This document shows positions 1 to 64,000 of a stretch of DNA of 64,000 nt, in pieces. The notes under the pieces were generated by a model. That model searched no databases. It had not been told where the DNA came from and worked only from the letters and a program-made list of their open reading frames with translations. The translations under genes were made by a program, and so were the position numbers. Numbering within the stretch: position 1 is the first letter of the stretch; each line of letters begins with the position of its first letter. The stretch covers positions 62,001 to 126,000 of the IMG/VR virus record IMGVR_UViG_3300015261_000001. One strand, 5' to 3'.

Positions 1-2187
1 AGCTTTGACCAGGACGTGTTTGATCCACTGACGGTCACGCTGGCGCTGGATATCGACACGGTCAACAACAAGATCGCGTACGAGATTCCCGACGTTTACA
101 TCCAGAACAAACTGGGCGTGGGTTCGATCCGTATCTACACGTACACCACCAAAGGTGTGCTGACGAAGAACCTGACCGACGTAGCACCGACCACCATCCA
201 GCCCAACTACCAAGACTACCGTTACGGTATGGGCAATCTTGACAAGTATGCTGCTCCGCTGCGAAATGCAAGCGGTATTGCGTGGCGTATTGTTGAAATG
301 GTTCGTGGTGGTGTTGATCCTGTTCCGTTTACCGTGATGAAGCAGCGTGTGATTGACGGCCGCCAACAGCGTACTCTGCCGATCACTGAGAACAACCTGA
401 AGGGTGCCGTGGAGAACTACGGCTACAACCCAGTGAAGGCAATCGACTATGTGACCGGTCGTAAGTACGCCCTCACCAAGGAACTGCCGATTCAGGACAA
501 CAAAGGTTTCTACGCGCCGATGGCGTGCTTTGTGGGTAGCTATCTGGCTTCGGTTAACGATCTGGTTAACAGCGGCGTTGTGTTCGATAACGGTGCTCGC
601 ATCACCATCCCGCACAACGTGATGTTCGACGTGAGTGTTCCTACCAGCAAGTTGATCAACAAGCTGACTCAGGATCGTTATAACCAAATGAGCGGCGAGC
701 AGTTGGTTGATCTGTTGTCGAAGATCACTCTGGTCTACACGCCGTTCTATTACGTGATGGACACCACTGACCAACAAGCCGTACTTCGCACGTATCACCT
801 CGATGCTCCGAAGATCAACACGCAAACCTACAAACAGGCTAACCCTGCGTTGGGTCTGGGTGTAGGCGTTGGTCAGATGATGATCGTTCAACGCGACGGT
901 GGTTACACCATCACCATGGTGACTCAGTCGGACAACGCGTACAAGAAGCTGGAGAACGATCAGCTCGGTGTCCAGTTGTCGATTCATCCGCAAGACACCA
1001 ACAGCTTGGCCAGTATCGCTGGTGTGCTGGTGGCGGTAACACAAGAAGGTGAGCGAGTTTGGGAGTTCAATCTGAATACCCAGTTCGATGTGGATGTCAA
1101 TGACATTCTCTACTTCACCAACTTCATGCAGTTTGGTTCGGTACAGCTGGAGACCGGTACTCCGTTGACCGTTGACACCACGTTCATCTTCACGGTGGCT
1201 GGTGACAAGGATGTAACGCAGTCGGATATCGATGACAAGATCGATGACTCTATCTTCCGTATTCCGATGGTAGGGATTCTGGAGACGAGTTACAGCATCA
1301 CTTACGGTAAACGTTTGGCCAACCTTTATAGCCGGATTCGTCCGCTGGTAGGTGAGGCGCAGTACAAGCGTTATGATGCTGACATTCCTGCTCGCTACAC
1401 GTCGACCAAGTTCAAGCGTGACGAGAACGGTCAGTTGATATTTGATGAAGTGACCGGGCAACCAATCACCGAGTATCAAGCTGGCGATATCATCTACAAC
1501 TCTGACGGTACTCCAAGCCTGATGTATCGTCGTGATATCGACATCGTCTACGAGAACGGCGAACCAGTTATGCTGGAACCTCGTTTCTTGAAGTACCACT
1601 GGGACTTCATCGCGTTTGACGGTAACTACAAGTACAGCAAAGACGATTACGATATTCAGTTCGCTCAGGAGACGAAAGACTTCTTTGCTAACACCATCGA
1701 CCAGGACATGTTGGGCTTCACGTCTCAGTCGTTGGACCGCACCAACCTGTACTTCCAGCCTCGTAGCAAGTTGGGGTATCAGCGAGTGGTGGTGAACAGT
1801 AACTACGAATCCGTGCTTCGCCAGGATCTGTCGTTCACTGTGACCTACTACTTGACGGAAAGCGGTTATCGCAATCAGAACCTTCGGGATGCTCTGGAGG
1901 TCAGCACTCCACGTCAACTCAACACCGGCTTGTTTGGTGAGACCACAGTCAGCGTTGCGGCTTTGGTTAAAGCGTTGCTGGATAATGCTGGGGCTGATGT
2001 AGTGACGGCCAAGCTCAGCGCCATTTCAGGTGACAACACAGTTGACGTTATCAGTAACGTTGACGACCTGACTGGCTTCAGCGTGCGTAAGCGTCTGGAA
2101 CTGAGTAGCGATGGTCTGGTGTCTGTACAGGAGGATATCGACATCATCTTCCTGCCGCACGATACGCGAATGACAACAACGGTGTAA
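1..2187 (+). CDS. Large putative virion structural (baseplate-like) protein, 5'-truncated by the window edge
   Basis: Frame is open from base 1 for >720 aa, is beta-rich, has phage-typical codon use and ends at a convergent hairpin. Function is inferred from context only. Confidence 0.6.
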   Translation, partial: SFDQDVFDPLTVTLALDIDTVNNKIAYEIPDVYIQNKLGVGSIRIYTYTTKGVLTKNLTDVAPTTIQPNYQDYRYGMGNLDKYAAPLRNASGIAWRIVEMVRGGVDPVPFTVMKQRVIDGRQQRTLPITENNLKGAVENYGYNPVKAIDYVTGRKYALTKELPIQDNKGFYAPMACFVGSYLASVNDLVNSGVVFDNGARITIPHNVMFDVSVPTSKLINKLTQDRYNQMSGEQLVDLLSKITLVYTPFYYVMDTTDQQAVLRTYHLDAPKINTQTYKQANPALGLGVGVGQMMIVQRDGGYTITMVTQSDNAYKKLENDQLGVQLSIHPQDTNSLASIAGVLVAVTQEGERVWEFNLNTQFDVDVNDILYFTNFMQFGSVQLETGTPLTVDTTFIFTVAGDKDVTQSDIDDKIDDSIFRIPMVGILETSYSITYGKRLANLYSRIRPLVGEAQYKRYDADIPARYTSTKFKRDENGQLIFDEVTGQPITEYQAGDIIYNSDGTPSLMYRRDIDIVYENGEPVMLEPRFLKYHWDFIAFDGNYKYSKDDYDIQFAQETKDFFANTIDQDMLGFTSQSLDRTNLYFQPRSKLGYQRVVVNSNYESVLRQDLSFTVTYYLTESGYRNQNLRDALEVSTPRQLNTGLFGETTVSVAALVKALLDNAGADVVTAKLSAISGDNTVDVISNVDDLTGFSVRKRLELSSDGLVSVQEDIDIIFLPHDTRMTTTV

Positions 2188-2196
2188 ACCAATACT

Positions 2197-2230
2197 TACC
2201 CTACCAGCCCTTTGCGGGGCTGGTAGGGTA
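2197..2230. terminator. Hairpin between convergent genes (CCCTTTGCGGGG family)
   Basis: TACCCTACCAGCCC-TTTGCG-GGGCTGGTAGGGTA. Confidence 0.85.
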
Positions 2231-2247
2231 GTAGAGGTATTTTTGCT

Positions 2248-2964
2248 TTACGCGGTTACTTCGTCGGTGTGCTGCTCAAGATACTGCACGAACAACGCCG
2301 TTACTTTCACCATGCCGATGAGGCGACACATGCAGTCATCAAGACCGCCGAGAGCGTAAGTAGAAGGGTCGTTGTAGCCGAACAGGTTTTCTTCCATCTT
2401 TTCTTGCGCACGGCGGATGTCCTGGCGATAATCGTTGAGGAACAAGTAGTCCCCGCTTTCGATTGAGTCAGTTTCCTGACGCAGACCATCCCAGCTGGTG
2501 ATTTCGTTCTTGACAACCTTGTCGCGACCGTCGAACCAACCCGAACCGATGAAGTCGATGAAACGCGCTGGTTCCTTGCGGAAGTCATTGAGTTTCATCA
2601 GGGCTTCTTGATCGTTCAGATCTTTGGAGTTGATGATGGCGAACACGCGCTCAACCTGAGCGATGATCTCGGGGAAGGCACGGGAGAAGTAGTCCTTGGT
2701 GTGGACCATTTCCAGCGCAACGCCGAGTTTGTCGCTGAAGGTTGCGTACAGGATCGCTTCACCGTTTTCTTTCGGGAAGTTGCCCGACAACTTGGTCTTC
2801 AGGTTCGAAGCTTCGTTGCCGTCCCAGTAACGGTCGATGATCAGATAAGCCGGTTCGAGAGCGATACCGTGCTTCAGTTCTTCGACCACAGTTGCAGCGG
2901 TGGCACGGATTTGCTCAAGCTCAGTCAAAGCTGCGCTGAGGCTTGTCATAAGTTCTTGGCTCAT
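2248..2964 (-). CDS. Hypothetical helical protein, probable head protein
   Basis: 238 aa, overlaps the upstream gene by 4 nt, contains ALE motifs. Confidence 0.6.
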   Translation of the reverse strand: MSQELMTSLSAALTELEQIRATAATVVEELKHGIALEPAYLIIDRYWDGNEASNLKTKLSGNFPKENGEAILYATFSDKLGVALEMVHTKDYFSRAFPEIIAQVERVFAIINSKDLNDQEALMKLNDFRKEPARFIDFIGSGWFDGRDKVVKNEITSWDGLRQETDSIESGDYLFLNDYRQDIRRAQEKMEENLFGYNDPSTYALGGLDDCMCRLIGMVKVTALFVQYLEQHTDEVTA

Positions 2965-4478
2965 AGTGGTTTACCAATCCCCAGTTGTTTGACGAGGTTG
3001 TTGTACTTGGTACGCAGGTCAGCAATGTCGTGATCGAACATCTCACGAGTAGTGCCCGCAAACTTTTCCATGAAGGTTTTGGCGTCCGCCTCGGTGATGA
3101 AATCCATCTCGATGGTGGTGTAGCCTTCCTGGTTGGACTGCGGGTTGTGACCTTCAGCACGGGCTTGCAGGTTCAGCTCACGCAGCTTCTCCATGTCACC
3201 CAGCAGGCCGTGCAGGTACCACATGTGGGCGCGCGCATACCAGCGGGACAGAGAATCAACCTGACGTTCAACGACCAGCAGTTGGCGAGAAACCATCTGG
3301 CAGAAGTTGGAGTAGTTGCGAACACCCACCGCTACTTCCTGATAGGTGGTCACCGGTTGAGGCAAACCGTAGTAGTCGGCCAAGGCTTTCACTTTGTCAG
3401 CGTCAGTCTTGTCGATGGCTTCGCCCAGCGACTTCAGGTTGATACCCGACATGTCGATCTGGTTATCCGAGATCTGCACGTAACGAGCGTTCAACGAAGC
3501 GATGTTGCTCATGATTTCTGAGACATCGACCGGAGACAACTTAACAGCGTGAGCTACTACAGTTGCGTCGAGTTGCTTCCGAACGTTGTTGAAGCCTTCG
3601 GTCAGCGCTTCGCTGGTGAACTCCACCTTGTACAGGGTGGACAACAGGGTAGCCACTTCATGGGTGATTGCCTGTGGGTTCAACGCTTTCATCACTTCCT
3701 GCGCAGCGGTGACCAAACGGTTCACTTCAGGCGAGTCACGACCTTCAACATGCTCGTTCTTGGAAGCACGAACACGAGTACGGTTGTACTCATCACGGAT
3801 CACCTTCTTGTAGATGTCCGATGCCTTCACCACTTTGCCAGAACCTTCATTCAGCTTGGCGATGCACTGTTGCAGGATTGGCAGCGCATCCGACAGACCC
3901 TTCATGGCTTCTTTGTCGGTTTCGAACTTGGACTTCATCAGAGTCAGTTGACCCAGACGATCGACACCGCTCGGCAGTTTGCCGATGAAGGCTTCCAGGT
4001 TGTACTCGCCAGCAGGGAAGCCCAGACCGCTCAGAGTGGTCTTGAACTCTTCCTGCAAGTTGGGCAGAGAAGCCTCGATAGCTTTGTCGATCCGCTCGCT
4101 CTTACGGAAGCCGAAGATACCTTTAACGGTATTGGCCACCCAGGAGAACGCCATGCGGATGTATTTGATGATGCCTTCGATGAAACCTTTGAAACCTTCG
4201 TACAGAGTGCTGAAGAAACCTTCCGCACCCACGACGCTGTTGCGTTGCGAAGGGAAAGGATCGTAAGCCTGGACGTTTGGAAGATTCAGCTTGGCGGCGA
4301 TGGAGCGGGACATCTTGCCCAAGGACATGGCTTCAGCACCCATGACCATATCCGTCGCTTTACCTTGTTCTGTTTCTTCGTACAGCTCATCCAGGTCAAC
4401 CAACTGTTTGTCATCGCCCGGCAGGAAAGAATCAACCGGGGTAGACAATTGCAGGTAAGACTGAACTGGATTATTCAT
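2961..4478 (-). CDS. Internal head (inner body/ejection-type) protein
   Basis: 505 aa. Acidic N-terminal region with VMGAE and VVGAE|GFF, then an amphipathic helix shared with the ORFs at 8282 and 9380. Confidence 0.75.
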   Translation of the reverse strand: MNNPVQSYLQLSTPVDSFLPGDDKQLVDLDELYEETEQGKATDMVMGAEAMSLGKMSRSIAAKLNLPNVQAYDPFPSQRNSVVGAEGFFSTLYEGFKGFIEGIIKYIRMAFSWVANTVKGIFGFRKSERIDKAIEASLPNLQEEFKTTLSGLGFPAGEYNLEAFIGKLPSGVDRLGQLTLMKSKFETDKEAMKGLSDALPILQQCIAKLNEGSGKVVKASDIYKKVIRDEYNRTRVRASKNEHVEGRDSPEVNRLVTAAQEVMKALNPQAITHEVATLLSTLYKVEFTSEALTEGFNNVRKQLDATVVAHAVKLSPVDVSEIMSNIASLNARYVQISDNQIDMSGINLKSLGEAIDKTDADKVKALADYYGLPQPVTTYQEVAVGVRNYSNFCQMVSRQLLVVERQVDSLSRWYARAHMWYLHGLLGDMEKLRELNLQARAEGHNPQSNQEGYTTIEMDFITEADAKTFMEKFAGTTREMFDHDIADLRTKYNNLVKQLGIGKPL

Positions 4479-4911
4479 GTTCGCCTCGCAGTTCTACCAT
4501 CAGGTAGGCAACGAGGTCAGCGAAGTGCTGGTTGCTGGTTACACAGATTTTCTGCGGAACTGGCTGGCCGTCGACCATGGTTTCTACATCACCCATTACG
4601 GCAAACTCTTCGTTGCCCGGGGTCACGCCGTCACGGATCAGACCTTGACGAACACGAGCCAGACGCAGCTTGGCTGCTTCGAGGATCAGGCGACCCTTGA
4701 TCGGGGAAACAGAGTTCCAGCGATCCAGTTGGTTCAGCAGATGGTCCTGTTCTTCTTCCGACATGGAGAAGCTGTCGTGGAATTTCACGTGGTTGCCAGT
4801 CAGCGCACGGATGTAGGCTTCCTGAACGAACTCCGCTTGAGCATGAGCACAGGTGACACCCAGTTCGGTGAGGTGGTCACGATAAGCAATAACGCGTGCC
4901 AAATGAGACAT
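4471..4911 (-). CDS. Hypothetical protein
   Basis: 146-aa ORF tightly packed in the operon. Confidence 0.65.
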   Translation of the reverse strand: MSHLARVIAYRDHLTELGVTCAHAQAEFVQEAYIRALTGNHVKFHDSFSMSEEEQDHLLNQLDRWNSVSPIKGRLILEAAKLRLARVRQGLIRDGVTPGNEEFAVMGDVETMVDGQPVPQKICVTSNQHFADLVAYLMVELRGEHE

Positions 4912-4913
4912 GG

Positions 4914-6287
4914 TTAGATCCCTTTCAGTTGTTCCGAGAATACGGAGATTTCGTTGTTGTTGAGCGCCTGGGTGTAGTGCTCGATTTCTTTAAGCTTGAA
5001 GTCTGCGCCGGAGAAGACCCAGCCGAAGGCACGACCTACTGCACTGCCTTCATACCACGGACGCATCTTCTTGTTGATATCAAGCAGTTTGGTGATTTCG
5101 GTCACCAGCTGGTTTTTATCATTGGCCGGCATTTTCTTGCTGTCCTTCAGTTTAGCAATCAACTGACGGATGGCGTCTTCCATACGGCGATGGTCGGCGT
5201 TATAGATGTCGGAGTAACCACGGGCGAAGTAACCCAGGACGAAACTCAGAGCAAAGGTAACACCACCCACGATTGGGATGATCGCCATTGCAGCACCGCC
5301 CAGCGTAACCGGGATCATGGTCAGGTACATGAACATGATGGACGCCGAGCAGCTGAACAGGAAGTTCTCCATGATCGGCACGATGATACCGCGATCGGTC
5401 AACACACCGATGGCTGCCACGATGCCTTTGTCGCAACCCATGCGGATAGCGTACATGTCTGCCACTACTTCAGAGGTCATCTGAGTGACACCCACAGACA
5501 ACGCGCGCTGATTGTTACGCTGCACGGTCATCTTGGTGAAGTACAGCATAAAAGCTTCGTCGCCTTCGTTGCGGGAGAACTCCAGCAATTCGTCCTGTTT
5601 AGCAGGTTTCATGCCCAGCAGGGTAGCCGCGTCCTTCAATACAACAACGCGGTCTTCATGACGTTTGGCACCACGGTAGAATTGCAGAGCAGTCTGGGCA
5701 ACCAAGTTGTCTTCCAGTACTGTCATAAGCATCATACAGCCAGACCATGCATGACCCATCTCGTGGGTGATCGCACCGGTCGCCATACCTTCAACGGGCA
5801 CACCCCACTTTGCCACTTTGTCAGGCGGGAAGTACGCGTCGAGGTTGCGGTTGATACCGAGTTCAATCGGGATAGAGCAGAAAGAACCGAACACTTTGCC
5901 GGTGGTGTAATCCACACCGCCCTTGAACACTTTTGATTTGTTCTCGGAGTACCAGCGGTACAGAGTGGTCTGAGTAGCTTTCAACAGGTGGTCAACACCT
6001 TGATTGTTTAGCACGTGACCCGGAGAGAAGTAACCGGTGTCGACGTACATGTTGCCAGTGTCGAGCCATTTGATGGTGATGTTGTTGAAACCGATGTAGG
6101 TTTCGATCAGTTTCTTCATCGCTTCTTCGGCACTGTCTTCCAGACGAGACTGACCGTCAATCACACGAATATGCTCTTTCAGGACGCTACACATGGCGTT
6201 GTAAAAATCAGCATTCTGGAAATCGATGAACTCGGTTCCCGTCACTCGAGCATTTGGGAGTTTGGACAGGAAATCCATGGAAATCAT
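4914..6287 (-). CDS. Probable virion protein with M48-like zinc metalloprotease motifs and transmembrane segments
   Basis: THEMGH (HExxH), downstream SEVVADMYA, a long hydrophobic stretch near the C-terminus, and N-terminal VTGTE|FIDFQ putative maturation site. Confidence 0.7.
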   Translation of the reverse strand: MISMDFLSKLPNARVTGTEFIDFQNADFYNAMCSVLKEHIRVIDGQSRLEDSAEEAMKKLIETYIGFNNITIKWLDTGNMYVDTGYFSPGHVLNNQGVDHLLKATQTTLYRWYSENKSKVFKGGVDYTTGKVFGSFCSIPIELGINRNLDAYFPPDKVAKWGVPVEGMATGAITHEMGHAWSGCMMLMTVLEDNLVAQTALQFYRGAKRHEDRVVVLKDAATLLGMKPAKQDELLEFSRNEGDEAFMLYFTKMTVQRNNQRALSVGVTQMTSEVVADMYAIRMGCDKGIVAAIGVLTDRGIIVPIMENFLFSCSASIMFMYLTMIPVTLGGAAMAIIPIVGGVTFALSFVLGYFARGYSDIYNADHRRMEDAIRQLIAKLKDSKKMPANDKNQLVTEITKLLDINKKMRPWYEGSAVGRAFGWVFSGADFKLKEIEHYTQALNNNEISVFSEQLKGI

Positions 6288-6371
6288 GAGTAGACGCTCC
6301 TACGGTAATTAGAGACTTATGGCGCCATTGTTATAGCGTCTAAAAGCAAGCATAAAATGCAGGATTAGGCA

Positions 6372-8216
6372 ATGACTACCGAACCAGTCAATACTTCACC
6401 AATTATCGCAAAGGTGTGTAAAAGCGCCAGTTATTCTGTCAGTCGTATTCGTAAGAGTGACTTGACTTGTGTAAAGATCACCAATATTCATGAAGACGGC
6501 AGTCGTAGCAATTCGTTTGTTCTTCGAAAGGATTATAAACAACCTTACTGGATTGTTAAGGATGGTCGTCGTCTGTTCAAACAACATAAGGACTATATCG
6601 AAGCCAGCATGTGTCGGGAATACCATGCACCTCGTGTGGAGATTCCTTTTGCAGTCAAGAAACAACTGTTTGGTGTAGCGGATCATAAAGCAACGATTCG
6701 TGATGTTTCGTTGAGTCCACATGTGTTCGGGTTGGATCAAACTCCTCCGGTTCACATTAAGCAAGAGTTTTTCAAGAAGTACGGCGAATATCAAGAGAAA
6801 GAACCGTACACCATGGCCGCCTACGACGTTGAAGGCGACATGTGGAAACCGGGTGTGCCTTTAATGATGGCCTCGGTAACTTTCAAGAAGAAAGCGTTCT
6901 TTGCAGCAAGACGCGGGTGGTATCAGGAACGTCAGGATGCGATTGACAAGACAGTCCGTTTAACCGACGAGATCATCTTAGCCAATCTCAAGGAAGCTGA
7001 AGATAAGCATCTGAAGGATCATCTTGAGCGTCGTGGTTGCACTGTTGAATACGCTTTGTTCGATACTGCTGGACAAGTAGTAGAAGCGTGCATTAATAAG
7101 TGGCATGAATGGGAACCTGATTGGGTAACCAGCTGGAACGCTACTTACGACATGGAAGCTAATGAGAAGTCGTTGCAGGATGATGGTTACGATCTGGCTA
7201 ACGTCTATTGTGATCCGGCTATTCCTCCTGAGTACCGTTCTTATCGTTTGGACCGAGGTCGTACTCACAAGACCAAGGAGGACGGAACCAGTAGCCCGTT
7301 GGAACCTCAAGAGAAGTTTCCAAGTATTCGAACCATGGCCAAATGGCAGTGGGCGGACGCAATGTCGTTCTTTGCAATCAAACGTGCTTCCTCGACAGGT
7401 AAGTTACAGGACTACACGTTGGAAGGTATTGCCAAGTACTTGAACATTCCGGGTAAGCTGTATACCGGTGCTGGCGCTCACTTGTTGCCGGGTTCTCCTC
7501 AGTGGCACCGTTACATGCAGAAGCATTGGCCTTACATCTACTCGATGTACAACATCGCAGACAACTTCGTTATTGAAGAGATCAACGAGAAAGAAAACGA
7601 CTTCTCGCTCGGTCTTCCAATGCTGTTGAAGTTCTCGGAATACTTTAACTACGTATCTCAACCGAAAACAATCAGTGACACCTTGTCATTCATTGCTCGG
7701 GACATGGGCTTCGTTTGGGGTAGTACACCGAGTAACCGAGATAAGCACTTCACTGACAGGTTGCCTACTTTGGGTAACTGGATTGCTCTACTCGATACTG
7801 AGAAGAACGCCAGTGTGGGTATGGCCTTGTTCGAAGGTCTGATGGACGTCATCAGTACAGGTCGCACAGACAGCTCTGACATCGACGTAGAGGGTGCTTA
7901 TCCTCACGCGACACTCTGTCTCAACACAAGTAACAAAACCACTCAGATCGAGGCGTACGCGATCCAAGGGGCAGACTCTGAGAAGTTCCGGGAGATCGGT
8001 GTTAACTACGCATCCAGTGCAGAGGCAAATGCAATTGGTCTGTGTCAAGCACTGTTCCGTTTCCCAGAAGCTGATCAGATTCAAGAAGTCTTCGAGAAGA
8101 TCATGATTGAGAAAGGTCAGGAAGAACTCCTGAAAGAAATCCAATCTGGTGCAAGACCTCGTAAGCCTCGTGTCAACATTGAAGAATACGACGAAGAAAT
8201 GAAAGAAGCAGCCTGA
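6372..8216 (+). CDS. Split family-B DNA polymerase, N-terminal part (3'-5' exonuclease plus motif A; phiKZ gp82-like)
   Basis: ExoI YDVEGD, ExoII SWNATYDM, ExoIII YNIAD, motif A DIDVEGAYP. Motifs B and C are absent. Confidence 0.85.
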   Translation: MTTEPVNTSPIIAKVCKSASYSVSRIRKSDLTCVKITNIHEDGSRSNSFVLRKDYKQPYWIVKDGRRLFKQHKDYIEASMCREYHAPRVEIPFAVKKQLFGVADHKATIRDVSLSPHVFGLDQTPPVHIKQEFFKKYGEYQEKEPYTMAAYDVEGDMWKPGVPLMMASVTFKKKAFFAARRGWYQERQDAIDKTVRLTDEIILANLKEAEDKHLKDHLERRGCTVEYALFDTAGQVVEACINKWHEWEPDWVTSWNATYDMEANEKSLQDDGYDLANVYCDPAIPPEYRSYRLDRGRTHKTKEDGTSSPLEPQEKFPSIRTMAKWQWADAMSFFAIKRASSTGKLQDYTLEGIAKYLNIPGKLYTGAGAHLLPGSPQWHRYMQKHWPYIYSMYNIADNFVIEEINEKENDFSLGLPMLLKFSEYFNYVSQPKTISDTLSFIARDMGFVWGSTPSNRDKHFTDRLPTLGNWIALLDTEKNASVGMALFEGLMDVISTGRTDSSDIDVEGAYPHATLCLNTSNKTTQIEAYAIQGADSEKFREIGVNYASSAEANAIGLCQALFRFPEADQIQEVFEKIMIEKGQEELLKEIQSGARPRKPRVNIEEYDEEMKEAA

Positions 8217-8227
8217 TGCAAACATAC

Positions 8228-8271
8228 CCCTACCCATTCCCTTTGCGGGGAATGGGTAGGGAGTTATGCCG
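8228..8271. terminator. Hairpin between convergent genes, followed by TTATGCCG
   Basis: CCCTACCCATTCCC-TTTGCG-GGGAATGGGTAGGG. Confidence 0.85.
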
Positions 8272-8281
8272 CTTGTGAAGC

Positions 8282-9355
8282 TTAGCCGCCGAAGACTTCG
8301 CCCATAGCTTTCTGGACGCTGGTCATGCGGGACAGCAGTTGCTTGAAGCACTGGCTGAGCTTGCTCGCCAACACCATCAGGCCACGCAGAGCGCCGAGTT
8401 CAGCATTCAGGTTGTCGCTACCCTTACCAGCTTCTTTACGGCTGGCAATCGCGCCTTCAACAGCTTTGATCGCAGCACCGATTTGGGACTGATGACCTTT
8501 CAGCGCGCTGTTGATCTTGTCGGCGTGGTCGATACCTTTCAGCATTTCGTCCAGCACAGTCTTGGCCTGGGAAACGTTGCTCAGGTCACGAACACCTTCC
8601 AGCTTGGTAAGCAGGGATTGATCGCCGTTGCTGCTCTTCAGTGCGCTGATCATGTCTTTGATCAACGGGCTAACGGTGGTACTGTCGGCAGCACCTTCGT
8701 CAGTCTCGTCGACGGTGGACTTGAGAACCTTCATCACGTTGATCAGCTGGTCGACTTTCTCGCTCAGTTTCTTCTTGGCCTTTTTGTTCAGCTTCGGAAG
8801 TTCGTGAGCAATCATCAGGATCGCTTTCTTCTTGTCGGCGAACGAACCTTTGTGGGCTTCGTCTGCTTCTTTCAGAATTTGATCCAGCGCCGACTTGTTG
8901 GCGTCCGCTTCATGACCCAGAGCCTTCAGAGTCGAGATCTGCTTGGCCAGGGTTTTGTCAGCTTCGGCTTCAGAAGAACCGCCGTTTTCGAACACAGCCA
9001 GTTCGGCCTTGCCGTCGGTGATTGCTTTCTTGGTATCAGCAGCCAGTTTCGGCGCGTCACGTTTGAAGAAGAAGTCCCAGAGGGATTTGAACATCTTCTT
9101 CACGTATTCGAACGCTTCGTTCAGGCCGGTACCGATCGAGCTGAAGAAACCTTCGTTACCAGCAACACGGGCGCTGACCTGACCGCTGGCGCTGAGAACG
9201 CCTTGCATGTAGGTTTGCGCCTGAGTCAGGCTTTCAGTACCTTCAACGTTGGCCAGGGTGTCGTTCAGTGCGTCGAAAATGATTTCAACGTGCGGAACAT
9301 CAGGAACGTCGTAACCTTCCCCAGCGCCTTCTTCGAGAATAATCTCATCCATCAT
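8282..9355 (-). CDS. Internal head protein, paralog of 9380..10423
   Basis: PHVEIIFDALNDT..VEGTESLTQAQ..AGNEGFFSSIG, with an Ala/Lys-rich helical body. Confidence 0.8.
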   Translation of the reverse strand: MMDEIILEEGAGEGYDVPDVPHVEIIFDALNDTLANVEGTESLTQAQTYMQGVLSASGQVSARVAGNEGFFSSIGTGLNEAFEYVKKMFKSLWDFFFKRDAPKLAADTKKAITDGKAELAVFENGGSSEAEADKTLAKQISTLKALGHEADANKSALDQILKEADEAHKGSFADKKKAILMIAHELPKLNKKAKKKLSEKVDQLINVMKVLKSTVDETDEGAADSTTVSPLIKDMISALKSSNGDQSLLTKLEGVRDLSNVSQAKTVLDEMLKGIDHADKINSALKGHQSQIGAAIKAVEGAIASRKEAGKGSDNLNAELGALRGLMVLASKLSQCFKQLLSRMTSVQKAMGEVFGG

Positions 9356-9379
9356 TGCAGTCCTTGTAAAGGAGGTTGA

Positions 9380-10423
9380 TTACAGGCCGAAAACGTTCGG
9401 GATGGATTTGTTGATGGACTTGGCGTCCTCCATCATGCGTTTCAGCAACTGACTGTGTTTAGCAGCGAGAGCCATTGCTTCACGCAGACCGGTGAGCGTT
9501 TTGTTGGCGTCTTTCTTCTTGTCAGCATCGCCTTCGGCGATACGGCCCACGTACTGCTCGGTGGACTCGATGGCGTGCTTGAACTCACCTTCCTTGTCGG
9601 AGATGCTTTTGACATCTTTCTCGATTTCGGTGATGAAGCCGGTGATGTCATCCAGGAAAATACGAGCCTTCGGCAGGTCTTCCAGATCGCGGATGCTTTC
9701 CAGGTACTGGAGGCCTTTGGTCAGGTCGCCGTGTTCTTCTTTCAGAACGTTGACGTAATGGGTGTACTCGACGGTGTCGAGAGCCTTGACCTTTGCTTCA
9801 GCCTGACTGGCCAGAGCAACCAGAGCTTTGAAGATCTCGATCAGGTTACCCAGTTTGTGGGTAAGCACTTTACGAGCCTTCTCGTTCTTCTTGCCCACTT
9901 TACCAGCAGCATGTTCGATGTCGCTTTTGCTGGAAGCCTTGCTGATCTCTTCCGACAGTTCGTCCAGCTCTTTGCTGTCAGAGCTGCCTGCTTTCAGAGC
10001 ACCAACGGCACGGCTCAGGCTGGCCTTGGCTTTGCCGACGTCGCCAATAGCCAGATCGGCTTTAGCTGCTGCGGCGCTTGCTTTCGCTTCTTTGGCCAAA
10101 GCCGGTGCTTCTTTCTTGAAGAAGAAACCCCAGATGGCGGCGAACATCTTCTTGATGTAATCCCAGGTCTTCTGGGCACCGCTGCCGATAGCCGAGAAGA
10201 AACCTTCCATACCGTTTACACGGTCGGCGTTGGTGATCAGGCCGTTGGCTGCCAGGATCGGTTGCATGTACAGCTGAGCCTGGGTCAGGCTTTCAACGCC
10301 GGTGACGTTTTCGATGGTGTCGTTCAGCGCTTCGAAAGCGATCTCGACATGAGGACCATCTGGCAAACCTTCCAGTTGTTCTTCGGCCGGATCCATTTCA
10401 ACAGTAACGGTAACTTCGCTCAT
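9380..10423 (-). CDS. Internal head protein, paralog of 8282..9355
   Basis: PHVEIAFEALNDT..VTGVESLTQAQ..NGMEGFFSAIG. Confidence 0.8.
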   Translation of the reverse strand: MSEVTVTVEMDPAEEQLEGLPDGPHVEIAFEALNDTIENVTGVESLTQAQLYMQPILAANGLITNADRVNGMEGFFSAIGSGAQKTWDYIKKMFAAIWGFFFKKEAPALAKEAKASAAAAKADLAIGDVGKAKASLSRAVGALKAGSSDSKELDELSEEISKASSKSDIEHAAGKVGKKNEKARKVLTHKLGNLIEIFKALVALASQAEAKVKALDTVEYTHYVNVLKEEHGDLTKGLQYLESIRDLEDLPKARIFLDDITGFITEIEKDVKSISDKEGEFKHAIESTEQYVGRIAEGDADKKKDANKTLTGLREAMALAAKHSQLLKRMMEDAKSINKSIPNVFGL

Positions 10424-10449
10424 GGTAAAACCTCTGTGTGGGCTGATGC

Positions 10450-11076
10450 TCAGACTTGCATCAGTTTGTTGAAGTATTGGGTAACGTTTTCTTTGCCCAG
10501 ACGATTGAGGTCCTTAATGGCGTAAGTCACGTCGACGAGCTTGTTCAGCTCATGGCGGCGGGGCCAGCTGTTGGCGATCATCGTCAGCAGCGTCATGTAG
10601 TTGCGGTAGGTGCGGATGTGCTCGATTGGGTACTGCTTATCGAGGTCCTTCACGAAACGGAAAGCAGTACCATCAGAGAAGATGGTTTTGTTTTCACGGA
10701 TCTGGTTGAGCAGGTAGTCGGTCACCACGACGTACTTGTCGAACTCCAGCTTCAGCGTGTTGCCGATGGTGTCGATGAAGGTGATCTGTTCCTGGATGCG
10801 AGCGTCGCTGTCTTTGAAACCCAGCTCACCGCTGAGGTATTGAAAGTGGCGGGCAATCCGCGCCTTCATTACGTCAGTGGCAACATCGCCTTTGGAGTTG
10901 GTCATACGGCCGATGCCAATAACGTCTGGCACTTCATCCAGGCTCGGTTGAGCAGGAGGAGTAGGGGAAGCCGCTTTGGTGGCCCCCTCGTTCTTCTTGC
11001 CACCAGTGGCAGGTGCTTTAACACTGCCTTCGAGGTTTTCTTCCTCGGGTGCTACGTAGTCGTCAGGGTTGCTCAT
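10450..11076 (-). CDS. Hypothetical protein (possibly virion-associated)
   Basis: 208 aa, disordered N-terminus, helical C-terminus. Confidence 0.65.
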   Translation of the reverse strand: MSNPDDYVAPEEENLEGSVKAPATGGKKNEGATKAASPTPPAQPSLDEVPDVIGIGRMTNSKGDVATDVMKARIARHFQYLSGELGFKDSDARIQEQITFIDTIGNTLKLEFDKYVVVTDYLLNQIRENKTIFSDGTAFRFVKDLDKQYPIEHIRTYRNYMTLLTMIANSWPRRHELNKLVDVTYAIKDLNRLGKENVTQYFNKLMQV

Positions 11077-11177
11077 TGAAAGGGCCCTTTCAAAGAAAAA
11101 TGAATAAAGGTTGTTACTTGGGTGTACACCATAAGATACCCCGGCCCCACGAGGGGACCGAGGTACCGTACGGAGGT

Positions 11178-11732
11178 TTACTGCGGAGGGTTTTGTCCCA
11201 TTTGGCGCAACAGTTCCGCGGTCATAGGGTCGATTTCTTGCCCATGAACGTTTGCTGTATTGTTCTGCTTATCCTTAGCAGCTTTCTCTAGCCGTTTTTT
11301 CTCTTCCATCTTGAAGCGTTCATCCTTTCCTTTAATGATGCCCGCGACAATCCGGTCAACTGCGTGTTGCGGCAACTCCAGATAATCCCTTATCGGAATG
11401 TAGTCATGCAACTTGTTCATACCGTACTGCTCACCCACGTTCTCGTAAGACCATGGGTGAACATATGCTGACTCAATACGGTTGTAACGAACGCTGTGAC
11501 CCGGACGGATTTTACCCAGCCTTTCATAACCCATATTGATGTCATGAAGCAGTCCGTTGTTGAGGTGGATAGACTCGGGCATCATTCCGCTCATGTCTTT
11601 CCCCAACAAGTTCATCCACACCTGCTTTGCTTCCGGGTTGTGGAAGAACGACCCTCCTATTACGAGAGGGCTTCTTTGACGACGTTCTGCTTCTTGACCG
11701 CTTCGTTCATCAACATCAACTGGGTATGGGTA
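11178..11732 (-). CDS. -1 frame extension (gpT-like segment) of the 13393 gene; the ORF track calls it 11178..11621
   Basis: The frame is open without stops from the slippery site at 11738 to 11178. There is no properly spaced SD before the GTG at 11621. The YIPIRDYLELP segment resembles tail-chaperone gpT C-termini. Confidence 0.65.
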   Translation of the reverse strand, partial: YPYPVDVDERSGQEAERRQRSPLVIGGSFFHNPEAKQVWMNLLGKDMSGMMPESIHLNNGLLHDINMGYERLGKIRPGHSVRYNRIESAYVHPWSYENVGEQYGMNKLHDYIPIRDYLELPQHAVDRIVAGIIKGKDERFKMEEKKRLEKAAKDKQNNTANVHGQEIDPMTAELLRQMGQNPPQ

Positions 11733-13393
11733 AAAAAAGTCATGAAGGAGTCAATAGGCGTGTAGCCCAGCTGACGTTCTCCTTGGCTTTCGGCCGTGTT
11801 CTTCTTGCATTTCGGGCACTCGTGGTTACGCAGACCGGTGAAGGTGCGCGTCATGTACGGAGCCTTGTTGTAGACGAACCGGGTCAGTTCAGCGTTGAGG
11901 TGATCGTCGATACGCAGAGCGTTCAACAGACCACGGTTGAACTCGTCTGGATTGGAGTCCTGACGGCGGATGACCACTGGCTTACCTTCCGAACCTTCTT
12001 CCGGCAGGATGGTGAACGTGTCAACCCACTGGATGAACTCGGAACCACCCAGGCTGTTGAGGGTGATCGCGATCTGGTCTTGCAGCTGGTTCTCATCAAC
12101 GATCTTGGCACGAATAGCCGCCAGACGTGGGTCGATGTCACCGACGAAGAAGTCGAAGGTGGCGAAAGCTTCTGCCAACGAAGGAGGAGCGATGGTCAGG
12201 CAGATACCACGCGATTCGTTGTAGACCTTGTTGTTGTCCAGGCCGTAGGTGGACTGGTCGATCAGCGCCAACACTTCTTCCGGGGTGTAGACCTTGCGAC
12301 CGTTGGTGATGTTGCCGAAGATGGCAGCTTCATCGTCAGTCTGGATGCCCGGACGAATCTGGGTAAACTTGGTTGGGTCCATCAGGTCGAAGCTGCCGTG
12401 GTCACACGCCGTGTTGATGCAGCGCAGGTCCATACCGATGCCGTCGTCGGTCAGCGAGGCCAGGATGGCGTTGCAGAGCGGATAGAAGTCGGTCACACGG
12501 ATGAGGTTGGACAGGTCCTTGAAATCGATGATCCCGGAAACAGTCGAGGACACGATACGTGGATACAGCCATTCCCACACAGCCTTCATGCCGGCGATGG
12601 TTGACAGCGCCATGCTGTTACCGCCCACCTGGCGAACATAACCACGCACGGTGGAGTTGATGTTGTTGATCAGGTCAGCCGATTCCAGCTTGGCGGCACG
12701 AGTGAACGTGATCGACAAGAAGGAGTTACGCAGCAGCGTGGTGTACTGATACGGCGCAGACTTGGAACGGGAAGTAGCACGGGTCATCGCTTCGGCAATC
12801 GAGAAGCCGGTGGTATCGGCGCCCGGTACACGACCGATGATGTCAGCGATTTCCAACTTGCTGGAGCGACGGCTGACGTTGGTGATATTCGGCTCCAAGA
12901 TCATCTTGGTGCGCAGCAGCATGTCGTCTTGCAGACTGTCGAAGAAGCGATACATCGAAATCGCTTTCTCTTCCATTTCAGCAGCAGACTTGCCCGGGAA
13001 GTTCTTCTCGAGGAATTGCTGCCAGTCGTTGTTGGCAGTTGCCAGCATGCTGTCAGAAGCACGACCACGTTCACGCAGATCGCGGATCGAAGTCAGCGCC
13101 AGCCAGCGGCCGATCAACTCTTGAGCCGCTTCGTTCTCTGCACGGGTGTTACCCATGTAGATAGTCGAGAAGCCCGCTTGACGATCTTCCTCGGTCAAAG
13201 GTTTCTTGACCGGACTGACCGGAGGTACCAACTCCTTCAGAGGAGTATTTTCCGCGGTGTGTTCGTCCATGTAACCGAAAGGAGCCGGGGCTTCCGATTT
13301 CGGGATGGCTGCGCTTACTGCTTCAGCCAAACCACCCAGCGCACCTGCTTCATTAGGCGGGGTAGTTGGGGATTGGTTTTCGTTCTCGCTCAT
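11660..13393 (-). CDS. Putative baseplate-hub/tail assembly chaperone (T4 gp26/gp51-like) with Cys pairs
   Basis: 577 aa, CINTAC and CPKC, ending ..PIDSFMTFF.. over a T7 run. The function is an inference. Confidence 0.6.
   Translation of the reverse strand: MSENENQSPTTPPNEAGALGGLAEAVSAAIPKSEAPAPFGYMDEHTAENTPLKELVPPVSPVKKPLTEEDRQAGFSTIYMGNTRAENEAAQELIGRWLALTSIRDLRERGRASDSMLATANNDWQQFLEKNFPGKSAAEMEEKAISMYRFFDSLQDDMLLRTKMILEPNITNVSRRSSKLEIADIIGRVPGADTTGFSIAEAMTRATSRSKSAPYQYTTLLRNSFLSITFTRAAKLESADLINNINSTVRGYVRQVGGNSMALSTIAGMKAVWEWLYPRIVSSTVSGIIDFKDLSNLIRVTDFYPLCNAILASLTDDGIGMDLRCINTACDHGSFDLMDPTKFTQIRPGIQTDDEAAIFGNITNGRKVYTPEEVLALIDQSTYGLDNNKVYNESRGICLTIAPPSLAEAFATFDFFVGDIDPRLAAIRAKIVDENQLQDQIAITLNSLGGSEFIQWVDTFTILPEEGSEGKPVVIRRQDSNPDEFNRGLLNALRIDDHLNAELTRFVYNKAPYMTRTFTGLRNHECPKCKKNTAESQGERQLGYTPIDSFMTFFTHTQLMLMNEAVKKQNVVKEALS
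11732..11738 (-). promoter_or_regulatory. Candidate programmed -1 ribosomal frameshift heptamer T TTT TTT
   Basis: In-frame ACT TTT TTT ACC. The -1 frame has a TGA five codons upstream and is then open for 184 sense codons. Confidence 0.7.
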
Positions 13394-13407
13394 GGTAACG
13401 CGTTCCT

Positions 13408-14238
13408 TTATTGAGCTTGCGATTCAGAGACTGGGTCTTGCGGCGGTTGCACAGCCACAATGGATTCATCTTCCGGGTCAACCGGAGGGAGGTTTTGCAG
13501 GTCGTCGATTGGCTCGCCTTCTTCCAGCATTTCTGCCATGCTTTCCAGATCGGCCAGCAGTTCTTTTGCAACGCCGGTGGCGTACAATGGAATCACCGTC
13601 TGCATACGAGTTTCATGCAGGGCTTCCATGTAGTTGTACATTTCCTGACCAGGCTGGATGTGTTCTTGCGCGTACGCTTCGAGAGCATCTTTCTGAGTCT
13701 CGATGAACGCGATGATCTGTTCACGGTAGTCGAACATCAGCTGATGCATGACGTCGGAGATGTGCAGAACGATCTCTGGATAATCCGCTGGCTGTTTGCC
13801 GGCTTTGTCCAGGGTGATAACCACAGTCACGTCTTCGGTGAATTCCACCAGCAGGCGTTCGAAACGCTCAACCAGAGCCGCGTGCTCTTCGCTGAGTTCG
13901 AAACGTTTCTCGTCAACCAGTTTCAGGTAGACCACCACGCCGCTATGCAACTTCACGACCATGCTGATCATATTGCTGATACCTTCCAGCAGATCAGTAC
14001 CGCTGATGAGGTCAGTGGTCTCTTCACCGGCCTTACGGCGGCGTTTCAGTTCACCGCTGTCACGGATGATGTCGTAAATGCTTTTGTGTTTGATCTGGTC
14101 AGCTTTGTCGACGCCCATTTGGGCAAAGGCGGTGTTACTGGCGTGTTCTTGGCGACGAACAGCCTTCACTTTGTCCTTTGAAGCTTTACGGCGTTTGGCG
14201 AGTTTGGCGTCACGACGTTTCTGTTGTTGGTTAGCCAT
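13408..14238 (-). CDS. Hypothetical protein with basic N-terminus and acidic C-terminus
   Basis: 276 aa, begins MANQQQKRRDAKLAKRRKASK. Confidence 0.7.
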   Translation of the reverse strand: MANQQQKRRDAKLAKRRKASKDKVKAVRRQEHASNTAFAQMGVDKADQIKHKSIYDIIRDSGELKRRRKAGEETTDLISGTDLLEGISNMISMVVKLHSGVVVYLKLVDEKRFELSEEHAALVERFERLLVEFTEDVTVVITLDKAGKQPADYPEIVLHISDVMHQLMFDYREQIIAFIETQKDALEAYAQEHIQPGQEMYNYMEALHETRMQTVIPLYATGVAKELLADLESMAEMLEEGEPIDDLQNLPPVDPEDESIVAVQPPQDPVSESQAQ

Positions 14239-14280
14239 AATGCTATGATTTCCCTTTACCTACTGACGAGAATTTACCCG

Positions 14281-15183
14281 ATGCTTATCGAGCGTGATGA
14301 TGCAGTGATCCTAGAGGATGGTGAGTGCTTAGCAGACACCTTCGTCGGTGGCTTGTGGACCACCTTCCGTAATTCAATTCCAAGCCTGCAATCTAAAGAA
14401 TTAGATAAGGCGTTTAATTTCATCATGATGGCTGACGAAGACTCTCTGATGCCTTCGCAGATCAGCCACGTATTGGTTGACGAATATCTCGATCTGCCAA
14501 CCAAAAAGCAAACCGTATACGTGATCATAGCGACCAATATAATCGAATTGCTGGTTCGATTAGGTGTTGTGCTCAACGATGATGTAGCCGGTGAAGACAA
14601 GTTGGCTGAGCTGAATATACTCGCTGGTTTCTTCTACGACCTGAAAGAGTACGAAGACATCATCGGTCTGAAAGGCCTGCTGGAATCACAAGACATTCCG
14701 CCAGTCAACCGTTACCTTCAGGCCATGACTGTGTTCTACGGTGAAGAGTTCGACGTCTCTGAATTCGAGTGCTTGATTGAAGATGTCTCCGAAGTCACGA
14801 TCAAGGCTATTAAAGACGCCTTGTTCAACCCTGATGACGTAGAGACTCCTCCAGCCTCCCTACAGCGTCGTATCATCGAGAACAAAGGTTTCTTGGCCGG
14901 CACTAAAGCTTATGACCACGTGACCTCCAACGGTCAGTTAGGCGGCGCTGTGTCGAACTTCCTGAACTTCTTCAAGGACTACCTCGAAGACTTGCTGGAA
15001 GACGCAACTGAAAAGAACATGCTCCAATATGCCAAGGAAGTTCTTGGCTTTTTTATCATCAGTGAGATCAACGACGAGTGGCTTAAGGATAAAGCCTCGC
15101 AGTATCTCTACTCCATCATCACCGATGTGGTTACCCTTACCAAAGTGGAAGCCATGATTGAAGAAGTGATTATTCCATCATGA
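14281..15183 (+). CDS. Acidic hypothetical protein coupled to the vRNAP subunit gene
   Basis: ATG at 14281 avoids overlap with the divergent gene. ATGA overlap with 15180. Confidence 0.7.
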   Translation: MLIERDDAVILEDGECLADTFVGGLWTTFRNSIPSLQSKELDKAFNFIMMADEDSLMPSQISHVLVDEYLDLPTKKQTVYVIIATNIIELLVRLGVVLNDDVAGEDKLAELNILAGFFYDLKEYEDIIGLKGLLESQDIPPVNRYLQAMTVFYGEEFDVSEFECLIEDVSEVTIKAIKDALFNPDDVETPPASLQRRIIENKGFLAGTKAYDHVTSNGQLGGAVSNFLNFFKDYLEDLLEDATEKNMLQYAKEVLGFFIISEINDEWLKDKASQYLYSIITDVVTLTKVEAMIEEVIIPS

Positions 15184-16481
15184 AAAAACTCGACTACTTG
15201 AAGTGGTTCTTCGATAACGACGGGTACAACGAAAAGGCTGCGCTGCAAGCAATCATTGCGATCCAGTTCGAAGACGAAGATTCCTCGGGCCAGTTCAAGA
15301 AGATTCCGTGTGCTCCCTTTGTTGAAAAGGGTCAGTTCCACGCCCTGATCGACGGTGGTCAAGTCAGCATTGAAGGTGATGTTGAGGAACCCATGTTCTA
15401 CATGGATGAGATCCTCGAGTTGCCGGGTGATTTCCACCCGATGCTTAAGGGTAAGCCAGTTCGTACCACCTTCGGTCTTTTCCTGTTCAACGTGATCCTG
15501 ATCTGGGAACCCTTCAAGGGTGTGGTGGATTACGTCAACAAGGAGTTCACTAAGCCGTTCTTTGAAAACCTGTTCCGTGAGATCATGGTCAGTAACCCGA
15601 AGGAAGGTGAGACAATTCCTGAGGGTAAGGCCAGCGTTAGCCAGTGCTTGATGTTCTCGCACAACTGTAACTTCCTGGAAGGGCTTGGGTCGCACTTTAT
15701 CAAGCCGGGCGGTGTAGACGCCCTTACCGTTCACCCTGACGTACTGGCGTTGCGTGACAAGCTCCTGGAAGAGCACAAGCATGAACTGGATGATCCGGTT
15801 GTCTTCACTCGTCTGATTGACCAAGTGGTTGATCTTGACACCAAGATCATCATGGCAGGTCCGAGCAAGAAGTTCTTCATTGCGAAGAAGTTCATCGACA
15901 ACAGCCGGAAGCGGATGTTCATCGCGTTTGGTATTGAGCCGAATGCGACAGGTGACGGTTGGGTTGCTCTGCCGAAGTCTCTGGATCAAGGTTGGGATCC
16001 TGCGTTCCTGGCTGACTACGTTAACACCTCGGTTGCTGGTTCGTATAGCCGTTCCATGGCTACAGGTGAAGGCGGTGCTCAGGTTAAGGAAACTCTGCGT
16101 CTGATCGCTCGTGCGGTTGTGTCCTTCACACATACCGACTGCAATACCCCAGTCACTGAAGACATCGAAATCATTGAAGCCAACAAGTTCTACTGGGTTG
16201 GTTCGTGGATTCGTGTGGGTGACAAGACCGATCAGATCACTCGTCAGAATGTCGACAAGTTTGTCGGTAAAGTTACCAAGGTACGGGTTCCTCAGTACTG
16301 TACTTTGGTAGACGGTGAATTCTGTAAGGTTTGTTGTGGTGAAGGTCTTGGCGCTTACGGTGAGCGTCTCAGTGCAGAGATCGTGTTGATTCCTACCACC
16401 ATGATGCTGCAACGGATGAAAGCTGCTCACACCGCTGGTAGCAAGACCAACCTGCTGGATCTGGAAGTTGCATTGAAGTAG
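15180..16481 (+). CDS. Virion RNA polymerase beta'-like subunit (phiKZ gp80-like)
   Basis: Bridge-helix-like SRSMATGEGGAQVK, Zn site DCNT...YC...FCKVCCG, and trigger-loop-like MLQRMKAAH. Confidence 0.85.
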   Translation: MKKLDYLKWFFDNDGYNEKAALQAIIAIQFEDEDSSGQFKKIPCAPFVEKGQFHALIDGGQVSIEGDVEEPMFYMDEILELPGDFHPMLKGKPVRTTFGLFLFNVILIWEPFKGVVDYVNKEFTKPFFENLFREIMVSNPKEGETIPEGKASVSQCLMFSHNCNFLEGLGSHFIKPGGVDALTVHPDVLALRDKLLEEHKHELDDPVVFTRLIDQVVDLDTKIIMAGPSKKFFIAKKFIDNSRKRMFIAFGIEPNATGDGWVALPKSLDQGWDPAFLADYVNTSVAGSYSRSMATGEGGAQVKETLRLIARAVVSFTHTDCNTPVTEDIEIIEANKFYWVGSWIRVGDKTDQITRQNVDKFVGKVTKVRVPQYCTLVDGEFCKVCCGEGLGAYGERLSAEIVLIPTTMMLQRMKAAHTAGSKTNLLDLEVALK

Positions 16482-16509
16482 CAAAAAAAAAAGAACGAAA
16501 GGTAAACAC

Positions 16510-16543
16510 CCTACCCACCTCCCTTTGCGGGGAGGTGGGTAGG
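16510..16543. terminator. Hairpin between convergent genes
   Basis: CCTACCCACCTCCC-TTTGCG-GGGAGGTGGGTAGG. Confidence 0.85.
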
Positions 16544-16551
16544 TATGTGTT

Positions 16552-17040
16552 CTATTTGATAAATTGTGACTCGAACTTGCCGGTAACTGCCAACACGACT
16601 GTGTTACCCAAATGGGTGCCCTTTACCGTCATGCCGTGATGGTAAATAGGATCTTGCAGTTCCGTATGCATCACTATCAAATCACCTGCCTTATTGGCCG
16701 ACGTGATAGAGCTGATCGCCAGACTCAGTCTATCAGCCACTTCGCCATGGTACTCTTGCAAACAATAGTCAGGCGCATCAACATCCACGCCGTCTTCTTT
16801 GTCGAACGCCTTCAGCACATCTAAGAGGAACTCGATCGAGGCTGCAATTTCACAGTCGGGATCGTTGAGGTAGAAGTTGGGATCTTCGCACGCTTCTAAC
16901 ATCAAGTTTGGGTCATTGATGAAATCGTTTACAACAATGACCAGTGCTTCCAATAGAACAAAGTCCAGGAAATGCACATGTGCATCGGCGTATAAGTCAG
17001 CGCGTGTATCAGGGTCCAACTTTAGGATAAGTGTTTTCAT
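16552..17040 (-). CDS. Hypothetical protein (small-protein array 1)
   Basis: 162 aa, acidic, 1-nt gap to the neighbouring gene. Confidence 0.65.
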   Translation of the reverse strand: MKTLILKLDPDTRADLYADAHVHFLDFVLLEALVIVVNDFINDPNLMLEACEDPNFYLNDPDCEIAASIEFLLDVLKAFDKEDGVDVDAPDYCLQEYHGEVADRLSLAISSITSANKAGDLIVMHTELQDPIYHHGMTVKGTHLGNTVVLAVTGKFESQFIK

Positions 17041-17041
17041 C

Positions 17042-17425
17042 CTAAACCTCGATAGTAATCAGCACCCCTGAGTCGGTTGCAGACACCAGATGCCAGACAT
17101 GCCCCTTGTAAGGAATGAGGGCTTTGAGGTCCTCTTGATACGAGGGCGTTTCTTCGTAACGTCTGAAGGTTTCCATCACCTCTTTTGCTTCTGCGGTGAT
17201 GTAGCGCTCCTTCTGTTCTTCGTCTTTGTAATGGGTTGGTATCGGAAGATACTTCTCCACCAAAGAGTGTTGGTTGTCGTTGAACACAACATCGTCCATC
17301 AGACAACGAACTCGTTCCACCACTAACAGCCGCAGGATGAAACTGCGGTGTAGCTTTTCCAGACCCGGGGTACGAACGTTTTGGCTTTTAATAACACGGG
17401 TCGGATTAAAACTTTGCTTTGCCAT
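17042..17425 (-). CDS. Hypothetical protein (array 1)
   Basis: 127 aa, SD GAGG. Confidence 0.65.
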   Translation of the reverse strand: MAKQSFNPTRVIKSQNVRTPGLEKLHRSFILRLLVVERVRCLMDDVVFNDNQHSLVEKYLPIPTHYKDEEQKERYITAEAKEVMETFRRYEETPSYQEDLKALIPYKGHVWHLVSATDSGVLITIEV

Positions 17426-17430
17426 GTGTA

Positions 17431-17850
17431 TTAACCTCGTAGCTCAATGATCCAAAGATCGGGAAACCGTCTGACTACTCGGGCCATTCGCACTTTGAAG
17501 TGCTCGTGGTCTTGTAATGCATCCGCGTTAAGTCTTACGATTTCGTCTATCCAGTCAACAATTTCGCAGCAATATGACTCCCTCTGTTTACTGAGGTTAT
17601 CCCAATCAGTTCGAGTCATCTGAACCCCATTGAACGGAGGCTCAAGAAATTCGTCGACTCTGTCCGCCACCCAACCTGAGTATATCCATTGAGGATTACC
17701 CATGTCAGATGGAATCACTGATCTACTTTTTGCGAACTCTAGCATGCTCTGCTCGAGAACCGACGCCACAATAGGACTGCGCGCAGACAGCCTAGGGCAC
17801 CGAATCAGGAGCAATCGCGATTTCGGTAAGCTGTCCATAAGGATGTCCAT
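17431..17850 (-). CDS. Hypothetical protein, paralog of 17864..18310
   Basis: LLLIRCPRL...VVRRFPDLWIIELRG. Confidence 0.7.
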   Translation of the reverse strand: MDILMDSLPKSRLLLIRCPRLSARSPIVASVLEQSMLEFAKSRSVIPSDMGNPQWIYSGWVADRVDEFLEPPFNGVQMTRTDWDNLSKQRESYCCEIVDWIDEIVRLNADALQDHEHFKVRMARVVRRFPDLWIIELRG

Positions 17851-17863
17851 TTAAACACCACAG

Positions 17864-18310
17864 TCACACCATCGCGCCTGTTATTTGCAGTACCCACATG
17901 TTGGGCAGCTTCCGTGCGACGTGAATGTTTTCGATCAGGTAGTTTGCAGAGACTTCAAGCAAGAGGTCATGGTTGTTGTCCATGATTTCGTGCATTAGTC
18001 TGTCCGCCTCAGCAGCGTAGAACTTTACTGTCTTCTTCGGGTTCTTTACTGCATTCCAGAACTCATCCTGACCACCCGTGATACGTACCTTGCCATTCTC
18101 ATCAAACAGGCGACATCTGACTTGAGTTGCAAAGCTTTCGTTCATCCAGCCATGCTCGACACCGTCTTCAGCAATATCGTCATAATTTCTGACGACGTGT
18201 AACAACTCATCCTCAACAATAGAGGAAGCGAGATTACTCACTGATTCGAGATTAGGGCTGCGAATCATCATCATGTGAATTTGAGTGAAGGGGCTCATAG
18301 AGCAGTCCAT
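17864..18310 (-). CDS. Hypothetical protein, paralog of 17431..17850
   Basis: MMMIRSPNL...VARKLPNMWVLQITG. Start is uncertain (18310 or 18298). Confidence 0.7.
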   Translation of the reverse strand: MDCSMSPFTQIHMMMIRSPNLESVSNLASSIVEDELLHVVRNYDDIAEDGVEHGWMNESFATQVRCRLFDENGKVRITGGQDEFWNAVKNPKKTVKFYAAEADRLMHEIMDNNHDLLLEVSANYLIENIHVARKLPNMWVLQITGAMV

Positions 18311-18330
18311 AAAAGGGAGTACCCCCTGGA

Positions 18331-19863
18331 CTAATCCAGGGAGCATTCCGAGTTGATACGTTTGAACGTTTTCTGTTTATCAGCAAAAGCAATTTCTCGC
18401 TTCGCCAAATACTCCACATGCTTACCCAAGTCCAAACACACCCCAAAGATAAAGGCAGGTGTAATCTCGTCATTGAACTTCCCGAAGAGAGCCCGCAGAC
18501 GACCGATCATTTGTTTGTTAGCCTGAGTAGACGAAACAGTATGCAGACAGCAGACGGTAACAAGACCCGGAATGTCTTTACCCGTCCCGCAGCTGTTTGG
18601 AGTAGTAATAACTACCTCATGCTGTAAATATTTATCCTTGGAATCTTTCTTCTTGGAGTCTTCGCCTGTGAAGGTTTCAATATCCATTTCCGGGTACTTC
18701 GCTTTGAACATGCCCAGCATGGTGTCGCACATGTTCACCCGAGAGAAGAAGAAGAGGCACTTGGTACCCTCCCGCCTTCTATCCAAGTAGTATTCCTGAA
18801 ACATCTTGTCCGCGATCTTGAAGTAGAACTTCGTGAGCGCTTCAGACTTCAGGATGCTTTCATCCACAGCCTTGTCGTTGTAGGAGCCGAACTGTTCGGT
18901 CTTGATCCGATGTCGCCGGAGGTTGATCCGATACAGGTAAGCCACCACGTCGATGTAGTTCTCAGGCTCTGCCTCTTTAAGACGGAACCGCGGTGGGTAT
19001 AACCACTTGTACACTTTGTTGGTGAAAGGGTCGTCAGCTTTCAAGGTTGCCGACAGCACAAAGAGTTTCTTGATGTTGCCATACATCATCGAGAGGAAGA
19101 TCTGGTGAATTGCTTCGTGACCTTCTTCAATGATGCGCAGACCTGGATTGATCGCTTTCATGACCTGATCCAGATCCATCTCCTCGGGATCCCGTTTCCG
19201 CAAGAAGACTTCAATACGAGACATCGGCAAAATGATAATCTTGGGAGAGATCGTACCTGCTTCCATAGCTCGCGCCAGAGAGGGTAGGTTGTTCTCCCAC
19301 AACACAAGGTCGCCGGGTGCCAGCTTAACGATCTTGTGCAGTTCTTTAACCCAGGTTGTGATGTAGCGCGGCTGCATCGTGATGATGGTGCGTTTACCCG
19401 TTTTGATCATCGAGTAAATGCTCATAAAGGTCTTACCGTTGCCGGTGGCAGCGTTGTTGATCTTTATGTAACCTTCATCCAGCATGTAGTTAACCCATTC
19501 GGGCTGACCTTCACGCATGTTGTCGAAACCGGGGTTGAATTCGAAGGTAACATCTTGCCCCTCGATTTCAGGTTCCTTTTCAATCTTGATACGTGACTCT
19601 TTGTACCCCCGGTAAACCGCGTACTCCATGAACTCTTTAAACAGCTCAGCTGGTAGCCTGTATTCTTTCTTGTCAGGACTCGACCGAGCAAACACGTGCG
19701 TAACAACTGTGCGCTGCTTATTTGTGCCGGGAATGGGCTCCTTACCCGTCTTGAACAAATGGTGAGCGCAAAACGGCATCACTACACGCGCCACGAACTC
19801 TTCAAAGAACCCGTGAATCCTGATGTAGTGATTCGCTTTGCTGATAATAGCTGTTTCACGCAT
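18331..19863 (-). CDS. SF2 helicase (phiKZ gp75-like)
   Basis: Walker A AATGNGKT, motif II IIEEGHE, motif III SAT, motif V GKDIPGL, motif VI QMIGRLR. Confidence 0.9.
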   Translation of the reverse strand: MRETAIISKANHYIRIHGFFEEFVARVVMPFCAHHLFKTGKEPIPGTNKQRTVVTHVFARSSPDKKEYRLPAELFKEFMEYAVYRGYKESRIKIEKEPEIEGQDVTFEFNPGFDNMREGQPEWVNYMLDEGYIKINNAATGNGKTFMSIYSMIKTGKRTIITMQPRYITTWVKELHKIVKLAPGDLVLWENNLPSLARAMEAGTISPKIIILPMSRIEVFLRKRDPEEMDLDQVMKAINPGLRIIEEGHEAIHQIFLSMMYGNIKKLFVLSATLKADDPFTNKVYKWLYPPRFRLKEAEPENYIDVVAYLYRINLRRHRIKTEQFGSYNDKAVDESILKSEALTKFYFKIADKMFQEYYLDRRREGTKCLFFFSRVNMCDTMLGMFKAKYPEMDIETFTGEDSKKKDSKDKYLQHEVVITTPNSCGTGKDIPGLVTVCCLHTVSSTQANKQMIGRLRALFGKFNDEITPAFIFGVCLDLGKHVEYLAKREIAFADKQKTFKRINSECSLD

Positions 19864-19910
19864 AAGCGACCTCTTAAGGGGACTAAGGGCCCCTTGAGGC
19901 CCTCACCCTG

Positions 19911-21920
19911 TTACGACACCGCCAAACTGAAGAAGCACTCGAGCGGACTGCCTTGACGGTTGACCATACGGAAGGTCTTGATCTCGTTCAGTACGTTCTG
20001 TTGCTTCTCGTAGATCATCAACATGCCAGCGCCGCGTCCATTGATAGCGTCAGCATAGTTGGAGAAGTATTTCGGAACATCGCCGTTAGCCAGCGAGCAA
20101 TCGTAATTGCTTGGATCACGGGTCACGGTGGAGAACAGCACGTTTTCCACATGCACCATGTTGATACCACGAATTTCTTGGTTGATCAAACTCCAATATT
20201 CAGCCCACACCTCACCGAAGATCTTCGGCGTGACGGTTTGTGCTTTCCACGCAGAGTTGCGCTTATTGTAAGTAATGAAGTTTTCCACACGAGCCCGGTG
20301 CATGTCCAGGTCTTCGCGGGTATACGGCAGGGTGAAGATTGGCGAAGTGGTGTTCCAACCACTCAAGTCGATCGAGATGTGTTTCTTCCCTTCGGCTTGC
20401 CAACCACGCTCCAGCACGTACTTCAAGAACTCCAACGAGAAACACGCATTACGCGACGAGACCGAAGTCCGTGCCGCGTGTTGTTGCACCGTGGTACCGC
20501 CCATCATGATGTCTTCGATCTGATAGCGGAATGTCACTTCCTGGAAGTACGGCAGCTTATCCAGACTCAGGTTATCCAGCATATCGAGCGAACGAATGTC
20601 AGACAGCACATTCACAATGTCCGCTTTAAGGATGAGATCCGAGCCCGGTGTACATACCTCAGCCTGAAGGAAGATTTCATCACCGTTGGAGCTGATGATG
20701 TTCTTGTCCTTGACGTGTGGTACGAACTGCCGTGTAACTGCGTTCCGAATGAAGTGCTTCGTCGACAACATACCCTGACCCATCGGGTTACAGATAGCCG
20801 TCGCCGAGTACATACCCACGTTTGCACTCTTACGCATCATCACGTTGTAGGGGACAGCCGACTTCAGCATACCGTAACAAACGCCGCACGGCACGCCTGA
20901 AAGATGGCTATTGCAGTAAGCGATGCTACGAACGTGAATTACTTCCCCCGCCTTAATATTCCACATAGTTTGGCTATCGATCAATTCCAGGCGCCCATCT
21001 TCGAACCGACGGAACTTACCTTGAAGGGATGACGCCATCGCGGCGTTAGCAACTTTGATCGGCACACACAGCTGAGTACCACAATCCCATTCGTGGTTAA
21101 TCGAGCTAATTACAGAGGTCAAAATGTGTGCTTTACGGTGGAACCACTCGGAGTCTTTCAGCGCCTTACCGTTGTTGGTCAGAGCTTTACCCGCAGCGTT
21201 ACGCTCACCCAAAGAGTCAGCCAGGTTGGTGATCCCGTGTGCATACGGAACCATTACCGCGTTCGGCATGATGGCGTTACTCAAGTCAAACACACCACCA
21301 CGAATTTCCGTGGTTTGATATGCTTGGTTGATACTCACGCCACCAGTACGCGCCAGCAGTGCAACTGTGTTCTGACCCAATGAGGGGGCTTCACGGATGT
21401 ACGAAGAGAACAACTCTTCACCTTCGTCGATGGTGATCTTCTTGGCCAGGATGTCATCCCGAATAGCCATGATACCATCATCTTCCATGAACTCTGCCAC
21501 AGACTCAGCAGTCGCAGAAATTGCCGACTGCTCGCTCATTACCACGATCAGGTTGTTGAGCTTGTTTTGCCAGATGTGAATCAACATCTTGATCCCGTCA
21601 ATTTCAACGGGGTCGTGTTTCGTTGGCATGATCCGTCTTAAGAACGTGTTGATGGGGATAGCGTTAGTGTTGTCGTCATAAACGATTTCCTTCGCGCCCT
21701 CCACCACGTTCGACGGGATCAACTCATCTACCGAGTAGGGAACGTCGTTATAACGACGGTGGATAATTAAACCCACCCACGTCAACATCAACACGAACGT
21801 ATCACTCAGTGCTGTAGCGCCGGAGTCATCAGTGACCTCCACCAGCATCCGAGTGCCTCGCCAACTCAACATCTTTTCTTCTGGACAATTGGCGAACTCG
21901 CGGAGATTGAGTTTAATCAT
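19911..21920 (-). CDS. Non-virion RNAP beta'-like C-terminal subunit (phiKZ gp74-like)
   Basis: KALKDSEWFHRK bridge helix, WDCGT..RSIAYC..PCGVCYG Zn site, NPMGQGMLSTKH trigger loop. Confidence 0.9.
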   Translation of the reverse strand: MIKLNLREFANCPEEKMLSWRGTRMLVEVTDDSGATALSDTFVLMLTWVGLIIHRRYNDVPYSVDELIPSNVVEGAKEIVYDDNTNAIPINTFLRRIMPTKHDPVEIDGIKMLIHIWQNKLNNLIVVMSEQSAISATAESVAEFMEDDGIMAIRDDILAKKITIDEGEELFSSYIREAPSLGQNTVALLARTGGVSINQAYQTTEIRGGVFDLSNAIMPNAVMVPYAHGITNLADSLGERNAAGKALTNNGKALKDSEWFHRKAHILTSVISSINHEWDCGTQLCVPIKVANAAMASSLQGKFRRFEDGRLELIDSQTMWNIKAGEVIHVRSIAYCNSHLSGVPCGVCYGMLKSAVPYNVMMRKSANVGMYSATAICNPMGQGMLSTKHFIRNAVTRQFVPHVKDKNIISSNGDEIFLQAEVCTPGSDLILKADIVNVLSDIRSLDMLDNLSLDKLPYFQEVTFRYQIEDIMMGGTTVQQHAARTSVSSRNACFSLEFLKYVLERGWQAEGKKHISIDLSGWNTTSPIFTLPYTREDLDMHRARVENFITYNKRNSAWKAQTVTPKIFGEVWAEYWSLINQEIRGINMVHVENVLFSTVTRDPSNYDCSLANGDVPKYFSNYADAINGRGAGMLMIYEKQQNVLNEIKTFRMVNRQGSPLECFFSLAVS

Positions 21921-24205
21921 TGCGCCGCTCCTTCATTCATGGCTTCTACCAGCGCTTTGGGGATCGCTAATGGTTCAGCTGGCAAACTATCTACCATCTG
22001 ATCCATCGTGTTGTAGGCTCGGTCCAGAGACGTCTCACGACGGTCTGTAGCGCGTTCCCGACGCAGAGTATAGCCGGAGTCCGACATCATGCTGAGCGAC
22101 ATCTTCAACGCACGGTTGCTGAGGTACTCTTCAGGCTTGATGAGTTGGTTAACGTTGAACGGGTCATCTGCACGGATAAGCCGTCTGGTAGCTTTTGCAC
22201 GGTTCTCTGGCGAATACGCCAAGGCAAGATGTTTCTCAGCTTCTTGCCCACCGGCTTGGCTAACTTCCAGACGCAGTTCAGTTTCACCCGAGTTCTTGTT
22301 GCCCTTGTCCGTCATTGGTGTAGCGTACTTGCCACTGTCGTTCATCTTGGCAGGCATACCGAACAAGTTAGACTTGGGCATGCTTTGCGCACTCATGTCT
22401 GCACCGAACTTGTCGAGCAGCATGATATCCTGATAACTGATCAAGATGGGGTTGGTGGTTTCTACGCGTTCGCCCAACGAGTTAACGAACATGGCTTTCT
22501 GCGGTTTGTAGCTGTACTTCTTCCGCAAGGCGTTAATGATGTTCACGCCGAACAGCTTGGTGTTACTGATCACATGCACAGAGATCTTGTTCTTGCAAAC
22601 GTAATCAACGTGTTCCTGCTTCTCTTCGTCAGTGACCAGAGCCATCTTGACAGTTTCCGCAAATTCTGGGAAACCGGTCTCGTAGAACTCCATCAGTTTG
22701 AAGTAGGCGGTTTTGTAGTCGCCCAAACGACGCAGGTGTTTCACTTCACGGTGCACGTTCATGTTGACGAAGTTAATACTCAACTCCATCAGCATCGAGA
22801 AGATCTGACGACGGAAAGCTGGCGTGTTGTTCACAATGAACTCAGCCCGAGTACCGTCTGGATAGCACGGTGCTTCGTGGTCTTCGATGATCAGAACGTT
22901 AACGCCCTTGTCACCGTTGAGACCGGCATACTTCCACTTCACACGACCCGCTACCGATTGCTTCAGTTCGATGTGAATGTTCCAGTCTTTCAGCTTCTCG
23001 CGTTTCTCTGCACGGCTCAACGGGTTGATCTTGCCGATGCCGTTGCGGGTGTAGTTACCATAAGCGTTCCGAATGAAGGTATCCAACTCCTTACTGATCG
23101 GAATTTCGTTGTTACGGGCCGCGTGGGTTTTCATCTCGTACCAACGAGTGACGTTATTCCACATTTCGTTTTGTTTCTTCTCGTGGCGATCGAGCATGGT
23201 GTTGTGACGCTGCTCGATGTAATCAGTACCACGATTGTTGGAACGGTTCTTCATCCGTTCAGACTTCACAGTCACCGACATTACGACGGCGTCACGTGGA
23301 GCATAGAACAGTTTGTCGTAGGTCAGGTCAGGTTCACGCAGCGACTTCTTGGTCAACGATACGAGAGCGTTTTCCTTGATGCGGCGGCGGAAGCCCATGA
23401 CGATACCGTCGTTACGAATTTCTTCACCAGCTTGCGGGAACGGCGATGGGTTCTCGTCGGTTCCGTACAGCATCAGTGGGATCCACTCGTCTTCGTTATA
23501 CCCGAAGCTACGATCATGTTTAAACATGCAACGCGACCGCTCCGCAAAGGAGCGGGTCATAATCACACCGTCCTCCTCAGTGCGATAGTCCGATAGCGCC
23601 GCTACCAGAGTTGGCATTGCAAAACACCACTCGCCGTTCTTGCTGATTCGAGGACTGCGGGCAAATACAGTACCCTTAGGGAATGTTGCCCCTTTCTTCA
23701 GCTTGCGCATGACGTCTTGGTCATACACGTACTCAAAACCGACGTAAGTGTTTTGCGTGTTGTACTTTGGCAGCTCGAGAATGTCGTAAGCATTCTTTTC
23801 GTCATTCTTATACAGAATGCGAATTGTGTTCCAGTCGTCTGTGAGCTTTTCCGGGTCCAGACTGTTGACGTAGAAGATTTCCTCTACTTCCATGTTGGCT
23901 GGAGCTTCGATGCGCCGTGCAGTCTTGGCGTACTGGAACTCAAACCCCGTAACCATCATCCGTTCGCCCGCCCCCTTCGTTGGCACGGACTTTGGAATCA
24001 TGTTACCAGCCATGTACAAACGACCCGCACTACTGTTCCAAGGGAACAGAATGAGGTTGTTACTGATCCCCACTAGTGCAGGGTGAATCTGGTTCTCACC
24101 GCACTCGTATTTGTACTTTACGGTCTCGGCGATTTCCGTTAACTCGAAGTCAAATGGTGTCTTGCCTTCGGTTTCAATCTCATTATCGCTCATGTTATCG
24201 CTCAT
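21917..24205 (-). CDS. Non-virion RNAP beta-like C-terminal subunit (phiKZ gp71-73-like), uninterrupted
   Basis: NSSAGRLYMAGNM, TEEDGVIM, KYAGLNGDKGV and KNSGETE match RpoB motifs. Confidence 0.9.
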   Translation of the reverse strand: MSDNMSDNEIETEGKTPFDFELTEIAETVKYKYECGENQIHPALVGISNNLILFPWNSSAGRLYMAGNMIPKSVPTKGAGERMMVTGFEFQYAKTARRIEAPANMEVEEIFYVNSLDPEKLTDDWNTIRILYKNDEKNAYDILELPKYNTQNTYVGFEYVYDQDVMRKLKKGATFPKGTVFARSPRISKNGEWCFAMPTLVAALSDYRTEEDGVIMTRSFAERSRCMFKHDRSFGYNEDEWIPLMLYGTDENPSPFPQAGEEIRNDGIVMGFRRRIKENALVSLTKKSLREPDLTYDKLFYAPRDAVVMSVTVKSERMKNRSNNRGTDYIEQRHNTMLDRHEKKQNEMWNNVTRWYEMKTHAARNNEIPISKELDTFIRNAYGNYTRNGIGKINPLSRAEKREKLKDWNIHIELKQSVAGRVKWKYAGLNGDKGVNVLIIEDHEAPCYPDGTRAEFIVNNTPAFRRQIFSMLMELSINFVNMNVHREVKHLRRLGDYKTAYFKLMEFYETGFPEFAETVKMALVTDEEKQEHVDYVCKNKISVHVISNTKLFGVNIINALRKKYSYKPQKAMFVNSLGERVETTNPILISYQDIMLLDKFGADMSAQSMPKSNLFGMPAKMNDSGKYATPMTDKGNKNSGETELRLEVSQAGGQEAEKHLALAYSPENRAKATRRLIRADDPFNVNQLIKPEEYLSNRALKMSLSMMSDSGYTLRRERATDRRETSLDRAYNTMDQMVDSLPAEPLAIPKALVEAMNEGAAQ

Positions 24206-24245
24206 GATGACTCCATTTAAAACAGTTCCTTACAGACTCAGGAAG

Positions 24246-24262
24246 ATAATATAGGTTCAAAA
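24246..24262 (-). promoter_or_regulatory. Early (vRNAP-type) promoter motif
   Basis: TTTTGAACCTATATTAT upstream of the beta subunit gene. Resembles the phiKZ early consensus TATATTAC. Confidence 0.75.
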
Positions 24263-24292
24263 TTCGATAACCACTTGACCAAAGGTTCTTTT

Positions 24293-24622
24293 ATGCCTCT
24301 TTCTAACAACGACTTCAGTAACGGTAAAGAGGTTTATTACACTGAAGCTTTCAAAACTATGGTTCGTTCTGAGCGAGAATCACTACTCAAGGAAACCACT
24401 GAATTCCAGATGGTCCCGATGAACGAACTTTACGCATACCGTTATGACATCTATCGGTTGCTGCGCAGCCTAGGTGTTCCGTCTTACTTGTGGTGGGTCA
24501 CCGCTTACCTCAACGGTGTTGAAGATCCTTTCACTGACATCAGCAAAATGACCTCCCTACGAAAGATAAACGAGGAAAGTTTATCGGATCGCATTGTCCG
24601 TAGTAATACTGTTCAGGCGTAA
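24293..24622 (+). CDS. Small protein, possibly T4 gp53/LysM-like baseplate wedge protein
   Basis: YRLLRSLGVPSYLWWVTAYLNGVEDP pattern. Confidence 0.5.
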   Translation: MPLSNNDFSNGKEVYYTEAFKTMVRSERESLLKETTEFQMVPMNELYAYRYDIYRLLRSLGVPSYLWWVTAYLNGVEDPFTDISKMTSLRKINEESLSDRIVRSNTVQA

Positions 24623-24646
24623 AAATAGTGCAAATAAAATGACGAA

Positions 24647-24691
24647 TACTAAGCGGAGGGGCAACCCTCCGCTTAGTAAAGTCTTATGCCG
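24647..24691. terminator. Hairpin between convergent genes, followed by TTATGCCG
   Basis: TACTAAGCGGAGGG-GCAA-CCCTCCGCTTAGTA. Confidence 0.85.
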
Positions 24692-24693
24692 CG

Positions 24694-26160
24694 TTAGCCC
24701 CAGGCTTGGTTATCGTTCAAACCGCCACCGCCGCTCTGATCAACGTAAACGTTGGTCGGATTAGACGGCATGCTCGGCTGCATCATGCCGAGTTGCTGTG
24801 GATGGACGATCTGGCCGTTAGGGAGCATGACCATACCGTTCGGCAGAACTTGAGCACCTTGCATGTTCATGTTCATGTTGCCACCCATCATGTTCAGGCC
24901 GCCCATGTTCATGCCACCCATCATCGGAGTTTCCTGACGATAGAGCATGTTGCCTTTCTTGCTGCAACCGTAGACAACCGGGTTGTTGTTCAGCGTGTTG
25001 ATCGCGTGGTGCAGGATACGACCTTGAACGTAATCAATTTCGTACTTGACCCAGCGGTCGCCGGCTTGCATCGGTGGAGCAGTTACGTCGTATTCACCAA
25101 CCATGTTGCTGGCTTGCTGCATCCCGCCCTGCTGGTTGTGTTGCGGATGTTGCTGGATGTTCTGCTGGCTCTGACTGCTGGAGACAGACAGGAAGCCACC
25201 CAGATCGTTACGGCCCAACGCTTGGTGAGTCGTTTCGTCGTGGGTGTTGTGACTGTTGTAGTCCATCATCGGAACCTGACGATAGATGTCCGGCAGCTCT
25301 TCCATCATCTCCGTCCAGGACAGGTTGATCGGGTATTGATTGACTTTGTCGAAGTCAGCCCGGAACGTGTTCTGGATTTTGTTCATCTGTTCAGCGATCT
25401 GCGCGTAGCAACCCAGGTATGAGATCAAGCGAGCGGCCACCGGAGTAGTCGATTCGTATTCTTCGTCGTCCGGGGACAACACTGCCGGCAGGATCACTTG
25501 GAACAGGTGAGCAGCGATCTTCAACGCACCACGGGATACCGAGTGGTTGTTGATCTCGACGGTTTGGTTATCCGCCTGACCTTCCGAACGAGCCAGCCGA
25601 CGCACGATCTCGGCGTAGAACGGGAACGATGGTTTGGTTTTGTAGTAGACACGCTCACCGCTGACCTTGGACAGACCGCCGCCTTTGGTGGTCTTGAAGT
25701 GGATGAAGCGGTTGTCGAGACCGTTTTCATCCAGCTCGATATGCATCCGAGCGAACAGCTTGTTGACTTCTTGCCGTACGGTCTGCTTGGTATTTTTGAG
25801 CGGCTCCAGGAGATCCAGAGTGCGTTGGTTCCAGGTCGACTTGGCTTTGCCGCTGGCCACTTGGAACAACACCACAGGGATGTGTCGGAAGGTGTCCAGG
25901 AGTTTCATGCCGGTCATCTTGCGGATCAGCTTGAACACTTCGGTTTCTTTCGAGGTGATGTTCTCGCACGCTGGGTGGAAGAACACTTTCTCGATGCAGT
26001 TACCGTCGAGGACTTCCGACAGCGGCAGGTGCAGGGACATGTTGTCGATGCGCAGAGGGTATTCCTGGCCATCCACGGAGAAGACGATTTTACCTTCGTC
26101 CTTGATAATCGCTCCCCATGACAAGAGCATCGCTTCGTACAGCTTATTCAACTGGTTCAT
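24694..26160 (-). CDS. Conserved nucleus-block protein (phiKZ gp70 position) with Q/M/G/N-rich tail
   Basis: 488 aa, syntenic between the PicA-like gene and nvRNAP beta. Confidence 0.65.
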   Translation of the reverse strand: MNQLNKLYEAMLLSWGAIIKDEGKIVFSVDGQEYPLRIDNMSLHLPLSEVLDGNCIEKVFFHPACENITSKETEVFKLIRKMTGMKLLDTFRHIPVVLFQVASGKAKSTWNQRTLDLLEPLKNTKQTVRQEVNKLFARMHIELDENGLDNRFIHFKTTKGGGLSKVSGERVYYKTKPSFPFYAEIVRRLARSEGQADNQTVEINNHSVSRGALKIAAHLFQVILPAVLSPDDEEYESTTPVAARLISYLGCYAQIAEQMNKIQNTFRADFDKVNQYPINLSWTEMMEELPDIYRQVPMMDYNSHNTHDETTHQALGRNDLGGFLSVSSSQSQQNIQQHPQHNQQGGMQQASNMVGEYDVTAPPMQAGDRWVKYEIDYVQGRILHHAINTLNNNPVVYGCSKKGNMLYRQETPMMGGMNMGGLNMMGGNMNMNMQGAQVLPNGMVMLPNGQIVHPQQLGMMQPSMPSNPTNVYVDQSGGGGLNDNQAWG

Positions 26161-26172
26161 AACTGTTCCTTC

Positions 26173-27609
26173 TTAAAAGTGTTCTTTGATGTTGGCCAGG
26201 AAGTTCTTGGCTTCCAGCAGACCGGTTTCAGTCCCGGAGATCGAACTGCTGGTGCGGTTGATGTAGTACGAGGCGTTCACGAAACGCTGGGCGTTCGCTT
26301 GATCGCCGTTGAAGAAGATCGTCACCGAGATCTCACCGAACAAGTGACATTCAACTTCCACCGACATGATGTTGCGCAGGTGAGCGTACGGACCGGAGTA
26401 CTTCGAGAAGAAGTGCTGAGCGAGCAGCTGTTTGAAACCTTCTACTCGGTTCATTACATACAGATCGCCGTCCAGTACAGACATAGCGGGACCTTGCACA
26501 AACGCCACACCGTTGTCACTACCCAGAACGCCCTCGAAGTCGCTTGGGTTGTTGGTCGCCGAGAACGCCAAGCTCATCAGACCGCTTTGCAGCAGCAGGT
26601 GAACAGTGCACATCGCCAGTTCAGTAGCGATGGTTTCGTACAGGTTAGCCGAACCATATTCGTTACTGGTCAGCAGTGCGTTGTCTTCAGCGAACTTGGT
26701 AACGTTCAGCAGGCCGAGGTGCATGACGTCCAGCAGGTTCTCGAACACCGAGTTGATTTCACCGATGCTGAAACCTTGGAACCCTGCCAGTTGGTGGGTG
26801 CCGGTCTGGAACATCATGGTGTGGAAGAACGGGTTTTCAGTTGGCGAAATTTCACCAATGCTTTCGCCGATCAGGCCGTCAGCCAGAGACAGTTCCAAAC
26901 CTTGGCCCATCGCCGTCTGGTTGCCCGCTGTAGTAGCCAGACGAAGCAGTTCACGACTGTGGTGAGTTGGGTTCAGGTTCTGAGTCTTCGATGCCAGTAC
27001 GTTGTTACGCAGGTCGCTACCAGCTGTGCCGCTGTACATGGCGCTGGTGCCATCTTGCTCGGTCACAGCAAAGCCCAATGCTTCGTTACCGATGTCGATC
27101 GGACGAACGGCTTTCAGATCTTTCTGCTGGTTCGGGTCACCCATCAAGAATTGCTGGGAACCGTCGATCACCGTTTTGACCATCGGGAAACCGGAACTGT
27201 CATGGGTGTTGGTGGTCAGGGTAGTCCAGCAACGAACCGGAACGAACAGGGTGTTTTCAGCGATGCCTTCTTCGCTGTAGTCGCCACCCACCAGATAACC
27301 CACAACTGCCAGTTCGGATTGCTGCATGGCGTTACTTTCAACCATGAAGTTCAACAACGCGATACCGCGGCGCAGGTTGAAACCTTCTTCCATCGACACG
27401 TAGCCTTGAGGACGTGCGGTCAGCTGACCTGCCGATTGGGCGATCTCGTTCAGAGTGCTCGGCATGATTCCGCCGGCCATTTGCTCGTAACGGAGTTTGT
27501 CGATTTCCATGGAACCGATGTTCATGGTGTTGTGGCGGTGTACGTGCGCGTGGTTGCGGTTACCGATACCGAAGATAGCTCGGGTAAGGGTAGTAGTCAT
27601 ATTGGACAT
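26173..27609 (-). CDS. picA: Phage-nucleus protein import factor PicA/Imp1 (phiKZ gp69-like)
   Basis: 478 aa, immediately downstream of the gp68-like gene. Assigned by synteny and size. Confidence 0.6.
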   Translation of the reverse strand: MSNMTTTLTRAIFGIGNRNHAHVHRHNTMNIGSMEIDKLRYEQMAGGIMPSTLNEIAQSAGQLTARPQGYVSMEEGFNLRRGIALLNFMVESNAMQQSELAVVGYLVGGDYSEEGIAENTLFVPVRCWTTLTTNTHDSSGFPMVKTVIDGSQQFLMGDPNQQKDLKAVRPIDIGNEALGFAVTEQDGTSAMYSGTAGSDLRNNVLASKTQNLNPTHHSRELLRLATTAGNQTAMGQGLELSLADGLIGESIGEISPTENPFFHTMMFQTGTHQLAGFQGFSIGEINSVFENLLDVMHLGLLNVTKFAEDNALLTSNEYGSANLYETIATELAMCTVHLLLQSGLMSLAFSATNNPSDFEGVLGSDNGVAFVQGPAMSVLDGDLYVMNRVEGFKQLLAQHFFSKYSGPYAHLRNIMSVEVECHLFGEISVTIFFNGDQANAQRFVNASYYINRTSSSISGTETGLLEAKNFLANIKEHF

Positions 27610-27640
27610 GGTGAACTCTCCGTCTTTTACTTAATAATGA

Positions 27641-29197
27641 TCAAGCGTTGATTTGCCGAATCAACCGCATGAATTCGTTCTTGATTTCAATTTCGATCTC
27701 GAGGCTGAACAACGCGCCACGTTCTACGCGGCTGTAAACTTCCTCGTCATCCAACACTGCGTATTCCAGGTTGGACTTCCACTGACCGTTACCGAAGAAC
27801 TCGAGGAAATCCGTCGCAGCCTCGATTGCTTCGTTAAATGAACGTCCTTCGTCATTACGACTTTGGATGTCACAGATACTGGCCAGGAACTCTTTGTCTT
27901 CAGTGTTGAGCTTCAGCCCGTCCGGCAGAGAACGCATGCCGTCTGGATCGTTGATTGCACCCAGTACCGAAGGCAAGTAGTGATAACCCCATTCGCTCAA
28001 ACGGACTTGAGCCAAAGCAATTGCCGCCATCAACTGGTTGTAGTCGCAGGCCCAGTAGATCATCGACGGAACTTCTTCGTAGAAGGTCAGTTGTAGCAGT
28101 TTGATAACGTGGTCGCCCAGTTCAAATTCCCAGGTCGGCGGAATGTTGTCGAAGACACGTTCTACCAGTTTTGGGTTCTTGATCTTCAGACCAAGGCATG
28201 GAATCTTGAAGCGATCGACATGACGCTCTTTGTCGTTCTCGTCAAACAACCCCACGCTGAAATACTCGGCCGCCATGATTTCGTTGGTGGCTTTGATTTC
28301 TTCGTTAATCTGATAACGCTCATACAACGAACGTTTATCTTCTTCACCTTCGGAACGGTCATCCTTCTTGCGGAAGGTACTGCCGCTGGATTCATGCTGG
28401 CGTACTGCCGCGTTGATCGCAGTGGCGAGGTTCTTCTCTTCTTCCGTTTCTGGAATGACTGCGCAGCACAACCGACTGAAGATCGTGTTGAACAGTACAC
28501 GGTCGATGAAGTATTCCTGACTACCCACGGCGTCCACTTGCTGTGGGATACCGCGCTTGTTGAAAGCGAAGTCCACATACGTCTGAAGCTTGCTCCAACC
28601 GTACATGTTGATGATGTGTGGATTGTCCTTGATCAGACTACCGCACACCAACTCGCTGTAACCCGAACCCATTGTCGAATCGAAACGACTCGTCAACGAG
28701 AAGATGATCGGATAGATCACGCGCACAACGAAAGTGAACTTTACCAGTTCCTTATAGTCGTACTCAGTAATCGTGGTCTGTGATGGATAGTCGCCTTTAC
28801 TGGCAGCGATGCTCAGTTCAGGTGGAACCACCATGTGGCCAGAGTACTGGATAAAAGAACAGAACTTAGGAACGTCAATGAAGTCCAGAATCGCATCGGT
28901 AATCGGTTTGATCTGGGTCAGTTCTAAGTTGTAGTCCTTGAACGCTGGGCTCTCTGCAACAGTGTGAGCCTTCTCGAACAATTTGAACAGTTCTTGTTTA
29001 CGCTCGGTGTCGAAAGTGCTCTCGACGTACTCGTTGAAGCAGCTGAAAAGATTAGGCTCAGGAGCGTCCTTCTCTTTAACAACGGCCTCCAACTTGATAC
29101 CGGCGTCACCATTGAAGCGCAGAATGTGTTCGTTCAGGCTAATAATGATTGCTTTTATAGTCTTTTTAGACTTCCGCTTCACTTCAATGTTAAACAT
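27641..29197 (-). CDS. Non-virion RNAP promoter-specificity subunit (phiKZ gp68-like)
   Basis: ~518 aa, helical, SD GGAG before ATG 29197. Assigned by synteny. Confidence 0.7.
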   Translation of the reverse strand: MFNIEVKRKSKKTIKAIIISLNEHILRFNGDAGIKLEAVVKEKDAPEPNLFSCFNEYVESTFDTERKQELFKLFEKAHTVAESPAFKDYNLELTQIKPITDAILDFIDVPKFCSFIQYSGHMVVPPELSIAASKGDYPSQTTITEYDYKELVKFTFVVRVIYPIIFSLTSRFDSTMGSGYSELVCGSLIKDNPHIINMYGWSKLQTYVDFAFNKRGIPQQVDAVGSQEYFIDRVLFNTIFSRLCCAVIPETEEEKNLATAINAAVRQHESSGSTFRKKDDRSEGEEDKRSLYERYQINEEIKATNEIMAAEYFSVGLFDENDKERHVDRFKIPCLGLKIKNPKLVERVFDNIPPTWEFELGDHVIKLLQLTFYEEVPSMIYWACDYNQLMAAIALAQVRLSEWGYHYLPSVLGAINDPDGMRSLPDGLKLNTEDKEFLASICDIQSRNDEGRSFNEAIEAATDFLEFFGNGQWKSNLEYAVLDDEEVYSRVERGALFSLEIEIEIKNEFMRLIRQINA

Positions 29198-29227
29198 TGA
29201 GATACTCCGATTGATCAATTCAACCTA

Positions 29228-29244
29228 GTAATATAGGTTTGTAA
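29228..29244 (-). promoter_or_regulatory. Early promoter motif
   Basis: TTACAAACCTATATTAC contains an exact TATATTAC. Confidence 0.8.
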
Positions 29245-29308
29245 ATCTTTGAGGAGGCGTAAATGAGGGGAGGAAGGGTTGCCCCCTCCTCCGGTCATTT
29301 AAAAGGGT

Positions 29309-30022
29309 TTAGAACTCAACGTCGTCGAACGTGTCGTCGAAGCTGCTGTTACCACCACCACCACCGCCATTGCTCTGGCCGCCGTTGTAGTTGTTACCGC
29401 CGCCACCGTTACCTTGACCTTCACGCGGAGGACGAGGTTCCCAGGCTGCGCGTTCCATGTCATTCAGAACGTTCTGGTGGAAGTTGACCCAGGCACGAGC
29501 CGCCCAACGCGACATGGTACCTTTGTCTTCGACTTTCTCGCCAGCTTCGTTCTTCATATACAGCACGGTGTCGTTCGGACCGCGGAACACCAGAGGTGCC
29601 TTGAAGTCGCCCTTGCTGTAAACGAGAGTGATCACGCCGTTCGCATCACGGATGATGGTGAACATGGCTTGAACGATCGGGTGGTCGGAGATCTTGCTCT
29701 GACCGCCGGACTTGATGAACTGCTTCTTCTGGATCACCATTTGCTTGGTGCCGAAGTTTACATCGTTGGTCGCTTGTAGAACGGCTTCGAAAAGAGAGCC
29801 GCGATCAGAGTAACCCAGTTCCACTTCCTTGTGGTTGGTTTTCTGGTCACGGTTGAAAACGCCGTCGTTGATTTTGAAAACAATCGCCCCGTTATTCTTC
29901 TGTTGGAAGACACCTTGCGCGGGGTACTTACCGCCCGACATTGGCTGAAGAGTTGACGGGTGCGGTTGACGCCAGTCGTCCAGCAGAGTCTTTTTACGCT
30001 GGTTGTTGGTGCCTTGATTCAT
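29309..30022 (-). CDS. chmC: ChmC-like (phiKZ gp67 position) nucleic-acid-binding protein
   Basis: 237 aa, beta-rich core, G/N-rich tail ending in SSB-like acidic FDDTFDDVEF. Assigned by synteny. Confidence 0.65.
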   Translation of the reverse strand: MNQGTNNQRKKTLLDDWRQPHPSTLQPMSGGKYPAQGVFQQKNNGAIVFKINDGVFNRDQKTNHKEVELGYSDRGSLFEAVLQATNDVNFGTKQMVIQKKQFIKSGGQSKISDHPIVQAMFTIIRDANGVITLVYSKGDFKAPLVFRGPNDTVLYMKNEAGEKVEDKGTMSRWAARAWVNFHQNVLNDMERAAWEPRPPREGQGNGGGGNNYNGGQSNGGGGGGNSSFDDTFDDVEF

Positions 30023-30079
30023 GGAGATCTTCCTTAAAATTCGAAATTGTTAACCAATATAGATAGGTACTCAGTGGAA

Positions 30080-30874
30080 TTAAAGCATCTTCAATAAGCC
30101 TGCTTTATCCACCCCCTGAGGCAAACTGCCAATGTTCGACCGCACACGACTCATGGTAGTAGCCGACGTCCAACCGTTGTCCAGCGCGAGCTTTTTGACC
30201 AACGCTTTGATCCCTTGTGACGACGAAAAGAAGTCAGTCGACTTATCACCAAAGACCTGAATGGTGAGTTTGTTAAACGGCATGTAAAACAGTTCCTCAC
30301 CTCCTGTCAATTTGGTGTACCACTGGGTGAAGGGTTTAAGCTTCCCTGTGTAGGATTCTAGCAATGTAAGACGCGCTACCGCATCCACCATAACAAGGTC
30401 GACAACATGATGTGTCAATACAATACCCTTGCCTTTGAATGCCGGCATGCCAATATCCGTCTTCTGGATCAGCTTTTCGTACTTGTCGTAGAGTTTCTGT
30501 GCGGCACCCTTTGAGACTTTATCGTAACGTTTTTGGTTATCCGTCTTTGGCTCTTTCAGAGACGCAAGCGGGAACCGAAGCTTGAGCGAGAAGTAGGTTG
30601 GGTAGTACACGATCATCTGGATGGGTTTGGTCTGACGAGCCTTCTCCATCCAAGCGCCCATGATTTTGAGGTCGGCTACCACGTCTTCCACTAACTGGTC
30701 AGCGGTCAGCTTTTCTTTCTCTTCCTTGGTTTCGTAAGCGTCGTGTGCGTTACGGATCAAGGTATAGATGTTGAACAACGCCACATCAGACATACGGATC
30801 TGGCTAGCGGCGTCGCTTTGTTCGATGGCCATGGATGTCCCAAGTGACATCCCTAAAGCACCAGTACTTCTCAT
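30080..30874 (-). CDS. Conserved protein (phiKZ gp66 position), possibly degenerate PIN/FEN-like fold
   Basis: 264 aa, ATGA-coupled to the SbcD-like gene. Confidence 0.55.
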   Translation of the reverse strand: MRSTGALGMSLGTSMAIEQSDAASQIRMSDVALFNIYTLIRNAHDAYETKEEKEKLTADQLVEDVVADLKIMGAWMEKARQTKPIQMIVYYPTYFSLKLRFPLASLKEPKTDNQKRYDKVSKGAAQKLYDKYEKLIQKTDIGMPAFKGKGIVLTHHVVDLVMVDAVARLTLLESYTGKLKPFTQWYTKLTGGEELFYMPFNKLTIQVFGDKSTDFFSSSQGIKALVKKLALDNGWTSATTMSRVRSNIGSLPQGVDKAGLLKML

Positions 30875-31986
30875 TTGAATTCCTCCAGCAGGGCAAGCGC
30901 TTCTTCTTCTGAGATACCTAAACCTTTAAACGTGTCAGCCATCTCAGGCCAGAGGGTTGCGATTAAGTTATCCTTGGTGATTGACACGCCTTCGTAGGTA
31001 TGTTCATCAAAGAGTTCTTCGCCCACCAATTCTCCATCCGCTTTAAGGTTCTTCGTCTTAAAGCCGAGGTGTGGGTATTCCTTTTCGAACACCGAGATAA
31101 TCGGGTTAACAACTTCGCCGGGTCCATTCGCTACGCGCACTTGTGCAAAGTGGGGCAGTCTCTTTTCCCGGATAAACTTGTGCAGATCCAGCACCAGTTG
31201 TTCTGGTGTGATATCTGGCTTAACCTTCAAGGTCACATAAGGGAGAGCTTTCTTATTCTCCCAGAAAGAAGCCTTAAAGGTTTTCTTCTTCTGATCCAGA
31301 TCCACCACGTAGGCGCCTTTGGGATGTTCTTCACCATGAGCGATACGGTCAAACGAACCTGAACTGTGAACCAGTCCTTCTACCGAAGGGATGTGAATGT
31401 GACCCGAAAGGATCAGGTAGTTGCAGATCGACTCCCAACGCGCCCGATCATGCTTTTTGTGCATTACGTGGCCAGGCAGTTGGTGATCCCAAGTACCGTG
31501 AAAAGCAATAACGTCTACCTTCGTCAACTTGTGTTCATTCAACACAGTCAACGCTTTCTCCCAGACTTCATCAGGCGTCATTGCACCCATGTTGTCTGGA
31601 ACACACAACACTGTCAAACCGTCCAGCTGCGGATAATGCTGGATCGACAGTGTGTCTACATAACGGAAGTCCATGTCAACTGGAGCGACCGTTTCCAAGT
31701 GCTTAGGTTGCCCCCAGTCATGGGATGATGTCCCTTCAAGATACAGGACGGCAACCTTGTGTTTATGGCACTCGTTGAGGAACCCACTGTTCCATTCCTT
31801 GACTCTAAAGAGATCAGGGTGGTTGGAATCGACCAAGCGGTCCATGAGGTCCCCACCTTTAATGACCAATCCCACTTTTGAGAGATCATGGTCCTTATAG
31901 TAGAACGTAGACAAATTCCCCAGAATGTGAAACGTGGGGGTTGTCTGGTGTAACGTGTGGTGGTCGGAACTCCACAGAATCCGCAT
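30871..31986 (-). CDS. sbcD: SbcD/Mre11-like metallophosphoesterase nuclease
   Basis: SDHH, GGDLMD, EGTSSHD, FHG, GHIH and SGS motifs. Confidence 0.9.
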   Translation of the reverse strand: MRILWSSDHHTLHQTTPTFHILGNLSTFYYKDHDLSKVGLVIKGGDLMDRLVDSNHPDLFRVKEWNSGFLNECHKHKVAVLYLEGTSSHDWGQPKHLETVAPVDMDFRYVDTLSIQHYPQLDGLTVLCVPDNMGAMTPDEVWEKALTVLNEHKLTKVDVIAFHGTWDHQLPGHVMHKKHDRARWESICNYLILSGHIHIPSVEGLVHSSGSFDRIAHGEEHPKGAYVVDLDQKKKTFKASFWENKKALPYVTLKVKPDITPEQLVLDLHKFIREKRLPHFAQVRVANGPGEVVNPIISVFEKEYPHLGFKTKNLKADGELVGEELFDEHTYEGVSITKDNLIATLWPEMADTFKGLGISEEEALALLEEFK

Positions 31987-32020
31987 CGGTAACTTTCCCC
32001 TTTACCCTAATCCTAAAAAA

Positions 32021-32830
32021 TCAGCACTCCAATGGATCGTCCGACACTGCTGGCTTCTGTGCGCCTTGAGCAGTTGTGGTTGCCGGAGCTGCCTCCACTT
32101 TACCTTCGATGATGAACTCGCCGAGGCTCAGTTGGTGGATGAAACGGTACTCTTCTTGCGTGACTGGTTCGCCCTTGTGGTCGCGGTACAGGATAGGACG
32201 AGCTTTGGTCAGTTCTTCTTCCGACGTATCTTTGCCCTTACGGATGATATCGCGGATGTAGTAGATCTTCTGTTCTACTTCCGGGATGATGCCGTACTTG
32301 GCGAAGAACGCTGGGTTGATCAGGTCAGTCATGGTCAGCGGCTTGGCTTTCAGGCCGACTTCCGGGTCTTTCAGGACTTGAGCCACTTCCATGTTGGCGT
32401 TGAGGTTGTTCGCCTTCATGGAGTCCTTGCTGTTGACGTAGATCACTACGGCAGCTTTACGCAACAGTTCCCGGTCTTCGTCGGTCAGGCTGTGCGAGAT
32501 CAGCGGCGGAACCAACAGCGAAGGCTCTACCTTGCCGGTATCTTCGTTACGCTTTACCACCAGTACAGCACGAGTGCCGTTGAAGGTGAACTCGAACCAC
32601 TGCTTCATCGGGAAGTAGTTCTTGCCGAGAGCGTTGCCCAGAGCAAACGGGAGCAGCCACTTCTTGACGAACTCAGGTTCTTCAATGATGTGGCTTACGT
32701 TGATCGGCAGGTCTGCTGCTTCTTCCCCGAGCATCAGCTTGCCGTCAACTTCATGAACCTTCAGTTGGTCGAGCCAGCCGAGGTCTTCCTTGATCATCAT
32801 GTCTCGTACTTCAGCGGTCATATGACTCAT
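32021..32830 (-). CDS. Hypothetical protein
   Basis: 269 aa, strong codon bias, ATGA overlap with the upstream gene. Confidence 0.7.
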   Translation of the reverse strand: MSHMTAEVRDMMIKEDLGWLDQLKVHEVDGKLMLGEEAADLPINVSHIIEEPEFVKKWLLPFALGNALGKNYFPMKQWFEFTFNGTRAVLVVKRNEDTGKVEPSLLVPPLISHSLTDEDRELLRKAAVVIYVNSKDSMKANNLNANMEVAQVLKDPEVGLKAKPLTMTDLINPAFFAKYGIIPEVEQKIYYIRDIIRKGKDTSEEELTKARPILYRDHKGEPVTQEEYRFIHQLSLGEFIIEGKVEAAPATTTAQGAQKPAVSDDPLEC

Positions 32831-33234
32831 TTCTTCAATCGCTCCGTGTCTAGCACTTTATAAAGTTCACCTGTTACCAGGATTGTTTGCGCAAGGTCAT
32901 ACTTGACTCCGTCCACTACAACGCGTGAAGCCAAAATGAGCCTGTAATTGTTTGTCTCTCCAGTAACATTTTGTCGAGAGACGTCAACGATAACGTCATC
33001 GAACTGTTCCTCCATGTACGCTTTGAACTTATCGCGCATCTGAGAAACCATTTGTTCCGGGTTGCTGGAGTAGTCTTTGAACAACATGTAGAAATTAGGA
33101 ACGTCCCCCAGAATCTTTCCCTGATTCTGTCGCCCAGTAAACCAATAGGTCACGTGTAGCGAAATAGCAGCTTCGACCGATTGGGTTTCCCAACCAGAAC
33201 TTGTATCCATGGTCCCTATACAGAAACGACCCAT
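32827..33234 (-). CDS. Hypothetical protein
   Basis: 135 aa, SD GAGGA. Confidence 0.7.
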   Translation of the reverse strand: MGRFCIGTMDTSSGWETQSVEAAISLHVTYWFTGRQNQGKILGDVPNFYMLFKDYSSNPEQMVSQMRDKFKAYMEEQFDDVIVDVSRQNVTGETNNYRLILASRVVVDGVKYDLAQTILVTGELYKVLDTERLKK

Positions 33235-33335
33235 GCGACTATCCTCTTTGAAAGAAAAAACCCTCTATATAAAGTCAAAAAAAAAATAACCAAGTAGGGT
33301 GTTACCCCCACCTGGCTATATGATACGGACGTCGG

Positions 33336-33986
33336 TTAATCTTCAGGCGGTTCTACAACCGGCTCGACATACGACTTCACTCGTTCACCGCGTTCGCTGG
33401 TAAGGTCGAATGTAGTGCTCAGACGATGATGGTCGATTGCTCGCCAAGTCTTCTGAATGTCTACCCGTTCACGGAATGGCAACTTGCCACCCAGTGTGTC
33501 GTTGTACTGCGTGTGGCGAAGCTGCGCTTTCTCTTCTACCACTGTCAGGTTCAGCAAACCGTTCATAGCGCGGCGATAGAACAAGTTGTCCTCGGCGACG
33601 CCTGTACAGAAATGGCTGAACTCGCCACCGTAGCCGCTGATCTCTTCAGCAAGGTAATCTCGCATCAGGTCAGGGTGAGCCATGATGTAATCCCGCATGT
33701 AGCCCTCGGCGCCTTGCAGAGCTTGAATGCTCCCCAAGTAACCAACAGCATAACGCGACACGAACTCACCATCTTCGTTACCCAGGAGACGCTTACTCAT
33801 TTCCCATGCACGTGAGTTGAGGAAGTTGTCAAAGTTCTCCAAGGTCTTTGTAGCTTGCTGACCCAACCAACCACCGGCATTTTGCAGCATAGCGGTTGTG
33901 TTGTTTACGTACTCGGCGTATTTGTTAATTGCCTCATCCGTGAAACTACCTGAGATCGCATAACTGAACGCATTTGCACTGTTCAT
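33336..33986 (-). CDS. Hypothetical protein downstream of nvRNAP beta' N-terminal subunit
   Basis: 216 aa, SD AGGAGG. Confidence 0.75.
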   Translation of the reverse strand: MNSANAFSYAISGSFTDEAINKYAEYVNNTTAMLQNAGGWLGQQATKTLENFDNFLNSRAWEMSKRLLGNEDGEFVSRYAVGYLGSIQALQGAEGYMRDYIMAHPDLMRDYLAEEISGYGGEFSHFCTGVAEDNLFYRRAMNGLLNLTVVEEKAQLRHTQYNDTLGGKLPFRERVDIQKTWRAIDHHRLSTTFDLTSERGERVKSYVEPVVEPPED

Positions 33987-34004
33987 ATGCTTGGTCCTCC
34001 TTAA

Positions 34005-35627
34005 TTAGCTCACCAGTGGTGTTTGCATGAGCAATGTGTTCAGGTTCATCAAGTTAGTCGCTGTTTGACCGGCGTACTTGCTGACCTTGAATGGGGTGTT
34101 CTTGTCCAGCGTCTGGTGATGACCGAAGCTGCCATACGACTTGGCCTTGGACTCGTTGTCGAGCAAGAACAGTACGTACATTTGGTCACCGTCGAAGTCG
34201 GCGTTGTATTCACCCACACTCAAAATCGAGATCTTGATACTTTCGTCTTCGAGATCACGATTCACTTTCAAGAAGTTGCCACGTCGACTCAAGTACTCAA
34301 TCGACGGGTTACGACCAGCTTGAACAATACACTTACGGTTTACTTCAACATCTCTGAAGAATGCGTCGATCTCAGGTACGATCTCGTACGCTGCTCTCGC
34401 AATCATCTTCCGTGCACCGATCGGGGTAAACCCTAAGCGGTACAGATAGCTGGTGATTGGAATCTCCAGGATGGTAACCGTCATCTTCCACGGCATGATG
34501 ATCTCGTCACCATGGATGATACCGGTTTGTGAAGTAATTACCGAACGACCCGTGAATGGAACTGGGCCGGCGCAGACGTGCTTACGGTTGATACCGGGTT
34601 TGTTGAACAACGCTTTCGGGTTGTTGACCATGCGGAACTGGTCTGCCAACGCCACCAGGTTTTTGCCGGTGATGTCGATGTTCTTTTGCAGATCACGTTT
34701 AGTCATTTTGTAACAACTATTCGATTTCTGCGTATCGGCGATGGCGTGGTACAACTTTGCCGTTTCTGGATGGTGCTGGTAGGACAGAACTTCTTTGCCA
34801 GTCTTTTCCAACACTGTACAGTAACGACTTGGAACTTTCATGTAATCGCAGAAAGCCAAATGCTTGTAGCTGTAATAGAAGTCCAGGATCTGCTGGCCCT
34901 CATTACGGTATTTCGTCCAGCGAGCACCATTGCCAATCAGCAGGTACTCCATGATCCGGTCACAGTTGTCGTAGAACGAGTTCAGGTTGATCTCGTCGAT
35001 ATTGAGTTCTGTGAGCATCTGAGTCATGGCCATATTGGAACCATTGCGGTTCTTTTTCTGGGTGGCTCGGTATGCAGGGTCAATGAAGTAACGGGCTACA
35101 CCAATCTTGGGACTGGGGTTGCCGATGGTGATGTTGTTGAAGAATGTGGAGAAGAAGCCGAGGTTGACAAACTTCTTCACGCCTTCGGGACAGCGCAACC
35201 AAATACGAGTGTCTTCGCCTTGGTCGAGGAACACTTCCGCTTTTGTACCACAACGCGGACATTCACGATCACTACCTTGAAGGTAGTTGCCTTTCATATG
35301 ACCACATTGACACTTGGCTACCGTATCGAAGGAATTGCCTTCAAACTCCATACGGGTCAAACGACTGAGTGCTTCGCGATCTTCTTCGAGGTTAAAGTCG
35401 AAGTCATTCAGGTACGCATGTTTCAGACGACTGACGTCGTGCAGGTAGTTGTAATCTTCGAAGTCGGGGTACAAGGGTTGCGAGAATGCTGGGTCGTCTT
35501 CGAGCGAATATGGGAGGTTTGAAGCATACCCCATAAACCACTTCATCGGATCCAGAGCTTCCTCGCTGTACTTTGTCAGCGCGTTCACGGCCAACAAGTT
35601 ACTCGGAGTTAATTCTGGGAATAGCAT
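34005..35627 (-). CDS. Non-virion RNAP beta'-like N-terminal catalytic subunit (phiKZ gp55-like), uninterrupted
   Basis: Catalytic YNADFDGDQM, GRSVI, GRNPSI, and N-terminal CQC..CPRC Zn ribbon. Likely start ATG 35627 with SD GGAG. Confidence 0.95.
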   Translation of the reverse strand: MLFPELTPSNLLAVNALTKYSEEALDPMKWFMGYASNLPYSLEDDPAFSQPLYPDFEDYNYLHDVSRLKHAYLNDFDFNLEEDREALSRLTRMEFEGNSFDTVAKCQCGHMKGNYLQGSDRECPRCGTKAEVFLDQGEDTRIWLRCPEGVKKFVNLGFFSTFFNNITIGNPSPKIGVARYFIDPAYRATQKKNRNGSNMAMTQMLTELNIDEINLNSFYDNCDRIMEYLLIGNGARWTKYRNEGQQILDFYYSYKHLAFCDYMKVPSRYCTVLEKTGKEVLSYQHHPETAKLYHAIADTQKSNSCYKMTKRDLQKNIDITGKNLVALADQFRMVNNPKALFNKPGINRKHVCAGPVPFTGRSVITSQTGIIHGDEIIMPWKMTVTILEIPITSYLYRLGFTPIGARKMIARAAYEIVPEIDAFFRDVEVNRKCIVQAGRNPSIEYLSRRGNFLKVNRDLEDESIKISILSVGEYNADFDGDQMYVLFLLDNESKAKSYGSFGHHQTLDKNTPFKVSKYAGQTATNLMNLNTLLMQTPLVS

Positions 35628-35654
35628 TAAAAGAAACTCCAAAAAATACAAAAG

Positions 35655-35691
35655 GGGCATAAAGGTTAGGGAGCCCGAAGACTCCCTAACC
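35655..35691 (-). terminator. Hairpin after chimallin, followed by TTTATGCC
   Basis: GGTTAGGGAGTC-TTCG-GGCTCCCTAACC-TTTATGCC on the minus strand. Confidence 0.8.
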
Positions 35692-35716
35692 CCTATTCCG
35701 TTACAACTTCTACAGC

Positions 35717-37720
35717 TTAGCCGAAAGCGACGCCGCTGCCGAACACACCCATTGCGTTCAGGTTGTTCATGTTGTTGCTGCCCACAGAAGCGTGGGTGGC
35801 CAGGCCGGCACCTGGAGCGTAAACCAGTTGGTTCGGACGGAAGCTGGCGATGGTGTTGGCCACGTTCAGAGTACCGATCGAATCCAGGGTTTCGCCGATC
35901 AGAGCCATCAGGTTTGGATCCCAGACGCACGACTGAGCGAAGCTGTTGATATGGACGTTACCGTCGAAGATCGACTGGTTCAGTTCCATACGCAGTTTCT
36001 GGCAGCGCGCCTTGAAGTCTTCCTGAGTTTGGCCGTACTGGATGGACAGGTAGTTCATGATGGACTGTTGGCCACCTTTACCCTTGACGTGACCGAGCAG
36101 CATCTCGTCGACTTCCAGCGTGTTCAGCTCTTTGTTGCCGAGCTTGGCCAGGCCGTTGACCACGATCATCTGCGTGCGGTGCAGCGCAGGCTTGTCGATG
36201 GTCCAACCGGTGTTGTTGTTGATGTTGCGTTGCAGCAGTTCCGAGAACTTGTTGCCGGACATTGCGTCCAGGACCGCGACCATGGTGCGAATTTCTTCGG
36301 TGCGGTTCTTCGACGACAGGTTCAGCAGGAAGTTGTTCACCGACGCATCAGGACCGTTGGTCACGATGTTGGTACGGAAGGTTGCGTGCTGGCTGACGTT
36401 CTGACGGATCCACTGGTTCACCAGATCGGTGTCAGTGATGGTCTTGTCGTTCAGCTGCGGACGCTGACCCATGAACACGCCTTGCAGCAGGCTGTCGATG
36501 CGCGGCTCCAGAGCGCTCAGGTTGCCACGGCTACCAACGCTCAGCTTACGCAGAGCTTCGGTGAACACGTAGTCGGTGTTGGTCGACATCAGCAGGTACA
36601 GACCGAAGAAGTACGGGAACAGACCCTGGTTGTAGTTCATCATCTCGCCAGCGATAGCCGATTCGATGGTGATCACAGGGTGCAGTGGACGGTAACCGTT
36701 CGGGTACAGACCGCCGTTCATGCCCAGGAACGCCTGGATTGCATCGGTTTGTTGCAGGTTGCCACGCGACGCAGCCAGGTTGGCCATGTGCGCTTGGTAG
36801 GTGATACCGGACAGCTGCACGGTAGCGGTAACGCGGCAGATCTCTTTCGAGTTCGCCTGCACCGACGCCGGGTTGTTGATGTTGTTGATGGTGGAAGCCA
36901 CTACTTCCATGTTGGCCGGAGACAGGGTGCCTGCCTTGGTCACACGGTCCTGGATGGCGCTGACGCGAGCTTCGGCGTAACCGTCTTTACCGAAAGGTTG
37001 CTTCGGATCTTTGAACGGCGACGGCAGAGCCATGTCGGCGGCAGGCAGGTCGTGAGTGATCTTCACCAGAACTGCGGTTTCCCACTGACCGGCCAGGTAG
37101 TTGGCCAGACGCGCAACGCGGTCTTTCGGATCGCCCGCTTCCGGGTGGTTCAGCATTTCCAGGTCGACGACGGTCATGTTGACGATCGCGACTTGTTTCA
37201 GGCCTTGTTGCTCGGCCAGCGCCATGAAGTGCTTGCGCAGGTTTTCGATGACGAACTTGTCAGCGTAGCTGGTTGGTACCAGCGGGATGCTGATCTGAGT
37301 GGCGCCCATGCCGCCGACGTTGTTGATGCGGATCGGCTCGGAGCTGATGGTCAGCTCTTTGTTGGAGAACAGCACGCCCATTACCCAGAAGGTGTTGTTG
37401 ACCAGCTTGTACAGAACCAGACCAGGCAGGATGCCGGAGATGGTGGTGGTCATCAGGTCGATGTCCGGCAGGATCGCGAGTTGCGCCTGAGGAGTAGTCG
37501 AGCCCGACAGTTGTTTGTAGTTCTTCTTCATGGCTTCTGCAACTTCGCCGACCTCGATGAGGTTGCGGTTGTCAGCAGTCATGGAAGTGGTTGCGAACAG
37601 AGATGCCAGGCCGGCGATGTCTTGATGACCTGCGAGGGAGCCGTTCTCGGCAGCTTCGTTCGAGTTGTCCCAGTTAGTGCCAGTAGTTTTGCCGGCGGCT
37701 GCGCCACGTTTTACAGTCAT
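35717..37720 (-). CDS. chmA: Chimallin, phage nuclear shell protein (phiKZ gp54-like)
   Basis: 667 aa, immediately upstream of the gp55-like gene, extreme high-expression codon bias, early promoter, flexible N- and C-terminal tails. Confidence 0.85.
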   Translation of the reverse strand: MTVKRGAAAGKTTGTNWDNSNEAAENGSLAGHQDIAGLASLFATTSMTADNRNLIEVGEVAEAMKKNYKQLSGSTTPQAQLAILPDIDLMTTTISGILPGLVLYKLVNNTFWVMGVLFSNKELTISSEPIRINNVGGMGATQISIPLVPTSYADKFVIENLRKHFMALAEQQGLKQVAIVNMTVVDLEMLNHPEAGDPKDRVARLANYLAGQWETAVLVKITHDLPAADMALPSPFKDPKQPFGKDGYAEARVSAIQDRVTKAGTLSPANMEVVASTINNINNPASVQANSKEICRVTATVQLSGITYQAHMANLAASRGNLQQTDAIQAFLGMNGGLYPNGYRPLHPVITIESAIAGEMMNYNQGLFPYFFGLYLLMSTNTDYVFTEALRKLSVGSRGNLSALEPRIDSLLQGVFMGQRPQLNDKTITDTDLVNQWIRQNVSQHATFRTNIVTNGPDASVNNFLLNLSSKNRTEEIRTMVAVLDAMSGNKFSELLQRNINNNTGWTIDKPALHRTQMIVVNGLAKLGNKELNTLEVDEMLLGHVKGKGGQQSIMNYLSIQYGQTQEDFKARCQKLRMELNQSIFDGNVHINSFAQSCVWDPNLMALIGETLDSIGTLNVANTIASFRPNQLVYAPGAGLATHASVGSNNMNNLNAMGVFGSGVAFG

Positions 37721-37813
37721 GATTGAACTCCATCGTTCTTAAGAAATTTGTTTTGCTAGCAGAATCGCTTGGTGTTTGCCTACACACAATTATCCTTCTG
37801 GCGATTCATTACG

Positions 37814-37830
37814 GTGATATAGGGTTGAAA
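37814..37830 (-). promoter_or_regulatory. Early promoter motif
   Basis: TTTCAACCCTATATCAC upstream of chimallin. Confidence 0.75.
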
Positions 37831-37989
37831 TATTTTAGCCCCAGTCGCGATGAGAGTAAAATACCCCGTGATGCTATAGCAGCTTCAATAAACCCTTACC
37901 ATTTTTGAAATCGCACTCCGGTTTCTCCAGGATTTCTCCCGGAGTCATTAGTGTGCTATATAATGACGACAAAATGAGAAAACACTGTT

Positions 37990-39093
37990 ATGAGAACATT
38001 GTCCTTTCCTAAGCCGTCTAATACGGTGTATCCCCGGTTACAGTTTACCGATCTGAACAACATGCGTCGTCAGACTGAGTTCAACCGCAAGGCATTCGTC
38101 AACTGGGTGCGTGATCAACCTTTTAACGTTGAGAACGAACACCTGCTGGTAGGATTGCTTCAGCAGTTAAGCATCAATGCTGAATGGGATTTGGACTACG
38201 TGGTTGGTTACACTCGCTTCCGAGCGTATTCATTGTGCACCATGTTTAAAATTACTTCCCTCCATCACGTTGGTGAAGCGACGACTCAAGGTTTCTACCG
38301 GAACAACACCCGCGAGCACTGGTGCCTCATTGAGAACACCAAGGAATACCGCATGGGTGAAGTGAGCCTGAATTCCCTGCGACCTGTTGTACCACTCTGC
38401 TCGACAGTTGTCCAGCATGGCTATTCCCACTACCTGACCCGCAGCGATCGCAGCAGCAACGCCATCGGACACCTTGCAGTGATCGGTGTTGACTTGGTTG
38501 AGCTGGCGGTGGGTTGGTGGATGTATCAACGTTTAAACCGTGAGCGCGACACCGGTCCAGGTGCTTACGTTGCCCAGTATCCGTTCGTACAGGCTCAGCT
38601 GATTCACAACCAGTTGACCGTAATCAATATGCTGTATGAGCATGTGATCGACGGTATTCCTCTCGATGTACTGATTACTGCTGACAAGGTGGTGTTCACT
38701 ACGGTGAGCGAGCAGAAGTATTACAAAAAGCTGCTGGAGTTCTTGGTGGGGTATTACTCCAGCCATCGACTACAGAACTTCGAACACTTCCTCAGCGCGA
38801 TCGACAGCATCTATAAAGAAGAGTACTTCAACTACGTTCAAGCTGGTAAGAACGGGTTGTTTGCTCAAACCATGTGGATCTGGGAACCAGCGATCCTGAA
38901 ACTGTATTCGATCTACTTGACCTTCTGTAATCAACAGAAGCATAAGGTCAGTGATATCAGTACTGTGATTGTTCGAACTGAATCGGAGCGCCTACAGAAC
39001 TTCCGCAAGGTGCCGGAGAGTTACTTCAAGGGTTGGTTCATCGAGTTGTCCGACCAAGTGTCTCAGTTGAACAAAGAAAATTTTGCACTATAA
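37990..39093 (+). CDS. Conserved hypothetical protein divergent from chimallin (phiKZ gp52 position)
   Basis: 367 aa. Assigned by synteny. Confidence 0.65.
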   Translation: MRTLSFPKPSNTVYPRLQFTDLNNMRRQTEFNRKAFVNWVRDQPFNVENEHLLVGLLQQLSINAEWDLDYVVGYTRFRAYSLCTMFKITSLHHVGEATTQGFYRNNTREHWCLIENTKEYRMGEVSLNSLRPVVPLCSTVVQHGYSHYLTRSDRSSNAIGHLAVIGVDLVELAVGWWMYQRLNRERDTGPGAYVAQYPFVQAQLIHNQLTVINMLYEHVIDGIPLDVLITADKVVFTTVSEQKYYKKLLEFLVGYYSSHRLQNFEHFLSAIDSIYKEEYFNYVQAGKNGLFAQTMWIWEPAILKLYSIYLTFCNQQKHKVSDISTVIVRTESERLQNFRKVPESYFKGWFIELSDQVSQLNKENFAL

Positions 39094-39096
39094 AGG

Positions 39097-39126
39097 CTAG
39101 AGTACGGGCTCACGCCCGTACTCTAG
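39097..39126. terminator. Hairpin between convergent genes
   Basis: CTAGAGTACGGGC-TCAC-GCCCGTACTCTAG. Confidence 0.85.
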
Positions 39127-39137
39127 TATGACCGCTA

Positions 39138-39782
39138 TCAGTTGAAAATCACCTGACCAAGCAAACCACCTACCCATGCGAGGTCTTCACATTTTTCGGT
39201 ATAGAACAGGTGAGTGGTTTTTACGCCGGGAGGAAAAGCAATGAACGCTTCTTTTTCCACCGTCAAGGAGTCGACGTCCAGAAGACTGAACTTACTGAAC
39301 GTATCGGCTTTACTGACATAATCGGGATCCGCAGCAATCTTGATTCCCGATTCTTCATGGATCATGAAGACGTAGCCACTGTTTTTCTCGATGACTATTG
39401 TCTTGTCTTCAGGCGCCTCATCCTTCTTGATCCCGTAAATGTGGTTGAAGAAATCGTGTGTCACGACGATATCCGGTACTTCAAGACACGGGCAGCTGTT
39501 AATGAAGTTCAGCAGGTTTTGCATTTGTCCCGGACAAGTCGGGTGGAACACAAACTCGCTGAAGTTAAACCGTGTAACGATCTTGAAGTCTTCCAGCACC
39601 GTCAAATGGTTCGGGTGATGGAGTTCGTCGCAATCTTTGCGGTCTGGGAACGCCACACAGTCTGGCAAGTAACCCTCTGGATGGTTGCCAACTACCGCAA
39701 ACTCCAACCGAGTAGGTACGTGCAGAAAAAGATGCACACCTTTGCTCGGTTCATGCATGAGCGTTTTCTTTAGGTTACGCAT
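39138..39782 (-). CDS. Hypothetical protein
   Basis: ~214 aa, SD GAGG before ATG 39782. Confidence 0.65.
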   Translation of the reverse strand: MRNLKKTLMHEPSKGVHLFLHVPTRLEFAVVGNHPEGYLPDCVAFPDRKDCDELHHPNHLTVLEDFKIVTRFNFSEFVFHPTCPGQMQNLLNFINSCPCLEVPDIVVTHDFFNHIYGIKKDEAPEDKTIVIEKNSGYVFMIHEESGIKIAADPDYVSKADTFSKFSLLDVDSLTVEKEAFIAFPPGVKTTHLFYTEKCEDLAWVGGLLGQVIFN

Positions 39783-40080
39783 GGTTACCCTCACTCGTGT
39801 CGTTGATACCTTGAGAGAAGTCAGGATTAGGCATCACGTAACCGTCCGTAGGGATGTAGCCGCCGAACTTGCGATCAACGGCTACAGACTCTTCGTTCAG
39901 TCTGTTAATGGTCTCCATGTTCTTCTTGAACTCCGGGGTGTTGGGCGCGTCGCGACCAAATGCGTTGTATAACGCATTATTCTCCGATGCCAACCGGGCG
40001 ATCACTTTGCCGTTAGCAACAACCCGGTGGTAAGCCTGAATGACTTCAAGCCATTTTTCTTTGGGTACTGTTAATGCCAT
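39775..40080 (-). CDS. Hypothetical protein
   Basis: 101 aa, SD GAGGT. Confidence 0.65.
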   Translation of the reverse strand: MALTVPKEKWLEVIQAYHRVVANGKVIARLASENNALYNAFGRDAPNTPEFKKNMETINRLNEESVAVDRKFGGYIPTDGYVMPNPDFSQGINDTSEGNHA

Positions 40081-40087
40081 GCCTACC

Positions 40088-42187
40088 TCAATGTTCGTCA
40101 GATACCAAACGAGTCGACTTGGCGTTTAGAATGAAGACGCCCAGCGATTCAAGAATGGCGTAAATGGATTTCAAGTTCTGCGTGATCAGCTGACGAGCAT
40201 CAACAAACGGCAGGAACTCTTTAGGCACACCGCCAATACCTTCCATCATGTCTGTCGGAATGTAGATAGAAGTCAATCCATCTTTATCCTTGAGGAAGCT
40301 CATGGCTGCTGCTTTGAAGTTTTCATCCTCCAACCCATCGTAGAACTTTTGCAGTTTCTTCTTGCCGTTCAGATCAAGGTTGACTTTGTAGGCCTTATAC
40401 GGCAGTGGTGGTGCCTCGCCGTACTTGGTACTCAGTACTTCCTCCCACAGTTTGTGGTAGAAGAAGATTGATGAATCAGGCGTCTTGTAAACCGCCTCAT
40501 CCTTCACACTGTTCTTGGTTAACCAAGCCCAGCCTCCCTTGGTGATGTCTTCGTACAGGGCGCGCTCGATTTCCGCTGCTTCGTGCAGGATCTGTGGCGC
40601 GTCCAGTTTACCCCGGTTGTACAAGGTATCCAACACCTTCCGCATCAGCTTACCGGTAAAGTCTCGTACCAGTTGAGCAATCTTCACACCCCGCAAGTGA
40701 ACCCCTTTCAACTCAAGCTCAGGCTTCTTGTTCAGAATACCTTCGACCATCAGTTGCAGCGCGTAGTAGTGTTTCGACATCGAAGTCGTTACGTACGAAC
40801 CGAACAGATACTCGTTCTTCATGTTGAGGCGGAACAGATACTTGTCAGCCACGTTCATGTTGCGGCTGAGCTTGGCGTGCTGGTCAACCGCAATCGACCG
40901 AATGAAGTACGTCAACACGCCGTTGAAACGCAGTGCCGTTTGTGGGTCAGCCGCGTAATCCGCAATCACAGTGTCAACGCTGTAGATCACGGAGTCAGTG
41001 TCGGAGGTCATTACGCTTTCACGCACGATCTCTTTAACGTTGAAGATACCGGTTGGTGGAATCTTCGACTTGAAGAACACCTTGAGGAACTTCTCCCACT
41101 TCTGCTCAACCGTGATGTGGTAAGCGTTGAGGTAGTTGATAGCCGTCTTGGTTGCGCCTTCACCCAGCTTGGTAATACACAGGATCTTGTAGTCGCTGTT
41201 GGCTGGTTTGTCGTAATCGTCTTCCTTGGCGTTAGCTGGCAACGCTGGAATGTCACACCAATCGTTAAAGAACTTACGCATCAGTTCCGGGTTGGTAACA
41301 TACAACCCACGCAAGTCCAAGGTGCACAACAGAACGGTCAACTCAAGACCGGTCAAGCCCGACAAGAACAACCGGATCGCGCCAAGTTTGGTCGGGTTGT
41401 TGAAGTAGTAGTGCGCGCAGTGGGTGACCATTTCCATCACTTGGTCAACCGTTGCGTAGTTCATACCGTATTCGGTAATCACTTCTTGCATCAACGCCTG
41501 ATCGGTGTACTGTAGCTGCGCAATAAAACCTTCGATGGCCTTGTTGTACGACAGCAGCAAACGGTTACCGGTAATCAGTCGTTCGTTAATCAGGTTAGCG
41601 GTAGAGGTCAATGCACGGCAGGTACTGGTCAAGCTGGTATGCCCAGACTTGTTAAACAGCGGAGTACCCGAAGACGACATACCACCAGACTGGGCGTTGT
41701 TGAAGATCTTCAACGCGTTCTGGATTTCGTGAAACGCTACTTTGGCTTCATGGTCACCGGCGTCATGTGCCTGTGCCTTCTTGCCTTTATACAAGCGACG
41801 GAACTCAATGAACGCCTCAGTACCAGCTGCGTTTACTGATTGTTCTTCATCGGTATGGGTATAACCGACCAACGAAGGTGAAAGGTGCCAATTGTTCTGT
41901 ACTACCGTGTTGAAGAACTCACGGGTAGCCATGACCATCGGAACGCGGTCACCATGCTTGTCTTTCTTGAAAACACGGAACTTCGCTTCCTTGAATCCGT
42001 TCTCGTTTGGAACAAACACCTGAGCCATCAAATCCAGCAGGTGTTCATAGTCGTAGTTGTAAACCACCGAGAGCATGTAAGCCGCTTGGTAGTGGTACGC
42101 TTTCAAGAAGTTACGGTTAGTTTTGTAGACCGGCTCTTGAAAAGGAGACTGGTGATCAGCGGGGTCTATCTTGGCTGGAACGCCCAT
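40088..42187 (-). CDS. Split family-B DNA polymerase, C-terminal catalytic part (phiKZ gp50-like)
   Basis: Motif B QNALKIFNNAQSG, motif C SDTDSV, KHYY, LKGV. No Exo motifs or motif A. Confidence 0.9.
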   Translation of the reverse strand: MGVPAKIDPADHQSPFQEPVYKTNRNFLKAYHYQAAYMLSVVYNYDYEHLLDLMAQVFVPNENGFKEAKFRVFKKDKHGDRVPMVMATREFFNTVVQNNWHLSPSLVGYTHTDEEQSVNAAGTEAFIEFRRLYKGKKAQAHDAGDHEAKVAFHEIQNALKIFNNAQSGGMSSSGTPLFNKSGHTSLTSTCRALTSTANLINERLITGNRLLLSYNKAIEGFIAQLQYTDQALMQEVITEYGMNYATVDQVMEMVTHCAHYYFNNPTKLGAIRLFLSGLTGLELTVLLCTLDLRGLYVTNPELMRKFFNDWCDIPALPANAKEDDYDKPANSDYKILCITKLGEGATKTAINYLNAYHITVEQKWEKFLKVFFKSKIPPTGIFNVKEIVRESVMTSDTDSVIYSVDTVIADYAADPQTALRFNGVLTYFIRSIAVDQHAKLSRNMNVADKYLFRLNMKNEYLFGSYVTTSMSKHYYALQLMVEGILNKKPELELKGVHLRGVKIAQLVRDFTGKLMRKVLDTLYNRGKLDAPQILHEAAEIERALYEDITKGGWAWLTKNSVKDEAVYKTPDSSIFFYHKLWEEVLSTKYGEAPPLPYKAYKVNLDLNGKKKLQKFYDGLEDENFKAAAMSFLKDKDGLTSIYIPTDMMEGIGGVPKEFLPFVDARQLITQNLKSIYAILESLGVFILNAKSTRLVSDEH

Positions 42188-42302
42188 AGTTCAGTTACTC
42201 TCATTCCAGGTCTTATTAAAGAAAAAAATAAGGTTGCAAAAAGAAAAGTTCAGACCACACCCTCTAATAAATAGAAGATGTGGTATCTGAAAACCGGGGT
42301 GC

Positions 42303-42716
42303 TTAGCGGGTGGTCTCGTGGGAGGTGTAACTGGCTCCCAGGTCGCGCAACGCTTTTGCGAGTGGGCCGTTCATCTTTTCCTGGTAGTTCGTGATGATGA
42401 ACGTTTTGGTACGACCCTCGATTACCTTGAAGGTCGCATCGTTCACCCACGGAATACCGATCACTTCCATCGTGTCGTTCGGACGCTGGATCGCGAAGTA
42501 TTTGTAAGCCGCCGGGTTATTGACGTTGCCTACCTTGTCCTTGAAATAATCGTACAAGTTGGCGTGCTTAACAGCAATTTCAGGATCCATCAAGCGAGCG
42601 GCTTGATAGGTCATATCTGGGACAATGACCACACAGTCAGTGCGTTCATCGCCGTTGATACCGTTGACCACCAGTTGGAAGTCAACGATGTCATTTGTCA
42701 TCGGAGTGATGGCCAT
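42303..42716 (-). CDS. Conserved small beta-rich protein (phiKZ gp49 position)
   Basis: 137 aa, SD GAGG. Confidence 0.7.
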   Translation of the reverse strand: MAITPMTNDIVDFQLVVNGINGDERTDCVVIVPDMTYQAARLMDPEIAVKHANLYDYFKDKVGNVNNPAAYKYFAIQRPNDTMEVIGIPWVNDATFKVIEGRTKTFIITNYQEKMNGPLAKALRDLGASYTSHETTR

Positions 42717-42724
42717 GGCAACCT

Positions 42725-43045
42725 CTAAATGAATTTTACTTCAATCTTGACCAGTGGGAGCATGTAGTTACGACCACTAACTCTTACGACAATGCCCGGT
42801 ACATCCGTTACCGAAACAGCATCGATGACTCCCAAATCGTACTGAGCAAACAAGATCTCTGTCAGCACGGTGTCCTCATTAAATGGCTCGCAGGTCATGA
42901 GGTTAGCCACGTGTTCTTTCAAGACGCCGTGGAAATAGCTAAACGCAGATATTTCTTCGGGTTCGTCAGAAGCTTGGGGCAGCTGGGCCTGTAAATGACT
43001 GGCCACAGCCTGATAATCCACGCTGAGTAACCAATTCAGGCTCAT
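42725..43045 (-). CDS. Hypothetical protein (small-protein array 2)
   Basis: SD AGGAG upstream of ATG 43045. Confidence 0.6.
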   Translation of the reverse strand: MSLNWLLSVDYQAVASHLQAQLPQASDEPEEISAFSYFHGVLKEHVANLMTCEPFNEDTVLTEILFAQYDLGVIDAVSVTDVPGIVVRVSGRNYMLPLVKIEVKFI

Positions 43046-43049
43046 CGCA

Positions 43050-43343
43050 TTAAGGCTCCTGGTAGGAGAAGACAAAGGTTGCTACCGCGCTGTTAACCCG
43101 GCAGTCGTCGAGCTTGACGCTAATACGGTCACGCATCAGTTGCTCCACGATAATTTTGGTGTTATAGAAATCCGTCATCAGCTTCTTTTGCTCGTCTTCG
43201 ATCGGATGAGTGAACTGATCAACGTAAGGGAAAGGCATAGCATTGGGTAAACCCAACATGTCGAACAGTGCACGGTAAGCGCCCATCATCTGCTCAACGT
43301 CTGTCATTGGCGGGATGGCGACGCTATGGGTAGTTAGCTTCAT
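43050..43343 (-). CDS. Hypothetical protein (array 2)
   Basis: 97 aa, tightly packed. Confidence 0.6.
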   Translation of the reverse strand: MKLTTHSVAIPPMTDVEQMMGAYRALFDMLGLPNAMPFPYVDQFTHPIEDEQKKLMTDFYNTKIIVEQLMRDRISVKLDDCRVNSAVATFVFSYQEP

Positions 43344-43659
43344 GACTAATTTCCAAAAGGATTGTGTACGGATAAACGACCCAGCGAATCAGTTGCCCCC
43401 TGCCCGCTAAGGTTCGTATGCTGCCAGCAATAGCCAGCATGTCCAAGCTTACCGCATTCCAAAGCATTTGAGCTGACAGTTCATCCAAGTCCAGCTCAGT
43501 AAACACGTACTCTTTGGTGATGTCTTCGTAAAGCTCATTCGCACGCCAGAGCATTACCAGCGTGGTCATCACCGAGGTGATCTCATCGTCAGTAAACCCG
43601 AAGAGTTTGAATTGAGCACGAAGAGTAAGGTAAGGTAGTGTGACAGTTTTGTTCTTCAC
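43324..43659 (-). CDS. Hypothetical protein (array 2)
   Basis: 111 aa, GTGA overlap with the upstream gene. Confidence 0.6.
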   Translation of the reverse strand: MKNKTVTLPYLTLRAQFKLFGFTDDEITSVMTTLVMLWRANELYEDITKEYVFTELDLDELSAQMLWNAVSLDMLAIAGSIRTLAGRGQLIRWVVYPYTILLEISHEANYP

Positions 43660-44072
43660 TCTAAATCCCTCTCGTCGATTCCAATCAACAGATCGCCGTT
43701 CGATAAGACCCGAAACAAAAACGGGTGTTTTAATGAAGTGTTAGGGATAAGCTTAGCCACTTCATTGTTGATCATGCACGCTACATCTTGAGTTAGTTCG
43801 CTCAGATCATCTGGCAAAAGATAGTACCTGGCCAGACGAGTACCAAAAGTTGTATCCCCCAAATCAAAGGCACCGTTACAGGCGGTAAAGTAGTCTAATC
43901 CTGTTTGCACTAGGCTCCAGGTTATTTTGTTGTATCTATCGTTTCCCGAAACGTTCCCAGTCACTAGTCCGCCAACCTGCTTTCGCATCGTCTCGTACAC
44001 AGGTAGCAAGGCGATCTGAAAGAAGCGGTGTTCTCCGGGTGGTCTCGCGAGTATGGAGTTTACTGAGTTCAT
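43656..44072 (-). CDS. Hypothetical protein (array 2)
   Basis: 138 aa. Confidence 0.6.
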   Translation of the reverse strand: MNSVNSILARPPGEHRFFQIALLPVYETMRKQVGGLVTGNVSGNDRYNKITWSLVQTGLDYFTACNGAFDLGDTTFGTRLARYYLLPDDLSELTQDVACMINNEVAKLIPNTSLKHPFLFRVLSNGDLLIGIDERDLE

Positions 44073-44505
44073 TGATTGCGTCCATATCCGGGTGGTCGCT
44101 TACCATGTCTGTAACATGTTCTGGATCCGGCTCGATGGTGTTCTGTGCCAAAATTCGCGCAATCGTCTCATCAAGATCCATTTTGATATTGATGTGATGA
44201 AACGCTTTCCCTATTTGTTTGTACTCCAGTTGAGCAATAGTGCGTTTATCCCAACCGGCACCTTTTGCACGCTGACGCATTTCTGCGACCATGTTGAGAA
44301 CCATGTCAGCGGCGCCCATCACTTCATAATCGTTTTCCAGCACTTCTTCCAACTGGACGATTACGTCATTTTCCAGATGTGGGTCGTTAAAGATCTCCAC
44401 TGCCCCACGGATCAATTCGCACACCAAATGCTCCCGAACACTTACCTCCTTCATATTCGGGATCATCAAGTTACGTGCTAGGTCCTTTACATCAAAACTG
44501 ATCAT
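43936..44505 (-). CDS. Hypothetical protein (array 2)
   Basis: 189 aa. Its C-terminal part overlaps the next gene by 137 nt. Confidence 0.6.
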   Translation of the reverse strand: MISFDVKDLARNLMIPNMKEVSVREHLVCELIRGAVEIFNDPHLENDVIVQLEEVLENDYEVMGAADMVLNMVAEMRQRAKGAGWDKRTIAQLEYKQIGKAFHHINIKMDLDETIARILAQNTIEPDPEHVTDMVSDHPDMDAINELSKLHTRETTRRTPLLSDRLATCVRDDAKAGWRTSDWERFGKR

Positions 44506-44519
44506 GTTGGCCTCGGTTA

Positions 44520-44885
44520 TTAAAAGGAAAAGGTGAATAACAAATGGTTGTTATTTCGACCCATGGCTTTGACTTCAACCTGCGCGCTGGTCGGAATACC
44601 AAGTGTTACACCCGTCAGAGTTTCTTCCAAACAAGGAATAACTCCAAAGCGTGTTCTCACAATTCCCATCTCAGAAATGTTGTTGTAACCCAAGCTGCTC
44701 AAGCACGCAATAACGTCGGAACGATCTACGCGCTGTTTAAGCAACTCTTTCTCCGCACCAATGGCACGGTATAGGGTGTATTGTTTAAGATCGATAGAGA
44801 AGCTCGTCGACACCTTGTAGCTCCTATTTTGCGGTATTGGGTAGACATAAGAATGTAGGACGGGTAAAAATTCAGTGAAAAACAT
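44520..44885 (-). CDS. Hypothetical protein (array 2)
   Basis: 121 aa, start uncertain. Confidence 0.55.
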   Translation of the reverse strand: MFFTEFLPVLHSYVYPIPQNRSYKVSTSFSIDLKQYTLYRAIGAEKELLKQRVDRSDVIACLSSLGYNNISEMGIVRTRFGVIPCLEETLTGVTLGIPTSAQVEVKAMGRNNNHLLFTFSF

Positions 44886-44892
44886 AATAAAC

Positions 44893-44924
44893 CCTAAGGT
44901 AGGAGCGCTAGCTCCTACCTTAGG
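44893..44924 (-). terminator. Hairpin after phuZ
   Basis: CCTAAGGTAGGAGC-GCTA-GCTCCTACCTTAGG, with a T-rich tail on the minus strand. Confidence 0.8.
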
Positions 44925-44943
44925 TATCTATCAGGGAATTGCT

Positions 44944-45930
44944 TTACAACACCATGCCCAGGCTGTTCGAGCCAGTGCTGACGTCTTTCTGCTTGGTGTA
45001 GTCGACAGCCACTTTGGACTTGGCTTCATCGACGCCTTCGATTTCTTCTTGCAACGCGGCCAGAGCGTCGCCGTGGTCCAGAACGATGTGCAGCTGGGTC
45101 ATCTCTTTCGGCAGGTTGACATCTTTACCGAACACGCCGGTGGTGCGATACATCGAACCGACGAACATCGGGATGATTTCGTTGCTGGTACGGAACAGGC
45201 TGGCTACTGCGACCGGAGGCTTGCCTTCGAAGTCAGAAGAAGTCTTCTGGTCGAAGAACTGGATACGGCTCAGCGCTGGCGGAACCTTGCCGCGAGCGGA
45301 GTAGTTGAAGATACGCTTGATATCTTCGTAGTCCATTTCGGTGTTGCTGGCGTCGAACAGGATGCTCAGCAGGTTCAGGCCGCCGACGATTTCTTCGTTG
45401 ACTTCGCCGCGGGTTTTGTCGACGGTGTTCTCGTACGGGATGTAGCACATTGGAGCGCCGAGCTGGCTTTCCGCAGTTTGGTTGGCGAACGAGGTCAGGC
45501 CGCCGACGGAGTTTTCTTTCTCGATGACCGAGGTATGATCGGAAACCAAGCACAGTACTGCAACGTGGCCAGCTTGGATCAGCAGACGAGCAACCAGTAC
45601 AGCGAGCATGCTGCCGGTACCGCCAGCGGTGTTCGAGATGATGACGTTGTAGCGACCGGCTTTGTGTTTCTTGATCACGGCTTCAACGAAAGGGATGGCC
45701 TTTTCGAAGTTGACCGATTTGTCCTTACCGCTACCCAGCGCACCTTCGATGCGTTCAACAACGAACTGGTCGGCGCTGCCGTTTTTGTCGCTGGAATCCA
45801 GACCGATGAAGCGGGCGTTTTTGTTGCCCAGGGTTTTGGCGCCTTTCTTCAATTCGAGAGACAGGTTGATCCCGGTACCGCCACAAGCCCAGTAAGTGAT
45901 GTCGGAAAAGTTTTCGGTGGTCTTAGACAT
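44944..45930 (-). CDS. phuZ: PhuZ tubulin
   Basis: ACGGTGIN, LDSS, GSGKD, tubulin signature AGGTGS, T7-loop-like MDYEDI, 328 aa. Confidence 0.95.
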   Translation of the reverse strand: MSKTTENFSDITYWACGGTGINLSLELKKGAKTLGNKNARFIGLDSSDKNGSADQFVVERIEGALGSGKDKSVNFEKAIPFVEAVIKKHKAGRYNVIISNTAGGTGSMLAVLVARLLIQAGHVAVLCLVSDHTSVIEKENSVGGLTSFANQTAESQLGAPMCYIPYENTVDKTRGEVNEEIVGGLNLLSILFDASNTEMDYEDIKRIFNYSARGKVPPALSRIQFFDQKTSSDFEGKPPVAVASLFRTSNEIIPMFVGSMYRTTGVFGKDVNLPKEMTQLHIVLDHGDALAALQEEIEGVDEAKSKVAVDYTKQKDVSTGSNSLGMVL

Positions 45931-45998
45931 GAACGAGACTCTCTATATGAGTACATGAAATTGGAGCAAAGCTAAATACTGTTCGCTTTACTAATCAA

Positions 45999-46015
45999 AT
46001 AATTTAGGTCTGAAA
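45999..46015 (-). promoter_or_regulatory. Early promoter motif
   Basis: TTTCAGACCTAAATTAT upstream of phuZ. Confidence 0.7.
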
Positions 46016-46041
46016 TATTCCAGTCCAGTTTTGTCTCCGGC

Positions 46042-46182
46042 ATAAAAATAAACCCCAGCAGACCCGAACGAAGGGGGTGAGCCTGCCAGGGCATCTCAAG
46101 TGAGATAAATTGCCTGTAAGGAGAACATCACCGCCAAACCACCTGAGAACCATGGCCAGGTCAACAAAGCGGTACTGACGGT
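46042..46182 (-). ncRNA. Candidate small RNA 2
   Basis: No ORF in the track. Several stem-loops. The terminal stem pairs fully only with G-U on the minus strand and is followed by a U tract. Confidence 0.45.
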
Positions 46183-46203
46183 ATAAGATATCCTCTTCGG
46201 GTG

Positions 46204-46415
46204 AAAAATAAAAACGCGAAATAGAACCTTACCCCAGCAACCCGAAGGAAGCTGGGGTAAGGGTGGGGGAATTTGTAGGCAACTTCCTCGTAGGAAAGAC
46301 AGAGATAACCTAAACCGAAGAAGGTGTGAGCGGTGCTCCCCCTAACCTACTCACGAAACACAACCACAAAACGGGCGTAAACCGAAACTGCTGCGACACA
46401 ATCCACGAGGTTCAC
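46204..46415 (-). ncRNA. Candidate small RNA 1 (or long structured 3' UTR)
   Basis: Begins at a TATG late-start motif (46415-46418). Ends in a cUUCGg-capped hairpin (46227-46262) plus U tract. Confidence 0.45.
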
Positions 46416-46427
46416 ATACAATGAACA

Positions 46428-47090
46428 CTAGAGGAACTCCGCATACTCTTCGTTCTGCAACAACTCACGCAGATCGTTAAGTTGAGTACGGATTTCTTCA
46501 TCGCTGCTAACGGCCGTGTTGAGGATGTCGCGCATGTCGGAGATAAGGTTGGACAAAGTAGCGGTGACAGGTTCGTCCTCGCGCCAATGCACTACCTTAC
46601 CTTTCCATGCCTCCCAGACCTGTACACGACCACCGGTATGCGAGTCGTATTTGATCGCAGCCTTTACCGCATCTTCCGCTGGTTTGCCAATTGACATAAC
46701 AGCGTCGGCCAATACCGCACCGCTACCGATGGCATATGGACCGGTAACAATGAAGATGTTGGTGTTGGTTGCATGCTCACCGCTCTTGTAATCCCAGCAG
46801 AGCACTTCTCCGTTCTTACCGACCGCCAGCAATTGAAAGCTGGCATCGAGGTCATCCATAACCGTATCGACAGTAACACCCTTGGCCAATTCCTGCTTGA
46901 TGCGCTGTGCCAAGAGCGTATCGCCGCACAAACCAAAGGCTGCAATTTCCACGTTGTTGATGTACCACGTTACATCAGGGTGAGCGATAAAGAGTCGTCG
47001 CGATGCTTCTTGGCGACTTTTCTCATCTTCTTCATCCGATGAATGTGAATCACTTGCCAGGTTCTTGCCGTCCCACGCTACAGTTGACAT
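46428..47090 (-). CDS. HslV/proteasome-beta (Ntn-hydrolase)-like protein with non-canonical catalytic residues
   Basis: (M)STVAWDG..LASDS, GLCG, AIGSGA, DSHTGG. Ser at position 1 and Arg at the Lys33-equivalent position. Confidence 0.85.
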   Translation of the reverse strand: MSTVAWDGKNLASDSHSSDEEDEKSRQEASRRLFIAHPDVTWYINNVEIAAFGLCGDTLLAQRIKQELAKGVTVDTVMDDLDASFQLLAVGKNGEVLCWDYKSGEHATNTNIFIVTGPYAIGSGAVLADAVMSIGKPAEDAVKAAIKYDSHTGGRVQVWEAWKGKVVHWREDEPVTATLSNLISDMRDILNTAVSSDEEIRTQLNDLRELLQNEEYAEFL

Positions 47091-47108
47091 GAGAAGTACC
47101 CCCGAGGG

Positions 47109-47792
47109 TTAGTGGGTGAGTTGTGGGGCTTTCTCCGACTCTTCCTCAGCTGGTGGGGAAGGGAGCGGATGCATGTCCCGGGTGATGTCTTTGATCAAGC
47201 TGGTCAATTGCTCGATGGACATATCGCCCACCTTGCTACCAACTTCCTTGATGTTGACTTCTGGAGGCGCTGGGCGGGTGCTCAGCACTTCTGGAATAGG
47301 TGGCAGATTGAAGATCTGCAAATCACCACCACAGCTGATGTCCAGCTTGATGGCAGCCTTAACGCCTGCTTGAGCGCGACCTTTCTTGCCGATCTCCATT
47401 TGGGAGTAAGCATAAGGCGCGCCGCTACCTACAGCCACCGGCGGATCCATTGGGATACACACTACGTCCTGCTTGCCAGTACGAGCAGGGTGACCGCTGA
47501 TGACGTAGCAGGAGCCGTTCTCCAGAACACACAGAGCATCGAAGCTCAGATCGATTTCAGGTTGCAGTACCGAACGGTAGGTAATGCCCTTTTGCAGCAT
47601 CTCCCGAACGTAAGGAATCGCAGTAGCGCCACCAGCAAACCCGTAAGCCAGTACCTTTACCCCGTTGATTTCCCAGTACTCGTCTTCTTTGGGTGTAAAC
47701 AGTTTCTGGCCACCAGCAGGCAACTTCATATCAGCCATGGTCATTTGGCTGTCGGTTACCAATTCTTGGCCATCATAAGCAACTACAGTCAT
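47109..47792 (-). CDS. HslV/proteasome-beta (Ntn-hydrolase)-like protease
   Basis: (M)TVVAYDG..LVTDSQ..QKLF (Thr1, with Asp-Lys spacing of 16 as in HslV), GFAG, AVGSGA, DISCGG. Confidence 0.88.
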   Translation of the reverse strand: MTVVAYDGQELVTDSQMTMADMKLPAGGQKLFTPKEDEYWEINGVKVLAYGFAGGATAIPYVREMLQKGITYRSVLQPEIDLSFDALCVLENGSCYVISGHPARTGKQDVVCIPMDPPVAVGSGAPYAYSQMEIGKKGRAQAGVKAAIKLDISCGGDLQIFNLPPIPEVLSTRPAPPEVNIKEVGSKVGDMSIEQLTSLIKDITRDMHPLPSPPAEEESEKAPQLTH

Positions 47793-47871
47793 CGTTATTC
47801 TCCTTCGTTCTATTCAAAAGGTACGCGTACAGCAAAAATCGGTATACCATATCGCTATTAGTATCAAACTA

Positions 47872-47888
47872 ATGATGTAGGTTTCAAA
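47872..47888 (-). promoter_or_regulatory. Early promoter motif
   Basis: TTTGAAACCTACATCAT upstream of the HslV-like pair. Confidence 0.65.
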
Positions 47889-47938
47889 TTCCCTGAGTGC
47901 ATAATAAACCCTACCCATTCCTTTTCAGGGAATGAGTG

Positions 47939-48143
47939 TTTTAAGGTTTGTATTTATAATAACTATATTTCTTTAAGTTATTTTTTATTTTGTGCATAGG
48001 CCCTACGGGCCTAGGTAAAGCAAGAACAAGAGCAAAGCAAGTTAACTACGTTAACCAGTCTAATCCTCCCCCAGAGTAATCCTTATTCCGTTCCGTCTCC
48101 CGAAGGGATACTCCACTACATAAGTCTTACTCTTACCCCCTCC
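47939..48143 (-). other. AT-rich tract plus three DNA-type hairpins; candidate origin or packaging element
   Basis: AT tract 47939-47991. Hairpins at 47997-48013, 48041-48055 and 48073-48133. Confidence 0.45.
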
Positions 48144-48248
48144 TTGAAAAAATCAACAATTGCAGAGGTAAGACATACAATACAAATCAGTTGAAGAAAA
48201 ACCATGCGATGTTATGATCCCTTTAACTAACCATCGGAGCGTGTCTAG

Positions 48249-49094
48249 ATGAACTGTGTGGATTACGCAATCGAGCGAGTGCAGAATAGTGATATCGACG
48301 AATACCTACTGAAGCTTGCTTTTGAAAACCCTAACGCCAACTACCAAGGGAACTGGTACGGTCAAGGGAACCTTACCACCGTAGCTCAAGGTATCCGCGA
48401 ACGAGTGATTCACAAGACTTGCCTGCCAGCCAGTAACTGCAACGGCGGCAAGACTGAGTTGATCGACTTGGGCGGTTCCATGATGCGCGGGTTGGGTAAC
48501 GGTTGTATTGAAGTCAACGTTCCTGAGATCACTACTCGGGGTGCGAAGATCATCAGCGTCACGGAGGTTTATCTCGGCAGCATGCAATCGGCTACCGGGC
48601 AACTCGGTATGGGCGTGAACGAGAACTCCACTTGTGGTGTTGGTTCTCTGAACTCGATGTTGGGCGGCATGATTGACGCGCTGGCTCCAAGTGCTTCGAT
48701 GCAAACCACTTACACCGACGTGCACATGACCGGTAACAACTGTTTCGTGATCTTTGGTATCAACATGGGGACTTACTCCATGACGGCCAAAGTAATCCTG
48801 GAATACGACGAAGGCATGAGTTCGATTCACCCTCGTCACTGGGAGAACTTTGCAGAGTTGGTGGAATGGGCTGTTAAGGCTCACATCTACCGTGTCTGCA
48901 AACGCCCTACTCAAGAAGCAGTGTATCGCTCGGGTGTTCCGCTGGAAGGTATCCGCGATGACATCATGGAGTACCGTGATGCGTGGCAGGGCTACAAAGA
49001 CTACCTGAAGGACACTTGGAGAGCCTGCATGGCTTGGAGCGACAAACAGGCGGTACATGAAGGTATCCGCATGTCGGTGCCGAGGAGAATGTAA
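48249..49094 (+). CDS. Conserved hypothetical, probable virion protein
   Basis: 281 aa, SD GGAG, TATG upstream, TAATG coupling to the next gene. Confidence 0.65.
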   Translation: MNCVDYAIERVQNSDIDEYLLKLAFENPNANYQGNWYGQGNLTTVAQGIRERVIHKTCLPASNCNGGKTELIDLGGSMMRGLGNGCIEVNVPEITTRGAKIISVTEVYLGSMQSATGQLGMGVNENSTCGVGSLNSMLGGMIDALAPSASMQTTYTDVHMTGNNCFVIFGINMGTYSMTAKVILEYDEGMSSIHPRHWENFAELVEWAVKAHIYRVCKRPTQEAVYRSGVPLEGIRDDIMEYRDAWQGYKDYLKDTWRACMAWSDKQAVHEGIRMSVPRRM

Positions 49095-50482
49095 TGGGTG
49101 CTTTCCACAACTCCCTCTGGGATGACGGGACGGAAGTCTTCAGTCTCTTTGAGGGACTTGAGTCACACGTCGTATCCTGGAACCCCCTCTACAGCCATTT
49201 ACGCGATGAGGGGCAGGTCGATGGTTTGGAGGCTTTGCTTCCTGGCGTTAACTTCGAATCGAACAACGCTATTCTGGTTGTGTTCGACAAGATGGCGACT
49301 TATCTGGACGTGACCCCGAAATGGGCAGCAGCGCTCCACAAGTACGTGTACAACTTCATCACCCGCAAGGTTGGCATGACCGACCACATGGCTTTCTTCG
49401 GGGCACCGTATCTGGGTCTGGAGAAGATCACCTTTACCACGGCTGACCGTAACCAGTGGTTCAGTGAGATCTTCGACTGCGATGAAGATGAGCTGCGGGA
49501 GAACCTGCACGCGTGCACGGCGATCAAGAAGGAGTGGGCAGTAGTAGGTGATGCGTTCAACATGACCATCCCTTACCTGCTCTACCGGATCAACAAGAGC
49601 AAGCTGGACGAGAAGACCAAGCACCGCGCGATGGTGGACGTTGTGTCCATGTATCACTACAAGTGTTTGACCAGTATCGTCCACAACGACTATCCGTTCA
49701 CTGCTCGGAAAGAAGTCGTGCTGGAAACCTACAACCGCCTGAGTCTGAAATACGACATCAAGCGTTACGGTAGCTGGCGAGCCCTGATCGAAGCACGAGC
49801 CGAATACATCATCAACCCGAAGACAGGTATTCACTTCGAAGCCTTCACGAAAATGGATGACGACAAGAAAATCGTCTACATGGTTGGTGACATTCAGAAC
49901 CGTCTGCGTCGGGCAATCAACGACATCAACAAAGTGTTCCACGATGTGAAGAACAAAACCAACATCGTGAAGGTAGAGGGCGCGCACGTTAACCTCCAAG
50001 ACGAGTTGACCATCAAGTCGGTTTCCAAGGAAGTTAACCAGCACGTCATGTACCTGGACCGAATCCTCACGGAAGAGACATCGTTCTTCAAAGAAGAGCT
50101 GATGGAATATGCGGTTGGCGTCCTAGACGGTGTTCGGATGGACATGCTCACGTATGTTCTGCAAGAATTCCCCAAACGCTACAACAATCCTAAAAAACCC
50201 GAGTACAAGCAATTCGCTGAAACCGTGGTGCTGCACATGTTTGAATACCTGCACACCAATGGTATCAAGAAGAGCAATGTGTACAACGTGCTCATCAAGA
50301 TGCGCGGGGCGTACGGGGCCAGCCGCAGTAACAACGACATGGTTAAGGTGATCCGTGATCTGGGTGACCAGATTGTAATTGAGATCACTGGTCGTAAAAC
50401 ACCACAGTGGGTACTCACCACGCGCACTGCCTTGAGTCTCTTCATGGTACTGCGTGTAATTTCCAAAGACTATTTCGAATAA
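49094..50482 (+). CDS. Conserved helical protein, probable head protein
   Basis: 462 aa with N-terminal DGTE, EGLE and DGLE putative maturation sites. Confidence 0.65.
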   Translation: MGAFHNSLWDDGTEVFSLFEGLESHVVSWNPLYSHLRDEGQVDGLEALLPGVNFESNNAILVVFDKMATYLDVTPKWAAALHKYVYNFITRKVGMTDHMAFFGAPYLGLEKITFTTADRNQWFSEIFDCDEDELRENLHACTAIKKEWAVVGDAFNMTIPYLLYRINKSKLDEKTKHRAMVDVVSMYHYKCLTSIVHNDYPFTARKEVVLETYNRLSLKYDIKRYGSWRALIEARAEYIINPKTGIHFEAFTKMDDDKKIVYMVGDIQNRLRRAINDINKVFHDVKNKTNIVKVEGAHVNLQDELTIKSVSKEVNQHVMYLDRILTEETSFFKEELMEYAVGVLDGVRMDMLTYVLQEFPKRYNNPKKPEYKQFAETVVLHMFEYLHTNGIKKSNVYNVLIKMRGAYGASRSNNDMVKVIRDLGDQIVIEITGRKTPQWVLTTRTALSLFMVLRVISKDYFE

Positions 50483-50505
50483 CCAACAGTAACAAGGACA
50501 TCTCC

Positions 50506-50817
50506 ATGAGCCAGGGCATTCAAGTTATCAATTTCAACGCGTCGACCATGCACATGCTGGGCAAGACGGAAATGGCGTTTAAGGGTGGGAGCGCCGAAGT
50601 ACTGGTAGTGGCTAAAATGGCCGGTCCTGTAGGCGCGGCAGAAGGTGGTAACAAATCGGTAGAAGAAGTAGGTACTTCTGATGCTCGTTTTTACCTGAGC
50701 CCGATGATCGCGCAGACTGCGTTTGAAGATCTGACCAAGGGCAACAAAATGATGCCGGTATTCGAAGGCCGCACTGCGACCGAGATGCAAGAGCATCTGA
50801 TCAAAAACGCGAAGTAA
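50506..50817 (+). CDS. Hypothetical protein
   Basis: SD AAGGA before ATG 50506. Confidence 0.65.
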   Translation: MSQGIQVINFNASTMHMLGKTEMAFKGGSAEVLVVAKMAGPVGAAEGGNKSVEEVGTSDARFYLSPMIAQTAFEDLTKGNKMMPVFEGRTATEMQEHLIKNAK

Positions 50818-50828
50818 GGAAAGTGAAC

Positions 50829-51122
50829 ATGTCCTTCAGAAAACCAGCGGTTGGTCTGATCAGCATGACTCACTCGATGCTGAACGTGTTCATGGACAGT
50901 GGTAAGGGTCAACTGCCAGCCTTTGTGGTGGTTGAGCGTAACAAGAGCGAAGACGAAGACAAGCAGGACATTGATCTGCATGATCCTCGCTTTCGTTGGT
51001 TTCTTGATGCCAACGTTGCCGGAGAGTGTTTCACCGAGCTGACTGCTGGGCGTCCTCTTCATGCTGGCATCAAAGGTCACACGTATGACGAACTGAAGAA
51101 CTTCGCGTTGGCGGTTGCGTAA
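50829..51122 (+). CDS. Hypothetical protein
   Basis: SD AAGGA, ends at a hairpin. Confidence 0.65.
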   Translation: MSFRKPAVGLISMTHSMLNVFMDSGKGQLPAFVVVERNKSEDEDKQDIDLHDPRFRWFLDANVAGECFTELTAGRPLHAGIKGHTYDELKNFALAVA

Positions 51123-51139
51123 CAAACCAAAACCGGTCA

Positions 51140-51186
51140 TAACCCTCCCAGCCCTTTGCGGGGCTGGGAGGGTTAGCCTTATGCCG
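51140..51186. terminator. Hairpin between convergent genes, followed by TTATGCCG
   Basis: TAACCCTCCCAGCCC-TTTGCG-GGGCTGGGAGGGTTA. Confidence 0.85.
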
Positions 51187-54100
51187 CTCTACGAAGTTGC
51201 AGGTGTCGTTTATTCCGTTCCAGTTTAGCGTCGTCGATGATACTGTCGATCGTCATCAGGCGAGACTGTTCTGGTGGCAGGAGTTTAACGAGTTTACGGA
51301 TTTCAGCTTCCAGTCGCAGCGCCAACAGGTTGTCGTTGGTAGTCAACAACTCATCGGTCAACTGAGCAACTTTGGCCTTCACCTTGCCCATGAACTGAAC
51401 CACATGCGGTTCCATCGCTGGAGCAGCGCTAGGGTTGTTCTCGTTCAAGATGTTGCGGGTCTCTGTCAGAGCAATACCCGGCGGAATACCGTAAAGGGAT
51501 TTGTTCATCCCCAGCTTAATAAACCAGTAACTGAGAAGCCACGCGATAACCAAGTCATCGTGCATTTTCTTGTCGTGGTCTATTCGATCGCCTCGAGTTT
51601 TCAAGTTGATCAGCTCGTCTGCCAGTTTCGGATAGTTCAAACCGTAACCGGTGTTGCCCACCGCTTCCATGATCAGACCATACAGGGTGTCCCGAGAAGT
51701 CTTGGTCGTCACAAACCCGAAGTGTTGCTTGTACTTCAGGTAGAAGTTCTTGGTGCGGTTACTGAAGGTAGTGCGGCGGATCTCTTCGTACTCGTTTTCA
51801 TGGTTAACGGTGTCTTGATAGATCGCGTTGTAAATCCGTTGGAACGGATCCATGCCTTTAGCAGGCAACATAATCAGCAGACTGTCGATCATGTGGTGAG
51901 CGTAGTTACGCTCAATGACCAGCAAGCTGTTCTTGATTACGTCCAGCAGGTCCACCAGGATGTTGGTGACGTTATCCAAGAAGGTCAGTGCGTAGCGACC
52001 TACTCCTACCACCTTACCGGTCCTCATACTTCGAATGATGATGGTGCAGGCGTCCTTGTTGATTGCCGACGAAGTATCACAACCGATCAAGAAGAAGTCG
52101 TTGTGTTCCTTCTTGCTCATCTCCACCAGCTCTTGCTGCGTCACAAAGAAGTCCATGTACAACTGGCTGTCTTTGTACTCCTTGCTCCAAACCACCTCCC
52201 GCTTCATGTTGTTGATAGCTTCACGAGTTACGTCGTCAAACAGGCGGTTCTCACCGTCCTCTACCCACATGAGCAGCAAGTCGATCTTCGCCTTGGCCAA
52301 GCTCAAGCTAAGTTCGTCGATAACTTCCTTCACCCAGGTTTTGTCTTTACCCAGTTGCAGGTAGTTATAAACCATACTGACCGACGGAGACGTGGTCTCT
52401 TTCGGAGACGCCCGGATTAGGCGTTGTTTCAGATGGCTCTCACCGAACGAGTCGAAGAAGCTTTCACGCCACTCGGTTGCAGTCATCAGACGCTTGAACA
52501 TGAAATCACCGCTAGGGTGCAGTGTCGTGTTCGGCGTAGTGATGTGGTTAATACCGTACGGCAACCCAGCAACTCGGCAGTTGCTCATTTCTGTCAGTGC
52601 CGAAGGCGCGCAACCGTCGATGATGGTCTCAATGAAGCTGATGTAAGCAGACTCATCATAGTTGGTGGTGCCTACCCGGAGACCCCGTCCCAAGTCACCA
52701 GCTTGCGCCTGACTTTGTTGCGGAACGTTAACGTACATAGTGTTGATTTTGTCTTCACCGAAAGCTTTGTACGTCAGGGAAGTACCAGCGTCCTTGTCCT
52801 TGTAGCTTGAGTTGATCAAGTACTTGGGGATACTGTTCCGAATGGTCTTGATGGCGTTGATGAACTGAGCGCGGTTGTCAGACTTCAGTGTAATCAGGTG
52901 AGAGGTGTAACCCCGACCCATGATGTACGTCAACCAGAAGTTGATTACCTGCACCGCCACAGTGTTGTGGGTCACCAAGAACTCATCGGTGATGTACAGG
53001 TGTTCTACCGCGTCCACTTCAATACACGTGCACTCGTCGTCACCGGCATACTTGATGTCGGTAATGAACAGGGCGTTGGTGGTGTAAACTGGTTTCGGTT
53101 TTTCCGCAAGGTAGAAGTAGTCAATAGCTTCCGGCAGGGTAATAGTCACGCCCGTTTTGGTCTTCTTGGCGGTACCGCCAAAGCTCCGAGCGAGGTAACT
53201 CAATTGACCTGTCATAGCACGCCCTACAGCCACGTGCGCCGAATCCTTCCCTACCGTAGCCCCAACGTCGAGAAACGCGTGGAGCAGCTTCTTACGGTCT
53301 TCTAGAGCACCTTCAAGGTACTCCGGCGCGGCACCGTACTCCGCGTTCACCGAAAACGGCTTTCCATCCGCTCGCCAGAGGATAGTGGCGTCCTGATTAC
53401 CAGCAACTTCCACACCCATTGGCAGATTGACGTACAGATATTGAAGCTGTGCTGCATTGAGACCCTGAAGGTGGATCTCCTTACCCACTTCCTCACCTTG
53501 CAGTAACAGACCCAGAACATAAGGGTCGATTGGCAGCTGTTGCTTAGGACCATCCTCGGCATCAATCAACGGCAGTTGGAGCTTGGCACCTTTCTTTAGA
53601 CGCTCAATCAAGCCTGAAGTGGTGTAGTCATCCCAATAAGCTTTGCCTTCATGCTTGTCGGAATGGTCTCGGGCTGTCCACAAGTGTTCAGTGCCCACAT
53701 CGGTATAACGACCATCACTGGTGTACACGCGATATAGCCGCTTGGTCCCTTGTGGGTGAATGCCGATAACTGTTGCTTCATTGCCGTAACGGTCAACGAT
53801 GGCTTCGCCTACTTGCAAGTCACCGATCTTCTTCCAGGTATCTTTAGTCGTGATGTTGCGACCAAGGTCCTTTGTTTTAATCCGCACCTTTGAACTGTTA
53901 CGCTGCAACTTGCCCTGCTGACGAGGCATGATCATGTACGTGGTAACGTGGTTCAGGTAAGACCACATGAAACTGATGTTACCGCGGTTAGCACGAAATC
54001 CGTGAGTCGGACCCAGACGACAGACTTCTCGCAAGAAGTACCAGAAGTTGGTTCGGGTCTCCTGAGCGATCATGGTGATCTGCTCGTTGGTCAGCTCTTC

Positions 54101-54451
54101 GGAATAAGGATCCAGTCCTTGCAACAACGGGTTGTTCAGTTGAAGCAAGAAGTAGTAGTTCTTGATACCTTGGCGACGGAAGATTTCAGCAGTCCGCAAG
54201 AACGAGGTGTTTTTCGTTCCAAGGTCAGGGGCGGCGCTGTACAGGTGGAAGTCTTTCAAGAAGCGAACAGTCTTGATGCCCCACAAGCTGTCTTCGTTGT
54301 AATGAGCCAGCAAAAGCTCATCTTCGGATCGACTCTCTGGATCGATACGCTTCTTCCGATCGTCGATCAACGTCTTAGGGAGGTTGTTGCTTCCTAAGTA
54401 GTCGACCAACTTTTTTGCAAAGAGAAGATTCTCATTGTCAGTTGTGTCCAT
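51179..54451 (-). CDS. terL: Terminase large subunit with intein
   Basis: Walker A PRQQGK|TV interrupted by an intein, GRG, Walker B NYDESAY, TTP, nuclease IGCDTS..VIERN..HDDLVIAW. Confidence 0.95.
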   Translation of the reverse strand: MDTTDNENLLFAKKLVDYLGSNNLPKTLIDDRKKRIDPESRSEDELLLAHYNEDSLWGIKTVRFLKDFHLYSAAPDLGTKNTSFLRTAEIFRRQGIKNYYFLLQLNNPLLQGLDPYSEELTNEQITMIAQETRTNFWYFLREVCRLGPTHGFRANRGNISFMWSYLNHVTTYMIMPRQQGKLQRNSSKVRIKTKDLGRNITTKDTWKKIGDLQVGEAIVDRYGNEATVIGIHPQGTKRLYRVYTSDGRYTDVGTEHLWTARDHSDKHEGKAYWDDYTTSGLIERLKKGAKLQLPLIDAEDGPKQQLPIDPYVLGLLLQGEEVGKEIHLQGLNAAQLQYLYVNLPMGVEVAGNQDATILWRADGKPFSVNAEYGAAPEYLEGALEDRKKLLHAFLDVGATVGKDSAHVAVGRAMTGQLSYLARSFGGTAKKTKTGVTITLPEAIDYFYLAEKPKPVYTTNALFITDIKYAGDDECTCIEVDAVEHLYITDEFLVTHNTVAVQVINFWLTYIMGRGYTSHLITLKSDNRAQFINAIKTIRNSIPKYLINSSYKDKDAGTSLTYKAFGEDKINTMYVNVPQQSQAQAGDLGRGLRVGTTNYDESAYISFIETIIDGCAPSALTEMSNCRVAGLPYGINHITTPNTTLHPSGDFMFKRLMTATEWRESFFDSFGESHLKQRLIRASPKETTSPSVSMVYNYLQLGKDKTWVKEVIDELSLSLAKAKIDLLLMWVEDGENRLFDDVTREAINNMKREVVWSKEYKDSQLYMDFFVTQQELVEMSKKEHNDFFLIGCDTSSAINKDACTIIIRSMRTGKVVGVGRYALTFLDNVTNILVDLLDVIKNSLLVIERNYAHHMIDSLLIMLPAKGMDPFQRIYNAIYQDTVNHENEYEEIRRTTFSNRTKNFYLKYKQHFGFVTTKTSRDTLYGLIMEAVGNTGYGLNYPKLADELINLKTRGDRIDHDKKMHDDLVIAWLLSYWFIKLGMNKSLYGIPPGIALTETRNILNENNPSAAPAMEPHVVQFMGKVKAKVAQLTDELLTTNDNLLALRLEAEIRKLVKLLPPEQSRLMTIDSIIDDAKLERNKRHLQLRRAA
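52964..53908 (-). mobile_element. Class-3-type intein (315 aa) in the terL Walker A, with degenerate LAGLIDADG domain
   Basis: WKKIGDLQVGE, block B EHLW, block F CTCIEVD, block G VTHN|T. Removing it restores PRQQGKTVAV. Confidence 0.9.
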
Positions 54452-54488
54452 GAATTATAAACCCAAAGTGAACGAACTCATAGAAACA

Positions 54489-54516
54489 GTAACCCTAGCC
54501 AAACGGCTAGGGTTAC
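54489..54516. terminator. Hairpin upstream of terL
   Basis: GTAACCCTAGCC-AAAC-GGCTAGGGTTAC. Confidence 0.7.
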
Positions 54517-54541
54517 CGGTCGGTCATAGTATCGAAATGGG

Positions 54542-56272
54542 TTACGGCAGCAAATCAACCGTAACAGCCGATTGACCGAGTTGCAGTTCAACGCCCGCTG
54601 CATCGCGGCTGACCCATTGGATGAACCAGGTCTGACCTTGTTGCAGTTGGATACCGAGGACGTTGTTCTTGTTCCAGTCGGTCGCAATGGTAAAGCGCCA
54701 TTTGCGTTTGTCGACTGGGTGCATCAGGTAGAAGTGAGTCGGCTCTGGAGCTTTCTCTTCATCGAAACGGTTGTAGCTCGGCTCAACACCACGGTACATC
54801 GCCTTCAACCAGTTCTCGACCAGATAGATATCCTGCGAGATGTTGACGGTAGTGGTGATGCCTGCGTTCTTGGTCTTCGCGAACATGCCGCCGTAGAACG
54901 GTTTGTTCGGCGAGAAGCCAACGTCCCAACGCTTACCGGTGCCGTTGATGTCCTTGTACAAGATGATCGTGGTGTGCTGGTTGAAGATAACGCTTTCATA
55001 CAGCGGCGACACGTCTTTCAAGTTCAAGTTGAAGATCAGCGACTGAGACACGCCGTACGACACAGGACGCCATGGTTCCGACTTGTCGTTGAACGTGACC
55101 TTGGCGGTAACGTCGAGCGCAGTCTTGCGGTCCAAGTCGTACAGGTAGTGCGACAAGCTCCAACCACTGATTGCCGGATCCCACACTGGGAAGGTGTAGA
55201 TCTTCGGCGAGTAAGCACCTTTGACCGCGGCCGACTGTACCCGATAGATACGGTTGGTGTGATCCGGTGTACCCGGCTTCGGCATGTAAGCTTGTTCATT
55301 TGGCTGGTGTTTGTAGATGAGGTTGAGTTCACCTTCTTGCCCAGGCCAGGTCGGACGATATTCGTTCACACCGTACAGGCTGAAACGTTCACCGTTGACT
55401 GGGAGCGGCTCTGGACTGACACTACCGTCGGAGTAATGCACGATCGCACGCAGTTCTACTGCTGGAATCAAAACGTTCATCGGGATGATGAGCAGTTCTG
55501 GGTCCATGGTGTTGGTGAACCATGGCGACAGCAGTTCGACCTCGGTCACGTACTTGGTACCGATCTGGTGGTCTTTCATGTACGAGCAATGCTGAACCAT
55601 CAGCGGTTGAGCAGGTGGAATGTAATCACCGCCCTCGTCGTAGAACACCAGCCAGCAACGAGTACCGTCTTTCAGCGCTTCTTCGTTCATGGTGACACTG
55701 AATGGACCAGTGGTCATGATCGAGACGTTGGTGCGGTCGACGATTTCAGCCAACTTGCATGGCACCTTGTTGGTGGTCATGTTGTTGGACTTGTCGTACT
55801 GAGCACTGATGATCGCCGTTTCAACAGCAGCGCTGCCGAGGAACACTTTGGCGTAAGCAGCACCCGGACGCATGATGGTCGCGTCAACACGAGCCACGTT
55901 TGGGCGCACGCTGTAATCGATCGACAGCAGTGCTTCACCGGCCATTGGACCACCACGCAGGCCGTAGATCCAATCCTGCTCAGTAGTCGCGTCTTCGTTA
56001 CCGTTGATCAACGCCCAAGGAACAAGCGTTGCTTTTTGGGTAGCCTGACTATCGACGTGAGCCACCCGCAGGATCACACCGTTGTTGACGTCGAAGACCA
56101 GCCAGTTCTCTTTCGGCACGACGTACTTGGTTTGATCCTCTGGTGGATGCTTGTCAGGATCGAACATGTCCTCGATATAGAGGAACATCCCCCGCTGGGG
56201 ATTGTTGGTCGTAGAAGCGGCGGTTGCAGCAATCGCGCGCTCCGCAGACGTACTGGGTTTATCATCGAACAT
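54542..56272 (-). CDS. Virion structural protein (phiKZ gp26 position)
   Basis: 576 aa, beta-rich, syntenic between terL and the sheath gene. Confidence 0.7.
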   Translation of the reverse strand: MFDDKPSTSAERAIAATAASTTNNPQRGMFLYIEDMFDPDKHPPEDQTKYVVPKENWLVFDVNNGVILRVAHVDSQATQKATLVPWALINGNEDATTEQDWIYGLRGGPMAGEALLSIDYSVRPNVARVDATIMRPGAAYAKVFLGSAAVETAIISAQYDKSNNMTTNKVPCKLAEIVDRTNVSIMTTGPFSVTMNEEALKDGTRCWLVFYDEGGDYIPPAQPLMVQHCSYMKDHQIGTKYVTEVELLSPWFTNTMDPELLIIPMNVLIPAVELRAIVHYSDGSVSPEPLPVNGERFSLYGVNEYRPTWPGQEGELNLIYKHQPNEQAYMPKPGTPDHTNRIYRVQSAAVKGAYSPKIYTFPVWDPAISGWSLSHYLYDLDRKTALDVTAKVTFNDKSEPWRPVSYGVSQSLIFNLNLKDVSPLYESVIFNQHTTIILYKDINGTGKRWDVGFSPNKPFYGGMFAKTKNAGITTTVNISQDIYLVENWLKAMYRGVEPSYNRFDEEKAPEPTHFYLMHPVDKRKWRFTIATDWNKNNVLGIQLQQGQTWFIQWVSRDAAGVELQLGQSAVTVDLLP

Positions 56273-58877
56273 TGTTGTTTACCTCGAAATGACCTTCAAT
56301 CACACAAACTGAATTGAGGTAACTGGCGTTGACTTGGCGGATAAAGGCCATCTCATTTGCAGTCACGGTTACCAACCCGAAGTTGGCGTAAGGCATGATC
56401 GCAAAGTACCGACGATCAAACTCCAACGGAACCGGGTCGTACTTCAGCCACCACATGTAAGGGGCAACCTGTTCCCGGACGAACTGTTCCGTGTAACCTT
56501 CTTCCATGTCTTCCAATGCGGGCAAGACCAGCAGCCGATTTAGGATGGCGTTAACAATCACGCTCAAGAACGGGCTGAACAACCGATACTTATCCTGCAT
56601 GTTTGGGATAACAGGATTAGTGTTCGGTTTAGGGAGATACAAGGTCAAGTAGTCACTGACCCGCTGGTCCACAGCACGACTTTCTTTGAACCCTGGGAAG
56701 TTGTCATACGGCTCGACGTACTTAATCGGACAGTAGACGTGTTTCACCATGTACGGGCGACCGTTCAGGTGGTTCCACAGGTTATCAGGAGAATGGGTCT
56801 CCGCGTTGGGTACTTCATCAGTGACATACAGAGCGCCATTGATGACTGTGCGAGTAACCCGATCTTCCCGCAGGTTGTAGCGAGGGAAACGACCGATCAC
56901 ACCACCGTCGACAAAGCCCAACTCGGTATCCCGCTTTGGCTTGGTCTGATCTTCCCAGAACTGGTGACCCCGGTAGGTAATGACCTGCGGACCATCAACA
57001 ATGAACTCCTTGTTGAAGATGTAGCAGTAGCCGTCCTTGTAGATCCAATCGACGTTGTCGATCAGCGGGTGACCGTTGAGGAAGACCTCGGTGTTGGCAA
57101 ACGAGATCGGGAAGATCAAGCCGCCATCTTCGTAGATCTGGGTTTGGGCGAACGCCAAGCTGTGGTCGATGTGATCCAACTCAAACGTGTACGCCAAGTG
57201 TGCCGTGTTGAACAACAGCACACCACGCTGGTTGACATGGTCCAGCCCGCGCCATACCAAAGTACCGTTAACGATACCGTAGATGGTTTCATCCCCCGTC
57301 ACATCGGTCAGAGGTCCTTGGATCTCTTGAGCGTCGATGTTGTAGAAGCTGGTGTAGACCCGGAAGTCGTTCACCGCGCTGATCGGAATGTCGGTGTTGA
57401 TAATGATCGAATCCAACTTGCGAGCATACTGACCAACAATGAACTCCACCAACTTGCACTCGGGGTTAACCGGGTTGTAGTAACGAGTGTTGATCCGGTT
57501 GTAGTAACCCAGCAACAAACCGTCGGCGTCGTATTCCCACGCACTGAAGGTTTCACGGTAAGTGAACGGAATCTCGATCCCGCGACCACCAGCCTCATAT
57601 TCCACATGCAACGGCGATTCGCTGAGCACACGAGTAGCGGCGTTGTAGCCCACTGCCAGCTTGGCGCCCACCCGGTCCAGATTCTTCATCTGCTTACGGG
57701 TAAAACTCATGACCACACCTTTCTCAAGGTTTGGCGCAGTCCACTCAGGAACAGTGGCGCGATCACCGGTCATTGCCCGGACGATACCGACGTCATCCAT
57801 CCGGTACAGATAACGAATGCGTTGATGTTCATGCGGCCACTGGTGTTCCCAGTCGGTACGGCGAACCAACACTAATACCCGGATATCCGATACATTGGAC
57901 AAGGCTGGGTGGTATTCGCTGGCTGCATGAACAGCGTCGTCAGAAATACTGACGTCAACATGAGTCAACTGACGGATAGCGGTGATGTCATTTCGATGGA
58001 AGTACAAACCATATGGGGTTTTGCCCAGCAGGTAGAAGTCATTGTCATCGAAGTAACGGAACGTAAAGTCACCGGGGCGTTTTGGCGGATGGATGATCAG
58101 CTTGCGCTTCTGGTCCAAGTCCGAGTAAAAGTCTTTGAGGCTGGCGTACGCGTAAATCTCGGAACGAATCACGGTTGGGTCATGGAAGACCTCGACCACG
58201 TCACCCACTGCCAGTTTGGGAATGGTGTTGGGTGCACCGTGGTAATACGCGCCGTTATGGATCACCCCAGTAAAGCCGGCTTTGTTCTTGTAGAACTGAT
58301 AGCGGGCAGTAAAGGTAGCCAATTCCGCAGGACTTTCGTAGACCATGGTCTCGTAAGCGTACGGGTTGGTTTGGGGTAGATCGACTTGTTCGTTACGCGC
58401 CACCGCGATCGAAGCCGTGTAGCAACGGAAGTACATCTCCTCACCACGGGCGATCGGGTAAACCTTGGTCTTTTCCAGAGCGATCAGGGTCAGGCCGTCA
58501 TAGGTGGTCATGAGCCACGCTTTGCTGCGACTGTACTGGTAGCCCTTGGTGTTGTAAACATCCAGCTGCACGCCGCGACGTTTGCACAGGTCGCCCATGT
58601 TGATCCAACGATCGAGTGGGTTGCGGCGCAGTACGCTGGTGCGGAAGTTCCAGTACCCGGCATCGAGACCTGCTACGCTGAACACATAGTAGAACGTGTC
58701 ACGCTTCGGCAACGTCCTCCATTTATTCATGTAGGTGAAGTTGTCGATGTCGCCGTAGTAGTCGCTGATCCGAACGGTTTTAACCTGGTACTGGTGGTTC
58801 TCCTCTGGATTACCCCACAAGTTGTCGGTAGCGTACTCCAACAAGGGGTTATCGGTGTCAAACCCTTTCAAGATCAT
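56262..58877 (-). CDS. Virion structural protein (phiKZ gp27 position)
   Basis: 871 aa. Assigned by synteny. Confidence 0.7.
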   Translation of the reverse strand: MILKGFDTDNPLLEYATDNLWGNPEENHQYQVKTVRISDYYGDIDNFTYMNKWRTLPKRDTFYYVFSVAGLDAGYWNFRTSVLRRNPLDRWINMGDLCKRRGVQLDVYNTKGYQYSRSKAWLMTTYDGLTLIALEKTKVYPIARGEEMYFRCYTASIAVARNEQVDLPQTNPYAYETMVYESPAELATFTARYQFYKNKAGFTGVIHNGAYYHGAPNTIPKLAVGDVVEVFHDPTVIRSEIYAYASLKDFYSDLDQKRKLIIHPPKRPGDFTFRYFDDNDFYLLGKTPYGLYFHRNDITAIRQLTHVDVSISDDAVHAASEYHPALSNVSDIRVLVLVRRTDWEHQWPHEHQRIRYLYRMDDVGIVRAMTGDRATVPEWTAPNLEKGVVMSFTRKQMKNLDRVGAKLAVGYNAATRVLSESPLHVEYEAGGRGIEIPFTYRETFSAWEYDADGLLLGYYNRINTRYYNPVNPECKLVEFIVGQYARKLDSIIINTDIPISAVNDFRVYTSFYNIDAQEIQGPLTDVTGDETIYGIVNGTLVWRGLDHVNQRGVLLFNTAHLAYTFELDHIDHSLAFAQTQIYEDGGLIFPISFANTEVFLNGHPLIDNVDWIYKDGYCYIFNKEFIVDGPQVITYRGHQFWEDQTKPKRDTELGFVDGGVIGRFPRYNLREDRVTRTVINGALYVTDEVPNAETHSPDNLWNHLNGRPYMVKHVYCPIKYVEPYDNFPGFKESRAVDQRVSDYLTLYLPKPNTNPVIPNMQDKYRLFSPFLSVIVNAILNRLLVLPALEDMEEGYTEQFVREQVAPYMWWLKYDPVPLEFDRRYFAIMPYANFGLVTVTANEMAFIRQVNASYLNSVCVIEGHFEVNNNVR

Positions 58878-58882
58878 AAGAG

Positions 58883-59761
58883 TTATCCCTTAAGGTCGTA
58901 AGTGAAATCAATGCTGTTCTGGAAAGTTTCCAGAGTACCCTTGTTGTATTTCGGATCGGTTGCCTGGCCGAATGGGGTCTTACCGTACTGTTTGAAAGTC
59001 GATGCCCCGTAAACGAATGCCGTCATCAGGCAAGGTGCTTCAGCCGAAGCGCCGATCACTTTGTTACCCAGCCCGGTGAACATCAACGAACTCACCAGAG
59101 CAATCATGTCTTTCAGACCCAGACCACGGAGCTTATAAAGAACCGGGTTAGCGCGAATCGCGACGGTCAGTTGTTCCAGGGTTGCCAGATGCGGTACATC
59201 TTCGATCACACCCTGAGTGAACTCTTTCTCCATGCCGAACACGGAACGTACGACGTTCTCGCCGACGAACTGAAGGTCGGTGTTCGGTTGTTCAACCAGA
59301 CACACAACGTAGAACGCGAGCAGGACTTTCAGGGTGGTAGCTTCAGTGATATCCAAACCAGCCCGACGAGTGATCAGGTTAGTCAAGGATTCAGCAAAAG
59401 CCTTGGTGGTCATGAAACGCGCTGCCTTCAAAGCAGTGAAACGTTGCTCGGCTACGTCCTGTTGGAGGAACGCCGCCAATTTCATGATGGTGATGTCATT
59501 TGGATTTGTTGCACGGTTCTGTTTATCCCGGAAGGGACGCTCATCATAAACCGTGATGGTTTTGCGAGTGTGCGTCTGAAGTGTCACCGGGAACGCCAGA
59601 GCAGAGAACGGCATCTCCGTAGCGTTAGTCACTACAAACACGTTCTCCTTTTTAGTAGGGGTGAGGTTGTTGCTCAGGTGTAAGGTTTTAATGACTTCGT
59701 CAACCTTATGCTCAGAGCGCAAGAACTTTCCGACCGTTGTGTCATAGGCATTAATCAGCAT
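58883..59761 (-). CDS. Virion structural protein (phiKZ gp28 position)
   Basis: MLINAYDTT start with SD AAGGA, divergent from the sheath gene. Confidence 0.7.
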   Translation of the reverse strand: MLINAYDTTVGKFLRSEHKVDEVIKTLHLSNNLTPTKKENVFVVTNATEMPFSALAFPVTLQTHTRKTITVYDERPFRDKQNRATNPNDITIMKLAAFLQQDVAEQRFTALKAARFMTTKAFAESLTNLITRRAGLDITEATTLKVLLAFYVVCLVEQPNTDLQFVGENVVRSVFGMEKEFTQGVIEDVPHLATLEQLTVAIRANPVLYKLRGLGLKDMIALVSSLMFTGLGNKVIGASAEAPCLMTAFVYGASTFKQYGKTPFGQATDPKYNKGTLETFQNSIDFTYDLKG

Positions 59762-59876
59762 GGTGCGGTTTTCCTTAAAATAACATGTTATGTGCCAGTT
59801 GTATATGACACTGTACGGCCCTGAAAATGGGTACATACGATTGCTTCAACCCAATTTTCCCACGAGGTTTCTCCCC

Positions 59877-62039
59877 ATGACGGTTTTTTCTAATATCGTA
59901 CCGGGTGGTGTGGACAACGGCGGCATCGCGGATCGCTCGATCCCGGAGTACACGATCAACGCTCCGTCGGCGCCGCTCCACCTTCCAGTCGTGCATGTCA
60001 TCACCCCAAAAGGTGCACTGGCAAGCCAAAAAGGCACAGTCTGGATCGCACCCTCCAACTTCACCCAAGTGTTCGGCAACATCTTCGATGAGAAGACCCC
60101 GTACTACAACGCGACGGCCGCGCTGATCCAAGCTCTGGCCAAAGGCAACCAGGGTACCATCGGTGTTCGTCGTCTGTCGGTCAACGAAGAAGTTGCCCGC
60201 GTTGCGATGTCGGCTTACGTTCAGAAGAAGGTCCAACAGGACTACGAGCGTGACTCGGCCGGTCGCTGGAAGTACGACGCGGACGGCAACCGCATCGTTA
60301 TCGTCGGCAAGACGTATGAAGGTGTTGAAGTCACCATCAAGCCCGACGACACCGCTGCGACCCTCGCACCAGGTGAGCTTCAGGTACGTACTATCGCTGC
60401 GAGCGGCGAAGTTCCTGAAACTGTGGTCTATCCTTTGTTCGAAGCCCTCGCTGGCGTCGGTGAAGAATACAACCGCAGCGGCCTGAACCTGGGTGTTCGC
60501 AACGAGATCATGAACTGGCGTTCGGTTTCCGAGTTCGTCCGTTCTACCGGTGTGTTCCCGTTCGACCTGCGTCAATTCGTTGACCCACTGAACGGCGAGC
60601 GTGCATACGCCAAAACCACTACTGGTCGCGACTCGGCGAAGTTCACTCTGTTCCCAACGGATCTGAACAACGTCCAGTACAGCCTGAAGTTCGGTTTCGG
60701 TGCTTACACCGGCACCAACGCCAACCGTCCGTCGAACCCGCAACCTGCGCCGTTCAATGACCTGATCACCTACGACGAAAACATCGACGCGCTTTGCCAG
60801 TTGATGTACGTGGTTGAAAAGGACCACAACGAATCGTTGGTGGAAGTCGGCACTGCTGACCAGTTCTACAAGCAGATGAACCCGTTCACCTGCACCAACC
60901 ACAACGGCGCGCCGTACTACGCCATCAGCACCAACGCCACTATCAAGTGGGATCTGTCGGGCGCGGTGAAGGCTGCCGGCGGTGTATCTCCATTCCTGGA
61001 AAAGGATGGCAAGGTACCGGATTACGTGACCACTCCAGACGTACCGGATCCGTTCGGTCTCCTGGCTGGTCTCGTCCGTCCTCTGACTATCCAGCAAGGT
61101 TGGGAAATCAACAACAAGCTGATGGTCACTGACCTGACTCGTTACGTGAACGGCGTTGAGATGAAAGACGTCACCCGTAACCGTCAGTCGCTGTTCTGGG
61201 ACGTTGGCTACACCCAGGAAGTGAAAGACCTGGCGATGCAGATGCTCGGCCGTCGTAAGGACATCATCGTGATGCCTGACGCCACCGTTTGGACTCCAGG
61301 GCGTTCCAACCCTCTGGAAGAAGTCTACTCGCGTGCCGGCATGCTCACTTCGACCCTGCGCATGACGCCTGAGTCGGAGAAGTGGGGCACCCCAGCAGCT
61401 CGCGCGGCAGTCAACCTCATCGAGGTGAAACTGATCGACGAGAAGACTGGCTGGTACTTCTCGGGCAACATCGACTTGGCTTACGCGTTCGCGTTGTTCG
61501 CCGGTCGTAACAACGGCCTGATCTCGACTCCGCTGTCGCCGGACCACGGTGATAACCGTATCCTGCGTCTGGGTCACAGCCCAACTATCGTCTTCGAAGA
61601 AGATGAAGTGGCTGCTGAGAACTTCGCCAACGGCCACATCAGCCTGCGTCCGTACGACTGGAACACTCAGGTCTACCGCGCCGGTCTGCCAACCGTTTAC
61701 ACCAACCCGGACTCGGTTCTGAAGGACCTGATGACTCCGTTCCTGTGCGTGTGCATGGAGAAGATCTCCGCTGACCAGTGGAAGCTGGTGACTGGCGATA
61801 CCACCATCACGCAGGAGAACTACGCTGCGATCATGAAGGACAACATCGAAGCTGAATGCCGTAAGGCTGTAGGCGGGATGGTCAGTCAGATCACTGCGGA
61901 AACCTCCTTCCAGGAAGGTATCCCAGGTTCGCGTGCCAAACTGAGCGTTGCACTCCATGGCTGGTTCAACAAGGCCAAGTACATGATGGAGTTCGACCTC
62001 TTCGTCCATAACCAACAGGATCTGGCTACTGCGGCTTGA
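59877..62039 (+). CDS. Tail sheath protein (phiKZ gp29-like)
   Basis: 720 aa. Contains sheath-like FWDVGY..VK, PESEKWGT and LPTVY..DSVL. High codon bias, SD GAGG. Confidence 0.88.
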   Translation: MTVFSNIVPGGVDNGGIADRSIPEYTINAPSAPLHLPVVHVITPKGALASQKGTVWIAPSNFTQVFGNIFDEKTPYYNATAALIQALAKGNQGTIGVRRLSVNEEVARVAMSAYVQKKVQQDYERDSAGRWKYDADGNRIVIVGKTYEGVEVTIKPDDTAATLAPGELQVRTIAASGEVPETVVYPLFEALAGVGEEYNRSGLNLGVRNEIMNWRSVSEFVRSTGVFPFDLRQFVDPLNGERAYAKTTTGRDSAKFTLFPTDLNNVQYSLKFGFGAYTGTNANRPSNPQPAPFNDLITYDENIDALCQLMYVVEKDHNESLVEVGTADQFYKQMNPFTCTNHNGAPYYAISTNATIKWDLSGAVKAAGGVSPFLEKDGKVPDYVTTPDVPDPFGLLAGLVRPLTIQQGWEINNKLMVTDLTRYVNGVEMKDVTRNRQSLFWDVGYTQEVKDLAMQMLGRRKDIIVMPDATVWTPGRSNPLEEVYSRAGMLTSTLRMTPESEKWGTPAARAAVNLIEVKLIDEKTGWYFSGNIDLAYAFALFAGRNNGLISTPLSPDHGDNRILRLGHSPTIVFEEDEVAAENFANGHISLRPYDWNTQVYRAGLPTVYTNPDSVLKDLMTPFLCVCMEKISADQWKLVTGDTTITQENYAAIMKDNIEAECRKAVGGMVSQITAETSFQEGIPGSRAKLSVALHGWFNKAKYMMEFDLFVHNQQDLATAA

Positions 62040-62049
62040 GGACTGAAAG

Positions 62050-62952
62050 ATGACAACGAACAACACGAACTACCCTCACCGTACGGCTACCACGTTGCTT
62101 CCAGCAACTGATGCCTTCGTTGAGGCGCTGGACCTCCAGGAACGGCCGGTCATTAACGCCGAACAAGGTGGTCAGTACGGTTGGGCAGGTAACGTTTTCG
62201 AATACCTGACCGCGCAGCCGCATGTAAGCCAGCTTGGCTGGTGCATCATGTTGTCCTCGCCAGCCGCGTTCTCGCGGTTGCCGGGGGGCACCCAACTGCA
62301 CTCCCTGTGCAAATCCTGGTTCGAGAACCGTTCGCAGAGCTTCGAAGGTCTGCGTAACTCGATCGAATTCAGCTTCGGCACCATGGAGTGGACTGGTCAC
62401 GTGCTGTCCATCCCGACTGGCGCGACTCGTTCGCAAGGTCAAGTCAGCCACACCGGCTACGATGTTGAAGGTGAAGTCTTCACCAAGATGTTCGACATCT
62501 GGGGCCGCTGGCTCATCATGGACCCGGAACTGCTCAACGCCAAGATGGTTATCTTGGACGATCCAGGTCCGATGCTGCTGGACGACCAATCGGCCGCTTG
62601 CATCTACTTCGAACCGACGCGCAACATGCGGGACGTTGCTCACGCCGCGATCGTCGTGGGGATCATGCCACGTACCAACGTGCCGATCGAGATCAAGCGT
62701 AACAAGGCCGACGAAAACCAGATCCGTCAGATTCAGATGGAGTTCACTGGTCTCGTCGAGTTCGACACCCTGGCGGTCAAGCAGATTGCTCGCCAGATGT
62801 TGAAGCTGCTGCCGCTGTACAACCCTGACGCAGTTTCTGCGCCTGCTGGCTTCCAGAAGCGTTCTGCTGCTGTGGCTGGCGCGAAGTCGGGTACCGTGGA
62901 ACGCATGACCGCTCAAAAGGCGACCGTGACGAACGCGAACTACATGGGCTAA
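62050..62952 (+). CDS. Tail tube protein (phiKZ gp30-like)
   Basis: 300 aa, directly after the sheath gene, GGQYGW and YFEP motifs. Confidence 0.8.
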   Translation: MTTNNTNYPHRTATTLLPATDAFVEALDLQERPVINAEQGGQYGWAGNVFEYLTAQPHVSQLGWCIMLSSPAAFSRLPGGTQLHSLCKSWFENRSQSFEGLRNSIEFSFGTMEWTGHVLSIPTGATRSQGQVSHTGYDVEGEVFTKMFDIWGRWLIMDPELLNAKMVILDDPGPMLLDDQSAACIYFEPTRNMRDVAHAAIVVGIMPRTNVPIEIKRNKADENQIRQIQMEFTGLVEFDTLAVKQIARQMLKLLPLYNPDAVSAPAGFQKRSAAVAGAKSGTVERMTAQKATVTNANYMG

Positions 62953-62975
62953 TCACCCAAAGCAAAAGTAAGCCA

Positions 62976-63016
62976 CCTACCCCACCCCTTACGGGGTGGG
63001 GTAGGGGTTTATGCCG
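62976..63016. terminator. Hairpin between convergent genes, followed by TTATGCCG
   Basis: CCTACCCCACCCC-TTAC-GGGGTGGGGTAGG. Confidence 0.85.
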
Positions 63017-63018
63017 GT

Positions 63019-63423
63019 TTACGGTAATTTACAGAGTTTGCCATCGACACAGGATAAAGCATCATTCCCGTGGATCATGACTTCCCGGTAAATCTCCAAG
63101 TCCTTGGAGTGGGGGGTCTTGCCTGAGTAAGGTGGGTCGTTGCGTAGCAAGAATGCATCCACCTCCTCATCGCTATACGCCATGGGGAATACAATCTCCC
63201 ATCCGTCGACATGACGGGCAAACCAAGGAACCACGCAACTTGGCCTGCGGACAATCCGTACCTTCCCTGCGTACATACCCAATGTAAAGCTAAAAACACG
63301 ACCCTCGGGGACCTTAGTCAACGAATAGGAAATGCCCTTAGCTTCCCAATGACGCCGTAGCAGCATCAGTACGATCAACACGTAAAGAACCCAGACAAGC
63401 AAATTGGCTGCGATATCTTTCAT
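63019..63423 (-). CDS. Small membrane-anchored hypothetical protein
   Basis: N-terminal TM helix LLVWVLYVLIVLMLL, SD AAGGAG. Confidence 0.7.
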   Translation of the reverse strand: MKDIAANLLVWVLYVLIVLMLLRRHWEAKGISYSLTKVPEGRVFSFTLGMYAGKVRIVRRPSCVVPWFARHVDGWEIVFPMAYSDEEVDAFLLRNDPPYSGKTPHSKDLEIYREVMIHGNDALSCVDGKLCKLP

Positions 63424-63437
63424 GGTGATTGTCTCCT

Positions 63438-64000
63438 TTATGACGAATGACTTCCTAGCACTGATTTAATCTTCCGTTTAAAGAGAGAAATCTCAGAAGC
63501 GAAAACACCCTTGGCTGAATCCGAGATGGTCTCCCATAGATTACCAGTGGGTCCGTAGTAATCCATAAAGAGATTCTGGACTTCCTCCAAACTAGTACCC
63601 CGGTAATGACGCTCAAGAAACTCGTCATAGACTTTCTGGTAATTCTGATTAACCACATCAGTCAAGCGTTTGGTGTTGTGTACCACCAGTTGGAGGCGGG
63701 TGCGGAAAGAAGGACGCAAGCTTTGAGGATTCAGCGGTTTACACGACTGAGTAATAAAGCGTTGCTCTTCTTTACTGAACACCTGGTGTGCATGAAGCCT
63801 CAGGAACATCCATGCAACGCCCGGAGAGGCGTCGTAAGGATAAAGGCTGGTCAATGGATGGCCAGTCTCAAACAACGCTACAATCGCGTACACGAGGCTC
63901 TTGTCGTGCTCCGAGAATTGAGTTGCTTCATTGTTGATGAGCGCTTCGGCTACTTTCAGCGAGTCCCTCAAGTATTTGTGGTCATAGTCATCCTCATCGT
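63438..64000 (-). CDS. Degenerate HD-domain-like protein, 5'-truncated by the window edge
   Basis: Frame is open to the window end (..DEDDYDHKYLRDSL..). AIVALFETGH sits where AALLHDxG would be expected. Confidence 0.5.
   Translation of the reverse strand, partial: DEDDYDHKYLRDSLKVAEALINNEATQFSEHDKSLVYAIVALFETGHPLTSLYPYDASPGVAWMFLRLHAHQVFSKEEQRFITQSCKPLNPQSLRPSFRTRLQLVVHNTKRLTDVVNQNYQKVYDEFLERHYRGTSLEEVQNLFMDYYGPTGNLWETISDSAKGVFASEISLFKRKIKSVLGSHSS

Follow-up and report, generated by a model that had tools for sequence, protein, structure and literature searches.

In phage lambda, a -1 frameshift near the 3' end of gene G yields gpGT, a minor, C-terminally extended isoform that shares the whole N-terminal body of gpG, and a -1 frameshift is conserved among the tail assembly chaperones of long-tailed dsDNA phages (Levin et al. 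1993; Xu et al. 2004). The dnaX gene of E. coli also gives two isoforms with a common N-terminal body, by tandem tRNA slippage at A_AAA_AAG. The baseplate hub assembly proteins of phage T4, gp26 and gp51 (PF12322, T4_baseplate), do not use frameshifting, but T4 gene 26 also makes two products, gp26 and the internally initiated 26'. Here, we describe a locus from a jumbo phage and compare it with these systems.

We examined a 64,000-nt stretch of a metagenome-assembled viral contig (positions 62,001 to 126,000 of IMGVR_UViG_3300015261_000001; "the window"). A preliminary description of the window, made from its sequence alone, had claimed that a run of seven T's near the end of a 577-aa gene is a hidden -1 programmed frameshift site that fuses this gene to an orphan ORF, and that the locus is a gpG/gpGT-like chaperone pair in a nucleus-forming jumbo phage. 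The observation holds, as every sequence element that was described is present. The features of the locus are:

11660..13393, minus strand: gene 1, whose 0-frame product is 577 aa.
11807..11818, minus strand: a CPKC motif (Cys526 and Cys529), shortly before the Phe-Phe.
11751..11753, minus strand: a TGA that closes the -1 frame five codons upstream of the heptamer.
11732..11738, minus strand: the slippery heptamer T_TTT_TTT, covering the third base of Thr552 plus Phe553 and Phe554; this is the proposed site of tandem -1 slippage of tRNA-Phe.
11181..11732, minus strand: the trans-frame coding segment in the -1 frame, 184 codons, with its stop codon at 11178-11180.
11652..11668, minus strand: a small hairpin (CTCTCG-TAATA-GGAGGG) with the gene-1 stop codon in its loop, followed by a T-rich tail.
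11550..11659, minus strand: a linker of about 37 codons, annotated as intergenic or 5' leader, between the gene-1 stop and the conserved core (LHDINMGY).
11178..11621, minus strand: the "orphan" ORF as mechanically called, with a GTG start and 147 aa; we read it as the C-terminal part of the frameshift product.

The T-run lies in the register ACT TTT TTT ACC, and it is the only in-frame X_XXY_YYZ heptamer in the overlap. Gene 1 uses TTT 3 times and TTC 23 times, and two of the three TTT codons are the heptamer itself. The four -1-frame codons between the TGA and the run (CTC CTT CAT GAC) contain no start codon. The -1 frame then reads YPYPVDVDERSGQEAERRQRSPLVIGGSFFHNPEAKQVWMNLL... into the orphan ORF. 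The trans-frame segment comprises a Pro-rich overlap part (YPYPVDVDE...RSPL), a linker, and a predicted helical C-terminal domain, and joining it to residues 1-554 gives a predicted product of 554 + 184 = 738 aa.

We then identified gene 1. A search of 50,697 phage records found no match at megablast level, so the window phage is new at the nucleotide level. However, PHROG 4585 matches gene 1 from end to end (E = 4e-112), and tblastn gives 51% identity to ORF047 of Pseudomonas phage EL, the nearest relative. A profile search gave 1030 family representatives, and a bridging family member (P0081) hits 279 phage records, including phiKZ-like phages. In phiKZ, the gene lies at 71.9-73.5 kb. Gene 1 is the homolog of Chimalliviridae core gene cg18 (phiKZ gp077, Goslar gp081, RAY gp267, and EL ORF047), which is listed only as "hypothetical protein" (Prichard et al. 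2023, PMC10299810, Table S3). So, the claim of a nucleus-forming jumbo phage fits. In the literature that we searched, no paper combines ribosomal frameshifting with Chimalliviridae, phiKZ gp77, or SPN3US (other mentions of "gp77" refer to genes of other phages), and none of the 24 chimallivirus GenBank records that we inspected annotates a join.

To ask if the frameshift site is conserved, we compared 61 homologous loci, which form 35 clusters at 60% amino acid identity. These include EL, RisingSun, FishSpeaker, pTD1, PDCC-1, Miami, PS1, D3, OBP, Yubaba, SXP01, phiKZ, PCH45, an SPN3US-like phage, LucasX, Special G, Totoro, RSF1, KpLz-2_45, Yong XC31, JM-2012, and metagenomic contigs. (Conservation of the run and the -1 register, independent initiation, and sequencing error had been named beforehand as points on which the reading could fail, and all of them came out in its favor.) The invariant Phe-Phe is encoded by N_TTT_TTY in all 61 loci, and the heptamer is a perfect T_TTT_TTY in 58 of 61. 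The exceptions are imperfect at the X position: a lineage that we labelled L016 has C, PS119XW has A, and Phabio has G. The downstream ORF is in the -1 frame and is open from the heptamer in all 61 loci.

Several lines of evidence show that this conservation goes beyond what the protein requires. A caveat is that Phe-Phe is itself an invariant protein motif, so part of the conservation of the site is at the protein level.

First, the first Phe codon is TTT in 35 of 35 clusters, even though TTC is usually preferred elsewhere in the same genes. The preceding codon ends in T in 32 of 35 clusters, across nine different codons (ACT, AGT, AAT, GCT, GGT, GTT, ATT, CTT, and TAT). T4 gp26 encodes the homologous Phe-Phe as TTC TTT, so the protein motif does not need a T-run.

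Second, constraint on the -1 frame starts at the heptamer. Among the 35 closer lineages, two -1-frame Pro codons (xPxP) directly after it are invariant at 0-frame third positions. The overlap is about 1.7 times more conserved per codon than the flanks. Across the homologs, the density of -1-frame stops within gene 1 is 0.074 per codon, versus zero after the heptamer: in 46 close loci, the last -1-frame stop lies 5-30 codons before the heptamer and the frame then stays open for 167-185 codons. This is more than chance.

Third, the "intergenic" linker evolves as coding sequence. Substitutions among relatives by -1-frame codon position are 712/510/1141 in the linker, an excess at the third position, which is the same pattern as in the downstream core (1917/1382/3369). 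(The alignment behind these counts was built from -1-frame peptides, which could bias it slightly towards a coding pattern.) The linker's length is conserved at 35-41 codons, and it carries conserved peptide motifs upstream of any possible start; for instance, the NLLGK motif lies upstream of any Met in RisingSun and others.

These results bear on a simpler explanation, that these are two ordinary genes, that the T-run is just the codon choice for a conserved Phe-Phe, and that the downstream ORF begins at its own, often non-canonical, start codon or by termination-reinitiation. All 24 of the GenBank records annotate two separate CDSs, PHROGs has the downstream ORF as its own family (phrog_19747, which matches only residues 21-127 of the GTG-started ORF), and Phe-Phe is conserved as protein even in T4 gp26. 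But no start codon or SD is conserved: candidate positions differ between lineages, and six loci have no ATG, GTG, or TTG in the linker. The annotated starts are inconsistent as well (a TTG in EL, a 70-aa stub in D3, and the 80-aa PHIKZ076.4). In the window, the GGAGG at 11653-11657 lies 31 nt before the GTG at 11621. There is a weak private start in this phage (an ATG at about 11594 after GGGGAAAGAC, a weak GGGG SD), but it is not conserved even in a relative with 78% identity. Some independent expression cannot be excluded. Separate translation also does not explain why 61 of 61 downstream ORFs are in the -1 frame, when about one third would be expected by chance, nor does it explain the lack of stops from the heptamer onward, the codon usage at the site, or the invariant Pro codons. 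We consider this explanation unlikely.

Another concern is that homopolymers are error-prone, so that the true run could be T8 in a single 738-aa gene, or the gene could be broken in this metagenome-derived genome. However, two independent rhizosphere-metagenome assemblies carry the identical 2.1 kb stretch with no indel, and relatives from other samples, at 82%, 78%, and 63% amino acid identity, also have T7. The run length and register recur in 60 other loci, including many isolate genomes sequenced on different platforms. And none of the 38 close relatives or the 150 best-scoring profile hits is an in-frame fusion of about 740 aa, which fits a need for both isoforms. An error or a pseudogene is effectively ruled out.

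We also looked for elements that would stimulate frameshifting. Per-sequence minimum-free-energy folds, and RNAalifold on two subgroups (the Y and R groups) and on all sequences together (energy about 0), gave no consensus structure downstream of the heptamer, and we saw no conserved SD-like element upstream of it in the sequence contexts that we inspected. The hairpin around the gene-1 stop codon was flagged as terminator-like and has a local folding z-score of -2.3. A hairpin with the stop codon in its loop is predicted in 21 of 35 lineages, with different sequences, but most of the z-scores are modest, so we do not regard it as a demonstrated element. In the window, it lies 64 nt downstream of the heptamer's last base, which is too far for a classical stimulator (5-9 nt). 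A stimulator is not obligatory for low-level shifting, but U_UUU_UUY without one is not among the most efficient bacterial shift sites, so the efficiency may be low.

That no stimulatory RNA structure was found is one point in favor of a rival, programmed transcriptional slippage, in which the phage (or host) RNA polymerase stutters on the T-run and adds one U to a fraction of the mRNAs, which then encode the same 738-aa protein with no ribosomal event. The signal is a homopolymer, with T7 in the window and in most lineages, and these genes are transcribed by a divergent phage RNA polymerase whose slippage behavior is not known. The protein product would be identical, so none of the comparative evidence (the frame, the open ORF, or the coding linker) separates the two mechanisms. 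(In sequencing runs, we found the window only in DNA contigs.) On the other hand, known bacterial and phage transcriptional-slippage sites have longer runs, usually of 8-9 or more. Many lineages have only T6 followed by C (14 of the 35 non-redundant lineages that we aligned, as well as the SPN3US-like phage and Yong XC31), and PS119XW has only T5 (A TTT TTC), yet it keeps the -1 arrangement. What is conserved is the X_XXY_YYZ pattern with Z = T or C, which means that both A-site codons are read by tRNA-Phe, and not a maximal run length. Transcriptional slippage seems unlikely but is not excluded.

Overall, we propose that gene 1 and the ORF behind it form one recoded gene, with a probability of roughly 0.78. 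In this view, most ribosomes would read ...Met-Thr-Phe-Phe-Thr-His... and stop at the TAA (11660-11662), giving a 577-aa protein whose last 23 residues form a predicted C-terminal helix. A minority would slip back one base on U_UUU_UUU when tRNA-Phe occupies both the P site (UUU) and the A site (UUU), and both tRNAs would re-pair with UUU. Translation would continue as ...Thr-Phe-Phe-Tyr-Pro-Tyr-Pro-Val-Asp..., pass over the 0-frame stop and through the linker, and end at 11178. (The predicted junction peptides are ...TFFYPYPVDVDER in the window and ...STFFYFGGLEVKPDGVVNDLR in phiKZ.) In the 738-aa isoform, the terminal helix would be replaced by a proline-rich flexible linker and a helical domain of about 120 aa. 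Our analysis establishes the anatomy of the sequence, its deep conservation, and the coding-type evolution of the linker. That the slippage is ribosomal, that it is a minority event, that the long protein is made, and what it is for are all inferred, from DNA sequence and by comparison. By analogy with lambda G/GT and dnaX, the purpose would be a fixed ratio of two isoforms with a common body.

The interpretation in the preliminary description was thus partly supported: the comparative evidence strongly supports a hidden -1 frameshift, but the chaperone label holds only as an analogy, in that two products share an N-terminus and differ at the C-terminus and the protein is apparently not in the virion. 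(phiKZ gp077 is not flagged as structural in NC_004629, while its neighbors are, and Goslar gp81 is not mentioned in the virion cryo-EM paper; this evidence is indirect.) Pfam and NCBIfam gave nothing significant for gene 1, the downstream ORF, or their neighbors, and this includes the tail-assembly-chaperone families. On the features that we tested (size, family match, and the annotated or recognized neighbors), membership in the lambda G/GT tail-assembly-chaperone family fails.

We then used predicted structures to look for the protein's function. The AlphaFold2 model of gene 1 has pLDDT 85 and pTM 0.84. Searches of the PDB by sequence (phmmer and profile) found nothing, and searches by fold (Foldseek and VIA-align) matched only a generic helical hairpin (residues 81-155, Z = 7). 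AFDB Swiss-Prot also gave nothing. The model of the trans-frame domain (pLDDT 74) is helical, with its first 30 or so residues disordered, and its fold matched only its own orthologs in BFVD and generic coiled coils in the PDB. The two cysteines of the CPKC motif, with Cys325 and Cys330, give four invariant cysteines, which are a probable zinc site.

The one lead is to T4 gp26/gp51. Foldseek matches the window model to BFVD entries named "Baseplate hub assembly protein, T4-like" or "chaperone" (E = 4e-3 to 9e-2; TM by target 0.44-0.56). An ESM-Atlas cluster of viral proteins of about 540 aa resembles the model (TM 0.44-0.47), and 14% of its members carry PF12322. hhalign places the C-terminal CPxC...FF.L motif on the C-terminus of T4 gp26, but only over 39 columns (probability 50%, E = 1.6e-4). 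Whereas T4 gp26 and gp51 both hit PF12322 (E = 1e-63 and 4e-52), neither the window protein nor 51 close relatives nor 90 distant relatives hit it. This weak link makes a chaperone-type role plausible but does not show it. The most likely role is a non-structural tail or baseplate assembly factor, and this assignment is tentative.

Programmed -1 frameshifting in phage morphogenesis genes is a known mechanism. What is new is that the case sits in a core gene, still labelled "hypothetical", of the nucleus-forming jumbo phages, which are now intensively studied and used in therapy and defense-evasion work. If our reading is correct, it adds an unannotated isoform of about 700-740 aa to every genome of the family, and the small downstream ORFs, which are annotated with arbitrary starts or as stubs such as PHIKZ076.4, are not independent genes. 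This affects core-genome counts, Tn-seq essentiality calls, and proteomics search databases. It also gives a handle on the function of cg18, as two isoforms at a fixed ratio and the weak link to T4 hub-assembly proteins point to tail or baseplate assembly. For the recoding field, it is a deeply conserved shift site with no recognizable stimulator that must work in many host species. More speculatively, the frameshift could be an ancient recoding event that is obligatory throughout the Chimalliviridae and their jumbo-phage relatives (about 1000 protein clusters at 50% identity) and that works on a bare U_UUU_UUY in hosts ranging from Pseudomonas to Vibrio and Ralstonia. The pair (short gp77, and long gp77 fused to the "gp76.4" domain) would then be the jumbo-phage counterpart of the G/GT-type tail/hub assembly chaperones and would descend from the same stock as T4 gp26/gp51. 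This is possible, but the evidence does not make it more likely than not.

Among described systems, phiKZ gp077 is the ortholog of gene 1. It has the same synteny (divergent from the gp079/gp080 virion-RNAP block), the same heptamer (ACT TTT TTT ACT), and the same open -1 frame, although the downstream ORF is annotated only as PHIKZ076.4 and no frameshift is mentioned in the papers that we searched. Like dnaX, the locus would use tandem tRNA slippage on a homopolymeric-type heptamer to produce two isoforms at a set ratio. But dnaX shifts into an almost immediate stop, so its shifted product is the shorter one, and it relies on an upstream SD and a downstream hairpin, which we did not find here. 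T4 gp26 and gp51 (208 and 249 aa) show only the weak fold and motif resemblance noted above, which should be treated as a lead, and a frameshift in T4 gene 26 at the homologous Phe-Phe can be rejected because the codons are TTC TTT; its second product arises by internal initiation.

As in lambda G/GT, a -1 shift near the 3' end of the upstream ORF would yield a minor, C-terminally extended isoform that shares the whole N-terminal body, the frame relation and slippery site are conserved where sequence is not, the products are apparently non-virion morphogenesis factors, and the second ORF is inferred to lack a start of its own. However, there is no sequence or Pfam relationship, and the sizes are 577/738 aa instead of roughly 140/280 aa (G proteins of this family are about 100-150 aa). 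The lambda-type genes lie between the major tail (tube) gene and the tape-measure gene. In the window, the neighbors are a 276-aa and a 208-aa hypothetical gene, in a block that is divergent from the gp079/gp080-type virion-RNAP block, and in relatives the gene is flanked by DNA polymerase or a ribonuclease; none of these neighbors is annotated or recognized as a tube or tape-measure gene. Finally, the heptamer is U_UUU_UUY here and G_GGA_AAG in lambda.

We first examined the sequence around the proposed frameshift site. On the minus strand, a 577-aa ORF (gene 1) is followed 38 nt later by a 147-aa ORF. Near the end of gene 1 the sequence reads ATG ACT TTT TTT ACC, and the run of seven T's lies in the register X_XXY_YYZ. 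The relevant features are:

11660..13393, minus strand: gene 1, 577 aa
11732-11738, minus strand: the T7 run
11751-11753, minus strand: a TGA in the -1 frame
11178..11621, minus strand: the downstream ORF, 147 aa when started at a GTG as the ORF finder does
11652-11668, minus strand: a small hairpin with the gene-1 stop codon in its loop
11139-11154, minus strand: a terminator-like GC hairpin just after the stop of the downstream ORF

Gene 1 uses TTC for phenylalanine 23 times and TTT three times, and two of the three TTT codons are at this site. The four codons between the TGA in the -1 frame and the T run contain no start codon. From the last T of the run, the -1 frame is open for 184 codons, to the stop at 11178. 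A GGAGG lies 31 nt from the GTG. The preliminary description had reported the T run, the preference for TTC, the stop in the -1 frame, the open frame into an orphan ORF, and the poorly spaced GGAGG, and we found every one of these features in the sequence. A slip would give a protein of 554 + 184 = 738 aa with the junction ...FMTFFYPYPVDVDER. (The predicted junction peptides are ...TFFYPYPVDVDER for this phage and ...STFFYFGGLEVKPDGVVNDLR for phiKZ.) The hairpin at 11139-11154 (CCTCGTGGGGCCGGGG, then TATCTTATGG) suggests that gene 1 and the -1 ORF end a transcription unit together.

We then asked if this arrangement could be due to chance. The window has no nucleotide-level relative among 50,697 phage records, but at the protein level the gene pair is widespread. 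Using tblastn, we found gene 1 in 69 phage records (the best was ORF047 of Pseudomonas phage EL, at 51% identity), with the downstream ORF directly behind it. We examined 11 annotated loci (EL, RisingSun, FishSpeaker, pTD1, PDCC-1, Miami, PS1, D3, OBP, Yubaba, and SXP01) and 37 loci from IMG/VR. (One of the IMG/VR loci is the window's own source, a 238-kb uncultivated viral genome.) Three close relatives came from other metagenomes. In every locus there is exactly one candidate site at the invariant Phe-Phe, and it lies 70-88 nt before the gene-1 stop. The site is T_TTT_TTT or T_TTT_TTC in all but one locus; the exception, a locus that we call L016, has C_TTT_TTT (L016 3150-3160). The -1 frame is open from this site through the whole downstream ORF, for 167-185 codons. 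In contrast, within gene 1 and upstream of the site, the -1 frame has a stop every ~13 codons (0.074 per codon), and the last of these lies 5-30 codons before the heptamer.

To see how far the arrangement reaches, we searched with a profile of the family and found 1,030 representatives (50% clusters) at E <= 1e-3. Most of these are 450-650 aa and end in ...IP(I/L)D....FF.L plus about 15-25 residues. Neither the 150 best-scoring hits nor the 38 close relatives include a protein with the ~740-aa length of an in-frame fusion. One distant member bridges to 279 phage records, including phiKZ-like, SPN3US-like, RSL2-like, Erwinia, and Serratia jumbo phages. We checked 15 further loci: phiKZ, PCH45, SPFM17, LucasX, Special G, Totoro, RSF1, PS119XW, Phabio, KpLz-2_45, Yong XC31, Halocynthia phage JM-2012, and three metagenomic contigs. 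Thirteen of these have a perfect T_TTT_TTY, while PS119XW (L064) has A_TTT_TTC and Phabio (L065) has G_TTT_TTT, both near the 3' end of gene 1. All 15 keep the open -1 frame into the downstream ORF. L016, PS119XW, and Phabio are natural variants with an imperfect first position in the heptamer. In three other lineages (PCH45, L057; Totoro, L062; and KpLz-2_45, L066), the 0-frame tail after the heptamer is much longer (118-139 nt, against 40-88 nt elsewhere) and shares a motif (...GG.PLT.L.T.G...), so the C-terminus of the short isoform differs between clades.

In phiKZ, gene 1 is PHIKZ077, with the sequence ...TCA ACT TTT TTT ACT... at the site. The -1 ORF runs for 153 codons beyond the gp77 stop, yet only its last 80 codons are annotated, as PHIKZ076.4. 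phiKZ gp077 is core gene cg18 of the Chimalliviridae (Goslar gp081, RAY gp267) and is listed as a "hypothetical protein" (PMC10299810, Table S3).

We have several pieces of evidence that the -1 frame is translated from the heptamer onward.

First, the downstream ORF is in the -1 frame in 61 of 61 loci (35 clusters at 60% amino acid identity), even though the spacer lengths differ.

Second, synonymous sites are constrained. The first Phe codon is TTT in 35 of 35 clusters, although TTC is usually preferred elsewhere in the same genes. The preceding codon ends in T in 32 of 35 clusters, spread over nine codons for nine amino acids. T4 gp26, a possible remote relative, encodes the corresponding Phe-Phe as TTC TTT, so the protein motif does not demand a T run.

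Third, immediately after the heptamer, two -1-frame proline codons are invariant among the 35 closer lineages (F-F-[Y/R/H]-P-x-P). The C's of these codons fall on 0-frame third positions of variable codons (ACC, ATC, GTC, GAC, and others). The overlap is about 1.7 times more conserved per codon than the flanking coding sequence.

Fourth, the linker of 35-41 codons between the gene-1 stop and the conserved core of the downstream ORF shows 712/510/1141 differences at -1-frame codon positions 1/2/3. This matches the core itself, at 1917/1382/3369. The linker also carries conserved peptide motifs (IGG..HNPE and NLLGK) upstream of any possible initiator in EL, RisingSun, and others.

Fifth, neither a start codon nor an SD is conserved, and six loci have no ATG, GTG, or TTG anywhere in the linker. 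PHROG 19747, which describes the downstream ORF, begins only at residue 21 of the GTG-started ORF. The GenBank annotations of the downstream ORF begin at inconsistent places: a TTG in EL (L001 4321-4695), a 70-aa stub in D3 (L008 3264-3473), and the 80-aa PHIKZ076.4 in phiKZ (L059 11443-11685); the annotation in RisingSun is at L002 4252-4596. (These coordinates are for the loci as we extracted them.) All of these starts lie downstream of sequence that is conserved at the protein level. The downstream ORFs are probably misannotated across the family.

The arrangement is not an artifact of sequencing or assembly. Contigs from two independent rhizosphere metagenome runs are identical over 2.1 kb, with no indel at the run, and the same register occurs in isolate genomes that were sequenced by many laboratories.

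We then considered the mechanism. The most economical explanation is classical tandem -1 slippage of tRNA-Phe on U_UUU_UUY. In this view, both the P-site codon (UUU) and the A-site codon (UUU or UUC) encode Phe, and both tRNAs would re-pair to UUU after the shift. We did not find a conserved stimulator: folding each sequence, and running RNAalifold on the 100 nt downstream, gave no consensus structure, and we saw no conserved SD-like element upstream in the same sequence contexts. A small hairpin that holds the gene-1 stop codon in its loop recurs in 21 of 35 lineages with different stem sequences (including the loci L002 [RisingSun], L004, L005, L009, L017-L019, L023, and L045). In the window (11652-11668), a T-rich tail follows this hairpin, and a terminator scan flags it as terminator-like. 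A caveat is that its z-scores are mostly modest (-0.3 to -4.2), and that in the window it lies 64 nt downstream of the last base of the heptamer. The hairpin might reflect transcription attenuation, a termination pause, or chance arising from dual coding. Alternatively, RNA polymerase might slip on the T run. Transcriptional slippage would give the same protein, and DNA sequences alone cannot exclude it, but it is disfavored because many lineages have only T6C, and one has T5C, while keeping the arrangement.

Overall, the recoding interpretation is strongly supported by the comparative evidence. The sequence arrangement and its conservation were observed directly, while the production of a fusion protein, the ribosomal nature of the slip, and the function of the two products are inferred. 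We put the probability that a -1 fusion protein is made at about 0.9, and the probability that the event is ribosomal at about 0.78. The preliminary description had also called the two products a gpG/gpGT-like chaperone pair; its interpretation was borne out only in part, as that label holds just as a functional analogy. We did not find a description of this frameshift in the literature that we searched, and none of the 24 chimallivirus GenBank records that we inspected carries a joined CDS. Although -1 frameshifting is an established mechanism, this case is new in that it involves a core gene of nucleus-forming jumbo phages, conserved across about 1,000 protein clusters, with no recognizable stimulator.

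We also examined what kind of protein this is. The AF2 model of the 577-aa product is confident (pLDDT 85, pTM 0.84). In the model, the Phe-Phe sits at the start of a C-terminal helix (residues 549-576). In the frameshift isoform, this helix would be replaced by a proline-rich linker, which is predicted to be disordered, and a predicted helical domain (pLDDT 74). Structural searches with that domain gave no informative match. Four cysteines are invariant (C325, C330, C526, and C529, the last two forming a CPKC motif) and probably bind zinc.

Neither sequence nor fold searches identified a relative in the PDB. BFVD gave full-length matches to jumbo-phage orthologs, as well as partial matches to proteins named "Baseplate hub assembly protein, T4-like" or "chaperone" (E 4e-3 to 9e-2). 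A cluster from the ESM Atlas resembles the model, and 14% of its members carry PF12322. T4 gp26 and gp51 (L052 3803-4429, minus strand, and 4480-5229) both match PF12322, so they are paralogs. T4 gp26 ends in ...CPECGKTHAHVIRGLKEFFELL, which has the same CPxC...FF.L arrangement as the jumbo-phage family, and hhalign places the family's CPxC...FF.L C-terminus on the C-terminus of gp26, but with a probability of just 50% (E 1.6e-4). In T4, gene 25 starts in the -1 frame and overlaps the gene-26 stop (TAATG), but the Phe-Phe codons (TTC TTT) are not slippery. No family member reaches Pfam significance, however, so the link to the T4 hub-assembly proteins is a lead and not an assignment, and a role as a chaperone or in hub assembly is tentative. 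Consistent with a non-structural role, phiKZ gp077 is not flagged as a structural protein while its neighbors are, and Goslar gp81 is not mentioned in the paper on the cryo-EM structure of the virion.

The genomic surroundings of gene 1 include these features:

13408-14238, minus strand: a 276-aa gene upstream of gene 1
14224-15183, plus strand: a 319-aa gene in the opposite orientation, similar to phiKZ gp079
15180-16481: the virion RNAP subunit, next to the 319-aa gene
8282-9355 and 9380-10423, minus strand: two adjacent genes of 357 and 347 aa

As mechanically called, the 276-aa and 319-aa genes overlap head to head by 15 nt. One of the two start codons is probably miscalled, or else the divergent promoters are very compact. 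The 357-aa and 347-aa genes look like tandem paralogs: they share ~120 residues at the N-terminus (e.g., ...VPHVEI.FEALNDT..NV.G.ESLTQAQ.YMQ...FFSAIG) and have divergent C-terminal parts that resemble coiled coils. The second of these genes, which is the one that we scanned, matches several PHROGs of unknown function (the best is phrog_21850).

Finally, we compared this arrangement to known systems. Functionally, and by analogy, it works like lambda G/GT and the other frameshifts of tail-assembly chaperones: there is an inferred minor isoform with a C-terminal extension, a second ORF without a start, and a conserved frame. Nevertheless, it is not a member of that family. It fails on size, on profile membership, and on location, as none of its neighbors is annotated or recognized as a tape-measure gene (short of a dedicated search for one). 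It resembles dnaX in using a homopolymer-type heptamer, in this view to set a ratio of isoforms, but it lacks the stimulators of dnaX. T4 gene 26, the possible distant homolog, makes its two products by internal initiation (the second is annotated as 26'). If the homology is real, then the frameshift would be a parallel route to the same end.

What the first reader, a model, noticed from the sequence alone, without database searches (positions are those of the whole stretch)
42725..44885. Six consecutive small genes between phuZ and the polymerase share one apparent architecture
Seen: each has an alternating hydrophobic N-terminal strand (WLLSVDY, HSVAIP, TVTLPY, FFQIAL, ISFDVK, FSIDLK), central helices, and a late beta-hairpin (LVKIEVKF, ATFVFSY, TILLEIS, DLLIGID, HINIKMD, HLLFTFSF), with no obvious sequence identity. 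From memory, the equivalent phiKZ interval contains accessory nuclear-import genes (gp47/gp48). Inference: an ancient paralog array forming a hetero-oligomer or a set of cargo adaptors, possibly related to array 1.
Basis: inference. Interest (0 to 1): 0.6.

Follow-up and report, generated by a model that had tools for sequence, protein, structure and literature searches.

The report
Six-gene cassette between phuZ and polymerase
Six tightly packed small genes between the tubulin gene phuZ and the DNA polymerase of an EL-like nucleus-forming jumbo phage are real, conserved in this order across the phage family, and occupy the slot where phage phiKZ keeps two nuclear-import helper genes, but whether they are old copies of one gene is not shown.

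Summary
The six minus-strand genes exist and are real. Each belongs to its own family, found at a fixed position upstream of the SH3DP/cg1 gene and DNA polymerase in 35-64 related loci. Two starts need correction: O6 starts at GTG 44813 and O1 at ATG 43045. O5 overlaps O4 by 137 nt.

Common ancestry is not supported by sequence. All 15 profile-profile pairs score 4.2% probability or less, and Foldseek searches with O1 and O2 do not find each other's families. Arrays in other clades do contain tandem paralog pairs, so ancient paralogy is possible.

Only position links them to this window; no sequence or fold match was found. A four-chain complex prediction gave no answer.

Best reading: a conserved operon of fast-evolving chimallivirus-specific small proteins, most likely cargo-specific nuclear-import or replication accessory factors.

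The parts
44944..45930 (-). phuZ (tubulin-like), the upstream anchor of the cassette
   Evidence: phrog_4733 'tubulin PhuZ', E 1.7e-79. 49% identical to EL PhuZ.
44893..44924 (-). Intrinsic-terminator-like hairpin after phuZ (14-bp stem, T-rich tail). It separates phuZ from the cassette.
   Evidence: Terminator scan and sequence. The ATG at 44885 lies in its T-tail.
44520..44813 (-). O6 (position -6 from SH3DP), 97 aa from GTG 44813. The longest ORF reaches 44885.
   Evidence: Conserved start (M/V)S(K/R)SFxIDL in relatives. AGGAG lies 7 nt upstream. Cluster c3, 41 members, position -6. No Pfam or PHROG hit.
43936..44505 (-). O5 (position -5), 189 aa. The conserved domain is residues 1-~150. 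The tail is encoded in overlap with O4.
   Evidence: phrog_13883, E 1e-22, covering residues 1-147. Cluster c1, 63 members. Invariant N40, D86, R88, M109-D110-L111, T114, P139.
43936..44072 (-). 137-nt stretch coding in two frames (O5 tail and O4 N-terminus; O4 is in the +1 frame)
   Evidence: The overlap is 101-143 nt in 22 EL-like loci and 38 nt in L057 (RisingSun). Entropy at O4 third codon positions is 1.34 inside the overlap against 1.69 outside it.
43656..44072 (-). O4 (position -4), 138 aa
   Evidence: phrog_30589, E 4e-5. Cluster c7, 37 members. hhsearch links it to position -4/-5 families of other clades (c52 97.4%, c44 97.2%); c18 joins only through c44 (84.5%), with no direct c7 link.
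43324..43659 (-). O3 (position -3), 111 aa. Its GTG start overlaps the O4 stop (GTGA).
   Evidence: Sequence. Cluster c8, 35 members. Weak link to the Petsuvirus position -3 family c17 (37.6%), which in turn links weakly to the Imp2 family c4 (27%).
43050..43343 (-). O2 (position -2), 97 aa; beta-alpha-alpha-beta-beta
   Evidence: phrog_17392, E 4e-14. Cluster c2, 61 members. AlphaFold2 pLDDT 92.1, pTM 0.81. BFVD orthologues at TM 0.82-0.94. 79 representatives in 1.84 billion proteins, 76 of them single-domain proteins of 77-128 aa and three long multi-stretch outliers.
42725..43045 (-). O1 (position -1), 106 aa from ATG 43045; beta-alpha3-beta meander
   Evidence: AGGAG upstream. A 106-aa product is on record. 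Clusters c6 + c23 + c50. AlphaFold2 pLDDT 73.7, pTM 0.62. BFVD orthologue from phage LAh10 at TM 0.60.
42303..42716 (-). SH3DP (chimallivirus core gene cg1, the phiKZ gp49 equivalent), the downstream anchor
   Evidence: PF20287, E 6.3e-31. cg1 = phiKZ gp049 in the Prichard core table. phmmer with phiKZ gp49 hits it at E 1.6e-6.
40088..42187 (-). Divergent family-B DNA polymerase subunit (equivalent of phiKZ gp50, DNAP-C)
   Evidence: PF20286, E 2.4e-245. phiKZ gp50 is DNAP-C of a split polymerase.

Best explanation
The interval is a conserved operon of six different, single-copy, chimallivirus-restricted small proteins. It begins after the phuZ terminator and runs, with coupled or overlapping starts, into SH3DP/cg1 and the polymerase subunit. 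Each gene is the positional orthologue of a gene in the same slot of most chimalliviruses. [quoted passage not shown]

I therefore take the six to be small soluble alpha/beta proteins that act singly as cargo-specific adaptors or licensing factors for nuclear import, or as imported nuclear accessory proteins.

Shown: gene reality, six separate families, fixed order, operon structure, and the fold order of O1 and O2. Inferred from position only: equivalence to phiKZ gp44-gp48. Inferred by analogy only: the import function.
For: - ORFs, ribosome-binding sites, coupled starts and the upstream terminator.
- Six separate clusters at fixed positions -1 to -6 from SH3DP in 35-63 loci each.
- Exactly six ORFs between PhuZ and SH3DP in 54 loci, and 5-7 in phiKZ-like and RAY-like clades.
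- Synteny in 14 named phages, including phiKZ.
- imp2 = orf47 and imp4 = orf48. Both lack disruptive transposon insertions.
- gp48 belongs to the position -1 family of phiKZ-like phages (hhsearch 91.5% to c10), the same slot as O1.
- An Imp3 homologue is present in the window at 33336-33986 (E 2e-15).
- The purified phiKZ core polymerase works as gp82 + gp50 + Rhc without these small proteins.
- O1 and O2 fold as compact alpha/beta domains with no catalytic-family match.
Against: - No sequence or profile link between any of the six and phiKZ gp44-gp48. phmmer finds none. The best chain, gp47 to c17 to O3, scores only 27% and 38%.
- Foldseek against BFVD with O1 and O2 listed no phiKZ gp47 or gp48.
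- No Imp1 homologue was detectable by simple sequence search in this genome.
- There are no expression or localisation data. The phage is known only from rhizosphere metagenome DNA.
Confidence: 0.4

Rival explanations
1. One reading: the six are ancient tandem paralogues of one beta-alpha(n)-beta-hairpin ancestor. They work together as a hetero-oligomer or as a family of adaptors.
For: - O1 and O2 have the same element order. They share their best, though weak, PDB analogues: uL22 chains 9i05_Ao and 6ywe_O over the same residues, and the chorismate-enzyme subdomain 8rp1_CCC.
- Arrays in other clades hold adjacent members of one cluster. c24 occurs twice (25% identity, E 5e-8). c10, the Imp4-related family, occurs twice (41% over 70 aa, E 4e-13). 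c36 occurs twice (32%, E 1e-25). c108 occurs twice (27%, E 5e-9).
- Starts are tightly coupled.
Against: - All 15 hhalign pairs score 4.2% or less.
- HMM cross-hits all have E above 0.01.
- hhsearch links above 80% join only clusters at the same or an adjacent array position.
- There are no reciprocal Foldseek hits between the O1 and O2 families.
- O1 has four strands and three helices, O2 three strands and two helices.
- Terminal beta propensity is not enriched over control families.
- In phiKZ, Imp2 and Imp4 serve different cargos, which argues against an obligate complex.
- The complex job gave no answer.
Confidence: 0.2
2. The six are replisome accessory or assembly factors, co-expressed with SH3DP/cg1 and the polymerase. 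They could be loaders, a primase partner, single-strand-binding or chaperone-like subunits that chimalliviruses otherwise seem to lack.
For: - They lie in the same operon as cg1 and the DNAP-C orthologue, and this linkage is conserved family-wide.
- Chimalliviruses lack an identified primase and a classical clamp (abstract).
- O5 has invariant polar residues suggesting a defined site.
Against: - The phiKZ core polymerase is active with gp82 + gp50 and Rhc alone.
- The small genes are not in the PSI-BLAST core genome, which starts at gp49. Replisome parts are usually better conserved.
- No nucleic-acid-binding or enzymatic family was matched.
Confidence: 0.22
3. The six are fast-evolving host-takeover or anti-defence genes that merely sit in a permissive intergenic slot.
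For: - Divergence is very fast. For several slots orthologues are recognisable only within clades.
- The family is narrow: 79 representatives for O2.
- The proteins are small and have no known fold match.
Against: - Number and order are strictly conserved across the family, and each gene is single-copy.
- The phiKZ counterparts imp2 and imp4 behave as essential.
- Accessory anti-defence loci usually vary in gene content.
Confidence: 0.13

Closest known systems
phiKZ gp44-gp48 block, with Imp2 (gp47) and Imp4 (gp48)
   Same: It is a run of about six small same-strand genes ending directly upstream of the SH3DP/cg1 gene and the polymerase subunit. gp48 is the position -1 gene, like O1. The proteins are small and lack Pfam families.
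   Different: No sequence, profile or Foldseek similarity to any of the six. In phiKZ the block is separated from phuZ by gp40-gp43. Function here is untested.
Pseudomonas phage EL gp17, gp18, gp19 plus three unannotated ORFs
   Same: They are true orthologues in identical order, including the O5/O4 overlap. EL gp17 is 35% identical to the first 150 residues of O5; identities for the other five pairs were not measured.
   Different: EL annotates only three of the six. Nothing is known about their function.
Ribosomal protein uL22 fold (beta-alpha3-beta2, two-layer alpha/beta)
   Same: O1 and O2 models align over nearly full length to uL22 and mitoribosomal uL22m chains, with the same order of elements.
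PHROG families 17392, 13883 and 30589
   Same: O2, O5 and O4 match them (E 4e-14, 1e-22, 4e-5).
   Different: All three are 'unknown function'. O1, O3 and O6 have no PHROG.

Membership tests
Imp4 (phiKZ gp48) family | Sequence or profile homology to gp48 | tested here: not met
   phmmer with gp48 against all genome ORFs gave no hit. hhsearch with c106 hits c10 at 91.5% but the O1 family at under 1%.
Imp4 (phiKZ gp48) family | Gene immediately upstream of SH3DP/cg1 | tested here: met
   O1 ends 8 nt before the SH3DP start. gp48 directly precedes gp49.
Imp4 (phiKZ gp48) family | Structural similarity to gp48 | tested here: inconclusive
   Foldseek against BFVD with the O1 model (pLDDT 74) lists no phiKZ protein in its top 50. 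It is unknown whether gp48 is a BFVD entry. gp48 itself could not be folded.
Imp4 (phiKZ gp48) family | Required for TopA import into the phage nucleus | not testable with these tools
   This is a genetic phenotype from the paper.
Imp2 (phiKZ gp47) family | Sequence or profile homology to gp47 | tested here: not met
   No phmmer hit. c4 (gp47) links only to c17 at 27%, and c17 links to O3 at 37.6%.
Imp2 (phiKZ gp47) family | Imported into the nucleus and required for Nlp1 import | not testable with these tools
   (paper).
One paralogous family comprising all six genes | Detectable pairwise profile similarity | tested here: not met
   hhalign gives 4.2% or less for all 15 pairs. HMM cross-hits all have E above 0.01.
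One paralogous family comprising all six genes | Same order of secondary-structure elements in all members | tested here: inconclusive
   Met for O1 and O2. O3-O6 were not folded. The crude propensity test was not significant.
One paralogous family comprising all six genes | Reciprocal structural matches (TM above about 0.5) | tested here: not met
   BFVD searches with O1 and O2 return only their own positional orthologues. Direct TM-align was not possible.
Chimallivirus core block 1 neighbourhood | Adjacent SH3DP (PF20287) and divergent PolB (PF20286), with virion protein and chimallin beyond | tested here: met
   The gene order matches EL gp20-gp23.

The most novel reading that the evidence does not exclude
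All chimalliviruses carry, upstream of cg1 and the polymerase, one positionally conserved array of five to seven diversified beta-alpha(n)-beta-hairpin proteins. The array descends from a single ancestor by tandem duplication. Its members are the cargo-specific adaptors of the phage-nucleus import system. On this reading O1 is the orthologue of Imp4 and O3 (or O2) the orthologue of Imp2, so Imp2 and Imp4 are family-wide rather than Pseudomonas-phage specific.
Probability: 0.18. Interest if true: 0.7.

Novelty: new variant of a known kind. Interest (0 to 1): 0.45.

Why it matters
[quoted passage not shown] There, the accessory factors Imp2 and Imp4 are thought to be restricted to close relatives. 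If the small-gene run in the same slot of EL-like, RisingSun-like, Petsuvirus, Vibrio and Aeromonas chimalliviruses is the diverged equivalent, it gives a defined shortlist of candidate cargo adaptors in every member of the family. It would also show how import specificity diversifies, by duplication and rapid divergence next to the replication genes. EL grows on Pseudomonas aeruginosa, so the idea is directly testable there.

Tried and rejected
- Complex prediction with four chains: O1, O3 and O5 (residues 1-150), with O2 as the scored partner. ipSAE was 0.00 in both runs. The verdict was 'no answer', which is evidence neither for nor against binding.
- ESM Atlas fold search with the O2 model: TM 0.52 or less, with no coherent family.
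- Atlas look-alike search for O5: no usable hit.
- Sequence searches of PDB for O3, O4, O5 and O6: nothing below E 0.019.
- Pfam: no family for any of the six.
- Word-based homologue search: only 8 relatives for O1 and 4 for O2, so family alignments were built from IMG/VR loci instead.
- The search for related loci with SH3DP alone found only EL. The SH3DP alignment was too diverse to search with.
- A Chou-Fasman style secondary-structure guess was too poor to use as evidence. It missed a helix that the O2 model places with confidence.
- A propensity-based enrichment test against 25 control families was not significant.
- Weak BFVD hits of O2 to other small chimallivirus proteins (TM 0.39-0.47, rmsd 7-12 A) were considered as cross-family links. 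I rejected them as noise; one is the Aphrodite1 135-aa protein, whose length equals that of its SH3DP orthologue.
- The candidate Imp1 at 26173-27609 shows no significant similarity to phiKZ gp69.
- No RNA runs hold this phage, so expression was not examined.
- A programmed +1 frameshift fusing O5 to O4 was considered. I did not pursue it: the conserved ATG start of O4 and the conserved separate O5 stop fit two overlapping genes.

Full report
**What the window is.** The window lies in a 238,193-bp virus record with terminal repeats. The record comes from rhizosphere metagenomes and is known as DNA only. Its nearest named relatives are Elvirus phages such as Pseudomonas phage EL. DNA identity is 66-70% over at most a fifth of the region. 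PhuZ is 49% identical to the EL protein. It is a nucleus-forming chimallivirus. PhuZ, SH3DP (PF20287), the divergent family-B polymerase (PF20286), a virion protein and the chimallin-sized ORF follow each other as in EL gp16 and gp20-gp23.

**The observation.**
- A 14-bp terminator hairpin (44924-44893) follows phuZ. The ATG at 44885 sits in its T-tail.
- The conserved start of O6 is GTG 44813, behind AGGAG.
- O1 starts at ATG 43045, behind AGGAG. A 106-aa product is on record.
- The O3 GTG overlaps the O4 stop (GTGA). O2 overlaps O3 by 20 nt. O1 follows O2 after 4 nt. SH3DP follows O1 after 8 nt.
- The six plus SH3DP, and probably the polymerase, therefore look like one translationally coupled operon.

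**Are they real, and what families are they?**
- EL has all six in the same order, though only three are annotated.
- The order PhuZ, small genes, SH3DP, polymerase recurs in 14 named phages: RisingSun, Aphrodite1, Miami, D3, PS1, pEt-SU, FishSpeaker, AH04, OBP, Sureiya, N1M2, RSF1, Proteus phage 10 and, with an insertion, phiKZ.
- From 157 IMG/VR loci I clustered 1,272 ORFs lying upstream of SH3DP. The six window genes fall into six separate clusters, each at a fixed position:

| Gene | Position from SH3DP | Cluster members |
|---|---|---|
| O1 | -1 | 37 |
| O2 | -2 | 61 |
| O3 | -3 | 35 |
| O4 | -4 | 37 |
| O5 | -5 | 63 |
| O6 | -6 | 41 |

- Fifty-four loci have exactly six ORFs between PhuZ and SH3DP. 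phiKZ-like and RAY-like clades have 5-7 between a larger anchor gene and SH3DP.
- Each family is single-copy in this genome.
- The O2 profile finds only 79 representatives among 1.84 billion proteins. Seventy-six are single-domain proteins of 77-128 aa. The other three are long proteins matched in short repeated stretches, probably spurious. No fusions were seen.
- None of the six has a Pfam family. O2, O4 and O5 match PHROGs of unknown function.

**Test of paralogy by sequence.**
- HMM-to-sequence cross-hits between families all have E above 0.01.
- All 15 hhalign comparisons give 4.2% probability or less.
- An all-against-all hhsearch of 65 family profiles, repeated after merging linked families, gave links above 80% only between clusters at the same or an adjacent array position. 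Examples are O4 to c52 and c44, and O1 to c23 and c50; O6 to c53 falls just short at 74.5%. There were no links among the six.
- Arrays in other clades do hold adjacent members of one cluster: c24, c36, c108 and the Imp4-related c10. These pairs are 25-41% identical with E from 5e-8 to 1e-25. So these arrays do grow by tandem duplication, and older duplicates could have lost all sequence signal.

**Test by structure.** Only two folds were allowed.
- O2 with a 37-row alignment gave pLDDT 92.1 and pTM 0.81. The element order is strand 2-9, helices 16-29 and 49-72, then a hairpin at 74-83 and 87-95.
- O1 with a 42-row alignment gave pLDDT 73.7 and pTM 0.62. The order is strand 4-6, helices 11-21, 30-50 and 59-65, then strands spanning 73-89 and 92-104.
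- The two lists share uL22-type ribosomal chains over the same residues. 9i05_Ao aligns at 134-244 for O2 and 133-242 for O1; 6ywe_O is also shared. Both lists also contain the same chorismate-enzyme subdomain. The two proteins therefore share a generic beta-alpha(n)-beta2 two-layer arrangement.
- Foldseek against BFVD returned only each protein's own positional orthologues. O2 hit Joad, Miami, VP4B and LAh10 at TM 0.82-0.94. O1 hit LAh10 at TM 0.60. Neither search returned the other family or any phiKZ protein.
- A propensity-based test on family alignments found no significant excess of terminal beta character in 52 array families against 25 control families.
- In sum, the shared architecture holds for two of six at the level of element order. 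Common descent is neither shown nor excluded.

**Link to phiKZ.**
- The import paper names orf47 as imp2. It is needed for Nlp1 import and is itself imported. It names orf48 as imp4, needed for TopA import.
- Both genes lack disruptive transposon insertions.
- In phiKZ they are the last two of about six small genes (gp44, gp44.1, gp45, gp46, gp47, gp48). These genes sit directly upstream of gp49, which is SH3DP and core gene cg1, and of gp50, which is DNAP-C.
- gp48 belongs to the position -1 family of phiKZ-like phages (91.5% to c10), the same slot as O1.
- No sequence link crosses to the window's families.
- An Imp3 homologue is present in the window at 33336-33986 (E 2e-15). A weak Imp6-like ORF lies at 29309-30022. 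Imp1 was not detectable by simple searches.

**Interpretation.** The best-supported reading is a family-wide, positionally conserved operon of fast-evolving chimallivirus-specific small proteins. Their phiKZ counterparts include cargo-specific import factors. By analogy I rate import-adaptor or imported accessory function as the most likely role (0.4). The purified phiKZ polymerase works without these proteins, which lowers the replisome reading. Imp2 and Imp4 serve different cargos, which lowers the obligate-complex reading. The single complex prediction gave no answer.

**Limits.**
- Four of the six proteins were not folded.
- No direct superposition of the two models was possible.
- Positional orthology across clades rests on order and on partial profile links.
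- No expression data exist.

Noticed in passing
window 43936-44072 (-): The O5 reading frame runs 137 nt into O4, which lies in the +1 frame. The same long overlap (101-143 nt) occurs in 22 EL-like loci; L057 (RisingSun) has 38 nt and more distant clades 29-44 nt. O4 third codon positions vary less inside the overlap (entropy 1.34 against 1.69). This suggests both frames are under constraint.
   Followed up: partly
window 44893-44924 (-) and 44885: A strong terminator-like hairpin follows phuZ. The ATG that gives the longest O6 ORF lies in its T-tail. Automatic annotation using this ATG would add 24 spurious residues.
   Followed up: yes
window 46428-47090 and 47109-47792 (-): Two adjacent ORFs of 220 and 227 aa upstream of phuZ have similar N-termini. 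They occupy the slot of EL gp15 'peptidase HslV family' and look like a tandem pair.
   Followed up: no
window 33336-33986 (-) and 29309-30022 (-): There is a homologue of phiKZ Imp3 (gp59; E 2e-15) and a weak Imp6/ChmC-like ORF (E 0.047). phmmer with phiKZ Imp1 (gp69) found nothing in the genome. The same-slot 478-aa ORF at 26173-27609 is not significantly similar to gp69.
   Followed up: partly
L073-L079 (Petsuvirus-like loci), position -1 ORFs of about 204-234 aa: The position -1 protein of OBP, pEt-SU and N1M2-like phages matches O1 at both ends (95% probability for the C-terminal part, 34% for the N-terminal part). It carries roughly 100 extra residues in the middle.
   Followed up: partly
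L102 4165-5026 and L103 (phiKZ-like loci): The Imp4-related family c10 is present as two adjacent copies at positions -1 and -2 (41% identity over 70 aa). This is a recent duplication of an import-factor relative.
   Followed up: partly
L001 (phage EL) 5833-6156, 6463-6921, 7333-7626 (-): Three conserved genes of EL, the orthologues of O2, O4 and O6, are not annotated in the RefSeq record.
   Followed up: yes
window 43053-43343 (-): The public protein collection holds O2 only as an 85-aa product from a later ATG. Relatives of 97 aa and a confident N-terminal strand (residues 2-9, pLDDT about 93) favour the 97-aa start.
   Followed up: yes

Follow-up and report, generated by a model that had tools for sequence, protein, structure and literature searches.

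Between an HslV-like gene and the tubulin gene phuZ of an EL-like nucleus-forming jumbo phage lies a conserved element of about 140 nt, a predicted small RNA whose main hairpin loop is complementary to the start codon region of a distant JADA-like gene. Loop and target sequence differ between phage lineages but stay complementary, and the RNA therefore most likely switches off translation of that gene, although transcript and repression are inferred from sequence alone. JADA is the trigger of the bacterial Avs5 immune sensor.

The analysed window is a stretch of 64,000 nucleotides, bases 62001-126000 of a 238,193-bp virus record (G000) with direct terminal repeats which was recovered from rhizosphere metagenomes. 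The phage is a chimallivirus and encodes PhuZ (44944-45930, minus; phrog_4733, E 1.7e-79) and two HslV-like peptidases (46428-47090 and 47109-47792, minus; phrog_1040). The gene order around phuZ matches that of Pseudomonas phage EL, the nearest named phage, whose PhuZ is only 49% identical. The element is located in the 497-nt non-coding spacer between the second HslV-like gene and phuZ, and the minus strand is the sense strand of all neighbouring genes. Further along the window (51179-54451, minus) a 1090-aa ORF sits at the position of the EL terminase large subunit (gp011, 1088 aa) and contains, as judged by eye only, an intein-like insert ending ...THNT.

The features of the region are as follows.
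46042..46182, minus strand: candidate small RNA ('RNA-2') of about 135-141 nt, with the predicted 5' end at the A at 46182 and the 3' end in the U tract 46042-46051.
46179..46191, minus strand: conserved box ATATCTTATACCG, whose TAT(A/G) core (46182-46185) is the proposed start signal of the type read by the non-virion RNA polymerase (nvRNAP), with +1 at its last base; an inference.
46130..46182, minus strand: hairpin H1, a long interrupted stem that starts at the predicted first base of the RNA.
46145..46158, minus strand: apical-loop seed UGGCCAUGGUUCUC (sRNA nt 25-38), complementary to positions -7..+7 of the JADA-like gene start (G000 35405, outside the window).
46107..46129, minus strand: single-stranded linker GAUGUUCUCCUUACAGGCAAUUU, in which CUCC..ACAGGC is conserved in most but not all relatives.
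46093..46106, minus strand: short hairpin H2 (AUCUCA/UGAGAU).
46042..46092, minus strand: intrinsic terminator T2 with a 14-bp stem, a C/U-rich 13-nt loop and the U tract UUAUUUUUAU.
45996..46019, minus strand: putative early (virion-RNAP type) promoter of phuZ, ATTTCAGACCTAAATTATT, downstream of T2.
46204..46427, minus strand: upstream neighbour 'RNA-1', a conserved structured (pseudoknot-like) RNA with its own terminator T1 (46227-46262) and a U-rich tail, not part of the sRNA.
44944..45930, minus strand: phuZ tubulin gene, the downstream neighbour.
46428..47090, minus strand: HslV-like peptidase gene, the upstream neighbour; a second copy lies at 47109-47792.

The observation underlying the original prediction is confirmed, as all the elements it described are present on the minus strand at the stated coordinates. 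These are the ACCUG/CAGGU stem with the loop GCCAUGGUUCU, the linker GAUGUUCUCCUUAC, the hairpin AUCUCA/UGAGAU, a G-U-containing terminal stem with the loop ACCCCCUUCGUUC at 46052-46092 followed by a U tract at 46042-46051, and the HslV-like RBS AGAACGAAGGAGAAUAACGAUG. It was missed, however, that the first stem is only the tip of the 53-nt hairpin H1. The 165 nt around the element fold to -65.4 kcal/mol, which is better than shuffled sequences (z -3.9, 0 of 200 shuffles as good). A scan of 45000-47500 against Rfam 15 at E values up to 10 gave only a match to NsiR1 with 16.7 bits against a gathering score of 39, which rests on the terminator alone. Scans for tRNAs and for sigma-70 promoters and terminators gave nothing useful, and T2 was missed by the terminator scan because only loops of 3-8 nt are allowed there.

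EL has the same ~500-nt spacer with shared blocks visible by eye. A blastn search of the spacer against phage records gave no match, a scan of IMG/VR with the single PhuZ protein found none, and an exact two-block DNA pattern found only EL. A word search with PhuZ gave relatives from 84% down to 48% identity, from which we obtained 13 metagenomic loci (loci are designated here L with a number; L002 is part of the EL record), all with a spacer of 385-540 nt upstream of phuZ. Relatives of this phage occur in soil, rhizosphere, leaf litter, groundwater and wastewater metagenomes. A contig from another soil metagenome (X4) matches the window from 45506 to 46422 with 62 differences over 917 nt, and the likeness stops at the HslV stop codon; the HslV-like gene upstream is not alignable at 80% likeness. 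The spacer is therefore kept at least as well as phuZ.

Alignment of all 13 relatives with MAFFT followed by RNAalifold gave no structure because of misalignment, whereas RNAalifold on the five closest sequences gave H1, H2 and T2. A covariance model built from these five (R1) finds exactly one hit at the same place in all 13 first-round relatives (E 6e-37 to 0.09) and in EL, further hits in additional IMG/VR relatives, and a single copy in the 238-kb genome (46045-46185, 135.7 bits). The PhuZ proteins of the relatives with the element are only 42-84% identical to that of the window. In the resulting 15-row alignment, two rows of which are weak extra hits (see below), 85.3% of the pair cells are standard pairs against 36-46% when the 3' partners are slid, 34 of 36 pairs change on both sides, and 0 of 500 shuffles reach the observed values. 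In the three helices of H1 15 of 17 pairs change on both sides and 75-86% of the cells are paired; the corresponding numbers are 5 of 5 pairs for H2, and 14 of 14 pairs with 89.6% paired for T2. This alignment was fitted to the model, which inflates pairing somewhat, but the independent single-sequence folds show the same architecture. The frequent G-U pairs fix the strand as the minus strand. The ATG in the loop does not open a conserved reading frame, as EL reads M-V-L-stop and several other relatives read 3 to 14 codons, and a small ORF was therefore rejected. That the stretch has no RNA function of its own and consists of tandem terminators and chance hairpins in a long spacer, with the complementarity a coincidence, is very unlikely, as the covariation in H1 and H2 is not needed for termination, the spacer is conserved, and loop and target co-vary in five lineages (see below). 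The lack of an Rfam match and of expression data, and the occurrence of long complements at chance level genome-wide, would be in line with it.

The family seems confined to the EL-like lineage, with PhuZ at least about 42% identical to that of the window. R1 gives no credible hit in RisingSun, where no complement was found either, and only a weak hit in Shewanella phage FishSpeaker (E 0.008), which is not backed by any complement to its JADA-like start. A hit in EL (L002 5145-5281, E 0.04) is a false positive in a coding region. This region (L002 5090-5400, EL record 19800-20110) holds an unannotated ORF downstream of phuZ which starts with GTG and is homologous to window 44520-44885 and to the 97-aa ORFs of the relatives. 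One lineage, L011 (2336-2401) and L012 (PhuZ 69% identical), has deleted the body of the sRNA but keeps RNA-1, T1, the TATCTTATACC box, a mini hairpin and the phuZ promoter.

The promoter downstream of T2 matches a motif, aTTTnAnACCTAtATTAc, which occurs ten times in the genome against about 0.9 expected, all on the minus strand (G000 4707, 38286, 43895, 86256, 91238, 108009, 156765, 182229, 206993 and 230473; in the window 24256, 29238 and 46009). It contains TATATTAC and CTATATTA, the most over-represented 8-mers of the genome, and the homologous site is annotated in EL as a putative phage promoter. We take it as the early, virion-polymerase promoter of phuZ, which therefore does not need the upstream element as a leader. 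The RNA itself is inferred to begin at the box ATATCTTATACCG, which is near-invariant in 14 relatives and whose core is TATA in most and TATG in several of them. In phiKZ the non-virion polymerase starts late transcripts at the G of a TATG motif (PMC4666361), and by analogy +1 would be 46182, which is also the first base of H1; in EL the RNA is predicted at 18481-18616, with the TATA box at 18478-18481. This assignment rests on a 4-nt box and on analogy with phiKZ, and the exact box is not a recurrent motif in this genome. Of six minus-strand copies of TTATACCG three follow terminators, which is suggestive only, and EL shows no further intergenic copy in its first 50 kb. Two further copies of (T)TCTTATACCG / TTTTATACCG (G000 157288 and 33006, minus strand, outside the window) sit right after terminator hairpins and just upstream of early-type boxes, as at the sRNA locus, and may represent a second promoter class. 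None of the sequencing runs with matching sequence is on record as RNA. The four runs examined were Logan contigs, and those possibly derived from RNA are adapter-bounded fragments which cover genes as well as the spacer, so that they say nothing about transcription or ends.

An alternative would be that the element is only a cis-acting leader of phuZ, i.e. a second promoter followed by an attenuator, with the short RNA as by-product of premature termination as described for many phiKZ 5' UTRs. It lies immediately upstream of phuZ in all relatives, phiKZ and 201phi2-1 make many such short 5'-UTR RNAs, and L011 keeps the box and a mini hairpin without the RNA body. The geometry of a start site followed by a terminator within 250 nt upstream of a gene also fits, with the box at 46182-46185, T2 at 46042-46092 and the phuZ start at 45930, but the separate early promoter lies between T2 and phuZ. 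In addition T2 is a strong terminator in every relative, and a by-product would not keep a loop that co-varies with a gene 73 kb away. We regard this reading as unlikely, but the two roles are not exclusive.

RNA-1 directly upstream (46204-46427, minus) carries the invariant blocks AGGUUAGG and GUUGCCUACAAAA, a hairpin whose loop pairs with a downstream strand, inner hairpins, T1, and a TATG box at 46415-46418 right after the HslV stop. It has the look of an aptamer followed by a terminator, but a count of its helices on the MAFFT alignment gave only modest support. Pairing of the sRNA loop with the 5' end of RNA-1 (GAACC) shows no co-variation by eye, and dimerisation through a loop palindrome was dismissed because CCAUGG is not kept in several lineages. 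An 11-nt identity, GUUAGGAGUGU, links RNA-1 of EL (L002 3600-3625) with the start region of the JADA-like gene in lineage E (L033, L034, L039, L045, L047; lineages are defined below), and lineage E spacers also hold CUCCUAAC, which is complementary to that SD. RNA-1 may touch the same mRNA.

The complement of the conserved loop UGGCCAUGGUUCUC occurs on the minus strand at G000 35412-35399, exactly across the start of a 778-aa ORF (33069-35405; L023 1070-3406, minus) 73 kb away from the sRNA and outside the window. This gives 14 perfect pairs from -7 to +7 with a duplex energy of -28.4 kcal/mol. The orthologue in EL, gp081, has AGAGAACCAUGGC against the EL loop GCCAUGGUUCUCU, which gives 13 pairs. 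On its own this is weak evidence, since a scan of the whole spacer against the whole genome gives two 15-nt and three 13-nt complements in coding regions, which is about chance, and the match in the window is not significant without its position and the co-variation. In the window and in EL the site also overlaps the end of the upstream ORF (...REPWP) and is thus constrained by coding. The mean unpaired probability is 0.65 for the loop against 0.39 for the whole RNA. The conserved N-terminal motif (..ILRP..) of the target protein shows that the true start is at or next to the paired AUG, whereas the stored gene call (P0062, 766 aa) starts 12 codons too far downstream and cuts off this motif.

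For a co-variation test we used IMG/VR contigs that carry both loci and further targets from the records behind four of the PhuZ loci (G001-G004). In 15 genomes from five lineages the first 62 nt of the RNA were compared with the target start region (-25..+25); the fixed stretch was used since choosing the largest hairpin loop automatically failed for six genomes. The comparison does not include L011, L015, L016 (loop GGCCUGGUUCC) and L018 (loop GCCAAGGUUCC). The longest complement within a genome is 8-14 nt and always falls at sRNA nt 24-39, the apical loop of H1, but the sequences differ by lineage.
Lineage A (window, EL, G004): loop GCCAUGGUUC(UC), target site GAACCAUGGC, 10-14 pairs; loop/target pair GGCCAUGGUUCUC/GAGAACCAUGGCC.
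Lineage B (3300013713, G001): loop CAUGGCUCUC, target site GAGAGCCAUG, 10 pairs.
Lineage C (G003, G002): loop UUGGUUAGGUUCUC, target site GAGAACCUAACCAA, 14 and 10 pairs.
Lineage D (three contigs): loop UGGCUAGU, target site ACUAGCCA, 8 pairs.
Lineage E (five contigs): loop AGCUGGGUUU, target site AAACCCAGCU at codons 5-8, 9-10 pairs.

Comparisons between lineages average 6.05. For all 180 ways of choosing one genome per lineage the true pairing is the unique best of 120 permutations (P = 0.008, which is the floor of this test, 1/120). For G001-G004 the loops were read from the covariance model alignment before the targets were retrieved; three gave 10-13 nt outright, and in the fourth the loop as cut by the model gave 7 nt, and 10 nt once the full loop was read. 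Over a wider 250-nt zone shuffling of the target gives P of about 0.01 for lineages B and E and of 0.1-0.2 for lineage D, whose complement is only 8 nt (P about 0.2), and for contig 3300046810. This last contig is the one case in which no loop match was found, only an 8-nt match to the SD from the linker region. In lineages C, D and E the site lies outside the upstream ORF, so that overlapping coding cannot explain its conservation.

The target protein has no Pfam hit and belongs to phrog_13213, of unknown function. The gene directly upstream and in the same direction is assigned to phrog_2943 'polymerase' and hits PHIKZ123, the gp123 subunit of the phiKZ non-virion RNA polymerase. An AlphaFold model from 14 homologues is of only moderate quality (pLDDT 66), but in its C-terminal domain residues 466-755 match residues 448-721 of the solved structure of JADA (Pa36 gp316 / phiKZ gp124 family; PDB 9rp3, chain A) with a VIA-align Z of 13.8 and an rmsd of 3.9 A over 237 residues, while the next hit has Z 4.1. 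Foldseek gave a probability of 1.0 (E 4.8e-6). Searches of PDB sequences with phmmer and with a profile of the 14 homologues gave no hit at E up to 1, as expected for a family with few conserved residues. JADA is described as essential, early-expressed, abundant and of unknown function, as always directly downstream of an nvRNAP subunit gene, as the activator of Avs5 defence, and as toxic when its C-terminal domain is expressed alone (PMC12931631). In the present genome the JADA-like gene is the third of a predicted operon headed by an early-type promoter box.

The interpretation in the original prediction is thus partly supported. Its core idea, a trans-acting RNA whose hairpin loop is antisense to AGAACC-AUG-GC and represses translation of a phage early mRNA, is supported, with transcript and repression inferred from sequence alone, as exactly that sequence forms the start region of a phage gene and loop and target co-vary. 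The proposed repression of the neighbouring HslV-like gene, or of many mRNAs, through an anti-Shine-Dalgarno linker (UUCUCCUU) and the terminator loop (CCUUCGUUC) is not supported, though not excluded, and we consider it improbable. Both do match the RBS of the first HslV-like gene with 8-9 nt in the window and in its closest relative L008, and L017 has a different 10-nt pair, CCCCUUCAGC/GCUGAAGGGG; the linker is unpaired in the folds and the C/U-rich loop is kept in several relatives. However, no such match exists in L013, L014 or L016, and EL, L015 and L016 lack the CUCC linker altogether. C/U-rich loops match purine-rich RBSs easily, and the two sites overlap on the target and cannot bind together. 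Duplex prediction of the whole sRNA against the neighbouring starts was too noisy to be of use.

We propose that the apical loop of H1 pairs with the start region of the JADA-like mRNA, which should keep the 30S subunit off the mRNA and lower JADA synthesis. The pairing covers the start codon and the bases just upstream, and in one lineage codons 5-8 instead. The proposed logic is that of a timer: once the non-virion polymerase is active the sRNA would accumulate and shut off translation of an early, abundant protein whose C-terminal domain is toxic and which is sensed by Avs5. Our analysis itself establishes the structure, its conservation and single copy, the complementarity with its co-variation, and the likeness of the target to JADA, whereas a discrete transcript, its promoter and timing, repression as the effect, and any link to Avs5 are inferred. 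That the structured RNA is real is close to certain and pairing with this target is probable, repression of translation is somewhat more likely than not, and a link to Avs5 evasion is speculative; in the explanation as a whole we have moderate confidence. The middle and late transcripts of chimalliviruses are made inside the phage nucleus, so the sRNA would have to be exported.

The pairing evidence says nothing about the sign of the effect. The RNA might instead activate translation by opening an inhibitory fold, uncouple JADA translation from the overlapping or adjacent nvRNAP subunit gene, or guide RNase cleavage of the operon mRNA. The overlap of the site with the upstream ORF in the window and EL and the only moderate accessibility of the target site (unpaired probability 0.57) are compatible with such outcomes. 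They appear unlikely, as the duplex covers the start codon or lies within the 30S footprint in every lineage, which in sRNA systems usually leads to repression, and no conserved inhibitory hairpin around the start was seen in the one genome examined.

Short terminated RNAs of 70-250 nt, bounded by a phage promoter and an intrinsic terminator in a spacer or 5' UTR, were seen experimentally in chimalliviruses, namely the phiKZ 71-nt RNA upstream of PHIKZ221 and 141-nt RNA upstream of PHIKZ302, 201phi2-1 sRNA005, and the sRNA upstream of gp182, which is conserved as far as EL (Putzeys et al. 2024, PMC10914365; PMC11512511). These lie at other loci and have no known target, whereas the element upstream of phuZ has a co-varying predicted target but is known from sequence only; R1 finds no second copy in this genome. 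The c4 antisense RNA of phages P1 and P7 is likewise a phage-encoded structured RNA whose exposed loops pair with the ribosome-binding region of a phage mRNA and block translation. It is processed from the same operon as its target and uses two loops, while here RNA and target are 73 kb apart and one loop carries the seed, and the Rfam scan showed no similarity to C4. Trans-encoded sRNAs such as DicF on ftsZ and MicF on ompF share the short seed complementary to the SD-AUG region, the Rho-independent terminator with a U tail and the expected translational repression, but here the seed sits in a hairpin loop rather than at a single-stranded 5' end, and the RNA is encoded by a virulent jumbo phage with its own RNA polymerases. 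In CopA/CopT of plasmid R1 and RNA I/II of ColE1 recognition also starts from a hairpin loop of a highly structured antisense RNA, but these are cis-encoded and fully complementary to their target, whereas complementarity here is limited to 8-14 nt and the target site is not obviously in a loop.

The element is a new RNA family, while its proposed mechanism is known from other RNAs. A 2026 review of jumbo phages mentions only that phiKZ expresses non-coding RNAs of possible regulatory role, and we found no paper that links an sRNA to PhuZ, JADA or Chimalliviridae, although an earlier description cannot be excluded since most subscription journals were outside the search. A farther-reaching but doubtful reading is that nucleus-forming jumbo phages of the EL lineage use a dedicated small RNA, made by their own non-virion polymerase, to cap or time the synthesis of JADA. 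This would be the first sRNA-mRNA regulatory pair in this phage family, and would imply export of a regulatory RNA from the phage nucleus and a post-transcriptional way of keeping an immune trigger, and a toxic protein, low after the early phase.

The element provides a concrete predicted sRNA-target pair in this family, with natural compensatory variants in five lineages and a cultivable member, Pseudomonas phage EL. A regulator of JADA translation would offer a handle on the dosage and timing of JADA, and it also bears on how regulatory RNAs act in a phage that separates transcription from translation.

What the first reader, a model, noticed from the sequence alone, without database searches (positions are those of the whole stretch)
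46428..47792. Early-expressed tandem proteasome-beta/HslV-like pair, one canonical and one catalytically altered
Seen: 47109 has Thr1, Asp13 and Lys29 (HslV Asp17/Lys33 spacing), GSG and DxxxGG. 46428 has Ser1, an acidic insertion (SSDEEDEK) and Arg at the Lys position. Both carry a linker plus helical C-terminal extension. No AAA+ partner is present in this window. Inference: a two-subunit phage proteasome-like particle (active plus regulatory subunit, recalling alpha/beta rings) beside phuZ, possibly degrading host defence proteins or protein conjugates.
Basis: partly seen in the sequence, partly recalled or inferred. Interest (0 to 1): 0.7.

Follow-up and report, generated by a model that had tools for sequence, protein, structure and literature searches.

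The report
Tandem phage HslV-like peptidase pair
A nucleus-forming jumbo phage from rhizosphere metagenomes carries two adjacent, co-transcribed genes for small proteasome/HslV-type peptidases, one with a full active site and one with a damaged one. Its relatives carry one to four such genes at the same spot, which suggests, but does not prove, a mixed-subunit phage protease that works without a phage-encoded unfoldase.

Summary
Window 47109-47792 (-) and 46428-47090 (-) are paralogs (34% identity, E 5e-23). Both have the proteasome-beta/HslV Ntn-hydrolase fold: AF2 pLDDT is 93 for each, VIA-align gives Z 17.9 to E. coli HslV, and the family profile matches HslV at hhalign probability 96.9%.

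Gene A keeps Thr1/Asp/Lys, GSG and D..GG. Gene B has Ser1 and Arg at the Lys position. In yeast beta5, K33R inactivates the site.

The pair lies 18 nt apart, behind an early-type phage promoter motif and ahead of a conserved terminator, directly upstream of phuZ. The complete 238-kb genome encodes no AAA+ partner.

New here: EL-like relatives carry arrays of 1-4 paralogs at this locus. Every array keeps at least one canonical copy. Copies with an altered catalytic Thr or Lys occur only inside arrays (0 of 67 singletons, 7 of 13 arrays). Gene B also evolves much faster than gene A.

The best reading is a hetero-oligomeric, unfoldase-independent HslV-like peptidase with A as the catalytic subunit and B as a non-catalytic one. 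This is inferred, not shown: the one complex prediction gave no answer. The substrate is unknown.

The family name "peptidase HslV family" already exists in phage annotation. The arrays with altered-site copies appear undescribed.

The parts
47109..47792 (-). Gene A (P0002, 227 aa): canonical HslV-like Ntn peptidase. The core is about residues 1-165, followed by a PPxPE..S.RP linker, an amphipathic helix at 193-207 and an acidic/Pro tail.
   Evidence: It hits phrog_1040 at E 7.7e-24. The AF2 model has pLDDT 93.1. VIA-align gives Z 17.9 to E. coli HslV over 145 residues at rmsd 2.1 Å, with Thr2 aligned to Thr1. T2, D14, K30, GSG and D..GG are all present.
46428..47090 (-). Gene B (P0001, 220 aa): paralog with Ser at the nucleophile position, Arg at the Lys position, an acidic loop at residues 16-31 and a C-terminal extension of three helices.
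   Evidence: It is 34% identical to A and hits phrog_1040 at E 9.4e-24. The AF2 model has pLDDT 92.7, and Foldseek's top hits are 20S beta subunits and HslV. The family alignment shows S at T2 in 4/132 sequences and R at K30 in 2/132. Its end branch is 1.19, against 0.24-0.86 for its orthologs.
47091..47108 (-). 18-nt spacer between A and B, holding a G-rich ribosome-binding site.
   Evidence: Sequence read. Gaps of -16 to +20 nt are the rule in related arrays.
47865..47893 (-). Early-type phage promoter motif, 73 nt upstream of the gene A start.
   Evidence: It is one of 21 sites in the 238-kb genome. All are on the - strand, 26-127 nt upstream of ORFs, with no hits scoring between 12 and 24.5 bits. 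The same class precedes chimallin, nvRNAP beta, a GroEL-like gene and phuZ. Bioinformatically found conserved motifs in these phages are early promoters (PMC7598289).
47800..47806 (-). Shine-Dalgarno GAAGGAG, 7 nt before the ATG of gene A.
   Evidence: Sequence read.
46203..46264 (-). Long stem-loop plus T-run: intrinsic terminator of the A-B operon.
   Evidence: The stem is conserved, with compensatory changes, in 6 phages including EL.
44944..45930 (-). phuZ (tubulin), with its own copy of the promoter motif at 45992-46020.
   Evidence: It hits phrog_4733 at E 1.7e-79. The synteny with the HslV-like genes is seen in EL and in all related contigs.

Best explanation
The two genes are an early-transcribed bicistronic operon. 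They encode two paralogous subunits of a small, propeptide-less HslV-type N-terminal-nucleophile peptidase.

Gene A supplies the active sites: Thr1 exposed by Met removal, plus Asp and Lys. Gene B has Ser1 and Arg in place of Lys, so it is catalytically dead or strongly impaired. It is kept as a non-catalytic structural or regulatory subunit that co-assembles with A into a self-compartmentalised ring particle. The closest parallel is the mix of active and inactive beta subunits in proteasomes.

The phage encodes no AAA+ unfoldase. The particle therefore either works on unfolded or short polypeptides by itself, perhaps gated by the helical C-terminal tails, or borrows a host unfoldase.

Shown: fold, family, residue states, operon anatomy and comparative pattern. 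Inferred: hetero-assembly, the inactivity of B and the timing of expression. Unknown: the substrate.
For: Homology and fold:
- The family profile matches proteasome beta5 at E 5.7e-11 and HslV at E 4e-9, with T1, D17, K33, GSG and SGG aligned.
- hhalign against E. coli HslV gives probability 96.9%, E 1.9e-10.
- VIA-align gives Z 17.9.
- 25 of 132 relatives hit PF00227.

Active site:
- Across 132 family members, T is present in 128, D in 132 and K in 130.
- In yeast beta5, K33R inactivates the site and T1S lowers activity by 40-45% (PMC4792962).

Operon:
- The genes are 18 nt apart. There is an early-type promoter upstream and a covarying terminator downstream.

Comparative pattern:
- The same locus holds 1 gene in EL, 2 in the window, L005, L006, L014, L008, L010 and L027, 3 in L011, L013 and L029, and 4 in L028.
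- Every array keeps at least one full T/D/K copy.
- In 80 IMG/VR loci, all 67 singletons are T/D/K. A non-Thr nucleophile occurs only in arrays, in 7 of 13.
- All 9 clade-B members whose context was read lie beside another paralog, a clade-A gene wherever DNA was held.
- A is 65-70% identical to its L005 ortholog, but B only 41%.
- B still folds confidently, and its tail pattern (aromatic residue near the C-terminus) is shared with its orthologs.

No unfoldase.
Against: - There is no direct evidence that A binds B. The one complex prediction returned 'no answer'.
- The B orthologs in the nearest relatives (L005, L006, L014) keep Thr and Lys. Hetero-assembly, if real, therefore did not start as an active/inactive pairing.
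- Ser1 can be a working nucleophile.
- Neither protein reaches the Pfam or NCBIfam thresholds by itself.
- Expression timing rests on a motif class, not on RNA data. No RNA run holds this phage.
- The altered-site copies in the survey come from few independent lineages, so the Fisher p of 5e-7 overstates the support.
Confidence: 0.5

Rival explanations
1. A and B form two separate homo-oligomeric peptidases with different specificities. B remains active with a Ser nucleophile, and its acidic substrate loop changes its specificity.
For: T1S proteasomes keep activity. B keeps Asp, GSG and GG. The B orthologs in L005, L006 and L014 look fully active. L029 has three canonical copies.
Against: K33R inactivates beta5. 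Ser or Gly at position 1 combined with Arg at the Lys position arose again in a separate third-gene clade alongside other losses, which looks like decay of catalysis. Copies with an altered site are never found alone.
Confidence: 0.2
2. The phage subunits dock onto a host AAA+ unfoldase (HslU or similar), replacing or competing with host HslV. This would redirect or block host ATP-dependent proteolysis.
For: E. coli HslV is the closest solved structure. No phage unfoldase is encoded. Another chimallivirus, RAY, encodes an HslU-like ATPase.
Against: The phage core is shorter than HslV in the helix region after the GFAG strand. Long C-terminal tails cover unknown surfaces. The host is unknown. 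The resemblance of B's C-terminus to the HslU tail is weak and not conserved.
Confidence: 0.15
3. B is a pseudo-enzyme with a job of its own, such as a decoy, adaptor or inhibitor of a host factor, independent of A.
For: B shows fast divergence, a strongly acidic loop and a distinct helical tail.
Against: Operon coupling with A is conserved, and no clade-B gene was seen without a clade-A gene.
Confidence: 0.1
4. They are not proteases but another kind of Ntn enzyme (an amidohydrolase or a Connectase-like ligase), or they are virion maturation proteases.
For: The Ntn fold supports other chemistries.
Against: The full proteasome-type residue set is conserved. The promoter class is that of chimallin and nvRNAP, not one placed before structural genes. 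No structural genes lie in the operon.
Confidence: 0.05

Closest known systems
Bacterial HslV (ClpQ), MEROPS T1B
   Same: Both share the alpha-beta-beta-alpha Ntn fold (Z 17.9, rmsd 2.1 Å over 145 residues). Both start Met-Thr with no propeptide. The Asp/Lys spacing, GFAG and GSG motifs match. The size is similar.
   Different: There is no adjacent or genome-encoded HslU. The core is about 10 residues shorter and has a single helix where HslV has a longer helical segment. C-terminal extensions of 55-65 residues are added. The genes come as paralog arrays with altered-site copies. They do not reach curated HMM cut-offs.
20S proteasome beta subunits, including archaeal/actinobacterial and eukaryotic active plus inactive beta paralogs
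   Same: The catalytic residue set is the same, including the D-x-x-S/T/C-G-G motif. Paralogs that lose Thr1 or Lys33 sit beside active ones. The K-to-R change matches the yeast beta5 K33R mutant, whose active site is inactive.
   Different: There is no propeptide and no alpha subunit. The ring order and stoichiometry are unknown. Hetero-assembly is not shown here.
BPH and Anbu (bacterial proteasome homologs without a known unfoldase)
   Same: Both are stand-alone proteasome-like genes with no partner ATPase. The fold match is similar (BPH Z 16.2; Anbu among the Foldseek hits).
   Different: They belong to different sequence families. BPH and Anbu are single-gene homo-oligomers in cells, not phage paralog arrays.
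Phage 'peptidase HslV family' genes (phrog_1040), e.g. Pseudomonas phage EL gp15 and SPN3US-like gene 1
   Same: They belong to the same family. EL gp15 sits at the same locus, directly upstream of phuZ.
   Different: EL and most phages carry a single canonical copy. The window carries two, one of them with an altered site. None has been characterised in the papers I could search.

Membership tests
Proteasome/HslV superfamily (MEROPS T1, Ntn hydrolases) | Four-layer alpha-beta-beta-alpha Ntn fold | tested here: met
   The AF2 models have pLDDT 93.1 and 92.7. Foldseek's top hits are HslV, 20S beta, BPH and Anbu. VIA-align gives Z 17.9.
Proteasome/HslV superfamily (MEROPS T1, Ntn hydrolases) | Significant sequence-profile homology | tested here: met
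   The profile matches PDB entries at E 5.7e-11 (beta5) and 4e-9 (HslV). hhalign gives 96.9%. 25 of 132 relatives hit PF00227. The two window proteins alone do not reach Pfam or NCBIfam cut-offs.
Proteasome/HslV superfamily (MEROPS T1, Ntn hydrolases) | N-terminal Thr nucleophile with Asp17 and Lys33 equivalents | tested here: met
   Met for gene A (T2, D14, K30). Not met for gene B, which has S2, D14 and R at the Lys position.
HslV (ClpQ) proper | Nucleophile exposed by Met removal, with no propeptide | tested here: met
   The ORFs start M-T and M-S. 131 of 149 representatives start MT and align from residue 1. Actual Met removal was not measured.
HslV (ClpQ) proper | Partner HslU AAA+ ATPase, usually in one operon | tested here: not met
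   PF00004, PF07724 and RAY gp116 found nothing in the complete genome, while the controls were positive.
HslV (ClpQ) proper | Double hexameric ring | not testable with these tools
   Only one complex job was allowed, and it gave no answer.
20S proteasome beta subunit | Propeptide removed autocatalytically, and assembly on an alpha ring | tested here: not met
   There is no propeptide. The genome holds only these two paralogs and no alpha-like gene.
Peptidase activity | Hydrolysis of peptides, and sensitivity to proteasome inhibitors | not testable with these tools
   This needs a bench assay.

The most novel reading that the evidence does not exclude
EL-like nucleus-forming phages build a heteromeric proteasome-like particle from 1-4 tandem paralogs, including pseudo-catalytic subunits and subunits with large C-terminal domains. 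It works without any phage unfoldase and is made at the very start of infection. This would be a viral, independent replay of the active/inactive subunit diversification seen in eukaryotic 20S proteasomes.
Probability: 0.35. Interest if true: 0.8.

Novelty: new variant of a known kind. Interest (0 to 1): 0.6.

Why it matters
Phage "HslV family peptidase" genes are widely annotated, but the papers I could search describe no function for them.

This locus gives a concrete, testable system: an early-expressed, partner-less proteasome-type peptidase in nucleus-forming phages. It has repeatedly duplicated, and one copy per array has repeatedly lost catalytic residues.

If the subunits co-assemble, it would be a compact model for how heteromeric proteasome rings with inactive subunits evolve. 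It would also point to targeted proteolysis as an early step in jumbo-phage takeover.

Tried and rejected
- **Complex prediction.** Complex prediction on A + B (full length, own alignments) returned 'no answer', score 0.00. It is not used for or against binding.
- **Direct database hits.** Pfam, NCBIfam and PDB-sequence searches with the single proteins found nothing meaningful.
- **DNA search.** Megablast of the locus against phage records gave no match.
- **Wide locus search.** The search for related loci with the wide alignment A2 failed because it has no conserved stretch. It was repeated with A1.
- **RNA evidence.** Only four DNA metagenome runs hold the locus, so expression could not be read.
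- **RAY gp116.** This nucleus-localised protein looked like a characterised homolog. It is in fact an HslU-like AAA+ ATPase, not an HslV-like protein, and it has no relative in this genome. RAY gp56 matches the family only weakly (E 0.009).
- **HslU tail mimicry.** I considered that B's C-terminus mimics the activating HslU tail, which ends in FIL in E. coli. B ends in EFL, but its orthologs end in SLH, SLT and YPS. The idea is rejected as unsupported.
- **Six-fold ring arithmetic.** I considered that array sizes of 1, 2 or 3 fit a six-fold ring. A four-gene array weakens this.
- **Rfam.** The flanking spacers gave only a sub-threshold whalefall-1 hit.

Full report
**What is there.**
On the - strand the window has three consecutive genes: gene A (47109-47792, 227 aa, P0002), gene B (46428-47090, 220 aa, P0001) and phuZ (44944-45930). 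A and B are 34% identical over 166 residues, E 5e-23. Both match phrog_1040 "peptidase HslV family" at about 1e-23. Neither matches Pfam, NCBIfam or PDB sequences directly.

The window is bases 62001-126000 of a complete 238,193-bp IMG/VR virus record with terminal repeats. It was recovered from rhizosphere metagenomes. The record is a nucleus-forming phage with chimallin, nvRNAP beta, PhuZ and a GroEL-like gene. Its nearest cultured relative is Pseudomonas phage EL: PhuZ is 49% identical and EL gp15 is 36% identical to A.

**Are they really proteasome/HslV-type?**
An exhaustive profile search found 5410 cluster representatives at E<=1e-3. Nearly all align from residue 1, and 131 of 149 start MT.

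- In a 132-sequence alignment, Asp14 is invariant, Thr2 is present in 128 and Lys30 in 130. GSG and GG are near-invariant.
- That profile hits proteasome beta5 (E 5.7e-11), archaeal beta, and HslV (E 4e-9), with Thr1, Asp17, Lys33, GSG and SGG in register.
- It matches E. coli HslV by hhalign at probability 96.9%.
- 25 of the 132 members hit PF00227 by themselves.
- The AF2 models are confident, with pLDDT 93.1 and 92.7.
- Foldseek returns HslV, 20S beta, BPH and Anbu.
- VIA-align gives Z 17.9 to E. coli HslV over 145 residues at rmsd 2.1 Å, with model Thr2 on HslV Thr1.

Superfamily membership is therefore well supported, with HslV marginally the closest. The core has only one helix between the GFAG strand and the next sheet, where HslV has a longer helical segment.

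**The two active sites.**
A has the complete set. B has Ser for the nucleophile and Arg for the Lys. It keeps Asp, GSG and GG, and its loop at residues 16-31 is strongly acidic, with only two inserted residues.

In yeast beta5, T1S lowers activity by 40-45%, and K33R leaves the site inactive because Arg33 cannot bond to Asp17 (PMC4792962). By analogy B is inactive or badly impaired. This is an inference.

**Operon and timing.**
A and B are 18 nt apart. A has a GAAGGAG ribosome-binding site.

At 47865-47893 lies a 29-nt motif (consensus ATTTcAaACCTATATTAC). It occurs 21 times in the genome, always on the - strand and 26-127 nt upstream of an ORF, with no intermediate-scoring sites. Other copies precede chimallin, nvRNAP beta, the GroEL-like gene and phuZ. 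A review states that motifs found this way in RNAP-encoding jumbo phages are early, vRNAP-dependent promoters (PMC7598289).

After B there is a long stem-loop with a T-run, conserved with compensatory changes from this phage to EL.

So A-B is most likely an early bicistronic transcript. No RNA data exist to confirm this.

**No unfoldase.**
AAA (PF00004), AAA_2 (PF07724) and the HslU-like protein of phage RAY find nothing in the complete genome. The controls were positive.

The nucleus-localised RAY gp116 reported as "HslVU family" is the ATPase, not a homolog of A or B.

**Comparative pattern (the main new result).**
The same locus lies between a divergent DUF7484 gene and phuZ. It holds the following numbers of paralogs:

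| Paralogs | Where |
|---|---|
| 1 | EL |
| 2 | window, L005, L006, L014, L008, L010, L027 |
| 3 | L011, L013, L029 |
| 4 | L028 |

- Gaps within arrays are mostly -16 to +20 nt.
- Trees separate a clade A (all first genes plus EL gp15, and lineage-specific duplicates in L008 and L010) from a clade B (the window's B, the second genes of L005, L006, L013 and L014, and a third-gene group).
- Every array keeps at least one full Thr/Asp/Lys copy.
- The altered copies are the window's B (S, R), L010_g2 (S), L011_g3 (S, R), L013_g3 and L028_g4 (G, R), L027_g1 (G, T, Y) and L028_g2 (N, A, W; 450 aa).
- The window's B sits among second-gene orthologs that keep Thr and Lys. Its Ser/Arg state is therefore recent and convergent with the third-gene group. 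Its branch is about 1.4 to 5 times as long as theirs.
- A is 65-70% identical to its L005 ortholog, but B only 41%.
- In 80 IMG/VR loci, all 67 single-copy loci are Thr/Asp/Lys. All 13 arrays lie beside phuZ, and 7 of them hold a Ser1 copy. Fisher's test gives p 5e-7, but the loci are related, so the number of independent events is small.

**Interpretation.**
Several features fit subunits of one assembly:

- tight coupling of the genes in one operon;
- altered-site copies that never stand alone;
- a confidently folding B with a conserved tail;
- faster evolution of B than of A.

This is how inactive proteasome beta subunits behave. It is not proof. The only complex prediction allowed gave no answer and is not counted either way.

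B is not alpha-like, because it lacks an N-terminal extension. Substrates, ring order and any use of a host unfoldase remain open.

**Novelty.**
The family label exists in PHROGs and RefSeq. One paper notes HslV-like genes without HslU in a Salmonella jumbo phage (PMC7823757). A broad jumbo-phage survey does not mention the family. I found no description of the tandem arrays or of the altered-site copies.

My verdict is a new variant of a known kind, of moderate to high interest.

Noticed in passing
window 48064-48143 (- strand); also L005, L014, L029, L011, and EL (L001 ~4484-4575): A conserved element of about 80 nt lies in the divergent spacer upstream of gene A. A 60-nt hairpin is flanked by GGAGGGGG and GGGGGAGG. 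It is nearly identical in four phages whose proteins are only 45-70% identical. EL and L011 carry many compensatory changes. A conserved ATTGTATG lies just upstream. It may be an unannotated structured RNA. The only Rfam match is sub-threshold (whalefall-1, E 0.31).
   Followed up: partly
window 45931-46427 (- strand): The roughly 500-nt spacer between gene B and phuZ has invariant blocks (GGTTAGG, GTTGCCTA, TATCTTATACC, CCATGGTT) shared with EL. These lie beside the covarying terminator hairpin and a second hairpin with a T-run at about 46041-46091. That is more conservation than a plain terminator needs.
   Followed up: partly
whole genome G000; in the window at 47865-47893, 45992-46020, and upstream of 35717-37720, 27641-29218 and 21917-24205: There are 21 copies of an early-promoter-like motif (ATTTcAaACCTATATTAC). 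All are on the - strand, in front of chimallin, nvRNAP beta, a GroEL-like gene, phuZ and others.
   Followed up: yes
L028:439-3897: A related 240-kb phage has four tandem paralogs. One of them (450 aa) has lost every catalytic motif and carries a C-terminal domain of about 280 residues with unknown fold.
   Followed up: partly
L029:2497-3020 and L030: Two unrelated 87-aa ORFs are inserted inside a three-paralog array.
   Followed up: no
G000:C1:205288-206934 (outside the window): The genome holds a GroEL-like chaperonin gene (phrog_5725, E 5e-135), as in phage EL, behind the same promoter class as the peptidase pair.
   Followed up: no
Erwinia phage RAY, KU886224: 86352-88061 and 49561-50109: RAY gp116, published as nucleus-localised, is an HslU-like AAA+ ATPase. 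Only gp56 is faintly HslV-like (E 0.009). Some chimalliviruses thus carry the ATPase half and others the peptidase half.
   Followed up: partly
window 48249-49094 (+) and 49094-50482 (+): A DUF7484 gene and a gene of about 460 aa are divergently transcribed from the peptidase operon. They are syntenic in every related contig and in EL (gp14, gp13).
   Followed up: no
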